Positions 1 through 64,000 of a stretch of 64,000 nt of DNA are shown here, piece after piece. The translations under genes and the position numbers were made by a program. The stretch is taken from assembly GCF_964213995.1 (NCBI RefSeq), contig NW_027590160.1, forward strand, positions 62,001 to 126,000, written 5' to 3'. Below the pieces are notes generated by a model that made no database searches, had not been told where the DNA came from, and saw only the letters and a program-made list of their open reading frames with translations. Source of the stretch: Mustelus asterias. Taxonomy: Eukaryota. Position 1 is the first letter of the stretch. Each line of letters opens with the position of its first letter.

Positions 1-19
1 ATGAGGGAGATCCGGACTC

Positions 20-590
20 AGCCCCGCCCCCATTCACTCTGATTGTTGGAGGACCAGCCGCTCCCGCTCGGTCCTCCAGCCCCGCCCCCTTTTCCTTGGT
101 CCGGAACCGCTGTCAATCACTGTCCGGTCATTGTGATGTGGAGCATGCGCAGTGCCGCTGGGAGCTCAGGATTGCGGCGGTGGGAATTTTCAGCGGATCC
201 GACGCCGCCGGGTGGGGAATGAGGGGGGGATGGAGCCGGCGGGTGGGTAATGAGGGGGGGATGGAGCCGGGGGGTGGGTTCGAGGCTTCATAAACACCCC
301 GTGTCGGCCCCAAGCACCGAATACAAAGCTCGGGTGCGGGTTGTGAAGCGGGGAAATCAGCTCCCGCTTTTCCCCGGAACAGACCCAGAATCCCCGCCGC
401 CGTCTTTATCGGGAGCCTCTCCGGCTCGGCGCATGCGCACTGAGGAAGCATCGAGCGAGGCTCCTCCCCTCATTCACTCCGATTGGTTGGAGGACCAGCC
501 GCTCCCGCTCGGTCCTCCAGCCTCGCCGCCTCTTCCTATTGGTCCGGACCTGCTGTCAATCACCCCGGGGCATTGTGAGGTGGGCGGGGA
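20..590 (+). promoter_or_regulatory. CpG-rich ZNF promoter with two copies of the family promoter module
   Basis: GC box (ccccgcccc), inverted CCAAT boxes (gattgg/attgg), NRF1-like gcgcatgcgc at ~428 and a tggaggacc...ggtcctcca inverted repeat. The module recurs upstream of other ZNF loci. Confidence 0.65.
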
Positions 591-679
591 GGATTCACAA
601 ACACCCGCTGGAGGCCCCAACACCCCCAATAAGACCCATTGGTTTTATTGTCAGTCTGCAGACAGGAGCTGGAGAACTG

Positions 680-817
680 TTCACAATAAGAAGTCTCAAC
701 ACCAGGTTAAAGACCAACAGGTTTATTTGGTAGCAAATGCCATAAGCTTTCAGAGCGCTGCTCCTTCGTCAGATGGAGTCTGTGTTCACCCCAGTCCAAC
801 GCCGGCATCTCCACATC
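680..817 (-). mobile_element. Penelope-like element terminal fragment, rearranged, with hammerhead
   Basis: Matches the caacaccaggttaaagtccaacaggtttatttggtagc terminus seen at 6 other sites. TSD agaactg at 673-679 and 818-824. Confidence 0.75.
740..776 (-). ncRNA. Minimal type I hammerhead ribozyme motif
   Basis: Minus strand reads CCAU-CUGACGA-AGGAGCAGCGCUCU-GAAA-GCU-U-AUGG, with stem I CCAU/AUGG. Confidence 0.65.
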
Positions 818-1374
818 AGAACTGAACACAGGCAGAGGAGAGGGAGGGAGAAAACTGGGGGTGGAGGAAAGAAATGGTAGAGATGGGTTTGGATTTCAGC
901 CCAGGGAGGAGGGAGAGTGTGTGGGATGGGGATTTCCAGATTTGGGGGAACAAGAGAGGAAAAAATGTTCCAGAGAAACTAGAATTGTCTGTTCAGAATT
1001 TCTATCCTGGACTGACGGTGATGACTTTTGTAAACTCTTTTTACGGGATCTTAGAAACGATGATTGCAGATGGGAAACTCAAACCAAACTTAAGTTTGAC
1101 AGTCAGTTGGTTCATCATGACCTGAATATCATCACCTTTGAGGTTGAAAGGATAATTGTTCGTTTGTTCTGTCTGAGGGAAAATATTTTAAACATCAGTG
1201 TTACTGGAAAAGCACCAAGAGACACACGCACAGCTGAGTGAGAATGTTCCAGTGAACTGATTGCAGAAAGAGCTTTAACCAGTTCCACAGCCTGATAAAA
1301 CATCACACCATTCACAGTGTGGACGAGCCTTCAACTAATCATCCAACCTGGAGAGACACAAGGACACCGGCACC

Positions 1375-2302
1375 ATGGAACTGTGAGGACTGTGGGAAAG
1401 AATTCAGTTATAGATCCCAGCTGGAATACCATAGACACAGTCACAGTGGGGCCGATGCCTTGGAGAAACCGTGGAAATGTGAGGATTGTGGGAAAGGATT
1501 CAATTACCCATCCCTGTTGGACAACCACTGGCACACTCACACTGGGGAGCGGCCATTCACCTGTTCTGTGTGTGGAAAGGGATTTACTCAGCCAACCGGC
1601 CTCATGTTACACCAGCGCATTCACACTGAGGAGATGCTGTTCAGCTGCACTCACTGTGGAAAAAGGTTCAGGTCTTCATCAGACCTCAGTCAACATCATC
1701 GCGTTCACACTGGGGAGAAACCATTCACCTGCTCCATGTGTGGGAAGGGATTCACAAAGTCCTCCAACCTGGTGACACACCAGCAAATTCACTCTGAGGA
1801 GAAGCCGTTCAGCTGCACTTTCTGTGGAAAGAGGTTCAGGTATTCACACAGCCTCGAAGAACACCAGCGAATTCACACTGGGGAGAAGCCTTTCACCTGT
1901 TCAGTCTGTGGACAGGGATTCACTCAGTCATCCAGTCTGGTGAATCATCAGCGAGTTCACACTGGGGAGAGGCCATTCAGCTGCACCTCCTGTGGGAAGA
2001 GTTTCAAGCAGGCATATGCCCTCATTGAACACCAGTGAGTTCACACTGGGGAGAGACCATTCACCTGCTCGGTGTGTGGGAAGGGATTCACTGTGTCATC
2101 CAGCCTCAAGGCATACCAGCAAATTCACGCTGAGGACAAGCCATTCAGCTGCTCTGACTGTGGGAAGAGTTTCAGGACTTCATCTGCTCTCTTTGTACAC
2201 CAGCGAGTTCACACTGGGGAGAGACCATTTGCCTGCTCTGTGTGTGGGAAGGGATTCACTCGGTCCTGCAACCTCGTGACACATGAGTGAATCCATATGT
2301 GA
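1375..2302 (+). pseudogene. C2H2 ZNF locus 1, ~11 finger units, probably pseudogenised
   Basis: ORF 1319-2038 has TGEKPF linkers. The family ATG (1375) is out of frame after collapse of the ccatggagaaaccatgga repeat. In-frame TGA at 2036 and 2288 replace HQR Arg codons. Confidence 0.75.
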
Positions 2303-2479
2303 CTGAGAGATTGGATTCAGCTGTTTCTGCTAATGTTCATTACATCCAGGATTGATAGTTGGACAATTTTAAGTTTGTTCCTGTTGATATTAACAACCCT
2401 ATAACTGGCTGAAGTTTAATATTCTGTAGATGTCACTGACCTTCGAGGCTACAGTGTCCCTTTTTAAAGGCACCAACAG

Positions 2480-2560
2480 GACGGGGTGCACCTGAACCAG
2501 AGGGGCACCAATATCCTGGGAGGGAAATTTGCTACGGCTCTTCAGGGGGATTTAAACTAA
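2480..2560 (+). CDS. CR1 ORF1 C-terminus (SGNH esterase DxxH motif)
   Basis: Translates DGVHLNQRGTNILGGKFATALQGDLN*. Confidence 0.8.
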   Translation, partial: DGVHLNQRGTNILGGKFATALQGDLN

Positions 2561-5458
2561 TTTGTCAGGGGAGTGGGAAAAGGAGTTGTAGTCCAGAAGT
2601 CAGTGTTGAGGGTGGTGAGGTATTGGGGAAGGTATCAAGGTCAAGGGTGGGTACCGGTAGACAGGAAGATGGGTTGAAGTGTGTCTACTTCAATGCAAGG
2701 AGCATCCGGAACAAGGTGGATGAACTTGGGGCGTGGATTGCTACTTGGGACTACGATGTTGTGGCCATTACGGAGACGTGGGTAGAACAAGGACAGGAAT
2801 GGTTGTTGGACGTTCCGGGGTATAGATGTTTCAGTAAGTGTAGGGAAGCTGGTAAAAGAGGTGGAGGAGTAGCATTGTTAATCAAGGATAGTTTAACGGC
2901 TGCGGAAAAGCACTTTGAGGGGGATATGCACACTGAGGTAATATGGGCTGCAGTTAGAAACAGGAAAGGAGCGGTCACGTTGCTAGGAGTTTACTATCGG
3001 CCCCCAAATAGTAATAGAGATGTGGAGGAAGAAATTGCTAAGCAGATTATGGATACGTGTGGGGGTCACAGGGTAGTTGTCATGGGGGACTTTAACTTTC
3101 CAAATATTGATTGGAACCTTTGTAGGTCAAATAGTTTGGATGGGGCACTTTTTGTGCAGTGTGTGCAGGAGGGTTTCCTGACACAATATGTGGATAGGCC
3201 GACAAGGGGTGAGGCCACATTGGATTTGGTACTGGGAAATGAACCGGGCCAAGTGTTAGATTTGGTTGTGGGAGAGAACTTTGGAGATAGTGACCACAAT
3301 TCGGTGTCTTTTGTTATTGCAATGGAGAGGGATAGGGCCGGACGGCAGGGCAAGGCTTACAATTGGGGGAGAGGTAATTATGATGTGATTAGGCAAGAAT
3401 TAGGGGGGCATAAGATGGGAACAGAAACTGTCAGGGAAAGGCACTGATGAAAAGTGGAACTTTTTCAAGGAACAAATACTGGGTGTCCTTGATAGGTATG
3501 TCCCTGTCAGGCAGGGAGGAAATGGCCGAGTGAGGGAACCGTGGTTCACAAAAGAGGTGGAATGTCTTGTGAAAAGGAAGAGGGAAGCTTATGTAGGGAT
3601 GAGGAAACAAGGTTCAGATGGCTCGACTGAGGGTTACAAGTTAGCAAGGAACGAGCTGAAAAAGGGGCTGAGGAGAGCTAGGAGGGGACATGAGAAGTCC
3701 TTGGCGGGTCGGATCAAGGAAAACCCCAAGGCTTTTTACTCTTATGTGAGGAATAAAAGAATGACCAGGGTGAGGTTAGGGCCGGTCAAGGACAGTGGTG
3801 GGAACTTGTGTATGGAATCAGTAGAGATAGGCGAGGTGATGAATGAATACTTTTCTTCAGTGTTCACCAAGGAGAGGGGCCATGTTTTTCAGGAAGAGAA
3901 GGTGTTACAGGCTAATAGGCTGGAGGAAATAGATGTTCGGAGGGAGGATGTATTGGCAGTTTTGAATAAACTGAAGGTCGATAAGTCCCCTGGGCCTGAT
4001 GAAATGTATCCTAGGATTCTTTGGGAGGCGAGGGATGAGATTGCAGAGCCTTTGGCTTTGATCTTTGGGTCCTCACTGTCCACGGGGATGGTGCCAGAGG
4101 ACTGGAGAGTGGCAAATGTTGTTCCTCTGTTTAAGAAAGGGAATAGAAATGACCCTGGTAATTATAGACCGGTTAGTCTGACTTCGGTGGTTGGTAAATT
4201 GATGGAAAAGGTCCTTAGGAATGGGATTTACGACCATTTAGAAAGATGCGGATTAATCCGGGATAGTCAGCACGGATTTGTGAAGGGCAAATCGTGCCTC
4301 ACAAATTTGATAGAATTTTTTGAGGAGGTAACTAGGTGTGTTGATGAAGGTAGGGCGGTTGATGTCATATACATGGATTTTAGTAAGGCGTTTGATAAGG
4401 TCCCCCATGGTCGGCTTATGATGAAAGTAAGGAGGTGTGGGATAGAGGGAAAGTTGGCCGATTGGATAGGTAACTGGCTGTCTGATCGAAGACAGAGGGT
4501 GGTGGTGGATGGAAAATTTTCGGACTGGAGGCAGGTTGCTAGCGGAGTGCCGCAGGGATCGGTGCTTGGTCCTCTGCTCTTTGTGATTTTTATTAATGAC
4601 TTAGAGGAGGGGGCTGAAGAGTGGATCAGTAAATTTGCTGATGACACCAAGATTGGTGGAGTAGTGGATGAGGTGGAGGGGTGTTGTAGGCTGCAAAGAG
4701 ACATAGATAGGATGCAAAGCTGGGCTGAAAAATGGCAAATGGAGTTTAACCCTGATAAATGTGAGGTGATTCATTTTGGTAGGACTAATTTAAATGTGGA
4801 TTACAGGGTCAAAGGTAGGGTTCTGAAGACTGTGGAGGAACAGAGAGATCTTGGGGTCCATATCCACAGATCTCTAAAGGTTGCCACTCAAGTGGATAGA
4901 GCTGTGAAGAAGGCATATAGTGTGTTAGCTTTTATTAACAGGGGGTTGGAGTTTAAGAGCCGTGGGGTTATGCTGCAACTGTACAGGACCTTGGTGAGAC
5001 CGCATTTGGAATATTGCGTGCAGTTCTGGTCACCTCACTATAAGAAGGATGTGGAAGCGCTGGAAAGAGTGCAGAGGAGATTTACCAGGATGCTGCCTGG
5101 TTTGGAGGGTCGGTCTTATGAGGAAAGGTTGAGGGAGCTGGGGCTGTTCTCTCTGGAGCGGAGGAGATTGAGGGGAGACTTAATAGAGGTTTATAAAATG
5201 ATGAAGGGGATAGATCGAGTGAACGTTCAAAGACTATTTCCTCGGGTGGATGGAGCTATTACGAGGGGGCATAACTATAGGGTTCATGGTGGGAGATATA
5301 GGAAGGATATCAGAGGTAGGTTCTTCACGCAGAGAGTGGTTGGGGTGTGGAATGGACTGCCTGCAGTGATGGTGGAGTCAGACACTTTAGGAACATTTAA
5401 GCGGTTATTGGATAGGCACATGGAGCACACCAGGATGGTAGGGAGTGGGATAGCTTGA
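2551..5458 (+). CDS. CR1 ORF2: APE endonuclease plus reverse transcriptase, frameshifted near the G-run at ~3403
   Basis: APE motifs YFNARSIRNK, ITETW, GDFNFP and SDH in 2623-3447. RT motifs [25 protein letters not shown] and FADD in 3530-5458. Confidence 0.9.
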
Positions 5459-5699
5459 TCTTGGTTTCAGATGAAGGTCGGCACAACATCGTGGGCCGAA
5501 GGGCCTGTTCTGTGCTGTACTGTTCTATGTTCTATGTTCATCTGTGATCTTTCAGCTGAATTCAAGAACTCTCAACGGAAATTTGGTTGCAATAAGACTG
5601 AACTTTTTACTTCAATCCTAAATTGATCTTTGATGCAAAATCTACAATTCATTGTCTCCCAAGAATATGGGTTCTCATCAAGTGGAGGTGACTTTGCCA

Positions 5700-5870
5700 G
5701 CTTGGGTACATTCACAGGATAGAGGATGGTCACTCCAGCGGCTCAGCAACAAGAGCCAACATCGAAAACAACAACCCACAACCAGACCTGAGAACCACTT
5801 CATATGTGGCACTTGAAGCAGAACCACCTCTCACAGATTGGTCTCTGCAGCCAACAGTATCAGTGAACCA
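5700..5870 (+). mobile_element. Possible RTE-clade LINE 3' remnant
   Basis: Degenerate FICGT*SRT..QIGL.S resembles the Cys/His C-terminus of RTE ORFs. Confidence 0.35.
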
Positions 5871-6505
5871 GGGAGTGGGTGGGCCTTGAGGGTGCCAGTG
5901 ACCAGGAGAGAAAACAATCTTCTTGATTTTGCACAGAGGGGCAAGAGAACTGAAGCCAGACAGACTGGAGGGAGGGAGGAAACAGGGAGTGGAGGACAGA
6001 AATGGTGGAGATGGTGAGATGGGTTTGGATTTCGGCCCAGGGAGGAGGGAGTGTGTGTGAGACGGGGATTTACAGATTTGGGGGAACAAGAGAGTAAAGA
6101 ATGTTCCAGAGAAATTAGAATTGTCTGATATGAATTTCTATCCTGGACTGACCCGTGATTAATTTTGTCAACTCTTTTTACAGATCTTACAAGGGAAAGA
6201 TTTTTAGATGCAAAACTCAAAACGAACATTTTGGTTTAACTCAATTATTCATCAACCTTTCAATGTGGAAGGAGAAATGTTTATCTGTGGAAAATATTTT
6301 AAACATCAGTGCAACTGGAGAAACACCGAGACACACACACCCGGGTGAGAGTGTTCCAGTGAACTGATTGCGGAAAGAGCTTTAACCAGTTACACATCCT
6401 GAAAAAAACATCACACCATTAACAGTGGGGAGCAAACACGTGTTCTGTATGTGGACGAGGCTTCAACTGATCTCTAGGCTGGAGAGACAGGAAGAGACCC
6501 AGACC

Positions 6506-7306
6506 ATGGAGAAACCTTGGAAATGTGGGGACTGTGGGAAGGGATTCAAGTCTTCTTTCCGGCTGGAAATCCATCGACGCAGTCACACCGGGGAGAAGCC
6601 ATTCGTCTGTTCTGTGTGTGGGAAGGGATTTACCAAGACAACCTACCTGATGTTACACCAGAGAATTCACACTGAGGAGAGGCCCTTCAGCTGCACTTAC
6701 TGTGGGAAGAAGTTCAACAGCACATCCAGCCTCGCTACACACCAGCGGATTCACACTGGGGTGAAGCCGTTCACCTGCTCTGTGTGCAGTGAGAGATTCA
6801 CTCGGTCATCCGGCCTTTGGACACATCAGCGAATTCACACCGAGGAGAAACCGTTCAGCTGCACATCCTGTGGAAAGAGTTTTGGACAGTCATCCACCCT
6901 GACTGCTCACCAACGCACTCACACCGGGGAGAGACCATTCAGCTGCTCCATGTGTGGGAAGAAATTCTCCCAGTCATTCGATCTGGTGAGACACCAGCGA
7001 CTTCACACCGGGGAGAGACCGTTCACCTGCTCGGTGTGTGGGAAGGGATTCGCTCAGTTATTCACACTCCAGTCCCACCACCGCACTCACACGCAGGAGA
7101 ATCCATTCAGCTGCAGTACCTGTGGAAAGAGTTTCAACCAGTCATCCAACCTTCTGACTCACCAACGCACTCACTCTGGGGAGAGGCCTTTCACCTGCTC
7201 CTTGTGTGGAAAGGCATTCACAAGGTCCTCCAGCCTGCTGAGACACCAGCAAATTCATAATAGACTGAAAGGATTGGATTCTGCTTTTAATCACAGCGAG
7301 GATTGA
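6506..7306 (+). CDS. C2H2 ZNF locus 2, 9 fingers, intact
   Basis: MEKPWKC start and 9 CxxC-12-HxxxH units. Splice acceptor ctttttacag ends at 6183. Confidence 0.88.
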   Translation: MEKPWKCGDCGKGFKSSFRLEIHRRSHTGEKPFVCSVCGKGFTKTTYLMLHQRIHTEERPFSCTYCGKKFNSTSSLATHQRIHTGVKPFTCSVCSERFTRSSGLWTHQRIHTEEKPFSCTSCGKSFGQSSTLTAHQRTHTGERPFSCSMCGKKFSQSFDLVRHQRLHTGERPFTCSVCGKGFAQLFTLQSHHRTHTQENPFSCSTCGKSFNQSSNLLTHQRTHSGERPFTCSLCGKAFTRSSSLLRHQQIHNRLKGLDSAFNHSED

Positions 7307-7383
7307 TAGTCTGACAATATTAGTTCGATTTTCCTGATTAACATCCCTATAACTGGCTGGAGTTTAATATTCTGGAGATGTCA

Positions 7384-7712
7384 TAGAAACATAGAAACCC
7401 TACAGTGCAGAAGGAGGCCATTCGGCCCATCGAGTCTGCACCGACCACAATCCCACCCAGGCCCTACCCCCACATATTTTACCCGCTAATCCCTCTAACC
7501 TACACATCCCAGGACTCTAAGGGACAATTTTTAACCTGGCCAATCAACCTAACCCGCACATCTTTGGACTGTGGGAGGAAACCGGAGCACCCGGAGGAAA
7601 CCCACGCAGACACGAGGAGAATGTGCAAACTCCACACAGACAGTGACCCGAGCCGGGAATTGAACCCGGGACCCTGGAGCTGTGAAGCAGCAGTGCTAAC
7701 CACTGTGCTACC
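7384..7712 (-). mobile_element. HE1-type tRNA-derived V-SINE, near full length
   Basis: tRNA-like head (gggttcaattccc), V-domain gtgggtttcctccgggtgctccggtttcctccca and CR1-like tail. TSD gatgtca at 7377-7383 and 7713-7719. Confidence 0.9.
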
Positions 7713-8454
7713 GATGTCACTGATTTTCAGGACTGCAATGTCCCTTTTTAAAAACACCTTGTGTGATCTTCCACCTTAATTCTAGAATCCTCAACAGAAC
7801 CTGTTTAAACTAAAATTATGAACTTTACCTCAATCCTAAATTAATCTTTGATGCAAATCAGTGTGTGAATGATTCCTGATTAACATCCCCTATTGGAAAG
7901 TGCTGATTAATCCTTGCTGACAATTCTGAGTGACGTCTTCTCAATGACACCTCCATTATGAAGGAACCTAAACAAAATTCCATGAATTCCAATGAAAGGT
8001 TATACAGACACAGTAAACATTTACATAAAAACTTTAACAATCAGCATTGATATTGATGAAACTTGGAAGTTGCTGAGTTCAATCATTTCTGACACAGCAG
8101 CAGCAACATTTGGTAAAGGTGGAACCCACAACAAAGACCGGTTTGAGACCCACTCAGCAGAGATGACACCTGTCATTGAAGCAAAAAAAAGCCAACCTGA
8201 TGGACAACATAAACCCAACAGCTGGAACATTGCATCAGTTGAAAGAAGTGTTGAAACAGGGAGATACGCGGCTAATAAACACCGGACAATCCGACACCAA
8301 TAATTCCAAACTGCCTGTGATAATGAACATCTCTGTTGTGTTTGATGGGATCAAGAAAGTGGTGCTACCAGCACCAAACTTGGCCCCCTGAAATTGGCAG
8401 ATGGTGATGTTTTCATCGACAGAAGTCCCGCTGGTTTGAAGTTTAAAGTTTTAA

Positions 8455-8713
8455 AATTTATTTATTGTCACAAATAGGCTTACGTTAACACTGCAACGAA
8501 GTTACTGTGAAAATACCCAAGGCGCCACATTCCGGCACCTGTTCGGGTGCACTGAGCGAGAATTTCAAATTGTGGGAGGAAACCGGAGCACCCAGAGGAA
8601 ATCCATGCAGACATAGGGCGAACATGCAGACTCCGCACAGCCAGTGATCCAAGCCGGGAATCAAACCTCAGTCCCTGCGCTGTGAGGCAGCAGTGTTAAC
8701 CACTGTGCCACCG
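8455..8713 (-). mobile_element. V-SINE with an alternative tail
   Basis: tRNA head and V-domain on the minus strand. The tail is shared with 32822-33000. Confidence 0.7.
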
Positions 8714-8793
8714 GGCCTGTGAACTATACTGAGACACAGACATCACACAGTCTCTGTTTGATTCTCCTGCAGTTTCCTGTCATGGTTGAGTTC

Positions 8794-8943
8794 TGATGTG
8801 GAGATGCCGGCGTTGGACTGGGGTAAACACAGTAAGAGTTTTAACAACACCAGGTTAAAGTCCAACAGGTTTATTTGATAGCTAATGGCATTTGCTAACA
8901 AATAAACCTGTTGGACTTTAACCTGGTGTTGTTAAAACTCTTA
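8794..8943. mobile_element. Palindromic Penelope terminal fragment
   Basis: ~46-bp inverted arms at 8832-8877 and 8899-8944. 13-bp TSD catggttgagttc at 8781-8793 and 8944-8956. Confidence 0.8.
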
Positions 8944-10384
8944 CATGGTTGAGTTCAACAAGGAACCCTCAACATTTGAGCTGGAAAAGGCCATTGATTG
9001 CTGAGCAAGTAGAAAGGCTCCCAGCAAGGATGGAATTCCAGCTGAACTGCTCAAACACAAAGTCCCATCCACTGCCACATCTTCACAACCTCCTCCTCTT
9101 TTGGGGTGTGAGACTGGTTCACAGGAGATATGTGACATGAAAATTTTCACAATATACAGAAACAGCAGTGATAGAGATTGCAACAACTACAGGGACATCT
9201 CACTCCTTAGCATCACTGGGAAGGCCTTCGCAAGGGTCATGTTTAAAAGACTCCAGCTACTTGCAGACTGAGTGTATCCAGAAGCACAGTGCGGTTTCTG
9301 TGCTGACAGATCTGCAGCGAACATGATCTTCTCCACACACCAGTGACAAGAGAAGTGAACAATTGGTATTGAATCTAAAATGCTGCCAGCTCCTGTGCTG
9401 AGAAAAGTGAAATGTTCTAATTACTGAGTGAAAGTGAACCTGAAAGTGAATCACAATTTACTTGTACAATTGGAAAAGGTGCGAAAATGTTTGATTCCCT
9501 GAAAATCAACTTCAGCTTTGAAGTTTTGTCTCGAAACTCACAAGCTGTGAGAGGGTCCACCCTCTTTAACTCTTTCGTCTAAGAAGGTTGAAGAGGTACC
9601 TTTTTTGGTTTATTTTTTCTTGAGTTATACCAGTTATTTGGAAAGACACTTGAAGAAAAACAAAAAAAACATTTGGGCAAAATAAGATCGAAATGGTGAT
9701 AGGTTCATTTTTGACCTGAGAATCAAATTGACACAATTGTGCATACTTGTGAGCATTTGCTTCACCCTTTTACGATCAGGCAGCACGGTGACAATTTAAT
9801 CCAAAGATTCTGTTTTTGAAGATTTTATTTCATCTGATTTGTTGTCATTTAAGACAGAATTCCTGGGAACGGGAGATTTGAGTGTTCCCCCCCCCCCCAA
9901 ACTGATACATCTGTCTCTGATCTCAATTACACCATTGTGTGAGAGTCTAACTGGACAGTAAAGTTTCCGCAGTCTCCTGAAACAGACAGAATGGGAAGCC
10001 CCATTTGGAATCAAAGATGGAAAAAATTCACACCAGCGATTGGGATTTGGAATAATTCACTCTGGGACTCGTTCAATGGAACAGACGAACTGGATATCCA
10101 CGTACATTCTAGTGAAGTTAGGAAAGTGGAGATGAGACAAGTAATAGTTTTCCCTTGGAGATGTTTGTATTCTTGCTTGTGAACTTAAAATCAAAACTGA
10201 ATCTGATAATCTGGCCACTACCTGAAGGAAGAAACTATTGGAACCAAAGAGAGAGATAAGCAAACATCTTCATAGAGAGACCACCTTAATATCACTTGAA
10301 AATTTGAGTGACTGTCTTAGACAGCACATGGACCCATTATTTTGGGATACCGGTGTGAGTGTGCAGATGTGATATGTTTCTCGG

Positions 10385-10685
10385 ACCGGGGACACAGATT
10401 CAAGATAAGTGGCAGTAGGTGTAGAGGGGACATGAGAAAAAACTTTTTTATGCAGAGGGTGGTGGGTGACTGGAATTTGCTGCCTGAGGTGGTGGTGGAG
10501 GCAGAGACCCTAAACTCTTTCAAAATGTACCTGGATCTGCACCTTAAGTGCTGCCAGCTACTGAGCTATTGGCCGGGTGCAGGAGGTGGGATTAGAAAGG
10601 GCAACGGGGTGTCCTCGGGCTGGCATGGACAAGATGGGCCAAATGACCTCCTTTTGTGCTATAACTTTTCTATGGTTCTATGTGG
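10385..10685 (+). mobile_element. CR1 3' fragment
   Basis: RGHRFK..MRKNFFMQRVVGDWNLLPE and a ttctatg tail. Confidence 0.8.
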
Positions 10686-10694
10686 TGTAACTAA

Positions 10695-11372
10695 CTCTGC
10701 CATTCGATCATGGCTGATATGCTCCTCATCCCCATTTTCCTGCCTTCTCCCCATAATCCTTCATCCCATAACCAATTAAAAATCTGTCTAACTCCTTAAA
10801 TTTACTCACTATCCCAGCATCCACTACACTTCGGGGTAGCGAATTCCACAGATTCACAATCCTTCGGGAGAAGTAGTTTCTCCTCATCCTTATCCTGAGA
10901 CTATGATTTCTCATCCTAGAATGCCCCACAAGAGGAAGCATCCACTCCACGTCAACTTTATCCATACCTTTTATCATCTTGTAAACCTCAATTTGATCTC
11001 GCCTCATTCTTCTAAATTCCAGAGAGTATAAGCCTAAACTGTTCAATCTCTCTTCATACAACAAACCCCTTATCTCTGGAATCAATCTGGTGAACCTCCT
11101 CTGAACTGCCTCCAATGCAACAACATCTTTCCTCAAATAAGGAGGCCAAAACTGTGCACAATACTCCAGGTGCGGCCTCACCAATGCCTTGTACAGTTGC
11201 AACAATACTTCCTTACATTTATAATCTATTCATTTAACTATAAATGCCAACATTCTAATTTGCTTTCTTTATTATCTGTTGTACCTGCATGCTAGTTTTC
11301 TGTGACTCATGAGGACACCCAGATCCCTCTGCACCGGAGCATCCCTGAGTCTCTCACCATTTAGATAATAAG
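10695..11372 (-). mobile_element. CR1 3' fragment
   Basis: LYKALVRPHLEYCAQFW...LEAVQRRFTRLIP. Confidence 0.85.
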
Positions 11373-11776
11373 TTGCAAGGGAGAAGATGGAATAGAATCT
11401 GGAGAAAGGTGAGAGTTCAGAGCTCAGAAAAAGAGTCTGGTCCGGCTGGTATAGTGGAAGGGAGGGAAGCAGCAGAGGCAGCTGATCAGGTTGTCTCAAT
11501 CTTACAAAGAAGCTCCATGAGCTCCTCACACTTGTTAGAGGTGAGGATGGAGGAGACAGGGGAGAGGGAGAGATTTTTAAAAGGAGCTAACTCGTGTTAG
11601 AGATATTAAAAAGACTCGACACACTGCGTGTTTAACACAAAGCTGATTTATGTGACTTTTATCCAGAACATTATCCCCTGTAACTGGGCTGGCATTTATA
11701 AATACCAGCAGAAACAGACTCCAATGAGCATTGCTCAGTGCTGGATGTGATCATCTACACAATCCAATCACTGTAA

Positions 11777-12478
11777 TTACTTGTGAACTCGCTGGTGTCT
11801 CAGCAGGTTGCCTGAGTGAATGAATCCCTTCCCACACTTGGAGCAGGTGAATGGTCTCTCCCCAGTGTGAACTCGCTGGTGTACAGTGAGTTGAGATGAT
11901 CGTCTGAACCCAGTCCCACAGTAAGAGCACCTGAATGGCTTCTCGTTAGTGTGAACATGTTGGTGGGACACCAGTTCCCCAGAACTTTTAAAGCATTTCC
12001 CACAGCCTGGGCATTGAAAAGGTCTCTCATCCGTGTGAACTCTTTGATGCGACACTTGTTCCCGAGAACTCTTAAAGCACTTCCCACATTTTCTGCATTT
12101 AAAAGGTCTCTCATCAGTGTGAATCTGCTGGTGTTTCAGCAGGTGGGTTGACTGAATGAATCCTTTCCCACACTCGGAACAGGTGAAAGGCCTCTCCCCG
12201 GTGTGAACCCGCTGGTGCAGGAGCAGGCTGTATGACTGAGTGAAGCCTAGCCCACACTCGAGGCAGATGAACGGTCTTTCCCCAGTGTGACTGCGTCGAT
12301 GCGTTGCCAGTTCAGACGGGTAATTAAACGCCTTCCCACAGTCCCCACATTTCCATGGTTTCTCCTTGCTGTGACTGCGAATGTGTTTCGCCAGGCCAGA
12401 TGATCGACTGAAACCTCGTTCACACACACAACACGTGTACAGTTTCTCCCCACTGTAAATAGAGTTTTTTCCTTCCAT
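11777..12478 (-). CDS. C2H2 ZNF locus 3, 8 fingers, intact
   Basis: MEGKN start and 8 finger units. Acceptor tttcacag at ~12588. Confidence 0.88.
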
Positions 12479-13120
12479 CTTCAAAATCCAATAATATTCA
12501 GGTTATGATAAACTCCACAACTCTGTCAGATTTTGATGTGATGCTTGGGTGGAATTTCCCAACTGCAAATACTCCTCTTCTAATTGCCTGTGAAATTGAT
12601 TTAAAACGGAAAAAAGAGAGTGAGAAAGAGCCCACAAAAACACAAAGGCAGATTGTGAAATTGAGCTGAATGAATCTGGTAATTTGTGGGGCCGGCACAA
12701 GGAAAAAGTGACCATGAAAATTGCTGAATTGTCATAAAAACCAACTGGTTTACGCATGGCCGTACCTGGGGTTAGAGAAAATGGGCAGGGTTTTTGCTCG
12801 CTCTCTGCGCTGTGTTTTGTGGAGATGGGAGGCCGCAGGCCGCCTGCTGGTGACAGGATCTTATGATCTCACCGTTGTCAATGGGGCTTCCTGTTGAACA
12901 CACCCCTCACTCTGGGAGACCCGCAGCAGGGGTGCACTGTCGGCGGAACCGTAAGATCCTGCCGGTGAGAACAGCAGCAAGATTTCGACGAATGTTTCAT
13001 GATGTACATAATGATTTCCAGGAGTAAAAACAGTGCAGAATTTGATGGTCAATGTAAGATTAGAAGTGGAAGAGAAATGGACAAGAACACAGAAATAAAC
13101 CATTCCTGACTGAAAAATAC

Positions 13121-13280
13121 TGTGGGTTAGGTTGATCGGCCATGGTAAATTGTCCCGTAGTGTCAGGGGATTAGCAGGGTAAATACATCGGATTACAGGG
13201 ATAGGGCTTGGGTGGGATTGTTGTCGATGCAAGCTCAACAGGCCAAATGGCCTCCTGCACTGTAGAGATTCTATGATTCT
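13121..13280 (+). mobile_element. V-SINE 3' half
   Basis: gggttaggttgatcggccatg...ttctatgattct, as in the other copies. Confidence 0.7.
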
Positions 13281-13724
13281 AAGATAAAGCTACTAAACCA
13301 GCAGCATAACTAAAATACAACCATTATTAGAGGCAGAGGAAGTTAGACAATGACAGAGAGGTGATCAGGGAGGGCAGAGGTGAAACAGAGCAATGAATGG
13401 ACATGGAATCAGATCCACAGTAGTCAGAACAGCCCCAGAGAGGTGGAACCAGAGTACAGATAACAGAGCACATCATTTAAAACTCTAAATTGTGGGTGAA
13501 TGGTCACAAACACTCACCTCTGAAACAATTTAACTGATTTCAATATTAAAATCTCCTGCTAGAGCCTGCAGCTGGAAAGATATCAGAAGCATTGGCATCA
13601 GAGAAAAATCTCCCATTTGAAGAAATCCCCGGGGAGCGGGGGTGATGTCACTGTGCAATTGTAAGTATGTGATGAGATCACAGACAGGAACACAGAACAT
13701 CTGGATCTGTGCAAACCAGTGATC

Positions 13725-13880
13725 ACCACACATTATGGAGGATGTGAGGCTCCTTGACAGGGTGCAGAGGAGATTTATCAAAATGGTTCCAGAGATGAGG
13801 AATTATAGTTACAATGTTAGGCTGGATAACTTGGGGTTGTTCTCCTTGGAGCAAAGTAGATTGATAGAGGTGTACAAGGG
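13725..13880 (+). mobile_element. CR1 fragment
   Basis: RVQRRFIKMVPEMR...LGLFSLEQ. Confidence 0.7.
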
Positions 13881-13927
13881 TACATGGAGGTGTCAAAGTT
13901 TACATGCTCTGTTTACACGTGTACAAG

Positions 13928-14030
13928 CTCTGACTATGGGTCATCCAGTCTCAAAACATTGGTTCTATTCTCTCTCCACAGATGCTGTCAGATCTGCTGA
14001 GATTTTCCAGCATTTACTGTTTTTATTTCC
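13928..14030 (+). mobile_element. Short Penelope-derived repeat, second family; also at ~17245, 24870, 27050, 37150, 45950, 48600, 49870 and 51930
   Basis: Recurrent gggtcatccagactcgaaac...acagatgctgtcagacctgctgagattttccagcattt with a degenerate hammerhead core. The same end follows the GIY-YIG remnant at 51418. Confidence 0.55.
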
Positions 14031-14114
14031 CTTTCTTTTTCCTTCTCTGTCACCGCTCTGCCTCATCAATAAGACATTGGGACTCAGAGGGTTGATGCAG
14101 TTTAATGGACATGT

Positions 14115-14152
14115 TCGCTTCTCGGCCTTTTGGCTAAGATCAAGTGTAGTAT
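14115..14152 (+). ncRNA. RNU2: U2 snRNA 5' fragment (nt 2-39); not a full gene
   Basis: tcgcttctcggccttttggctaagatcaagtgtagtat matches the vertebrate U2 5' end including the branch-pairing GTAGTA. A second partial copy lies at 14225-14245. Confidence 0.9.
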
Positions 14153-14318
14153 TGACATGCTGTGCTTGGTTGAAGTCATGAGGTTACATTTTAGCTGCAT
14201 TTGAAGCAATTTTTAAAAGCGGCATCTCGGCCTTTTGGCTAAGATGCAAATGAGATCAAGCCTTGGAGGAGGAGCTATGCCTACTCCAATCAGCTTGGAT
14301 CAGGTAGATCAAGCCCAA

Positions 14319-14756
14319 TAAGAAGTTTAACAACACCAAGTTAAAGTCCAACAGGTTTATTTGGTAGCAAATGCCACGAGCTTTCGGAGTGCTGCCCCCT
14401 CGTCAGGTGGAGTGGAGATCTGCTTACAAACAGGGCATGATGTGGAGATGCCGGCGTTGGACTGGGGTAAGCACAGTAAGAAGTCTCACAACACCAGGTT
14501 AAAGTCCAACAGGTTTATAAACCAGTTGGACTTTAACCTGGTGTTGTGAGACTTCTTACAAACAGGGCATACAGAGACATAAACTCAATTTACAGAATAA
14601 TGATTGGAATGCGAATCCTTACAGGTAATCAAGTCTTAAAGGTACAAACAACGTGAGTGGAGAGAGCGTTATCACAGGTTAAACAGACGTGAATTGTCTC
14701 CAGACAGGACAGCCAGTGAGATTCTGCAAGTCCAGGCAAGCTGTGGGTTTACAGAC
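14319..14756 (-). mobile_element. Penelope-like terminal repeats nested in the U2 element
   Basis: Penelope termini in tandem and inverted orientation. 13-bp TSD agatcaagcccaa at 14306-14318 and 14757-14769. Confidence 0.8.
14374..14410 (-). ncRNA. Minimal hammerhead ribozyme motif
   Basis: CCAC-CUGACGA-GGGGGCAGCACUCC-GAAA-GCU-C-GUGG. Confidence 0.65.
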
Positions 14757-14934
14757 AGATCAAGCCCAAGACAGGAGGTGAGAGCCCTGTCTTGTCAGCT
14801 TGGATCGGGAATGTCTCAACTTGTTGAGACTCTGAATTGGACTTAATTTGATTGAATTGGAATAGAAACAAAAAAAATGGACAAGCTGTCTCCATTCTGA
14901 ACTGGGGGAACAAGCTCCTCCCACTGATTGACAA

Positions 14935-15360
14935 CATTGCCCTCGACAAACATGGCGGCCGCACGTGCGCACTGCTGCATATTGCCCCCAATAAAGATGG
15001 CGAACGTTAACCCGGGACGAACATGAGGAGCTGCAGCCCTGCTCGGTACAAACTGGGTCCGGGAAGCTCTCTTCCGCGGTTTGCGGCTTACACAACATAT
15101 TTACGCAGCGTTTCCACCCACCTGGACGATCCATTGCTCTCTCCGTACCGCCAATCACCTCGAACAGATTTCCGAGCCCAAAACAAAAGCAGCTGTCCAT
15201 CGCCATTACTCTGTGCGCATGCGCCGGTCAAAGCTGGCCCCGCCCCTCATTCGCTCCTATTGGTTGGAGGACCGGCCGCTCCAGATCGGTCCTCCAGCAC
15301 TGCCCCCTCTTCCCATTGGTCCGCGCTGCCGTCAATCAGCCGGGCATTGTGACGGTGACT
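14935..15360. promoter_or_regulatory. CpG-island promoter, probably driving locus 3 or bidirectional
   Basis: YY1-like aacatggcgg and aagatggcg, NRF1-like tgcgcatgcgc, and the family CCAAT/inverted-repeat module at 15237-15355. Confidence 0.65.
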
Positions 15361-15390
15361 TGCTGCTTGTCCAATAACAAGTGACAGAGT

Positions 15391-16097
15391 CTCAGTGTAA
15401 CAATGACACACACAGGCTCCAATCCAATCAGAGTGGGGATGGAGCACAGAGACAACACAGCAAAGCACTGACTTACTCTGAGTGTAACAGTGACACACAC
15501 AGGCTCCAATACACTCAGAGTGGGGATGGAGCACAGAGACAACACAGCAAAGCACTGACTTACTCTGAGTGTAACAATGACACACACAGGCTCCAATACA
15601 ATCAGAGTGGGGATGGAGCACAGGGACAACACAGCAAAGCACTGACTTACTCTGAGTGTAACAGTGACACACACAGGCTCCAATACACTCAGAGTGGGGA
15701 TGGAGCACAGGGACAACACAGCAAAGCACTGACTTACTCTCAGTGTAACAGTGACACACACAGGCTCCAATACACTCAGAGTGGGGATGGAGCACAGGGA
15801 CAACACAGCAAAGCACTGACTTACTCTGAGTGTAACAATGACACACACAGGCTCCAATACAATCAGAGTGGGGATGGAGCACAGAGACAACACAGCAAAG
15901 CACTGACTTACTCTCAGTGTAACAGTGACACACACAGGCTCCAATACACTCAGAGTGGGGATGGAGCACAGGGACAACACAGCAAAGCACTGACTTACTC
16001 TGAGTGTAACAATGACACACACAGGCTCCAATACAATCAGAGTGGGGATGGAGCACAGAGACAACACAGCAAACACTGACTTACTCTGAATGTAACA
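15391..16097. repeat. 87-bp minisatellite, ~8 copies
   Basis: Units start at 15391, 15478 and so on, giving the 29-aa periodicity in all overlapping ORFs. Confidence 0.95.
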
Positions 16098-18229
16098 AAT
16101 ACAATGTTTGTTCAAATAATAAGTCACGTTGCAGTATGTTCGTGAACACAGCATTAGATCCAATGTAATGATAATACAGTCAGTATCTAGTGTACCATAA
16201 CCAGAGTTTAGGTTTCATTTGATAGTGTGAGTGAGTCATGGTCTATTGATATAATGTATTTAAATTCCGGTGTGTGTTACTCTCCCACTGTCGTTATCAG
16301 ACAATAACCTGTCTGTTATTCCAATTCTGCTGTATTTTACAACTGCAGCTCCTGGGGCTGATTGGAGTCTGGTATAATAATCACAAAGGTCGGTTTCAGT
16401 GTCTCTGAGGTCATTTAACTGCAGGTAATCTGACATTAAGGGAGACAAGAGGCCCAACAAACATTTGATTACAATAGGAGAACAAGGTGTAAGGGAGCAA
16501 TGATATTTTAAGGTGTCTGTGTTATGGTGAGTGATAAAATAGAAGTGGAAACATCATGACAGATACATGTGACTGACTCGGCCTGACTGAGAGCTGTTAT
16601 ACTCGAGGCGAGACTAATGAGGACATGGGGAACTCCAGGAATTTCTGATATCTGAGGTGTGTCTGTTAGAGGAACTAAAAATAATCAGTTCCTTCTCATG
16701 GTTATCTGCAGTTCTCAAGTTACACAGACACACAGGAAACAGGTCTGATAGCTCATCAAACCCAACGTTTTAATATTCAGTTTGAGACACATTGTGACTG
16801 AAAAGATCAAATATTAAAACCTTAGGGGAGAAACATTCAGAATGTCACAAAGATGAGTGAACTGTCCAATTAATCCCAATCACCATAACTCTGCCAATTT
16901 ACCTTCTGCAAGTATTTATCCAATTCCCTTTGAAAGTTAATATTAAACCTGCTTCTAGCACCTGTCAGTTTGTGCATTCCAGATCATATCAAGATATTGT
17001 GTTAAAAATTCTCCTTATCACCCCTTCCAGTTCCGTTGTTAATTATATTAAATCTCTGTGTCCTCTGCTTACAGACCCTCCTGCACCTGGGAAATAGATT
17101 CTCTCCATCGACAGACTTCCTGCTCCTGGGAAATAGTGTCAATGGAGAGAAACTATCATAAATCATTTGTCATTTTAAACATCTCTATTAAATCACCCCA
17201 TCACATTCCCTAATCTAAGATGGAAAGCCCATGTTTTTCCTGCCCTGAAGAATTATATGGACTCAAAATGTTAACTGTTTCTCTCTGAACAGATGCCGCC
17301 GGACCTGCCGGGTTTTTCTGCTTTTCTCCCTGCTTTTCCTTCGAAAATCAATCAGAAACTCTTCATGATTTTGAACATCTTGATTAAATAGGAACACACA
17401 GAGCCTGAGAAAGATACAGAGGGGGAGAGAGAGACGGAAAGACTGAGAGAAAAATTGAGGAAGAATTTAAAAAGCAGAAAGATGAGGTGGTCAAAAATAA
17501 AAGTTGAGAAACAGAAGAAACAAGCAATACAGAGAGAACAATCTAGAATAAAAGGGAGCAGGCTATCAGTTCCCAGCTGTGGGGAGCAGAGGGAACTCAG
17601 TAACTGATCCACAGACACAGCTGGTTATATCTGCGAATGGAAACTCTGAACAGAAATAACAGGCTCATTTGTAAATGTCACCACAATGTGATCTGTGTGA
17701 CTCTGCCCTGACTCTGTGGACAGATATAGGTCACATTGACAGATGTTCTCACCAGATTGTGGTCCCTGGATTTATTTTCTGCTCAGAAGTGAGATGTGAG
17801 GTTTGGAACCGGCAGCAGAGAAACAGGAAGTTGTGATACCTGAGAATGAAACAGCCGGCGTCAGTTTGATGTTATCACCATGAACAGTCTTCCTGTCTGT
17901 GAGGGTGAACTCACTCTGACAGCACCAAGAACAACCACACAGATTGCTACCGGTCTCAGCATTACATTCACCTCCATTCCCATTTTAAACAATAAAGAAA
18001 GGAGATTATTTAGACTTTTAACACATTCACTGAATTGGGAGATGGACTGAGGGTCATCACTGGGAGAAATGAGGAGGAATTAGAGAACAAATGAGTTTTC
18101 CCAAAGAGGGTTATTAGAAAAGAGGAGATTTAAAGTGAGTCAGGGCCTGTCAGAGGAAGTGGGAGAGAGAAACAGAGAGGATTGAATCTCCATCAATTAG
18201 ATGTTTTCTCAGACAGCGAAGAGAGATGA

Positions 18230-18570
18230 AGTGTGTTTGTGCTTTTTCAGAGAGAGGTAATGAGAGAGAGAAAACAATGAATAAGTTTAAGCAGATCTGA
18301 AATAGGAAGGTGAAATGAGTGAGTGTTTGAAAGAAAGATAGAGAGACATTAAGTGATGAAGACAGTTTCTGAGAGGAGAGAGGTTAAGTGAATGTGAGAG
18401 AGGAGCGAGGTTAGAGTGTAAGAGAGGTGGAAGGTAAGGTGTGAGTGAATGCCTGGAGAGAGAGAGAGAGACGTTCAGTGAGTGTGAGAGAGATGAGAGA
18501 TGTTGAGTGATTGAGTTTCTGAGAGAGAGGAGATGTTAAGTGAGTGAATGTCTGAAAGAGAGGAGAGCAG
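18230..18570. repeat. GA-rich low-complexity region
   Basis: Degenerate gagagag/gtgagtg runs. Confidence 0.6.
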
Positions 18571-19466
18571 GTTCACACCCAGGGATCACTGAGAATGATC
18601 AAAATAAGGAGGTCACCCAGAAAACTACCAACAGGAAACTTCAGCTGAACACATCACTCATTCTTAAATGATCAGTCAGGACTCTGATGCTGCTCAGCTT
18701 CTCTCTGTTCTGTTTATAATGGTTAAAGGCTGATAGGAGTGAGGTTTATTTAAAAGGATAGTGTATGGGAAGCACACATCAACAAAACTGAGAATTCTTG
18801 GACACACACTGCAGCTCCTTCTCTATCTGGGAATCAAATTGTTGTCTCATTGTCCCAGCAGTTAACAGGGTCCTTTGAACGTCTCCAGCTGCTACTTTAA
18901 TGCAGACTTCAACCAATTTATTTGAAGCCAGTTTCTGGTCAATAAACCAGGACTGACACACACACACATTAAAACGTTTTAGACTTTTTTTCATTTTTAG
19001 CTTGGAAACATAAACCTGCCGTTTCACTCTCAGTCAGGAATAGATCCCAGTTTTACACCAATCTTTGACAGCACGTTTCCCGCATTCACCGTTGTTCTTC
19101 CTGACTCTAAACACAGTTGTAAAGGAGCTTCTGTTCCGTGTCCAGGAGCTCTGAACCATGGAAAAGAACGACTGGGACACATTTCTCACACACCTCAGGA
19201 TTCACCCACACGGGGACTTTGCTGTCAGTGAAAAGTGACGAAAAAGACCAAAGTGCTGTTTGTCCCTCTCAGCGTGACCCTGAAGGACTGGGTCAAGAAT
19301 GAAGTTCTGTTCCTACTGTATGATCCTCCCTCAGATTGCCCTTTCTGAGCTCCAGCCTGGTGACGTTAAACACTCAAATGGAAAAAACAAAAATCTACAA
19401 CAATGATTCAATCAAATGTCTATTTCACATTTATTCAGAATATCAAACCTCAACAGAAGAAAAAAG

Positions 19467-20633
19467 TCAGAGAGAACATGATTCAGACCTGGATATGATT
19501 AACAGCATCGATAAGTGGAGAATCCAAACCTTGCAGTCGTTTGTGAACTTGCCGGTGTTACTTAGCAGGTGGGATGACTGAATAAATCCCTTTCCACAGA
19601 CATTACAGGTGAACGGCCTCTCCCCAGTGTGAACTCGCTGGTGGTTCAGAAGATAAGATAAATGAGAAAATTCCTTCCCACAGACAGAGCAGGTAAATGG
19701 CCTCTCCCCACTGTGAATTCTCTGATGTGTCAGCAGGTTGGATGACTGACTGAATCCCTTCCCACACATGGAGCAGGTGAACGGCCTCTCCCCAGTGTGA
19801 ACTCGCTGGTGATTCAATAGGTTGGATGAACGAGTGAATCCCTTCCCACACACGGAGCAAGTGAATGGCCTCTCCTCACTGTGAACCTGCTGGTGTGTCA
19901 GAAGGTTGTATGAACGGGTGAATCCCTTCCCACATTCAGAGCAGGTGAACGGTCGATCCCCTGTGTGGAGCTGCTGGTGTATCAGAAGGTTGGATGAATT
20001 AATGAATCCCTTCCCACAGTCTGAGCAGGTGAAGGGCCTCTCCCCAGTGTGAATTCTCTGGTGGTTCAATAGGGCAGGTGGACGGCTGAATCCCTTCCCA
20101 CACACACAGCAGGTGAATGGCCTCTCCCCAGTGTGAGTATATTGGTGCGTCAGCAGATCCTTTTTGTTTTTAAAGCTCTTCGCACAGTGGGAACAATTAA
20201 AAAGTTTGTTATCAGAGTGAACAAGTTGATGTGTCTGCAGGTGGGATGACTGAATGAATCCTTTCCCACACACAGAGCAGGTGAATGGTCTCTCCCCAGT
20301 GTGAATACGTTGGTGCGTCAGCAGATCTTTTTTGCATTTAAAACTCTTCTCACAGTCAGACCATGTAAACATTCTCTCATCTGTGTGAACAAGTTGGTGT
20401 GTCACAATGTGGGATGAGCGAGTGAATCCCTTCCCACACACAGGGCAGGTGAACGGCCTCTCCCCAGTGTGAACCCGTCGGTGAGTCAGAAGGTTGTATG
20501 AATGGGTGAATCCCTTCCCACAAACAGAGCAGGTGAACGGTCTCTCCCCAGTGTGACTGCGCCGATGAACTTCCAGCTGTGATGGGAAACCGAATCCTTT
20601 CCCGCACTCCACACATTTCCACGGTTTCTCCAT
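19467..20633 (-). CDS. C2H2 ZNF locus 4, 13 finger units (4th degenerate, last frameshifted)
   Basis: MEKPWKC start. Finger 4 has W for the first Cys. The last finger shifts frame before HxxxH. Acceptor tttttacag at ~20987. Confidence 0.85.
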
Positions 20634-21429
20634 GGTGCCCTTGTGTTTCTCCAGGTTGGATGATCAGTTCAAGCCACATCCACACACACAACATACACGT
20701 AGTTTCACCCTGCTGTGAACTGTGATGTTTTTTCAGGCTGTGTAACTGGTTAAAGCTCTTTCCACATTCAGTTCACTGGAACACTCTCACTCGGGTGTGT
20801 GTTTGTCTCGATACTTTTCCGGTCATACTGATGTTTAATTTCTTTGCCCACAGGCAGAACAGACAAATATTTCTCCTTCCACATTCAAAGACCGATGATA
20901 TTCAGCTCCGAAGGAACTGAATGACTTTGTCAGATGTGATGTCCGGTTTGAGTTTTCTGTCTGCCAATCTTTCACTTCCAATATCCTGTAAAAACAGTTT
21001 AGAAAAGTCATCACTGTCAGAACACGATACAAACTCTGAACAGACAATTCTAGTTTCTCTGGAACATTTTTTCCTTTCTTGTTCCCCCAAATCAGTAAAT
21101 CCCCGTCCCACACACTCTCCCTCCTCCCTGGGCTGAAATCCAAACCCATCTCACCATTTCTTTCCTCCACTCCCAGTTTTCTCCCTCCCTCTCCTCTGTC
21201 TGGGTTCAGTTCTCCAGCTCCTGTCTGCAGACTGACAATAAAACGAATGGGTCTTATTGGTGGTGTTGGGGCCTCCAGCGGGTGTTTGTGAATCCTCCCC
21301 GCCCACCTCCCAGGGTTTCCTTCCTTCCCAGAGATCAGAGTCCTCATTGATTTGAGGCCAAAGTGTAACCTCTTATTTATTGTCCCCCTCCCCCATCCTC
21401 TGATGTGAACCATCCTCCAGTGGCTGAGC

Positions 21430-22120
21430 CAGGATGGGGCCGTTAACCTGGGCCTGTTCCCGGGAGGGAGAAGCCCCGCAGCTGCAAACCAGGGAGCTGA
21501 CAATGATTCTGAAGGGTTTCCGGATCCACAAAGTGTTTCCAAATCCTCCCAGCCACCGCCTAACGCTGACTCCGCTTCTCCGGGACAAACAAGCGCCAAG
21601 GACAGCAATGACACTGCGCATGCTCCACATCACAATGCCCGGGGATTGATTGACGGCAGCTCCGGACCAATAGGAAGAGGGGGCAAGACTGGAGGACCGA
21701 GCGGGAGTGGCTGGTCCTCCAACCAATCGGAGTGAATGAGAGGCGGGACCTGAAGCATGCGCAGTGCGGGTGAACCAGATAAACCTGTTGGACTTTAACC
21801 TGGTGTTGTTGACTTGTTGCTGTGTTTACCCCAGTCCAACGCCGGCATCTCCACATCAGTGCGGGTAATGGCGACAGACGGCCGGTTTTAGTTTGGAAGG
21901 GAGATCAATACGAGGTAGTGGGCGGCGTGCGGGGAATGATAAATGTGGCGGGTGGGTGGAGAGACTTTGTAAACATGTTGTTCAAACCCAAACCCGGAAA
22001 TGAACTTCCCGGTCCCCCCCTTTGTAGCAAATGGAGCGACAGCTTGTGGTGTTAGACCCGGGCTGACTGCCGCCATTGAGGCTGCATGTGGGAGGCCGGC
22101 AGGGATTGTGATCGGAGAGT
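21430..22120 (-). promoter_or_regulatory. CpG-rich promoter and first exon region of locus 4
   Basis: Family module at 21625-21770, NRF1-like gcatgcgca, and an ETS-like pair ccggaaatgaacttcccgg at ~21994. Confidence 0.65.
21772..21856 (+). mobile_element. Penelope terminal fragment inserted in the promoter
   Basis: TSD cagtgcgggt at 21762-21771 and 21857-21866. The empty site is present in the duplicate at ~41026. Confidence 0.8.
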
Positions 22121-22127
22121 GAAGCCC

Positions 22128-22211
22128 TGACATCACAATGGAATGGGTGAGGGTGTGACATCACAATGGAATGGGTGAGAGTGTGACGTCACAATGGAAT
22201 GGGTGACGGTT
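22128..22211. repeat. 28-bp CRE-containing repeat, 3 copies
   Basis: tgac(g/a)tcacaatggaatgggtgagagtg. Confidence 0.85.
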
Positions 22212-22261
22212 CCAGATGAGCTGAGACTGGGCTGGAGTCGGGCGATGGCACTGACATGTGG

Positions 22262-22417
22262 CCCGGTGGCACAGTGGTTAGTGCAGCTGCCTAACAGCGC
22301 CAGGGACCCGGGTTCAATTCCAGCTTCGGGTCACTGTCTGTGCAGAGTATCTACATTCTCCCCGTGTCTATGTGGGTTTCCTCCGGATGTTCCGGTTTTC
22401 CTTCCACAGTCCAAAGA
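22262..22417 (+). mobile_element. V-SINE 5' part
   Basis: tggcacagtgg A box, ggttcaattcc B box and V-domain. Confidence 0.8.
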
Positions 22418-22800
22418 TCTGCCGGCGTTGGACTGGGGTAAGCACAGTAAGTAATCTCACAACACCAGGTTAAAATCCAACAGGTTTATTTGGTAGCACA
22501 AGCCACAAGCTTTCAGAGTGCTGCCCCTTCATCAGGTGAGTGGGAGTTCTGTTCACAAACAGGGCATATAAAGACACAAACTCAATTTAAGATTATGGTT
22601 GGAATACGAGTCTTTAAACGTAATCAAGTCTTAAAGGTACAGACAATGTGAGTGGAGAGAGGGTTAAGCACAGGTTAAAGAGACGTGTATTGTCTCCAGC
22701 CAGGACAGTTAGTGAGATTTTGCAAGCCCAGGCAAGTCGTGGGGGTTACAGATAGTGTGACATGGACCCAAGATCCCGGTTGAGGCCGTCCTCATGTGTG
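22418..22800 (-). mobile_element. Penelope-like 3' end: GIY-YIG C-terminus plus terminus, with hammerhead at 22504-22538
   Basis: Minus strand THEDGLNRDLGSMSHYL* and CAC-CUGAUGA...GAAA-GCU-U-GUG. Confidence 0.75.
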
Positions 22801-22925
22801 ATTGACAGATCCATGCTCACTGCTTCTTGCTCTGGATGCAGAGAGCTGAAAATTTCCATGCAGGCTGCCAGACAGATAAATGTCTGCATTACTGGAGTAA
22901 AAATGTGTGGAATATACAGACCGAA

Positions 22926-23605
22926 TTCACTTCATTTCCTTCAGTTGCTGCAAGTCCCCAACTTCCCCCAGAATGAGAAAAGAAATGGAAAGGGGGAAAC
23001 ATTGATTTCCTCCCAGATGTTGTCCAGAGGAGGGAGTTTCACTCTGAAGCTCATTGGACAACTTCCGCATTGTGACGTCACAATAGAGTCCTGCCTGAAT
23101 CAGCCAATAGGAATCACTCTGCTTCGCGGTGACGTCTCCGGGTTCCAGTGCTCAGGCCCGGGCGCGCGGACCCAGGAGCCCCGTCCCCACCCATTGTTCC
23201 CCTCCCCTACACCTCCTTGAACCAAGGTTTCCAGGCAACCGGCTGACGGCTCCGGCAAGAGCAAGAAGCCGCTCGGTGATCTCCCCCTCCCCCCGGCCCG
23301 GGACTGCAAAATGTGCGAGGGAGAGGGGAAGCTGCGCATGTGCGGGGGAGAACCCACCCTCTGATCTTCATGCTGAGGTGTTGACCAATGGGAAGAGTTG
23401 GAGGACCGGAAGGACTCTGGTCTTCCAGCCAATCAGAGCGCGGGCTTTGTGTGAATGAAGATTGATTTTCAGACAGACTCAAACTTCCTCCTGTCTCAAA
23501 CATCTGTGAGTAAAACACTTTCTTTTCTCCCCCTTTCCATTTCTTTTCTCATTCTGGGGGGAAACTGGGGACTTGCAGCAACTGAAGGGAAAGGAAGTGA
23601 ATCCA
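22926..23605. promoter_or_regulatory. Promoter cassette flanked by ~75-bp inverted repeats, upstream of locus 5
   Basis: CCAAT boxes, palindrome attgtgacgtcacaat (23069-23084), NRF1-like tgcgcatgtgc and a candidate donor gtgagt at ~23506. Confidence 0.6.
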
Positions 23606-23659
23606 GGGAGGGTGCAGACTCTGGAAAGGTTGGTCCAGGTTTCTCTCTCTCTTAAACCC

Positions 23660-24860
23660 CAGAAAATGATCCATTTCTGCCCACTGTTTGCTATGAGCCA
23701 ATCTTCTATCCACGCCAATATGTTCTCCCCGCAGCATGAATTTTTATTTGCTGCAATAACCTTTCATGTGGCACCTCATCAAATGTCTTCTGGAAATCTA
23801 AGTACAGCGCATCCACCGGTTTCCCTTTATCCAATTCCCGATGGGGAATTTTAGAAAATTGAACAACACATCAACTCTCTCACTCTGTTAAGACCCGAGA
23901 ATGAAGCCCAGCAGGACCTGAGGACTCATCAGCCCACAGCTCCAACAGTTTGCTGAGGACCACTTCCCTGGGAATTGTGCTTTTTCAGAGTTCATCCCAC
24001 ACTTCTGTTTTCTGATTTCCAGCTGTTTCTGAGTTTTAACTGTATCCTCTATTGTGAACACCGAGGCAAAATACTTGTTCAATTCATCTCCCAGCTCCTT
24101 ATTTTTCATTATCAATTCCTGGAATCACTTTCTATTAGACAGTTAAGAAATGAGGTGGAGCAAGTGACTGAAGTGTCAGTCAGGGAGCACTATTGGGAGC
24201 ACCAATAGTTTCAAAATAGTTCTGGAAAAAGATAGGACAGGTCCACAAGTCAAGGCCCTAAACTGGAGCAGGGCCACTTTTGTGGGCATTAGGCAGGATC
24301 GAGCAGATGTCGATTAGGTGAATTTGTTTGAAGGGAAAGGAATGACTGGCAATTGGGAGGTTTTGAAAGTGTGATATCAAGAGTCCAGGGGCAGTATATT
24401 CCTGTTAAGATGCAGGGAAAGAATGGTAAATTTAGGGATCTCTGGCAGACAAGGGACATTGAGGCTCTGGTCAGGTAAAAGAAGGAAGCATAGATTGGGT
24501 TTAGGCAATCGGGGACAAGTGAATCACTCTGACTATAAAAAGTGTAAGAAAATACTGAGGAGGGAAATCAGGAGGACAGAAAGAGGGTATGATATGGATC
24601 TGGCAGGTAAGATTAAAGAAAATTCCAAGAGGTTCTATAGCTATATTAAGAGTAAAAGGGTGGACAGAGAGAGAATAGATCCCCTTAAAAATCAGTATGG
24701 CCATCTGTGTGTGGAGCCACAGGAGATGGGTGAGATTTTTAATGAATACTTCTCCTCTGTGTTTTCTGCGGAGAGCACCATGGGTGCTAAAGAAATAAGG
24801 GAAACAAGTGATGATGTCTTGGGCACACGCATGTTACTTGGGAGGAGGTATCTGCAGCCT
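23660..24860. mobile_element. Old CR1 fragments (minus ~23660-24130, plus ~24140-24860)
   Basis: ELNKYFASVFT on the minus strand; KENSKRFYSYIKSKR..EMGEIFNEYFSSVF on the plus strand. Confidence 0.75.
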
Positions 24861-25484
24861 TATAAAAGCAAATTACTGAGGATGCTGAAATCTGAAACCA
24901 AGAGAGAAAATGATGTTTCTTGTCTAGATGACCCTTTGTCAAAGCTCTGAAACATCAGTTCTTTTCTCTCCATACAGATGCTGCCAGACCTGCTGAGAAT
25001 GGGGAGAGAGTGTGTGGGATGGAGATTGACAGCTTTTGGGGAATGAGAGAGGAAAGAATGTTCCATAGAAATTGTCTGTTCTGAATTCCTATCCTGTACT
25101 GACACTGATGACTTTTGTAAACTCATTTTCCAGGATATTGAAAGAGGAATCACAGGCTGAAATCTCAAACGTCACGTCGAGACGTGACAGAGTCATATTC
25201 CTTGGGAGCTGAATATCATCGGACTTTCAATCCAGAAGGAGAAATGATTGTCCAGTCTGTCGATTTGAAAAGATTTGAAATGTCAGTGTGACTGAAAAAG
25301 CATCAACACACTGCCACACTTGAGTGAGAGTGTTCCAATGCACTGACTAAAGAGCTTTAACCAGTTACACAGTCTGAATAAATATCACACCATTCACAGC
25401 GGGTAGAGACTGTAATCTTGTTCTGTGTGTGGACGAAGTTTCAACTAATTGTCCACTCAAGAGAGAGGCAAGGACACCTGCATC

Positions 25485-26495
25485 ATGGAGAAACCATGGA
25501 AATGTGCGGATTGTGGGAAGAGATACAGAGCCCCATCTAAGCTGGAAGTTCATCGGCGCAACCACACTGGGGAGAGGCCATTCACCTGCTCTCAGTGTGG
25601 GAAGGGATTCACTCGGTTATCCCTCCTGCAGAGACACCAGCGAGTTCACACTGGAGAGAGGCCATTTACCTGCTCTCAATGTGGGAAGGGATTCAGTCAG
25701 TTATCCGACCTCCAGAGACACCAGCGAGTTCACACTGGGGAGAGACCGTTCACCTGCTCTCAGTGTAGGAAGGGATTCACTCAGTTATCCAGCCTGCAGA
25801 CACACGAACGCGTTCACACTGGGGAGAGACCGTTCACCTGCTCTCAGTGTGGGAAGGGATTCACTCAGTTATCCACCCTGCGGACACACGAACAAGTTCA
25901 CACTGGGGAGAAACCATTCACCTGCTCTCAGTGTGGGAAGGGATTCACTCGGTCATCCCTCCTGCAGAGACACCAGCGAGTTCACACTGGGGAGAGGCCA
26001 TTCAACTGTTCTCAGTGTGGGAAGGGATTCACGAACTCATCCACCCTGCGGACACACGAACGAGTTCACATTGGGGAGAGACCGTTCACCTGCTCTCAGT
26101 GTGGGCAAGAATTCACTCTGTCAACCGACCTGCAGAGACACCAGTGCCGTCACACAGGGGAGAGGCCGTTCACCTGCTCTCAGTGTGGGAAGGGATTCAT
26201 TCTGTTATCCAGCCTGCGGAGACACCAGCGAGTTCACACTGGGGAGAAACCATTCATCTGCTCTGAGTGTGGGAAGGGATTCACTAACTCATCTGACCTG
26301 CAGACACACCAGCGAGTTCACACAGGGGAGAGGCCGTTCACCTGCTCTCAGTGTGGGGAGGGATTCACTCAGTCATCCAACTTGCAGAGACACCAGCGCA
26401 TTCACACTGGGGAGAGACCATTCACCTGCTCTCAGTGTGGGAAGGGATTCAGAGTTTCATCCCACCTGCTGAGACACCAAGAAGTTCACGAGTGA
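25485..26495 (+). CDS. C2H2 ZNF locus 5, 12 fingers, intact and highly homogeneous
   Basis: MEKPWKC start, 336 aa = 12x28, near-identical [16 protein letters not shown] scaffolds. Acceptor ttttccag at ~25132. Confidence 0.9.
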
Positions 26496-26721
26496 TTCCA
26501 GGGGTTGGATTCTGCTGTTATTGTTTCTGCTCTCAATTACATCCAGGACTGCATTTTGTTTGTTCTCACAGTTGGTCAATGGGGAGGGTCGGGGGGTTTC
26601 TTTCTGCTGGACTGGCCGGTCTCATGACTTTGCCTCCAGTGGGCTGATGCTCTTTGAGTAATGTTGCAAATACCTGGTTTCAGATTTCACAAGGATCACA
26701 GAGTGACAGGGTGTTAGGAAG

Positions 26722-26995
26722 TTATAGAGGTTTACAACATGGAAACAGGCCCTTCGGCCCAACTTGTCCATGCCGCTCAGTTTTTACCACTAAGCAAGTC
26801 CCAATTGCCCGTATTTGGCCCATATCCCTCTGTACCCATCTTACCATGTAACTGTCTAAATGCTTTTTAAAAGACAGAATTGCACCCACCTCTACCACTG
26901 CCTCTGGCAACTCATTCCAGACACTCACCACGACCTGAGTGAAAAACTGCCCCTCTGGACCCTTTTGTATCTCTCTCCTCTCACTTTAAACCTAA
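26722..26995 (-). mobile_element. CR1 3' end
   Basis: VVSVWNELPE..SFKKHLDSYM and the 3' UTR. Confidence 0.8.
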
Positions 26996-27591
26996 AACTA
27001 AGAACAAGAAATGTATCGATAAAATGATTAGAGAACAGAGCCAACATTTTGAGTCTGAATGATGCTTCATAAGAGCTGTTATGAAGGGTCATCCATTATC
27101 GAAACTTTGGCTCCATTCTTCACAGATGCTGTCAGACCCGCTGAGATTTTCCAGCATTTTCTGTTTTTGTTTCAGATTCCAGCATCCGCAGTATTTTACT
27201 TATCTGATAATTTGATTTGGTCTGAGTGGAATCCCCACGACCCTCCCGCAAAACAGAGGGAGTGGTGGCAAAGGGAGAAAAAGGATAAGGATGATAAAGT
27301 CTGGGTTCTGATTCTCCGAGCCCATGTAGAATCAACAAAACCAGTGAACCAGTCTATAAAGAACGGAAGTTACCTATCCCTAACAAAAACTGATCAAATA
27401 AAAATAATTAGGTTGAGGAAGAGAACAAAAGAATTAATAGATTAAGTTTAAAATCAACTTTATTTTGTTGTTGGACAAGTTTTTAAAAATTATGTAAAGT
27501 GATGTAATTGTGTGCCAAGTGTTTTCTGCTCACTCCCCACCCCTTTAGATTCTGTAGAAAAGTTAACCCTTTCAGCAGACAGTTCATTTAG

Positions 27592-30530
27592 TGATAGAGG
27601 TTTCCAGCTTGGAAACGGGCCCTTCTGCCCAACTTGTCCATGCCGCCCCTTTTTTAACCCCTGTGCTAGTCCCAATTGCCCACGTTTGGCCCATATCCCT
27701 CGACACCCATCTTACCCATGTAACTGTCTAAACGCTTTTTAAAAGACAAAATTGTACCCGCCTCTACTACTAGCTCTGGCACCTTTTTTCAGACACTCAC
27801 CACCCTCTGTGTGAAACAAATGCCCCTCTGGATCCTTCTGTGTCTCTCCCCTCTCACCTTAAACCTATGCCCTCTAGTTTTAGACTCCCCTACCTTTGGG
27901 AAAAGATGTTGACTATCTCGCTGATCTATGCCCCTCATTATTTTATAGACCTCTATAAGATCACTACAAAGCCTCCTACATTCCAGGGAAAAAAGTCCCA
28001 GTCTATCCAGCCTCTCTTTATAACTCAAACCACCAAGTCCCGGTAGCATCCCAGTAAATCTTTTCTGCACTCTTTCTGGTTTAATAATATGCTTTCTATA
28101 ATAGGGTGACCAGAACTGTACACAGTATTCCAAATGTGGCCTTACCAATGTCTTGTACAACTTCAACAAGACGTCCCAACTCCTGTATTCAATGTTCTGA
28201 CCAACATGCAGAATGTCTTCTTCACCACTCTGTCCACCTGCAACTCCATTTTCAAGGAGCTATGAACCTGTACCCCTAGATCTCTGTTCTGTAACTCTCC
28301 CCAACACACTACCATTAACTGAGTAAGTCCTGCCCTGATTCGATCGCCCAAAATGTATCACCTCGCATTTATCTGAATTAAACTCCATCTGCCATTTGTC
28401 AGTCCACTGGCCCCTCATTATTTTATAGACCTCTATAAGTTCACCCCTCAGCCTCCTACATTCCAGGGAAAAAAGTCCCAGTCTATCCAGCCTCTCTTTA
28501 TAACTCAAACCACCAAGTCCCGGTAGCATCCGAGTAAATCTTTTCTGCACTCTTTCCAGTTTAATAATATGCTTTCTATAATAGGGTGACCAGAACTGTA
28601 CACAGTATTCCAAGTGTGGCCTTACCTATGTCTTGTACAACTTCAACAAGACGTCCCAACAAGATCATGCTACAATCCTAGATAACCTTCTTCACTGTCC
28701 ACGATACCACCAACCTTGGTGTCATCTGAAAACTTACTAACCATGCCTCCTACATTCTCATCCAAATCATTAATATAAATGACAAATAACAGTGGACCCA
28801 GCACCGATCCTTGAGGCACACCGCTGGTCACAGGCTCCAGTTTGAAAAACAACCTTCTACAACCACCCTCTGTCTTCTGTCATCAAGCCAGTTTTGTATC
28901 CATTTGGCAAACTCACCCTGGATTCCATTAGATTTAACCTTAAGCAACAATCTACCATGCGGTACCTTGTCAAAGGCCTTGCTAAAGTCCATGTAGACAG
29001 CATCACCTGTACTGCCCTCATCTACCTTCTTGGTTACCCCTTCAAAAAACTCAATCAAATTTGTGAGACATGATTTTCCACTCACAAAGCCATGCTGACC
29101 GTCCCTAATCAGTCCCTGCATCTCTAAATGCCTGTAGATCCTGTCTCTCAAATACCTTCTGACAACTTACAGATGTGAATCACACCGGCCTGTAGTTCCC
29201 AGGCTTTTCCCTGCAGCCCTTTTTAAACAAAGGCTCAACATTTGCCACCCTCCAATCTTCAGGCACCTCACCTGTGACTATCAATGATTCAAATATCTCT
29301 GCTCGGAGACCCGCAATTTCCTCTCTAGCCTCCCACAGTGTTCTGGGATACACTTCATCAGGTCCCGGGGATTTATCTACCTTGATGCGCTTTATGACTT
29401 CCAGCACCTCCTTCTCTGTTATAAGTACACTCCTCAAGACATCACTTTATTTCCCCAAGTTCCCTAACATCCATGCTTTTCTCAACAATAAATAATGATG
29501 AAAAATATTAATTTATGATCTCACCCATCTCTTGTGGATCGGCACATAGATGTCCTTGTTGATCCTTAAGAGGCCCTACTCTCTCCCGAGTTACTCTTTG
29601 GCCCTTTATGTATTTATAGAACCTCTTTGGATTCTCCTTTGCCTCATCTGCCAAAACAATCTCGTGTCCCCTTTTTGTCCTCCTGATTTCTCTCTTAATT
29701 CTACTCCTACACCCTCTATACTCTTCAAGGGATCCACTTGATCCCAGCTGCCTATGCATGTCATGTGCCTCCTTCTTCTTCTTGACCAGGGCCTCAATAT
29801 CTTGAGTCATCCAGGGTTGTCGACTTCTACCAGCCTTGCCCATCACTCTAAGAGCAATGTGCTTACACTGAACCCTGGTTAAAACACTTTTGAAAGCCTC
29901 CCACTTACCAGACGTCCCTTTGCCTTCCCACAGACTCTCCCAGTTAACTGTCGAAAGTTCCTGCCTGATACCATCAACATTGGCCTTGCCCTAATTTAGA
30001 ATTTTAACTTTTGGACCTGACCAATCATTTTCCATAGGTATCTTAAAACTGATGGAATTATGGTCACTGGTCCCAAAGTGATCCCTCACGAACACTTTTG
30101 TCACCTGCCCTTCCTTATTTCCCAAGAGGAGGTCAGGTTTTGCCCCTCTCTAGTCGGGCCATCCACATACTGAATAAAAAATTCCTCCTGAATACACTCA
30201 ACAAATTTCTCCCCATCCAAGCCTCGAATACTATGTCTGTCCCAGTCAATGTTGGGAAAGTTAAAATCCCCGACTATTACCACCCTATTTTTCTTGGAAC
30301 TATCTGTAATCTCCTTACATATTTGCTCCTCAATTTTCCACCGACTATTTGGGGGCCTATAGTACAACCCTATCAAAGTGATTTCCCCCTTCTTCTTTCT
30401 CAGTTCACCGCTTTTGACTCAGTAGGCGAACCCTCGGATATATCCCCTCTCAGTACTGCCGTGATGTTTTCCTGAATCAAAAGTGCAACTCCCCCTCCTT
30501 TCTTTCCTCCTGTTCTGTCTTTCCTCTGGC
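27592..30530 (-). mobile_element. CR1 LINE, most of ORF2, degenerate and internally rearranged
   Basis: APE (YRPPNS, GDFNFP) at ~30100-30500 and RT (DFSKAFD, GVPQGS, FSDD) at ~28670-29440. Absent from the duplicate at ~49157. Confidence 0.9.
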
Positions 30531-31984
30531 ATCTTGTTTTTAACTTGTTTTTAAATCGCCCAGAAACTCGTGTCTATTTTAGTTTATAATTGTGGATTTA
30601 TTGGAGCCAGTTAAATGTGGAAATTTTAAGCGTAGCCTGGAGGAATTTGGAATAACTATGAGAATTTTATTGTGTTGTCACCTCAACCCCAGATAAAGAA
30701 CAAAGAGTTTGCAGGTGGTAACGTGTTTGGGATTTTAAATCAACAAAGATTAGATGTTGCCGATAAAATCAGGCCTTGGAAGTTGGCTGAAAAAGGGTTA
30801 AGTTACAATGAAGGATCTTGCATCTTATTTTAATCAAGGAGTTGTGAGTTTGTAGTGCTCTGTCGCTTTAAGAAGCTACAGCTGCGAGAGAGAATGCTGA
30901 GGATTCATTGTTTGAAATTTACGAGCTGTGAGAATCTGTGTGTTTTGTTTGTTTTATGTGGATGTTTGTAGATGTGTTTTATCATTGTTTTGGGCTACAT
31001 TTGTTAAGGTTTATCTTTCTGGGGAATTAACCTTACCTTGAGTCTTTAATTAAAGGCATTTTTGGGAGTTTAAAAACAGGATCACAAGAACGCTTAAGTA
31101 ATTAATTTTGGTTATTGTTGTTGTAAAGCACATGCTAAGTTTCTCTGTTTGTGTATGGATGATATTTGTGGGTTGAACGCTTTAAGCTTTGAGGTTTTCT
31201 GTCTGTGATTTAAATCAAACAGATTTTTAAAAAGGAAGTGTAATTAATAAAGCTTTTTTTTCAAAAGTTATGAACTTGGAGCCATATTTACTGGACAGAG
31301 ACAGGATTCCAGGATATTTCACTAAACATGCGGGAATTTTAATCCGGATACAATTCACTCATGAGAATGAGTTTTAATTTGTAATGGTTATTTAAAATTT
31401 GGGACATGTGAAATGATTCTGACCAATCCTGTGTTGGATTGATCTTGGGTTAAACTTCCTGTCAGGTCCAAAGACACAATTAACACAATGAAAAGGAAAA
31501 TTCTGGAATTGGATACTGAAGAAAAGAGTTTAAAAGGAGAGATTATTAAATAGAAATGATTCCCAGACCGTGTGGTCGTTAGGTTGGAACAAAGGAAGAG
31601 TGCTGACATCCATTTGAAAACTTTTAATCCACCCCTTTTCAAACTCAGTCTATGTACAAAGAAAACCCCAAGGATGGTAGATAAGGGGTTCTGGAAAACA
31701 TCATGATGGGGGCACCTATCTGTTCATGAGATGATCACAAAGCCCCATGATGTCCAAATACTAATTTCATTGGACCTTTCTGTAATGTATGTAATCTATC
31801 ACCATTCTGATTGGATTGTGTCCAGCCAGGATGGGTTGAGTAACTGGATAAGAATTGATTATTTTCTTTGTTGGGTGGAGTTGCACATGGTCAGCCCCTG
31901 TGGCTTCTCCCCGCTGGCGTAACTCAATAAACTATTTGTTGAATCAGGTTTAAGTGTTGAATGATTCTTCTGAGTTCATTCACC

Positions 31985-32146
31985 CCAACACACTGGGTAC
32001 ATTACCACTTCATCCTCGGGAGTGGCCTGATAGGCCGTGGTCCAGACTACATGTGGCCTTTGGGGGGCCTTTCATGAATCACATGTGTTTGCTTGTTGTA
32101 GATGCGCATTCAAAATGCTTGGAAGCACAGATCATGAGTAATATTA
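31985..32146 (+). mobile_element. Gypsy-type integrase fragment
   Basis: PLHPREWPDRPWSRLHVAFGGPFMNHMCLLVVDAHSK. Confidence 0.75.
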
Positions 32147-32821
32147 CAGGGCAATTAGGACTAGCTTAGTGGTAAAAACTGGGCGGCATGGACAAGTTGG
32201 GCCGAAGGGCCTGTTTTGATGCTGTAAACCTCTATGACTCTAACTACCTTTTTTGTGGCCTGAAGTTCCCACAATTGGAAAGCAGCCAGATTAGTTAAAT
32301 AGACAGCATTAATTGTAAGACAATTAAATAATAAATGATTCATTAATATATATGTTATGAAGGCTGGAAATGTAAATTTGAACACAAGTTTATAACTTTT
32401 AGAATTATAAACACATTAAGAATGGTTAAAATGCTGTGGGAATTATCAGATGTTCCCTTCTCATGCTGACAGAATAAAGAAAGATGAAAGGACTTGTTAA
32501 CCTTGACTGGAGGGAATGAATCGGCTCCTGTTCAAGATGTCTCAACATTGAATGACTGATGTGAACCAATTATTGGTTGACACTCAGGCTACCCCAAGCT
32601 AAGAGATATCGTTTGAGAGAAAGAATTGTCTTAAAATTAAGACAACGTGTGCAATTAGCTAAAAACCAAATCAATGTCATTATTGACAAGTTATCGACCA
32701 ATTGGCTAATTCCCAACAATTAGCTGAGGATGGCTTTCTACATTTTGAAAGTATAAAAAGGGGGATTCGAGAAACCAATTTGGTAGAAGTTTTTAAAAGT
32801 TAACTTTGTTTATAGTTTGTT

Positions 32822-33750
32822 TATTAGTGTCACACATAGGCTTACATTAACATTGCAATGAAGTTACTCTGAAAATACCCCAGTCGCCACAATCTGGCGC
32901 CTGTTTGAGTAAACTGAGGGAGAATTTCGCATGGCCAATGTACCCAACCAGCACGTCTTTTTGACTGTGGGAGGAAACTGGAGCACCCGGAGGAAACCTG
33001 CACTTTACTGTTCAAAAATCTATCTATCCTTGCCTTAAAAACATTCAATGAGGCAGCCTCAACTGCTTCACTGGGCAGGGAATTCCACAGATTCACAACC
33101 CTTTCTGTGAAGAAGTTCCTCCTCAACTCAGTCCTAAATCTGCTTCCCTTATTTTGAGGCTGTGTCTCCTAGTTGTAGGTTAGGGGGATGAGCAGGGTAA
33201 ATACTTGGGGTTATGGGACAGGTCTGGATGGGATTGCCCTGTGTGTCAGGGGGATTATATGAGGTTACAAGGATAAGGCCTGCGTGGGATTGTTATCAGT
33301 GCAGACCTGATGGGCCAAATGGCCTCCTTCTGCACTGAAAGGATTCTATGATTTCAGAGAATTGTGAAATTGGAGATTACTGAGATAGGGAGGGATAAGG
33401 TCATGGAGGAATTTGAAAATAAGGATGTGAATTTTAAAATTGAAACATGACTTGACTTAAAGCCGATGTAGGCTTTATGGATGAATAGGATTTGGATGAA
33501 TAGGATTTGGATGAATAGGATTTGGTGTGAGAAAGCAGACGGGCGGCAGAGTTTTGGATGATCTCACATTTCTATGTGGGGAGTGGGGTGAATGTGAGAG
33601 GCTGCTCAGAAATATATTGGAATCATCAAGACTAAAGGTTACAGATGGAGTGGGGTGGAGACTGTGGACATTTTGGAGATTGAAATATTTGGTATCAGTG
33701 ATGGTGTGGATATGTGGTCAGAAACTCATCCTGTTGTTAAATCTGACAGC
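32822..33750. mobile_element. Mosaic of V-SINE (-), CR1 3' (-), SINE tail (+) and older LINE fragments
   Basis: V-domain at ~32965-33000, RRNFFTERVVNLWNSLP at 33005-33170, SINE tail to ~33352. Confidence 0.6.
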
Positions 33751-34291
33751 AAGGCCTGAATTTTTCATCCGTTGGGCACACTCACATGGGAGTGCCTGGA
33801 AGTGGGTGTAATCAGCCCTGGAAATCGGCCCCGGAAAGTGATCTCATGCTGGCTGGCTGATTAACGGGCAGTCAGTGTGAAACGTGCACTGGGAAAGGCT
33901 CAGTGCTGCCGGGTAGGGAGGGAGGGAAGGGGACGGGCACTGAGGAAAGCGAGGGTGCTGTTGGCATTTCCAATACGCTCCCTCAGGGGGACAGCTGCTG
34001 CGGAGCCTGTCTCTCAGCTACTGACCTGTAAAAAATAAACTGCAATGGAGCTCCTCACACTTGTTGGGGGTGAGGATGGCAGAGACGGGGAGAGGGAGAA
34101 CCTTTCAAAAGGAATTAACTTCTGTTAGTGATGTTAAAAAGACACTACACACTGTGTTTAACACAAAGCTGATTTATTTGTCTCTTATCCAGAATATTTA
34201 CACCTGGTGTTTATTAATATCAGCAGGACCAGACTCCAGTGAATAATCTTCAGACCTGCAGGTGATTAACAGCAAAACCCAATCACTATAG

Positions 34292-35245
34292 TTACTTGTG
34301 ACCTTGCTGGTGTCTCAGCAGATGGGATGACTGAGTGAATCCCCTCCCACACGCAGAGCAGGAGAACGGTTTCTCCCCGGTGTGAATGCGCCGGTGTTTC
34401 AGCAGATTGGATGAATCACTGAATCCCTTCCCACACTCAGAGCAGCTGAGCGGCCTCTCCCCAGTGTGAATTCTCTGGTGTACAGTGAGCTGAGATGATT
34501 TCCTGAACCCAGTTCCACAGTGAGAGCATCTGAACGGTCTCTCGTCAGTGTGAATACGTTGATGGGTCACCAGTTCCCCAGAACTTTTAAAGCACTTCCC
34601 ACAATCCAGGCATTTAAATAGTCTCGCGTCAGAGTGAACCCGTTGATGGGATGTCAGTTCCACAGAACTTTTAAAGCACTTCTCACAGTTCAGGCATTTA
34701 AAAGGTCTCTCATCAGTGTGAACTCGCAGATGTTTCAGTAGGTGAGATGACTGAGTGAATCCCTTCCCACACACAGGGCAGGTAAATGGTTTCTCTCCAG
34801 TGTGGATTCGCTGGTGTTTCAGCAGCTCAGATAACTGAATGAATCCATTCCCACAATCGGAGCAGGTAAATGATCTCTCTCCAGTGTGAATTCGCTGATG
34901 TGTCATCAGGTTGGCTGACTGAGTGAATCCCTTCCCACACTGAGGGCAGGTGAATGGTCTCTCCCCATTGTGATCTCACTGGTGTTTTAGCAGACTGGAT
35001 GACTGAGTGAATCCCTTCCCACACTGAGGGCAGGTGAATGGTCTCTCCCCAATGTGACTGCGTCGATGAGTTTCCAGGTCAGATGGATAACTAAACGCTT
35101 TCCCACAATCCCCACATTTCCACAGCTTCTCCCCAGTGTGACTGTGCTTGTGTCTCGACAGGCCAGATGATCGACTGAAGCCTCGTCCACACACACAACA
35201 CGTGTATGGTTTCTCCTCACTGTGAACAGTGCTTTTTCCTTCCAT
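34292..35245 (-). pseudogene. C2H2 ZNF locus 6, 11 finger units with one premature stop; paralog of locus 3
   Basis: ORFs 34976-35245 and 34292-34906 are in frame, separated by TGA at the HQR Arg position. MEGK start and flanks resemble locus 3. Confidence 0.8.
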
Positions 35246-35685
35246 GTTTAATATTAAATGATATTCAAGTTACGATAAATGATACACCTCTGTCAGCTCC
35301 TGGTGTGATGTTTGGTTTCAGTTTCCTGACTGTAAATCCTCCTCTTCTAAAACCCTGTGAAATTGATTTAAAACAAAAAAACAGGAGTGAGAGAGAACCC
35401 ACAAAAACACAAAGGCAGCTTGTGAAATTGAGCTGAATGAATCTGGTCATTTGTCTGATACTAATGAACAGTGCTGGATTATCATAAAAACCCAACTGAT
35501 TCACTAATGTCCATCAGGGAAAGGAACCTACCACCCAGTCTGGGTCTGTACAGACTCAGGCCTCTACTTAAGGAGAGTACAAGACAGTGGGAGAGAATGG
35601 GGAGTAATGCAAGAGGTGAGGTTGTGGGGGGATGGGGGAGGCGCTGGTGATGGCAGGAGGAGAGGGATTTTACACATCTATAACT

Positions 35686-36718
35686 CATAAGACCATAAGA
35701 CATAGGAGCGGAAGTAAGGCCATTCGGCCCATCGAGTCCACTCCACCATTCAATCATGGTTGATTTCAACTCCATTTACCCGCTCTCTCCCCATAGCCCT
35801 TAATTCCTCGAGAAATCAAGAATTTATCAATTTCTGTCTTGAAGACGCTCAACGTCTCGGCCTCCACAGCCCTCTGTGGCAATGAATTCCACAGACCCAC
35901 CACTCTCTGGCTGAAGAAATTTCTCCTCATCTCTGTTCTAAAGTGACTCCCTTTTATTCTAAGGCTGTGCCCCCGCGTCCTAGTCTCCCCTGTTAATGGA
36001 AACAACTTCCCTACGTCCATCCTATCTAAGCCGTTCATTATCTTGTAAGTTTCTATCAGATCTCCCCTCAACCTCCTAAACTCCAATGAATATAATCCCA
36101 CGATCCTCAGACGTTCATCGTATGTCAGGCCTACCATTCCTGGGATCATCCGTGTGAATCTCCGCTGGACCCGCTCCAGTGCCAGTATGTCCTTCCTGAG
36201 GTGTGGGGCCCAAAATTGCTCACAGTACTCCAAATGGGGCCTAACCAGTGCTTTATAAAGCCTCAGAAGTACATCCCTGCTTTTGTATTCCAAGCCTCTT
36301 GAGATAAATGACAACATTACATTTGCTTTCCTAATTACGGACTCAACCTGCAAGTTTACCTTTAGAGAATCCTGGACTAGGACTCCCAAGTCCCTTTGCA
36401 CTTTAGCATTATGAATTTTGTCACCGTTTAGAAAATAGTCCATGCCTCTATTCTTTTTTCCAAAGTGTACGACCTCGCACTTGCCCACGTTGAATTTCAT
36501 CAGCCACTTCTTGGACCACTCTCCTAAACTGTCTAAATCTTTCTGCAGCCTCCCCACCTCCTCAATACTACCTGCCCCTCCACCTATCTTTGTATCATCG
36601 GCAAACTTGGCCAGAATGCTCCCAGTCCCGTCATCTAGATCGTTAATATATAAAGAGAACAGCTGTGGCCCCAACACTGAACCCTGCGGGACACCACTTG
36701 TCACCGGTTGCCATTCTG
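35686..36718 (-). mobile_element. Young 5'-truncated CR1 (open RT C-terminal half)
   Basis: 312-aa open ORF with [10 protein letters not shown] and FADD, and a (tcttatgg)n tail. Confidence 0.92.
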
Positions 36719-37429
36719 AGCTGGAGCTTTGACAGAATCTCCCAAACCCTCAACTTCCACCACCTGGAAGGACCAGGATCACAAGTGTGAATGAACACCT
36801 CGAAATTCACCTTCAAGTCTCACACACTTGGGGATTTTCACAGTAACTTCATCGCAGTGTTAATATAAACCTACTCGTGACATGATAAACTTTTTAAAAA
36901 AACTTTAAACACACTGTCCTGACTTGTCTGCCATCCAATCCTGGATGAACAGATATTTTATATATTGGGAAGACTGAAGCCATCGGTTTCAGTCTTTGCT
37001 ACAAACTTCACTCCCCAGCCACCGACTCCATCTCTCTCCCTGATAATTGTCCGAAGCTGAACATGATTGTTCACAACCATGGTGACATGTTTCACCTCAG
37101 GAATTAGGAGTCGGCCATTCGGTCCATCAGGTCTTTCACTTCTGTCACTGTTTCAAGTCTGGATGACCCTTCTCCAAACAGTCATTCAGACTCGAAACGT
37201 TGGCTCTATTCTCTCTCCAAAGATGCTGTCAGACATGCTGAGATTTTCCAGCACTTTGTTTTTGTTAAACATTCACTTGATTGCAGTTTGCTGTGGGTAA
37301 ATCCTCCCCTTCTAACCCATGTAAAATAAGTTTCCAAAACCTATCACTCTCAGTCCAGGATAGAAATTCACAACATTGTGTCTGCCTGCTTTCGGCTCAG
37401 GATTACTTAAGCTGGGACACATTTTCATT

Positions 37430-38500
37430 GGAAGCAGATGAGAAAATGTTCACCAGGCTGACTCCTGTGATGAGGGGGTTTGGCTTCTGAGGAAAGGTGG
37501 AACAGGTTGGGTCTTTACCCATTGGAATTCAGAAGAATGAGAGGTGATCTTGGTGAAGCATATTAGATCCTGGGGGAGCTTGACCGGGTAGATTCTGAGA
37601 GGATGTTTCCCCTCATGGGGTAATATCGAATTATGGAACAGTTAAAAAATAAGAGGTCTCTCAGTTGACACCATGAGGAGAAACGTATTCTCTATGAAGA
37701 TCATTAGTCTTTGGAAATCCCTTCTCCACTAAGTAGGAGGCTTGGTCATTGAATACATTTAAGGCTGTGTTAAGTTCATAAGATATTGGAGCAGAATTAG
37801 GGCATTTGGCCCATCGAGTCTGCTCCGCCATTCGACCATGGCTGATATGCTCCTCATTCCCATTTTCCTGCCTTCTCCCCGTAACCAGTTAAAAATCTGT
37901 CTAACTCCTCCTTAAATTTACTCCCTGTCCCAGCATCCAATGCACTTCGGGGTAGCGAATTCCAGATTCACAACCCTTTGGGAGAAGTAGTTTCTCCTCA
38001 ACTCTGTTTTAAATTCGCTACCCCTTATCCTAAGACTATGACCTCTTGTCCTAGAATGCCCCACAAGAGGAAGCATCCACTCCATGTCTACTTTATCCAT
38101 ACCTTTTATCATCTTGTGTACCTCAATTTGATCTCCCCTCATTCTTCTAAATTCCAGAGAGTATCGGCCTATCTCTCTTCATACGACAAACCCGACATCT
38201 CTGGAATCAATCTGGTGAACCTCCTCTGAACTGCCTCCAAAGCCACTACATCTTTCCTCAAATAAAGGGACCAAAACTGTGCACAATACTCCAGGTGCGG
38301 CCTCACCAATGCCTTGTATAGTTCCTTACATTTATATTCCAATCCTTTAGCTATAAATGCCAACATTCCATTCACTTTCTTTATAATCTGCTGTTCCTGC
38401 ATGCTAGTTTTCTGTGACTGGTGAACGAGGACACCTAGATCCTTCTGCACTGGAGCACCCCAAAGTCGCTCCCCATTTAGATAATAAATCGCCTTCCCAA
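37430..38500. mobile_element. Two CR1 3' fragments, tail-to-tail (+ 37430-37775, - 37777-38500)
   Basis: Degenerate RFTRL/EFRRMRGD motifs. The minus copy resembles 10695-11372. Confidence 0.75.
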
Positions 38501-38835
38501 CACTCCAGCCCAGACAACATGCTGGTGACTCTCCTCTGCACTCTTTCTAGTACAATCACATCCTTCCTATAGTGTTCCTCAGTGTTACGTTCTGTCTGAT
38601 TCTGTCAGTTGATGTTTCTGAGATTCACCTTGGGACACTCTCCTACATTAAGGTCTGATATAAATCAAAGTTATTTTTAAATCACATTGTAACAGACTGG
38701 GGAAGTCAGGATTAAAACAATATCTACGTAAATGGAGTTTGGTCACAGATCAGCCGTGACCCCAGTCAATAAGAGAACAGGCTCAAGGGGGATAAATGAT
38801 TTCCTCCTGTTCCCAAGAAACTTGGGCTCAAACGC

Positions 38836-39405
38836 CAGCTGATGAATGGAAAGTGATGGGAGACCTGGGGGGGGAAAAACACTTCACCAGAAACCAGCAC
38901 TGGAGCAGAGTTAGAGAGTGGGAGAGGCCCGGGGGGGGGGGGGAAACAACACAGGAAATGGAGTAGCTCATTCAGCCTTTTGAGTCTGCTCTGTCATTCA
39001 GTTAGACTCTGGCTGATTAATTAGTCTTTCTGAACTTGAAGAACAAATACCTGAACAGTTAACTCCAGCTGGTTATAGGGTTATTAACAGCAGCAGAAAC
39101 ACACCACAGCTGAATGAAACACCAGCTGATAAATGGAAAGCCTGTTCCTGTGCTGTACTTTTCTTTGTTCTTAACTGGGGAGAAGACACTTCACCAGGAA
39201 CCAGCGATGGAGCAGAGTTAAAGAGTAGGACAGTCCTGTGGACAGACTACTCAGGAAATGGAATAGGTTGTTCAGCCCTTCAAGTCTGCTCTGTTATTCA
39301 ATTAGACCCTGGTTGATCCATTAGTCTATCTGAACTTGAACAAATATCTGAATTGTTAACTCAAGCTGGTTACAGCAGTTATTAACAGCAGCAGAAACAC
39401 ACCAT
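38836..39405. repeat. ~285-bp direct duplication 3' of locus 7
   Basis: ccagctgat.aatggaaag...gttattaacagcagcagaaacacacca occurs twice (~38836-39106 and ~39122-39404). Confidence 0.7.
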
Positions 39406-39450
39406 AGCTATCAGAATGAAAATGAGTCAGTGCAGGATGTGATTACCTGT

Positions 39451-39961
39451 TCAATAACTGGGGAATCTGCCTCCAGAAGACTTGTGAACTCGCTGGTGTC
39501 TCATTAGGTTTTGTGACTGAGTGAATCTGTTCCCACATATGGAGCAGGTGAACGGCCTCTCCCTAGTGTAAACTCGCTGGTGTATCAGGAGATCAGATGA
39601 GTTAGTGAATCCCTTCCCACACACGGAGCAGGTGAAAGGCCTTTCCCCAGTGTGAGCACGCTTGTGTTTCAGCAGGTGAGATGAACTGCTGAATCCCTTC
39701 ATACACACAGAGCAGGTGAATGGCCGCTCCCCAGTGTGAAGTCGCTGATGAGTGCGAAGGTTGAACATTCGACTAAAACTCTTCCCACACTCGGTGCAGA
39801 TGAACAGACTCTTCCCAGTGTGGCTGCGCTGATGTGCTTCCAGCTGGGATGGAGAACTGAATTCCTTCCCACAGTCCCCACATTCCCATGGGTTCTCTAT
39901 GGTGTAGATGTCCTCGTGTCTCTCCAGGTTGGATGATTTAATGTCTGTATATTTCAAATAT
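39451..39961 (-). pseudogene. C2H2 ZNF locus 7, 5 finger units, family ATG mutated to ATA
   Basis: IENPWEC in place of MEKPWKC. Finger 4 ends HQRVY. The frame is open from the acceptor ccttttacag at ~39963. Confidence 0.6.
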
Positions 39962-40689
39962 CCTGTAAAAGGAGTTTAGAAACATCATCACTGTCAGTAC
40001 GGGATAGAAATTCAGAACAGACATTTCTACTTTCTGTGGAACATAGTTTCCTCACTTGTTCCTGTAAAGCAGTAAATCCTCATCCTGAACACTTTCCCTC
40101 CTCCCTGTCCTGCCACCAACTCCCACATTGAACAACCATCTCATATTTCAATGATTGTCCCGTGTTTGAGTCCAGTGTGCCAGGCTGCATGGCGCATGGG
40201 TGCTGTTTCACCCATAAGATGGATCTGTGCAGCACCCTCTTCCAACTGTTCTGGCTGCCAACCAGCCCGTGTCCACCCACACAGTTCCAGCAGCACCGCA
40301 CACAATACTGCTCACCTGCTCTAACAGACTCATGAAGGATGTCCTTTCATTTTCTCTGAGAGAGTTGGTCAGCCTGGCAAACCCAGTGTGAAATATCTTC
40401 ACAAATCTTTTCTCCCACCATCTATTCTGGCTGGGTTCAGTTCTCTTTTGTACAGAGTGAAAATAAAATCAAACAATTATTTTCTCTCCTGGTCACTGCA
40501 GGGAGTTGCAGCTTTTTACTGGGGGTGTTGGGGCCTCCAGCGGGTGTTTGTGAATCCTCCCCGCCCACCTCCCAGGGTTTCCTTCCTTCCCAGATCAGAG
40601 TCCTCATTGATTTGAGGCCAAAGTGTAACCTCTTATTTATTGTCCCCCTCCCCCATCCTCTGATGTGAACCATCCTCCAGTGGCTGAGC

Positions 40690-41290
40690 CAGGATGGGGC
40701 CGTTAACCTGGGCCTGTTCCCGGGAGGGAGGGAGAAGCCCCGCAGCTGCAAACCAGGGAGCTGACAATGATTCTGAAGGGTTTGCGGATCCACAAAGTGT
40801 TTCCAAATCCTCCCAGCCACCGCCTAACGCTGACTCCGCTTCTCCGGGACAAACAAGCACCAAGGACAGCAATGACACTGCGCATGCTCCCGCATCACAA
40901 TGCCCGGGTCTGATTGACGGCAGCTCCGGACCAATAGGAAGAGGGGGCGAGGCTGGAGGACCGAGCGGGAGCGGCTGGTCCTCCAACCAATCGGAGTGAA
41001 TGAGGGGCGGGAACTGAAGCATGCGCAGTGCGGGTAATGGCGACGGACGGATGGTTTTAATTTGGAAGCGAGATCAATACGAGGTAGAGGGCGGCGCGCG
41101 GGGAATGATAAATGTGGCGGGTGGGTGGAGAGACTTTGTAAACATGTTGTTCAAACCCAAACCCCGGAAATGAACTTCCCGGTCCCCCCCTTTGTACCAA
41201 ATGGAGCGGCAGGTTGTAGTGTTAGACCCGGGCTGACTGCCGCCATTGAGGCTGCATGTGGGAGGCCGGCAGGGATTGTGATCGGAGAGT
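40690..41290 (-). promoter_or_regulatory. CpG-rich promoter of locus 7 (duplicate of 21430-22120)
   Basis: Near-identical to the locus 4 promoter but lacks the Penelope insert. Confidence 0.65.
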
Positions 41291-41297
41291 GAAGCCC

Positions 41298-41660
41298 TGA
41301 CGTCACAATGGAATGGGTGAGGGTGTGACATCACAATGGAATGGGTGAGAGTGTGACGTCACAATGGAATGGGTGGCAGTGTGAGGTCACAATGGAATGG
41401 GTGAGGGTGTGACGTCACAATGGAATGGGTGAGGGTGTGACGTCACAATGGAATGGGTGAGAGTGTGACGTCACAATGGAATGGGTGAGAGTGTGACGTC
41501 ACAATGGAATGGGTGAGAGTGTGACGTCACAATGGAATGGGTGAGAGTGTGACGTCACAATGGAATGGGTGAGAGTGTGACGTCACAATGGAATGGGTGA
41601 GGGTGTGACGTCACAATGGAATGGGTGAGGGTGTGATGTCACAATGGAATGGGTGAGGGT
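41298..41660. repeat. 28-bp CRE minisatellite, 13 copies
   Basis: tgacgtcacaatggaatgggtgagagtg; 10 units carry a perfect TGACGTCA. Confidence 0.95.
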
Positions 41661-41711
41661 TCCAGATGAGCTGAGACTGGGCTGGAGTCGGGCGATGGCA
41701 CTGACATGTGG

Positions 41712-42010
41712 CCCGGTGGCACAGTGGTTAGTGCAGCTGCCTAACAGCGCCAGGGACCCGGGTTCAATTCCAGCCTCGGGTCGCTGTCTGTGCAGAGTTT
41801 CTACATTCTCCCCGTGTCTGTGTGGGTTTCCTCCGGGTGTTCCGGTTTCCTTCCACAGTCCAAAGATGTGCCGGTTAGACGGATTGGCCACGTTAAATTG
41901 CCACTTGGTATCAGGGGGATTAACAGGTAAATATGTGGATAGGGCCTGGATGGGATTGTTGTCGGTGCAGGCTCGATGGGCTGAATGGCCTCCTTCTACA
42001 CTGTATTTTA
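41712..42010 (+). mobile_element. HE1-type V-SINE
   Basis: A and B boxes, V-domain and CR1-like tail. Confidence 0.85.
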
Positions 42011-42435
42011 TTATTCATTATTATTAATTAATTACTACTAATGCTTCTATAAATGAAGGTGGTCTTGATGATGATGTGGACATGTGGCTGGAAGCTCACC
42101 TTGGGATGAACTATTTCACACTGGTTGTGAACAGGCTGGTTCAGCCTCAGCCAGTTGCCAGGAGGAGAGATAAAGTTGTTGGCAAGGGAGTGGAGTTTGT
42201 AGTGGGGACTGAACACAATGGGTTCAGTCTTCCCAGTATTTATATGAAATAAATTTCTGTTCTTTCAGTCCTGGATGTCAGACAAGTCAGGGTGGTGTGT
42301 GAGTTGGAGAGGAACTTGGAGCTGATGGTGTTCACAGAGTTTGGAAATTCTGTCAAAGTTCCTGTTGAGTTGTAGATGTATAAAATCTCTCTCCTCCCCT
42401 CCGGTCTCTCCTACTTGTCTCTGTTTCCACTCAGA

Positions 42436-42826
42436 GTGTGGAGATGCCTGCGTTGGACTGGGGTAAGCACAGTAAGAAGTCTCACAACACCAGGTTAAAA
42501 TCCAACAGGTTAATTTGGTAGCATAACCCACAGGCTTTCGGAGCGCTGCTCCTTCATCAGGTGAGTGGGAGTTCTGTTCACAAACAGGGCATCTAAAGAC
42601 ACAAACTCAATTTTCAAGATAATCGTTGGAATGCGAGTCTTTACAGGTAATCAAGTCTTAAAGGTACAGACAATGTGAGTGGAGAGAGGGTTAAGCACAG
42701 GTTAAAGAGATGTGTATTGTCTCCAACCAGGACAGTTAGTGAGATTTTGCAAGCCCAGGCAAGTTGTGGGGGTTACAGATAGTGTGACATGTCCCAAGAT
42801 CCCGGTTGAGGCCATCCTCATGTGTG
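42436..42826 (-). mobile_element. Penelope-like 3' end (duplicate of 22418-22800), hammerhead at 42529-42563 mutated
   Basis: THEDGLNRDLG..SHYL*; GAAA-GCC-U instead of GAAA-GCU-H. Confidence 0.75.
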
Positions 42827-42950
42827 ATTGACAGATCCATGCTCACTGCTTCCTGCCCTGGAGGCAGAGAGCTGAAAATTTCCATGCCAGCTGCCAGACA
42901 GATAAATGTCCACATTACTGGAGTAAAAATGTGTGGAATATACAGACCAA

Positions 42951-43630
42951 ATTCACTTCATTCCCTTCAGTTGCTGCAAGTCCCCAATTTCCCCCAGAAT
43001 GAGAAAAGAAATGGAAAGGGGGAAACATTGATTTCCTCCCAGATGTTGTCCAGAGGAGGGAGTTTCACTCTGAAGCTCATTGGCCAACTTCTGCATTGTG
43101 ACGTCACAATGGAGCCCTGCCTGAATCAGCCAATAGGAGTCACTCTGCTCCGCGGTGATGTCTCCGGGTTCCAGTGCGCAGGCCCGGGCGCGCGGACCCG
43201 GGAGCCCCGCCCCCACCCATTGTTCCCCTCCCCTTACACCTCCTTGAGTCAAGGTTTCCAGGCAACCGGCTGGCGGCTCCGGCCAGAACGAGAAGCCGCT
43301 CGGTGAGCTCCCCCTCCCCCTGGCCCAGGACTTCACATGTGCGAGGGAGAGGGGAAGCTGCGCATGTGCAGGGGAGAACCCACCCTCTGATCTTCATGCT
43401 GAGGTGTTGACCAATGGGAAGAGTTGGAGGACCGGAAGGATTCTGGTCTTCTGGCCAATCTGAGCGCAGGCTTTGTGTGAATGAAGATTGATCTTCAGAC
43501 TGACTGATACTTCCTCCTGTCGCTAATATCTGTGAGTAAAACACTTTCTTTTCTCCTCCTTTCCATTTCTTTTCTCATTCTGGGGGAAATTGGGGACTTG
43601 CAGCAACTGAAGGGAAAGGAAGTGAATCCA
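42951..43630. promoter_or_regulatory. Inverted-repeat-flanked promoter cassette upstream of locus 8
   Basis: Duplicate of 22926-23605, with an 18-bp palindrome cattgtgacgtcacaatg at 43094-43111. Confidence 0.6.
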
Positions 43631-43689
43631 GGGAGGGTGCAGACTCTGGAAAGGTTGGCCCAGGTCTCTCTCTCTCTCTTAAACCAGAA

Positions 43690-45940
43690 AATGATCCATT
43701 TCTGCCCACTGTTTGCTGTTAGCCAATCTTCTATCCACGCCAATATGTCATCCCCACAGCATGAATTTTTATTTGCTGCAATAACCTTTGATGTGGCAAC
43801 TCATCAAATGTCTTATGGAAATCTAAGGACAGCACATCCACCGGTTTCCCTTTATCCAATTCCCGATGGGGAATTTTAGAAAATTGAACAACACATCAAC
43901 TATCTCACTCTGTTAAGACTCGAGAATGAAGCCCAGCAGGACCCGAGGACTCATCAGCCCACAGCTCCAACAGTTTGCTGAGGACCACTTCCCTGGTAAT
44001 TGTGCTTTTTCAGAGTTCATCCCACACTTCTGTTTTCTGATTTCCAGTTGTTTCTGAGTTTTAACTGTATCCTCTATTGTGAACACCGAGGCAAAATACT
44101 TGTTCAATTCATCTCCCAGCTCCTTATTTTTCATTATCAATTCCTGGACTCACTTTCTATGAGACAGTTAAGAAATGAGGTGGAGCAAGTGACTGAAGTG
44201 TCAGTCAGGGAGCACTATTGGGAGCAACAATAGTTTCAAAATAGTTCTGGAAAAAGATAGGACAGGTCCACAGGTCAAGGCCCTAAACTGGAGTTAGGCC
44301 ACTTTTGTGGGCATTAGGCAGGATCGAGCAGATGTCGATTCGGTGAGTTTGTTTGAAGGGAAAGGAATGACTGGCAAATGGGAGGTTTTAAAAGTGTGAT
44401 AAAGAGTCCAGGGGCAGTATATTCCTGTCAGGATGAAGGGAAAGAATGGTAAATTTAGGGATCCCTGGCTGACAAGGGACATTGAGGCTCTGGTCAGGTA
44501 AAAGAAGGAAGCAGACATTGGGTTTAGACAATCGGGGACAAGTGAATCACTCGATGACTCTTAAAAGTGTAAGAGAACACTTAAGAGGGTATGATATGGA
44601 TCTGGCAGGTAAAGTTAAAGGAAATTTAACTTTAACACAGTCCAAAGATGTGCGGGTTAGGTTGATTGGCCATGCTAAAATTGCCCCTTAGTGTCCTGAG
44701 ATGAGTAGGTTAGAGGGATTAGCGGGTAAATATGTCGGGATATGGGGGTAGGGCCTGGGTGGGATTGTGGTCGGTGCAGATTCAATGGGCCGAATGGCCT
44801 CTTTCTGCACTGTAGGGATTCTATGAAAATACCAAGAGGTTCTATCGCGATACGAACAGTAAAATTGTGGCGAGAGAGAGAGAATAGGTCCCCTTAAAAA
44901 TCAGCATGGCCATCTGAGGATGGAGTCACAGGAGATGGGTGCGATTTTTAATGAATATTTCTCCTTGGTGTTTCCTGAGGAGAACATGATGGATGCTGAA
45001 GAAATAAGAGAAAGAAGCTGTGATGTCTTGGACCACATGCATATTACTAGGGAGGAGGTATCTGCAGCCTTAAAGTGCATTAAGGTGGATAAATCCCCTG
45101 GGTCTGATCAAGTATATCTTCAGATCTTGTGGGAGGCTCAGGAAGGAATTACAGAGCCCCTGGCAGAGATATTTGTTTCATCTCTTTCTACTGGTGAAGT
45201 TCTGGAAGAATAGAACACGCTAATTTTGTTCTGTTGTTTAAGAAGCGTAGCAAAGAGAAGCCTGGGAATTATAGGCCGGTAGTCTGACATCAGTGGTGGG
45301 TAAGTTACTGGAGGGGATTGTGAAGGACAGAATCTACCAACATTTGGATTCTGACGGTGTGATTAGGGATAGTCAGCACCACTTTGTGCACGGGAAGTCA
45401 TGTCTGACAAATCTTTGATTGTTTTCCGAAGAGGTAATCCAGAGGATGGATGAGCAGGGCCACTTTTGTGGGCATTAGGCAGGATCGAGCAGATGTTGAT
45501 TAGGTGAGTTTGTTTGAAGGGAAAGGAATGACTGGCAAATGGGAGGTTTTAAAAGTGTGATATCAAGAATCCAGGGGCAGTATATTCCTGTTAAGATGCA
45601 GGGAAAGAATGGTAAATTTAGGGATCTCTGGCAGACAAGGGACATTGGGGCTCTGGTCGGGTAAAAGAAGGAAGCATACATTGGGTTTAAAGATTAAAGA
45701 AAATTCCAAGAGGTTCTATAGCTATATTAAGAGTAAAAGGGTGGCTAGAGAGAGAAGAGATCCCCTTAAAAATCAGTATGGCCATCTGTGTGTGGAGCCA
45801 CAGGAGATGGGTGAGATTTTTAATGAATACTTCTCCTCTGTGTTTACTGCGGAGAGCACCATGGGTGCGAAAGAAATAAGGGAAACAAGTGGTGATGTCT
45901 TGGGCACACGCATGTTACTTGGGAGGAGGTATCTGCAGCC
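43690..45940. mobile_element. Old CR1 fragments with a nested SINE half (44634-44826) and an internal duplication
   Basis: EMGAIFNEYFS..KVDKSPGSD. 44297-44525 is repeated at ~45458-45688. Confidence 0.7.
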
Positions 45941-46614
45941 TTATAAAAGCAAATTACTGCGGATGCTGGAATCTGAAACCAAGAGAGAAAATGCTGGAAA
46001 ATCTCAGCAGGTCCAGCAGCATCTGTAAGGAGAGAAAAGAGCTGATGTTTCTTGTCCAGATGACCCTTTGTCAAAGCTCTGAAACATCAGTTCTTTTCTC
46101 TCCATACAGATGCTGCCAGACCTGCTGAGAATGGGGAGGGAGTGTGTGGAATGGAGATTTACAGCTTCTGGGGAATGAGAGAGGCAAGAATGTTCCATAG
46201 AAATTGTCTGTTCTGAATTTCTATCCTGTACTGACACTGATGACTTTTGGAAACTCATTTTACAGGATATTGAAAGAGGAATCACAGGTTGAAATCTCAA
46301 ACGTCACGTCTCGATCTGACAGAGTCTTATTCCTTGGGACCTCAATATCACCGGACTTTGAATCCAGAAGGAGAAATGATTGTCCGGTCTGTTGATTTGA
46401 AAAGATTTCAAACATCAGTGTGACTGGAAAAGCACCAACACACTGCCACACTCGAGTGAGAGTGTTCCAATGCACTGACTAAAGAGCTTTAACCAGTTAC
46501 ACAGCCTGAATAAATATCACACCATTCACAGCGGGGAGAGACTGTACCCGTGTTGTGTGTGGACAAAGTTTCAACTAATTGTCCACCCAAGAGAGCGGCA
46601 AGGACACCTGCACC

Positions 46615-47205
46615 ATGGAGAAACCATGGAAGTGTGCGGACTGTGGGAAGAGATACGGATACCCATCTGAGCTCGAAGCGCATTGGCGCAGCCATACGGG
46701 GGAGAGGCCGTTCACCTGCTCTCAGTGTGGGGAGGGATTCAGTGATTCATCCGGCCAGCAAAGACACCAGCGAGTTCACACTGGGGAGAGACCGTTCACC
46801 TGCTCTCAGTGTGGGCAGGGATTCACTGACCTCTCAAACCTCTGCACACACCAGCGAGTTCACACTGGGGAGAGGCCATTCACTTGTTCTCAGTGTGGGA
46901 AGGGATTCAGTAATTCATCAGGCCTGCGAAGACACCAGCGAGTTCACACTGGGGAGAGACCATTTACCTGCTCTCAGTGTGGGAATGGATTCACTCAGTT
47001 ATCCAGTCTGCGGACACACGAGCGAGTTCACACTGGGGAGAAACCATTTATGTGCTCTCAGTGTGGGAAGGGATTCACTGACCTCTCAAACCTCTGCACA
47101 CACCAGCGAGTTCACACTGGGGAGAGGCCATTCACCTGCTCTGTGTGTGGGAAGAGATTCAGAGTTTCATCCCACCTGCTGAGACACCAACAAGTTCACG
47201 AGTGA
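46615..47205 (+). CDS. C2H2 ZNF locus 8, 7 fingers, intact; recent paralog of locus 5
   Basis: 196 aa = 7x28. Same [10 protein letters not shown] start and [13 protein letters not shown] end as locus 5. Confidence 0.88.
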
Positions 47206-47499
47206 TTCCAGGGGTTGGATTCTGCTGTTATTGTTTCTGCTCTCAATTACATCCAGGATTGCATTTTGTTCATTCTCACAGTTGGTCAATGGGGAGGGTC
47301 GGAGGGTTTCTTTCTGTTGGACTGGTCGGTCTCACAACTTTGCCTCCAGTGGGCTGATGCTCCTTGAGTCTTGTTGCGAATACCTGGTTTCAAATTTCAC
47401 ATGGATCACAGAGCGACAGAGTGTGAGGAAGTTCAGAGATATTTAGTCAGCATTTCTGTTTGAAACCCCCCCCAAACGCCCATCCAATTTCCTTTGTAA

Positions 47500-47785
47500 T
47501 TGTTTATGTCTCCTCTTCCTCCACCCTCGTAGGCAGTGAGTTCCAGGTCATTACCATTCGCTGCATCAAAATATTCTTCCTCACATCACCCCCCCCCCCC
47601 CCCCCCCCGCCCTCAACTGCATCTCTGATCCAAAACCTTAAATCTGTCTCCCCCTCATCCTTGTCCCATCAGCTAATGGGAACAGCTTTTCTTTGTCCAC
47701 CTTATCTAAACCTGTCAGAATCTTGTCACCTCCATCAAATCTCCCCTCAACCTCCTTTGCTCCAAGGGGAACAACCCCAGCCTGA
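47500..47785 (-). mobile_element. Degenerate CR1 3' fragment
   Basis: Minus strand gtgaggaagaatattttgatgcagcgaatggtaatgacctggaactcactgcct. Confidence 0.55.
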
Positions 47786-49634
47786 CATTGACAATAAAGA
47801 ACAAACTAACAGAATATGTTAACACCTGAAATCAAATGGGAATGTTTAATTTCTGTTTTAAAGATATTGTGAATATATTGTCCTGGACAATAAAGAAATT
47901 GGAATAACTCACCTTGGGTGTGGTTGAATGGAATATATCAATCTGGTATCCACCTACATTCTCCCTCTCTAACAGCATTGTGGGTGTACTGACACCTGAG
48001 GCATTGTAGCAGTTCAAGAAGGCAGAGTTGGGTTGACCATGGCCGAGGCAGCTACATACAGCCACATATTCTGTTATAATCGAAGGATTGCCGATTGAAT
48101 GTGAGGCATTATGGGACTGGACTATCTTGACCATATTCCTGTAACTTCTCAGTTTCTGCAATCATAAAGCTGCTTAGCAGGGTCCTGACAGAGGACCTGG
48201 TGAGAATATTTACTCAGAATGAGTTAGAATTAAACTTATTCCAGGACCGGCTGGTGTTCAGCGGCTGAGATTCCTGAATCTGTAAAAAAGGGGTCCGACC
48301 AATCAACAAACAGTGGTAGGTAGTTGGTTAAGAAGTTAAAAAGCATTCTGAGGCATTGCTTAACCTATCGTCAATTTCTGATAAGAACTGTGAGGGAGTT
48401 GTGACCCGATAGTCGGTGAAGTGATGGTATTCTCCAAGTAGCACTGGTCTGAAAAGCAGATCTCTGAGAGTAGATTTTAACAGTTATAATCCTATCCACG
48501 CATGGCCAGTGAAAAACCAGAGCTCGAGTGGGGACTGGACAGGTCTCTTACCTGCCATTTGGAAACTAAGAACAAGAAGCTTATAGATAAAATGATTAGA
48601 GAATAGAAACAACGTTTCAATTCTGGATGACACTTTGTAAGAAGCTCTTATGAAGGATCACCCAGACTCAAAACATTGGCTCTATTCTGTCTCCAAAGAT
48701 GCTGTCAGACCTGTTGAGATCTTCCAGCATTTTCTGTTTTCGTTTCAGATTCCAGCATCCGCAGTATTTTACTTTTATGATAATTTGATTTGGTCTGATT
48801 GGAATCCCCACAACCCTCCCGCAAAACAGAGGGAGTGGTGGCAAAGGGAGAAAAAGGATAAGGATGATAAAGTCTGGGTTCTGATTCTCCGAGCCCATGT
48901 AGAATCAACAAAATGAGTGAACCAGTTTATAACGAATAGAAGTTACCCATCCCTAACAAAAACTGATCAAATTAAAATAATTAGGTTGATGAATATAACA
49001 AAAAAATTAATGGATGAAGTTTAACATCAAGTTTGTTTGTTGTTAGGGAAGTTTTTAAAACTTGTGTAAAGTGATGTAATTGTGTGCCAAGTTTTTGCTG
49101 CTCACTCCCCACCCCTTTAGGTTCTGTAGAAAAGTTAACCCTTTCAGCAGACAGTTGATTTGTTTTTAAATCACCCGAAAACTCATGTCTATCTTAGTTC
49201 ATAATTGAAGATTTATGGGAATTGGCTAAGATGGGCTTTCAGCATTTTTAAAGTATAAAAAAGTGGTCTTGAGAAGCCAATTTGGTAGAGAGAGGTGGAG
49301 GGAGAGATGTTTACAGAGAGGTGTCGAGAGCTGTTGGTTTTACAAGTTATCCATGTTTTTGGAGCGGTCACTTCATGTCCTGGTCTGAGAGGGATGGAGA
49401 GAAGTCTGTTCAATTGTTAATGTTAAACTTTCTCTATTAACTGTTAATCGACACTTTGCTTTTTATCTTTCTGACTTGTTACATTTTTAATGGTTAACAA
49501 ACTTTCTGATTTCACCATTTAAAGCTTTCTTTCTTGCCACATGGTTAAGTCACTGGAACCTGGTGTGATTTACGATTAGGGAGGTTATTGTAAACAAGAG
49601 AACCCTCATAAATCTTCATTCACATAAATCAATG

Positions 49635-49822
49635 TTCTTACAAATGGAATGTTATCCTTTATTACGAAAGAAATTGAACAGAGAAGTAAAGATGTTCTGC
49701 TTCAGTTGTACAGGGCGTTGCTGAGACTGCATCTTGAACACTGAGTGCAGCTTTGTCTCCTATTTAAGAAATGATACAAATGCATTGAAAGTGGTTCAGA
49801 GCAGGTTTAATAGATTGCTTCC
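49635..49822 (+). mobile_element. Degenerate CR1 fragment
   Basis: LLQLYRALLRLHLEH..VQSRFNRL. Confidence 0.6.
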
Positions 49823-51417
49823 CAATTCTTGACCCTCACGGGATGAATTTTGTCTGATTTTCTTTGTTTTCAGCTCTGATAAAGGGTCATCCTGACTCCA
49901 AATGTTGCCTCCATTCTCTCTTTACAGATGCTGTCAGACTTGCTGAGATTGTCCAGCATTTCCTGTGTCTGTTTCAGATTCCAGCAACAGCAGAATTTTG
50001 CCTTCATACCAATTCTTTTGGATAAGGACATCAAAAGTATTGGGTGTAGAACGAGAATGTGGAACTGAACACAAAAAGATCAGCCATGATCTAAATAAAT
50101 GCTGGAGCAGACTCAAAGGGCCAAATGGCTACTTCTGCTCTGATGTTGAATGTTGGTCACAAATTCCTGAGGATTGTGTAACAAGGCTGGAAGATTTGCC
50201 TTGCTTGTGTTCGTGGGAAAATGTCCAGGAGAACCATCACTGTGAAGGACAGTTCTGGGATTAAAGGTTGCCAGACTGGAAAAGGAAATAAACACTCAGG
50301 GAGTGAAGAATCACTTTGGACTGGTTTTTGGAAAATTTTGGAGACAGAGTAAAATATAATTGTTGAGTGGGATATTTGATTGTGTTAAGAGTAAAAGGGC
50401 AAAGTTCAATTTTACAGTTTAAGGGCAATGTTCCCTACAAAGAACAGTGTTTAGTCATTGTTGCTTCCAGTTTGTTGGAATAAATGTCAAAAAACTTGAA
50501 GTTTTGTCATGTGATTCTTTAATTTATTCACTGGGTTTAAATTCACTTTTTTAATTATTGAATGTCTCAGAAATTCTAACAGTTCATTTAAAGCCACAAG
50601 TTTTGATTTCCCATTTGAGCCTGGGGTACCTTTCTGTCTCTCTATTGCTCGTGTTAATGACAGCCAGCCGACGGAGCTGAGGGCTGAATTTAGCTGAGAA
50701 TAATGGGGCCTACACCCCAGTTGGGAAACTGCCATGGGCGTCGCACTAATAGAGAGACAGGAAGGTGCTGGAGGACTGAGTGGGAAATGGGCCTCCAACC
50801 AATTGTTATATCGGTCACTCAGAGCTAAAGAGAAACCCGTCTCTTTAAATACATATACAGGGAAGAGGCTGCACTGAAATCTGTCCCTTTTAACCTGCAC
50901 AAAAGCAGGAGGCTGAGATTGACAGGCTGCAGGAGGAGACCATTCAGCCCATCATGCCCCTGCTATCTCTTTGAAAGGACTCTGATTCATCCAACTGCTC
51001 TGTTCTTTCCCCACAGCCCTGCAAATTCTTCCCTTTCAAGTCTTTACCCTTTGGAAAGATTCTATTGAATCTGCTTTCAGGCAGATCAGAACAACTCACT
51101 GTGTCAAAAAATAACACAAAATCTCATCTCCCACTCTGGCTCCTTTGCCAATTACCTTAGAGGGACTCACTTTCTGTTAAAGAGCCTGCCAACCCCTCTC
51201 ACCCACTTTCCCTAAAGTGCATCAATCTCAGCAGGAAAAATCCAGAAAAATCAAATATTTTTACTGATAAAAGTTTATCCATGAAACAGAACATGGTTAA
51301 AACAAACAGAAAATGACTTGAGGATCAAAGACAACCAGAGTAAAGGATGTTCACAATGTTCTGGACACAAATAGTTTCTCTTTAATTCATCTGTAGCCTG
51401 TTCCCTGCCCTCTTTGT

Positions 51418-52040
51418 GGAACACCTCCGCTCAGTCCACAAGCATGACCCTGACCTTCCGCTTGCTTGCCATTAGAATTCACCACCTTGCTCTCACACTC
51501 ACATTTCTGTCCTCGGCCTGCTGCAATGTTCCGGAGAAGCCCAACACAAGCTGGACAAACAGCCCCATATCTTCCGATGAGGCACTTTACAGCCTTCTGG
51601 ATTCAACATTGAGTTCAACAATTTCACACCCTGAACTCTCTCCTCCATTTTGATGGGTTTTTTTGCTGAGTGCCAGTCTGCATCTTGTTTTCATGTTTTT
51701 TTGCTTCCAGACAGAGCTGTCCTTTATTCTGCCATTAACACTTACTCTGGACCAATGCTTTGTTTCTTTACCACAACCATTACCTCTCCCTTTGCCTTTT
51801 GTTCCAGCATATTTTTGTCATTTAATCTCACCCACCCTCTAACCAATCCCTGACTTTCCCTTTTGTTCTACCTGCCCCTCCCCTCTTTCTCACCAGCATC
51901 AAACCCATCACATTTCTCTCTCGCTTTCGTTCTCAAATAGAGTTACATTGGACATAAAAGGTTATCTCTGTTTCTCTCTCCAGAGATGCTACCAGACTGG
52001 CTGTGATTTTCTAGTTTTTTCTGTATTTATTTTAGATCTA
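51418..52040 (+). mobile_element. Penelope-like 3' remnant (GIY-YIG C-terminus plus terminus)
   Basis: EHLRSVHKHDPDLPLACH*NSPPCSH..VLGLLQC..KLDKQPHIFR*GTLQPSGFNIEFNNF. Confidence 0.75.
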
Positions 52041-52297
52041 CCAGTAGTGGTAGGAAAAACACTATTTATAATCAAGGATAAAATAAATGTCCTTCATTAC
52101 TTTTGTGGATCATTTCAGTGGAAATGTGCTCTCCCAGGTTCAAAGAGCATCAACCCACTGATGCAAAGTTGTGAGACTGGCCAGTCCAGCAGAAAGAAAC
52201 CCTCTGACCCTCCCACTTCACCAACTGTCAGAATGAACATGGTTCAGTCCTGGATGTGATTAACAGCAGCAATAACAGCAGAATCCAACCCCCGTCA

Positions 52298-53560
52298 TCA
52301 CTTGTGAACTCGCTGGTGTCTCTGTAGGTGGGATAACTGAGTGAATGTATTCCCACACACAGAGCAGGTGAATGGCCTCTCCCCTGTGTGAACTCGCTGG
52401 TGTACCCGCAGTGTGAACGATGTTTTAAATCTCTTTGTGCAGTGAGAGCAGCTGAACGGTCTCTCCTCAGTGTGAATGCGCTGGTGGGACACCAGTTCTC
52501 CAGAGCTTTCGAAGCCACTTCCACAGTCAGAACATTTAAAGGATCTATCCTGCGTGTGAGTGACATTGTGTCTCAGCAGGCTGGATAACTGAATGTATCC
52601 CTTCCCACACCCGGAGCAGGTGAATGGCCTCTCCCCGGTGTGAACTGCCTGGTGTTTCCGCAGGTTGTATGACATTCTAAATCTCTTTGTGCAGACAGAG
52701 CAGCTGAACGGTCTCTCCTCAGTGTGAATGCGCTGGTGGATCATCAGATCCCGAGAGCTTTTGAAGCTACTCCCACAGTCAGAACATTTAAAGGGTCTCA
52801 CATTGGTGTGAGTGAACTTGTGTCTCAGCAGGTGGGATGAATGAATGAATCCCTTCCCACACACAGAGCAGGTATATGGCCTCTCCCCGGTGTGAACTCG
52901 CTGGTGCGTTAGCAGGTCGGATGAATTTCTAAACCTCTTTGTGCAGTAAGAGCAGCTGAACGGTCTCTCCTCAGTGTGACTGCGCTGGTGGAACTTCAGA
53001 TCTCCAGCGAGTTTGAAGCTGTTCCCACAGTTGGAGCATTTAAAGGGTCTCTCATTGCTGTGAGTGACTTTGTGTGCACGTAGACTGGATAAATGAGTGA
53101 ATTCCTTCTCACACACAGAGCAGGTAAATGGTCTCTCCCCAGTGTGAATTCGTTGGTGTATCCGCAGTTTGGATGACATTTTAAACCTCTTTGAGCAGTG
53201 AGAGCAGCTGAACGGTCTCTCCTCAGTGTGAATGCGCTGGTGCGATACCAGTTCACCAGAGCTTTTGAATCTGCTCCCACAGTCAGAGCATTTAAAGGGT
53301 CTCTCCTGGGTGTGAGTGACTTTGTGTGCACATAGGCTGGATAAATGAGCGAATCCCTTCCCACAGTCAGAGCACCTGAATGGCCTCTCCCCTGTGTGAA
53401 CTCGTTGGTGTCTCTGCAGATTAGGTAAGTGAGTGAATCGCTTCCCACACACAAAGCAGGTGAATGGCCTCTCCCCAGTGTGACTGCGTTGATGAATCTC
53501 CAGCTGAGATGGGGATATGAATCCCTTCCCACAGTCTCCACATTTCCACGGTTTCTCCAT
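52298..53560 (-). CDS. C2H2 ZNF locus 9, 15 fingers, intact
   Basis: MEKPWKC start, 420 aa = 15x28. Acceptor atattacag at ~53919. Confidence 0.9.
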   Translation of the reverse strand: MEKPWKCGDCGKGFISPSQLEIHQRSHTGERPFTCFVCGKRFTHLPNLQRHQRVHTGERPFRCSDCGKGFAHLSSLCAHKVTHTQERPFKCSDCGSRFKSSGELVSHQRIHTEERPFSCSHCSKRFKMSSKLRIHQRIHTGERPFTCSVCEKEFTHLSSLRAHKVTHSNERPFKCSNCGNSFKLAGDLKFHQRSHTEERPFSCSYCTKRFRNSSDLLTHQRVHTGERPYTCSVCGKGFIHSSHLLRHKFTHTNVRPFKCSDCGSSFKSSRDLMIHQRIHTEERPFSCSVCTKRFRMSYNLRKHQAVHTGERPFTCSGCGKGYIQLSSLLRHNVTHTQDRSFKCSDCGSGFESSGELVSHQRIHTEERPFSCSHCTKRFKTSFTLRVHQRVHTGERPFTCSVCGNTFTQLSHLQRHQRVHK

Positions 53561-54243
53561 GGTGCTGATGTCCTTGTAACTCTCCAGGTTAAACAATCAG
53601 TTAAATCTCACACAGAACACAGGTACAGTCTCTCCCGCTGTGAATGCTGCGATGTATTTTCAGGCTGTGTAACTGGTTAAAGCTCTTTCCACAGTCATTA
53701 CACTGGAATGCGCTCACTTGGGTGTGGGCATGTTTCAGTGCTTTTCCACTCTCACTCATGCTTAAAATCTTTTGAAGATGACAGAACAGAGAAACATTTC
53801 TCTTCTGGATTCAAAGGTAGATGATATTCAGGTTCTATCAAATTGAGTGACTTTGTCAGTTCTTGACATGACGTTTGGCGTGAGACTTTTGACTGTAAAT
53901 CCTCACCTCCTGATAGCCTGTAATATAAATTTACAACAGACATCACAGTTAGTATAAGATAGAAATTCAGAACACATCATTTTAGTTTCTATAACGCATT
54001 CTTTCCTCGCTTATTCCCCAAAAGCTGTGAATCTCCATCCCACACACTCTCCCTCCATTCTCACTCTGCTGTATCTAATATTCACCCTCCCAATTCTCCT
54101 GAAGGTGCTGATTGAGGCTGATTGACAGATCCATGCTCACGGCTTCCTGCCCTGAATACAGAGAGCTGGAAATCTCCATGCAGGCTGCCAGACAGATATA
54201 TGTCTAAACGACTGAACTAAAAATGTATAGAATATACAGACTG

Positions 54244-54790
54244 GATTCACTTCCTTTCCCTTCAGTTGCTGCAAGTCCCCAGTTTCCCCCAGAATGAGAA
54301 AAGAAATGGAAAGGGGAAAACACAGAGGAGGAAGTTTCACTCTGAAGCTCATTGGCCAACTTCCGCATTGTGACATCACAACAGAGCCCGGCCTGAATCA
54401 GCCAATAGGAATCACTCTGCTCCGCGGTGACGTCTCTGCGTTCCAGTGCGCAGGCCCGGGCGCGCGGACCCGGGAGCCCCGCCCCCACCCATTGTTCCCC
54501 TCCCCTACACCTCCTCGAGCCAAGGTTTCCAGGCAACCGGCTGGCGGCTCCCGCCAGAGCGAGAAGCCGCTCGGTGAGCTCCCCCTCCCCCCTCTCTCTG
54601 TGGCGGCTGCTGCTCCAAAAAGAGATCGAGAGCGACCGCTGGCGGCAGCCGCACTGCGCCTGCTCCGGACAGCTCGGCTCAGCAGCACACTCTGCGCCTG
54701 CTCCGGACAGCTCGGCTCAGCAGCGCTCTCTGCGCCTGCGCACTGGGCTGCCAGCTGAGGGAGTGGGGGAGGGGACTTTGCAAAATCTCT
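54244..54790. promoter_or_regulatory. Bidirectional CpG promoter between locus 9 (-) and locus 10 (+)
   Basis: Third copy of the 22926/42951 cassette (CCAAT, tgacgtc, GC boxes). Confidence 0.65.
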
Positions 54791-54851
54791 TCCCATCATT
54801 TTCTTCCAAGTCCCGCAGTTTGATTTGAAACAGAACAGCTTCTGTTTGTAG

Positions 54852-55134
54852 CTTCACCACAGACTCAAACTTCACACACAGACTCAAACTTCACACAGAC
54901 TCAAACTTCACCACAGACTCAAACTTCACACACAGACTCAAACTTCACCACAGACTCAAACTTCACACACACACTCAAACTTCACCACAGACTCAAACTT
55001 CACACACAGACTCAAACTTCACCACAGACTCAAACTTCACACACAGACTCAAACTTCACACACAGACTCAAACTTCACACACAGACTCCAACTTCACACA
55101 CAGACTCAAACTTCACACACAGACTCAAACTTCA
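54852..55134. repeat. 19-20-bp minisatellite, ~14 copies
   Basis: cttcac(ac)acagactcaaa tandem. Confidence 0.92.
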
Positions 55135-55575
55135 TCCTCTGGACAACATCTGTGAGGAAAATACTTTCTTTCTGCCCCTGGGAATTAGAGAGACAGAAAT
55201 ACTCTGGAACTGGAATTAGAGCTAAATATACTGAGGGGGAAATGTTTGTGATTTTGTGGAACCTGTTTTTATTGTCTGAGTTTTTAAAGTGTAATTTATC
55301 TTGTCTATTCAAATACCGTTTCTCTCTTTGCATGATTTATTGATGCTGATTTTAGATAAATTTCTAAAGTAAAAGTTTTTTAAATGTGAAACGGTGTCCT
55401 TCAATATTCCATTGGACTTTTCTGGAAATATGTTTACTTTTTAGGTTAATAACGACAGACATATCTGACACATAACGACAGTCTTCTGTTGATAGAAGGT
55501 ACATCTCGGTATATTTTTGTTTCAGTAATAAGATTCATGTATTGTTAGTTTTATTCTTGTTATATAATATAAAAT

Positions 55576-55896
55576 CACAGAATCCCTACAGTACAGAAGG
55601 ATGCCATTCAGCCCATCGAGCCTGTACTGACAACAATCCCACCCAAGCCCTATCCCCGTCACCCCAAATATTTACCCTGCAAATGCCCCTGAAACTAGGG
55701 TCAATTTAGCATGGCCAATCAACCTAACCCGTACATCTTTGGAGTGTGGGGGTAAACCGGAGCACACGGAGGAAACCCACGCAGACACGTGGAGAATGTG
55801 CAAACTCCACACAGACAGTGACCCAAACCAGGAATCAAACCCGGGTCCCTGGAGCTGTGAGGCCACAGTGCTAACCACTGTGCTACTGTGCTGCCC
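55576..55896 (-). mobile_element. HE1-type V-SINE
   Basis: Homologous to 7384-7712. Confidence 0.88.
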
Positions 55897-56585
55897 TGCA
55901 TATGTAGCTTTGTTATACATTTCCAGTCAAAGTGACATTCCAGTTCAGAAGGAATCAATTTGAAATCTTGAGTCCATGTCAACCGTATTTTGGAGAAATT
56001 CACTCAGTCCCATTCACCCTCTCTATCCCCTTAACCCTGCATATTAACTTCCTCATTGTCCATTTGATCTTATTTTGAACGCATTTGCCTTCACTTCCAC
56101 CATCCTTACCGACCTCTTGCTGTCTAAATAAACATTACTCAAATCCCCCTCCCACTATCTAATTAAGAAATACTATACTGTCTACCACACATTTTTAGTC
56201 CAGTTATATGACCACAGAAATGAGACTTGTCCATCCTGAATTTCTATCCTGTACTGACAGTGATGATTTTTGTAAACCTCTTTGCAGAATAACAGAGGAG
56301 GAGGATTTACAGATTGAAATCTCAAAGCAAATATCAAGAATAATTGTTTATTATTGGGACCAGAATATCATCGGCATTTGAGTCCAGGAGAAATGTTTCT
56401 CTCTTCTATCTGCTTCATAAGATTTTGAACATTGGTGTGACTGGAAAAGCAACGAGACACATGCAGATAGACATTATACAGCCTGAAAGAACATCACCGT
56501 TTACAAAGGAGAGACCATACACAAAGTCTGTGTGTGGACAACTCAGCTAATCAGCAACCTAGAGAGACACAAGGACACTCACACC

Positions 56586-57299
<714 letters not shown>

Positions 57300-57379
57300 T
57301 TACAGGGACTGGATTCTGCTGTTATTGCTGCTGTTATTCACATCCAGAACTGAACCATGTTCACTCTGACAGTTTTATT

Positions 57380-57735
57380 TTTATTCAGTGTGGGACATGG
57401 GTGTCGCTGGTCAGCATTTATTGCCCACCTCTCGTTGCCCTTGAGAGGGCAGTTGAGTGTCAGTCACATTGCTGTGGCTCTGGAGTCATCGTCGGCCAGA
57501 TCAAGTAAGGATGGCAGATTTCCTTCCCTCAAGGACATTAGTGAACCAGATGGGTTTTTTTTCTGACAATCGACAATAGTTTCATGGTCATCAGTAGATT
57601 CTTAATTCTAGATATTTTTTATTGAAGTCAAATTTGTCATCTGTCATGGTGGGATTTGAACCTGGGTGCCCAGAACATTAGCTGAGTTTCTGGATTAATA
57701 GTCTAGTGATAGTTCCACCAGGCCATCGCCTCTCC
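57380..57735. mobile_element. Interspersed repeat (LINE tail or SINE-like); second copy at 63780-64000
   Basis: gtcgctgg..cagcatttattgccca..gagggcagttgagagtc..ggtcatcagtagattc in both places; it splits the ZNF 3' UTR. Confidence 0.55.
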
Positions 57736-58655
57736 AAAGTGGGACCATCGGAGGGTTTCTTTCTGCTGGACTGACCGGTCTCATGACTTTGCTTCCAGTG
57801 GGCTGATGCTCTTTGAGCTGCTCCGCCATTCAATATGATCATGGCTGTTATTAATATGTGCAGCAAATTGTAATATTCTAAATAGGATATTCAGATGGTG
57901 ATACATTTTCATTTCTTCCTGAGGAAGAGGTTTGTGTCTATCTAATCATTCATGTTTTAGAAATAAATTTTTAGTTTGAGAATTAGTATTTTTTAACGAA
58001 AGATAAATGAAAAACCTGGGTTGAGAATCTGACAAAAACACCTGAGGGAATTCGCAGTCTCAAGGCGTGGCCCATGTTTGTTTAAAAAGTCAAAACTGGA
58101 AGGGTAAGAACTGTAAAAGGGCAGCTGGACTGTTCCTCTCTGAGTCACAGTGAGACATTTCTAATTAAATACACAGAGGGAATTCCCTAAGTTTTGACAT
58201 GTTCATTCAAAAAGATTGCAAATAATTTGATTCAGAAAAAACAACCATGGGTTATTTGATTATTGTGGATACTGAAAATCACATTTCTGGATTGTGAAAA
58301 GCAGCTGGAAGTAGCACAATTAATGCAAGATTTGGGACATTTAGATCTTCACTGACCAGAATGTAGCAACTAATGCTGTAAAAAGGGGGCTGGGCTCAGC
58401 CTCTTCAGCTGGAGATCTGGAGACATTGGATCTAACACTTAATGTCCTGTCTTTATTAGTGAGGTGACTTCTTCTAGCAGACTCAGGGTTACATGTTTGG
58501 TTTTGAAACTACAAGTTAATTAATTTAAACATCTATTGGATATGCTAACTGGTCTCCGTTACCATGGAGATAAGTGATTCAGAGTGGAACCTTGGTTGGA
58601 ATTCTGGGTGGTTCTCACAGAAACCAGGCAGTCTGCAGTGAGCTTGCAAACCGTC

Positions 58656-59366
58656 AGCTGTGGGACCAGAAGCTGTGAACTAGCTGTGGGAGCGGGAGCT
58701 GTGAGCCGCGAGCCAGCTGTGGGAGCGGGAGCTGTGAACCAGCTGTGGGAGCAGGAGCTGTGAAACCGCTGTGGGAGCAGGAGCTGTGAACCAGCTGTGG
58801 GAGCAGGAGCTGTGAACCAGCTGTCGGAGCGGGAGCTGTGAACCAGCTGTGGGAGCAGGAGCTGTGAACCAGCTGTGTGGGAGCAGGAGCTGTGAACCAG
58901 CTGTGGGAGCGGGAGCTGTGAGCCGCGAGCCAGCTGTGGGAGCGGGAGCTGTGAACCAGCTGTGGGAGCAGGAGCTGTGAAACCGCTGTGGGAGCAGGAG
59001 CTGTGAACCAGCTGTGGGAGTGGGAGCTGTGGGAACAGGAGCTGTGAACCAGCTGTGGGAGCGGGAGCTGTGAACCAGCTGTGGGAGCGGGAGCTGTGAA
59101 CCAGCTGTGGGAACAGGAGCTGTGGGAGCAGGAGCTGTAACCAGCTGTGGGAGTGGGAGCTGTGAACCAGCTGTGGGAGTGGGAGCTGTGAACCAGCTGT
59201 GGGAGTGGGAGTTGTGAACCAGCTGTGGGACCAGGAGCTGTGAACCAGCTGTGGGAGTGGGAGCTGTGAACCAGCTGTGGGAGCGGGAGCTGTGAACCAG
59301 CTGTGGGACCGGGAGCTGTGAACCAGGTGTGGGACCGGGAGCTGTGAACCAGCTGTGGGAGCCGGA
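58656..59366. repeat. 26-bp minisatellite, ~27 copies
   Basis: agctgtgggagc(g/a)ggagctgtgaacc tandem with variants. Confidence 0.95.
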
Positions 59367-59829
59367 GCCGAGAAGGTCATTAGGAACCAGGGATGTTCTC
59401 AATGTTTAAAGCCCTCAGCAAGAAGGCAGTAAAGTCCATGCTTGGATTGAGGAGTCCATGTTTTGAGTCAATTCTGAAATCTCAAAGGAAAGTTGGAGAG
59501 TTATTTGGCCGAAAGCTAATAGAAGGATCCTCATGAAATCTTGGAGTCTGGAGAATAGCTGGAATATGGAAAGTTTGATTTTGTTTAAAAGCCTGGAATC
59601 TTGTGATGGGTGTTTGGATTTCTCATTGAACGTTAATATTCTCAACCCGAATTATAACAACACACACAATATTTCAAAACTATTTGAAAAATATGGTCTT
59701 TATTTTGTACAAAGTATTACATTATAAGGCATTCCTCTTCTAGGATCTACAGTAATTTCTTAGCTCGAGCACTACTGAAACAATCAGACAATAAATGAAT
59801 AAAAATTGTACTAATTGTCATCCCTTCTG

Positions 59830-60700
59830 AATCAGGAGGGCTATCCCCAGCACAGTGGGTCATTTGGAATTTTTCCCACAGACCAATTAACAGGGATTAT
59901 ACTCTCAAACCATCTGAAGTGAATTCTTTACACGAATCGTCCAGGCCGGTGCAGTTATCAACTTGCAGTTTGGCTGATCAGCTCAGATTTTCTGCAGCAT
60001 TTCATCAATCACCGTGTGATTCCTTTCACAGAGTCCATCTTTCAGCTGCTGTGTTCCTGACCAGAATGTTCATGTGTTCACACACGTCTCAAAATTCATC
60101 ATTCAGAAACTGAGCTGGTGCCACAAAGTCTGACCATGTTTCATAGGCACCCATCGGATCATCTTTCTTGTAAATCACATCAATGAAACCTAATAAAAGA
60201 TCCAAACCTTGATCAGTAGCCCACTGATGGACATCCAGCTCAAAAAATACTTTGCTTCTGATTTTCCTTGTGTTAGGAAGTGACAGTGCCAAGGCCAGAT
60301 CTTGTTTCCTCCTTGATCGGGATGTAACCTGTGTCCACATCGCCACTTCATTCTTCCACTGGTTGTATGGTTCAGACTCCGAGAGCATCAGCAGGTAATC
60401 AGACCCTGACAATTCCCACTGCCTTTCAGTCATTTCTCACAAAAGCTGCTGGGATTGGAAGCTTCTGTCTGAAATATACTTTCCTTTATTGTCCAAACTT
60501 CACCATTAGACAAACATTCCCTGTTACCATGTTATAATCCCGACAGTCTTATAGTGAAGGAAGAAATTGGAGCTAATCTTTACTTGGAATATAATTAACT
60601 CCTAACTCTTTATACATACTTTCTTCATACACACTCCTATAATTATCCAATCAATGCCCTCTATCTACATATTTAAACAGAATTGATACAATTAATGCCC
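59830..60700 (-). mobile_element. Internally deleted LTR retrotransposon (Copia/GalEa-like): LTR end, PBS, gag N-terminus fused to integrase core
   Basis: ...ACA|TGGTAACAGGG PBS (60529-60519, iMet-like). Gag YNQWKNEVAMW..ALALSLP..YKKDD. Integrase NDEF*DVCEHMNI..NTAAE..GLCERNH..KNSL. Confidence 0.7.
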
Positions 60701-60706
60701 ATAGTC

Positions 60707-60988
60707 AGGGCAGGGACCCGGGTTCAATTCTGGCCTCGGGTCACTGTCTGTGTGGAGTTTGCACATTGTCCCCATGTTTGCGTGGGTTTATTCTGGGTGC
60801 TCTGGTTTCCTCCCACATTCCAAAGATGTGCGGGTTAGGTTGATTGGCCATGCTAAATTGCCCCTTTGTGTCAGGAGATTAGCAGGGTAAATATGTAGGG
60901 TTATGGGAGTGGAGCCTGGGTGGCATTGTGGTCGGTGCAGACTCGATGGGCCAAGTGACCTCCTTCTGCAATGTAGGGATTCTATGAT
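60707..60988 (+). mobile_element. HE1-type V-SINE, 5'-truncated
   Basis: B box, V-domain and ttctatg tail. Confidence 0.85.
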
Positions 60989-60996
60989 TAAAAAGA

Positions 60997-61661
<665 letters not shown>

Positions 61662-62248
61662 TGAGAACCTTCTGAAGCAGACAGAACACCATTTCTTTAT
61701 CCACGCTTTCTTCATACACACTCATATAATGGTCCAATCCATGCCCTCCATCTGTACATACTTCAATTCAATTCTAGACTGAATGACCAATGACATTCAG
61801 GTCCCTTTGAATTGAGTGAATGTGTCAGGTCTTGATGTGATGTTTGGTTTTGAGATTTCTGTCTGCAAATCTTCTCCTTCTCAAAACCTGTAGAAGGAAT
61901 TTACAAAAGTCATCCCTTTCAGTACGGGAACAAAATTCAGAATACACAATTTCATTTTTAGTTGCACATTCTTTCTGGACTTGTTCACCAAAAGCTGTGA
62001 ATCTCAATCTCATACATTATCTCTACCCTCAAACTGCTGTACCTCATATATACCCTCCCAATTCTTGTGAAGATGCTGATTCATGCTGACTGACAGACCC
62101 ATGCTCACTGCTTCCTGACCTGGAGAACTAAAAACTTTGTTGCAGAGTGCTAGACTAAATGCAAACACAGAGGTACAGATTCTGGAGGAAAACATGTGTT
62201 TAATAAACACTGCTGCATTACTTGATCAGAGATTGTCAGAGAGGACTT

Positions 62249-62656
62249 GATCAGAGAGGTCGCGAGTGTAGCCCAATCCATCACGCAACCCAGTCTCCCA
62301 TCCATTAACTCTGTCTACACTTCCCGCCGCCTCAGCAAAGCAGCCACCGTAATTAAAGACCCCACGCATCCCGGACATTCTCTCTTCCACCTACTTCCGT
62401 CGGGAAAAAGTTACAAAAGTGTGAGGCCACGTACCAACTGACTCAAGAACAGCTTCTTCCCTGCTGTCATTAGACTTTTGAATGGACCTACCTTGCATTA
62501 AGTTGACCTTTCTCTCAACCCTAGCTATGACTGTAACACTACACTCTCTCATTTCCTTCTCTATAAATGGTATGCTTTGTCTGTATAGCGCGCAAGAAAC
62601 AATACTTCTCACTGTATACTGAGACATGTGACAATAATAAACAAAATCAAATCAAA
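62249..62656 (+). mobile_element. Rex1/Babar LINE 3' end
   Basis: IKDPTHPGHSLFHLLPSGKSYKSVRPRTN*LKNSFFPAVIRLLN and an (aaatc)n tail. Confidence 0.8.
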
Positions 62657-64000
62657 AAATATTTACGACCATTTCATTAATAACTATATTAAGGTACGGA
62701 GTGTTCACAAACACAAACTCGCTGCTTATGAGAATGGTGGAATTAGAGATGATCCAAGATTTCAACTGAACTGGCTGGACAATTGGAGGAAATAATCTTG
62801 TGAGATACAGGGGTACAGAGGGAGAATGGGACTGACTGGATTGCTCTACAGAGAGTCAGTACAGATTCGAACTGACATATTCTGTGCTGTAATGGATCAA
62901 TGACTGGAAAGGTATGTCACTACAGTGTTATATTACAAACTTGAAATAACAATAAATGAAATTTATCACAGAACCATAAATAATATATCTAATAGGTACC
63001 TAAAAGCAAAACTAGACATAACTCTGTGCTACATAAAATTAGTGTCCCACAAAGAATCATAAATTTACACCAGATTACACCAAAAATACACATACCTGTC
63101 ATACCTTATTACATTGTCCCCTTCAATGTCAGCCATTTCCTGGGGAAACCAACCCTTTAATCATGAACATTAGGAAACAGACCATCCTTTTAACCAGACA
63201 AATAATTGTGTCAAGCTGAGGGAGCAAAGGATGTCAATGTCTTTAAGAGAGAGAGAGAGACCTGGGCCAACCTTTCCAGAGTCTGCACCCTCCCTGGATT
63301 CACTTCCTTTCCCTTCAGTTGCTGCAAGTCCCCAATTTCCCCCAGAATGAGAAAAGAAATGGAAAGGGGGAGAAAAGAAAGTGTTTTACTCACAGATGTG
63401 GCTGAGAGACTGAGAGTGCGCGAGAGAGAGACTGTGACTGGCTGCACTCAGTAAAACCATTGTCCTACAGAATGCAGGCTCCGTCTAACTCATCCCATCA
63501 AACTCTGCTGTATCTTGCCGTTGGCTGAAGTTTCACAAAACGTATTCTAAAAGCAAACTGCATCCATTTTATAATTCAAAATACATGTTTTAAATGAGGA
63601 ATACTTGTTATTCAGTTAGAGCTGTCTTTTATAATGACAGCTCTCATCAGGGCTTTAAGATCATTCACTCTTAAGTCAGTATTGTGTTAAAGTTCTCAAA
63701 CATTGTTTTCTATTAGCCTAATTTAGCCCCACTACTCAGTCTCCACATTTCCGTTGTTTCTCCCCAATGTAACTTTTTTTATTCATTCATGGGATCTGGG
63801 GGTCGTTGGCTGGCCAGCATTTATCGCCTATCCCTAGTAGCCCGAGGGCAGTTGAGAGTCAACCACATTGCTGCGGACCTGGAGTCACATGTCGGCCAGA
63901 ACAGGACATTACAGAAGGAAATCTGCCCAACAACTTTTTCAACAATCAGCAATGGTTTCAAGGTCATCAGTAGATTCATAGTTCCAGATTTTTCTTATTG

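Follow-up and report, generated by a model that had tools for sequence, protein, structure and literature searches.

According to the main text of Kojima (2015; PMC4494074), SINEs headed by an snRNA have been reported only from crocodilians (SINEU-1 to SINEU-3). How such promoterless elements are transcribed was left open there, and SINEU-1 was described without a 3′ tail shared with a LINE. Two LINEs have been described as U2-specific, namely Keno, which is of the Tx1 clade and has an APE endonuclease, and Utopia, which has an RLE (PMC4640811). For R2, target-derived (28S) bases at the 5′ end have been postulated to anneal, giving uniform 5′ junctions (PMC3774820 and PMC3414825).

Here, a stretch of 64,000 nucleotides from Mustelus asterias (the window; contig NW_027590160.1, positions 62,001 to 126,000) was found to contain a single, interrupted copy from a SINE family that is dispersed, ~310 nt long and headed by U2. 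A Keno-type Tx1 LINE likely copies the family, and its transcripts likely come from a few copies that reside in U2 genes. The family would take SINEU-type elements beyond crocodilians and link one of them to a U2-targeting LINE, and with named loci at which such a SINE is joined at +1 to an intact U2 promoter, the question of its transcription is now testable. In titles and abstract openings of the literature outside Repbase, Dfam and subscription journals, neither a U2-headed SINE outside crocodilians nor a non-autonomous partner of Keno was found; the family may already bear a name in a database.

The window copy and its family

Table 1. Anatomy of the window SINE and of the insertion within it (window positions).
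Feature	Position	Strand	Remark
5′ target-site duplication	14104..14113	+	9/10 match to 14876-14885
U2 head, U2 nt 1-39 with nt 1 changed	14114..14152	+	3′ end is the Keno insertion site
Antisense arm: U2 nt 13-39 copied in inverted orientation, diverged	14157..14183	+	16/27 identical; predicted to pair with head
Short hairpin	14194..14207	+	from subfamily alignment and folds
Second U2 piece, U2 nt 4-30, extended stem-loop I	14222..14247	+	from alignment and fold energy
Octamer-like 8-mer	14244..14251	+	likely by-product of stem extension
Hairpin module A: outer stem, C/UCA internal loop, inner stem, variable loop	14251..14302	+	
Module B, 5′ arm	14306..14318	+	duplicated by nested insertion
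Nested Penelope-like (weakly indicated) 3′ fragment, 42-bp inverted repeat, 13-bp duplication at end (14757-14769)	14319..14769	-	
Hairpin module B, remaining part	14770..14806	+	internal loop identical to that of module A
Terminal hairpin C	14813..14830	+	
3′ tail and A-rich tract	14831..14877	+	no significant similarity to Keno 3′ end
3′ target-site duplication	14876..14885	+	first A's common to tail

The copy in the window (Table 1) is bounded by a 10-bp target-site duplication (TSD; AATGGACATG at 14104-14113 and AATGGACAAG at 14876-14885) with the single mismatch already described in a sequence-only reading of this DNA, and the octamer lies where that reading had placed it (14244-14251). 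The head, then read as U2 nt 2-39 at 14115-14152, was corroborated by comparison with nt 1-39 of the genome's own U2, the sole mismatch being nt 1. The proposed second U2 piece is real (28/31 identical between U2 nt 4-33 and element nt 109-139 of an intact copy) but starts at 14222 rather than 14225, and what had been taken for ~70 nt of non-U2 sequence opens with U2 nt 13-39 in antisense, diverged form and is largely an antisense U2 arm. The hairpin at 14194-14207 is symmetrically shortened compared with the 10-bp stem of other subfamilies. Removal of the nested insertion had been predicted to leave ~310 bp, and intact relatives join 14318 to 14770 exactly as proposed; the two halves of the window copy are 200/204 and 92/93 identical to one of them. 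Identity as a U2 gene or one-off pseudogene was rejected because U2 nt 40-191 are absent and the family is multicopy. The window copy itself is most likely dead and ordinary. Part of the stretch is contained in 19 runs (8 organisms and a fish metagenome), in all of them as contigs, and none is recorded as RNA.

The insertion that splits the copy (14319-14769, 451 bp) has its own exact 13-bp duplication (14306-14318 and 14757-14769) and belongs to a multicopy family. Its proposed affiliation with Penelope is weakly indicated by a relative containing an ORF with a GIY-YIG match below the Pfam cut-off (E 0.032; 14.9 bits versus 22.6), in which the motif is visible. Matches of the insertion to miRNA families in Rfam reflect only its inverted repeat. 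A CUGANGA...GAAA stretch on its minus strand (14360-14420), which we take to be a hammerhead-like core, had no match in Rfam.

The locus is present in at least six segmental duplicates (96-99.7% identity), which have the SINE and the first insertion in common, and paralogous copies carry additional insertions. The order of events was thus SINE, Penelope-like insertion, duplication, further insertions. A CpG-rich stretch starts at 14949, ~64 bp past the end of the SINE, and contains YY1/NRF1/CCAAT-like motifs that are presumably promoter-like; this is what had been called a ZNF promoter ~60 bp away, and the stretch with its motifs is present, the promoter itself being a label given from sequence. 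If the window copy had been co-opted to help regulate the adjoining ZNF promoter, this short distance and the retention of the copy in six paralogous loci would fit. Yet, the copy is split by an insertion, its paralogues have acquired more, and the paralogy is that of segmental duplication at 96-99.7% identity; co-option is therefore highly improbable, and a role of the copy at the promoter found no support. Beside the CpG-rich promoter-like stretch, an 87-bp minisatellite (15390-16098; 8.2 copies, 96%) varies in copy number among the paralogues. At least nine C2H2 zinc-finger exons lie on both strands between 1256 and 53596, the closest at 11780-12502 (minus strand).

In the whole genome, a 22-mer from the 3′ end of the SINE had 5,016 exact matches (control, 0) and a 22-mer diagnostic for the window's subfamily had 317, both counts being lower bounds. 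The 107 near-full-length copies collected (a few counted twice in overlapping loci, and the window's cluster, which served as the query, over-represented) contained five clusters of at least three members, 9-15% apart and 4-7% diverged within. Searches made without regard to U2 context gave 72 copies reaching 5′ to nt 15 or beyond; TSDs were discernible in 31 of these, compared with 9/500 mismatched control pairs. Half of these near-full-length copies (36/72) start at U2 nt 1-2, and no non-SINE 5′ extension was common to any two of the 72. The target at 23 non-tandem sites was weakly GY|A (G in 10/23, a pyrimidine in 18/23 and A in 18/23, the last inflated by the SINE tail), a pattern that the insertion site in U2 fits. 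Many copies with distinct TSDs, which the earlier reading had named as support for a SINE, were thus found (>5,000 family copies, A-tails, TSDs in 31/72); as for the kind of mobile snRNA-headed retroposon, both alternatives offered were true, the family being dispersed like SINEU and inserting at the Keno site of U2 genes.

The SINE is short (<500 bp), non-coding and multicopy, with 3′ poly(A), TSDs and a U2-derived 5′ head, and shares its target preference with a Tx1 LINE without a common 3′ tail. These features place it in the SINEU class as a type of element. A classical Pol III SINE was rejected because only U2 was above the cut-off in Rfam and internal T-runs are present. Likewise rejected as origins of the body were the remainder of U2 (nt 40-191; p 0.14-0.75) and U4, for which the sense p was 0.16-0.39 across four subfamilies and a single antisense p of 0.028 among 8 tests was discounted. 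In the body, no other Rfam family or ribozyme came near the cut-off (best HDV score 12 bits, E 7), and no LINE match was found.

At one locus (L021:1448-1500), an extra piece of true U2 (nt 1-52) precedes the SINE within one TSD, and template switching to U2 RNA thus does occur. Such events could in principle have made every copy an independent chimera, in which free U2 RNA was joined onto a LINE-derived body and the head was not inherited. However, the head/body junction is fixed within subfamilies, which largely refutes this reading; subfamilies also inherit their head variants, no LINE match was found for the body, and the arm fits the head, so that an origin of this kind is scarcely credible. 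Short stretches beside U2/Keno or SINE pieces (L059, ~260-285, and the second copy in L027) are presumably similar to the U1 5′ end.

Predicted folding of head, arm and body

The antisense arm (element nt 44-70, antisense to U2 nt 13-39) matches at 16/27 positions, and 8/11 of its differences are A>G or C>T, by which Watson-Crick pairs become wobbles. Its sequence identity alone was marginal (p 0.02-0.09); when the head was kept fixed and the arm shuffled, 0/300 sequences folded equally well in each of five subfamily representatives. All 11/11 core pairs were kept in 71/77 copies despite the variable arm sequence. In 29 copies with intact heads, the predicted mean unpaired probability of nt 33-38 was 0.11, compared with 0.89-1.0 for nt 34-38 in U2. 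The branch-point hexamer, which the sequence-only reading had considered available in the mobile RNA, is thus predicted to be paired in nearly all copies. When the body was shuffled, the hexamer was masked equally in 6/100 cases for the window's subfamily and in 0/100 for another. Judged from these modelled folds, there is a fair probability that masking of the hexamer by the arm is under selection, which would suggest selection against interference with splicing.

The second U2 piece folds to an extended stem-loop (-14.5 versus -8.2 kcal/mol for the U2 original), and this extended stem includes the inserted G by which the octamer arises. According to this model, the octamer is likely a by-product of hairpin extension. 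Its earlier interpretation as an snRNA enhancer found no support: upstream of the genome's two U2 gene types, scans of 500 and 250 bases revealed no perfect octamer. The same two points bear on the idea that the SINE has a promoter of its own, the octamer and a 3′ PSE-like stretch either driving the next tandem copy or acting internally. In HeT-A, one copy drives the next in tandem arrays; here, tandems are frequent, the octamer lies ~200 bp upstream of where the next copy starts and it is retained in the main subfamilies. Nevertheless, with stem extension explaining the octamer and the scanned stretches upstream of the U2 genes lacking a perfect one, an own promoter is very unlikely.

Modules A and B have one common internal loop and variable end loops. 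In an alignment of the body (25 distinct sequences; 26/107 copies aligned), pairing holds for 96% of cells, with a covariation score above 500/500 shuffles, but this score rests on one clean compensatory pair and two wobble switches and is inflated by relatedness, and the number of doubly changed pairs was reached by 293/500 shuffles. In the MFE structure of one intact copy, modules A and B pair with each other instead (z -2.3).

Three of the 107 copies (L065:1930-2250, L171:947-1278 and L146:1234-1549) were hyper-mutated from A to G on the sense strand (14/18, 11/16 and 11/19 changes), and the other copies showed no such excess (A>G 47, T>C 61). The edited A's favour a 5′ U or A (21/67 versus 15/101; p 0.013). 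ADAR editing of double-stranded RNA produces A>G changes with a 5′-neighbour preference. The three copies likely fit a double-stranded RNA intermediate edited in this way, the edited RNA having apparently been written back into DNA.

The Keno-type LINE and SINEs in U2 genes

The genome has a U2 array on C24 and a variant one on C21. The latter (C21:28,045,000-28,082,000; L124-L129) consists of a 448-bp unit with a different promoter, is ~90% identical to the C24 U2 and contains inversions and many Keno insertions. Both arrays harbor a LINE of 5.2 kb encoding a ZCCHC3-like and zinc-knuckle ORF1, an APE endonuclease, an RT and a zf-RVT domain. This LINE has its own U2 head (nt 1-33/35), is followed behind its A-tail by U2 nt 38/39-191 and forms seamless fusions to the U2 promoter. 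It combines an APE endonuclease and RT with insertion at U2 nt 38/39, as Keno does; because of the APE endonuclease it was classified, by domains and site, as Keno-type and not as Utopia. Its ORF2 matched unnamed chordate RT clusters in the Atlas. The LINE is also dispersed (602 exact genome matches). Eight promoter+U2 starts were mapped on C21, of which four are intact, three lead into Keno and one leads into the SINE. At C24:44,815,159-44,935,499 (L038-L052 and L096), a unit of 8,035 bp recurs ~16 times and comprises one U2 gene that is intact, one full-length Keno and U2 nt 38/39-191; thus, Keno was amplified along with the U2 array. An additional Keno-like family, ~84% identical and followed by U2 sequence, is located at C24:41,743,000-41,760,000 (L095, L142 and L143).

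The partner of the SINE is very probably this Keno-type LINE. The SINE adjoins Keno at 6/29 sites, taken from the first 30 position-ordered matches along C1 (5 without a U2-derived composite), where chance, assuming 10,000 SINE copies, would give ~5e-4 per site; SINE-Keno tandems (L010, L015 and L022) have one TSD per tandem. The 3′ end shared with Keno that the earlier reading had envisaged was not found, similarity of the tails being insignificant (shuffle p 0.33 and 0.48; best BLAST E 0.21). A SIDE-like non-autonomous Keno derivative was rejected on the same values, neither the 5′ nor the 3′ end of the SINE being LINE-derived.

The sequence-only reading had advised looking for copies inside true U2 loci, and in both U2 arrays family members do occupy the Keno site (U2 nt 38/39). 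The junction of SINE end and U2 had 12 matches, of which 10 continue as U2 and 2 do not. Two SINEs are fused seamlessly to near-intact U2 promoters. At C24:43,060,550, the promoter has 0/300 mismatches to that of an intact neighbouring unit and is followed by U2 1-40, the SINE body, an A-tract, a truncated Keno, U2 39-52, a second SINE and the remaining U2. At C21:28,064,532, the SINE lies on a variant U2 promoter (3/250 mismatches) and the remaining U2 follows. The C24 copy has a private deletion whose pattern matches only itself (1 match) and, having no exact descendants, it is not a shown source. A promoter-fused copy of the window's subfamily was not found among 2 + 11 matches to exact patterns, which overlook variants (one pattern missed L108). 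U2-type arrays turn over and collapse in assemblies, and this absence is therefore weak evidence. None of 30 position-ordered SINE matches lay in U2 sequence; homing is thus the exception.

Several dispersed copies retain flanks of U2 loci: L111 has the last 7 U2-promoter bases inside its TSD, L114 ~90 U2-promoter bases, L113 (C1:80.33 Mb) a whole U2-array unit within its TSD and L104 U2 on both sides, inside the TSD. In L101, which belongs to the window's subfamily and lies in a Keno tandem, 21 nt of U2 follow the tail. Together, these copies span four subfamilies, and TSD-bounded dispersed copies carrying U2-locus DNA indicate that U2-embedded copies have been transcribed and reverse-transcribed. 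Dispersed pieces of U2 array with spacer and promoter were observed at L113, L116 (C8:80.29 Mb) and L117/L118 (C14:62.23 Mb), a TSD being seen for L113; they constitute a route for spreading snRNA promoters.

U2-embedded copies are, from these sequence features, probably the main source genes. The long U2-flanked retrocopies L113, L116 and L118 require an origin from read-through RNA and not from a start at U2 +1, and they raise the alternative that Keno moves the SINE while its source RNA comes mostly from dispersed copies, through host-promoter read-through or Keno transcripts, the U2-embedded copies being incidental to Keno's target preference. SINE-Keno and SINE-SINE tandems are common, the diagnostic promoter-fused copy on C24 left no exact descendants, and flank-derived 5′ extensions are described for SINEU-2 (PMC4494074), all of which speak for this alternative. 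On the other hand, the 72 copies have no non-SINE 5′ extension in common, half of them start at U2 nt 1-2, and the 5′ extensions that were found derive from U2 loci, though the searches were promoter-directed; read-through of dispersed copies as the main source is therefore considered unlikely.

Proposed cycle and comparison with known systems

With U2-embedded copies as main source genes, the following cycle is proposed. The Keno endonuclease would nick many weak GY|A sites, U2 nt 38/39 being preferred, and the Keno RT would prime on the A-tract of the SINE. In a U2 gene, cDNA of the U2 head could anneal to the gene's nt 1-39, by analogy with the annealing of 28S bases postulated for R2, and the product would be promoter-head-body-A-tract-U2(39-191). 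Transcription from the snRNA promoter would then begin at the first base of the SINE itself, which would make the product a new source gene. The antisense arm would fold over the branch-point hexamer and keep the RNA from competing with U2. That some relatives lie directly behind a U2 promoter likely accounts for the transcription of a SINE without a promoter of its own. A more far-reaching version, which is tentative and rather doubtful, has the SINE as a self-renewing parasite of U2 genes, its head serving as a homing arm and as spliceosomal sequence to hide: a capped snRNA-type transcript would run through the Sm site and 3′ stem-loops of U2, perhaps forming a branch-point-masked pseudo-U2 snRNP, and each subfamily would have been founded by a new landing in U2.

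The closest described elements are those of crocodilians (PMC4494074). Like SINEU, the shark family is <500 bp long and has an snRNA-derived head, repeated U2 pieces, a poly(A) tail and ~10-bp TSDs; tandems with one TSD, the lack of a LINE-shared 3′ tail and internal oligo-T are also common to both, and in either case the Tx1 partner is Keno-related and itself snRNA-headed. In contrast, SINEU prefers Mariner-N4_AMi, whereas the shark family has dispersed and also homes into U2 genes, where promoter-fused copies result, and the main text of that report (PMC4494074) describes no antisense arm over the head of SINEU. With Keno and Utopia (PMC4640811), the family shares the U2 site, downstream U2 resuming from nt 39 with nt 38, an A, common to the tail; reptile Utopia resembles it in a duplication of up to 20 bp. 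It differs in that the SINE is non-coding and in that both the partner LINE and the SINE are mostly dispersed, that is, of relaxed specificity. R2 SIDEs, too, are non-autonomous elements at the site of their LINE in a multicopy RNA gene and are co-transcribed with it (PMC3774820 and PMC3414825). Unlike the SINE, however, they derive from R2/R1 by deletion and have an HDV-like ribozyme and the 3′ ends of the LINE, and their target is 28S rDNA, whereas that of the SINE is a Pol II snRNA gene outside which most of its copies reside.
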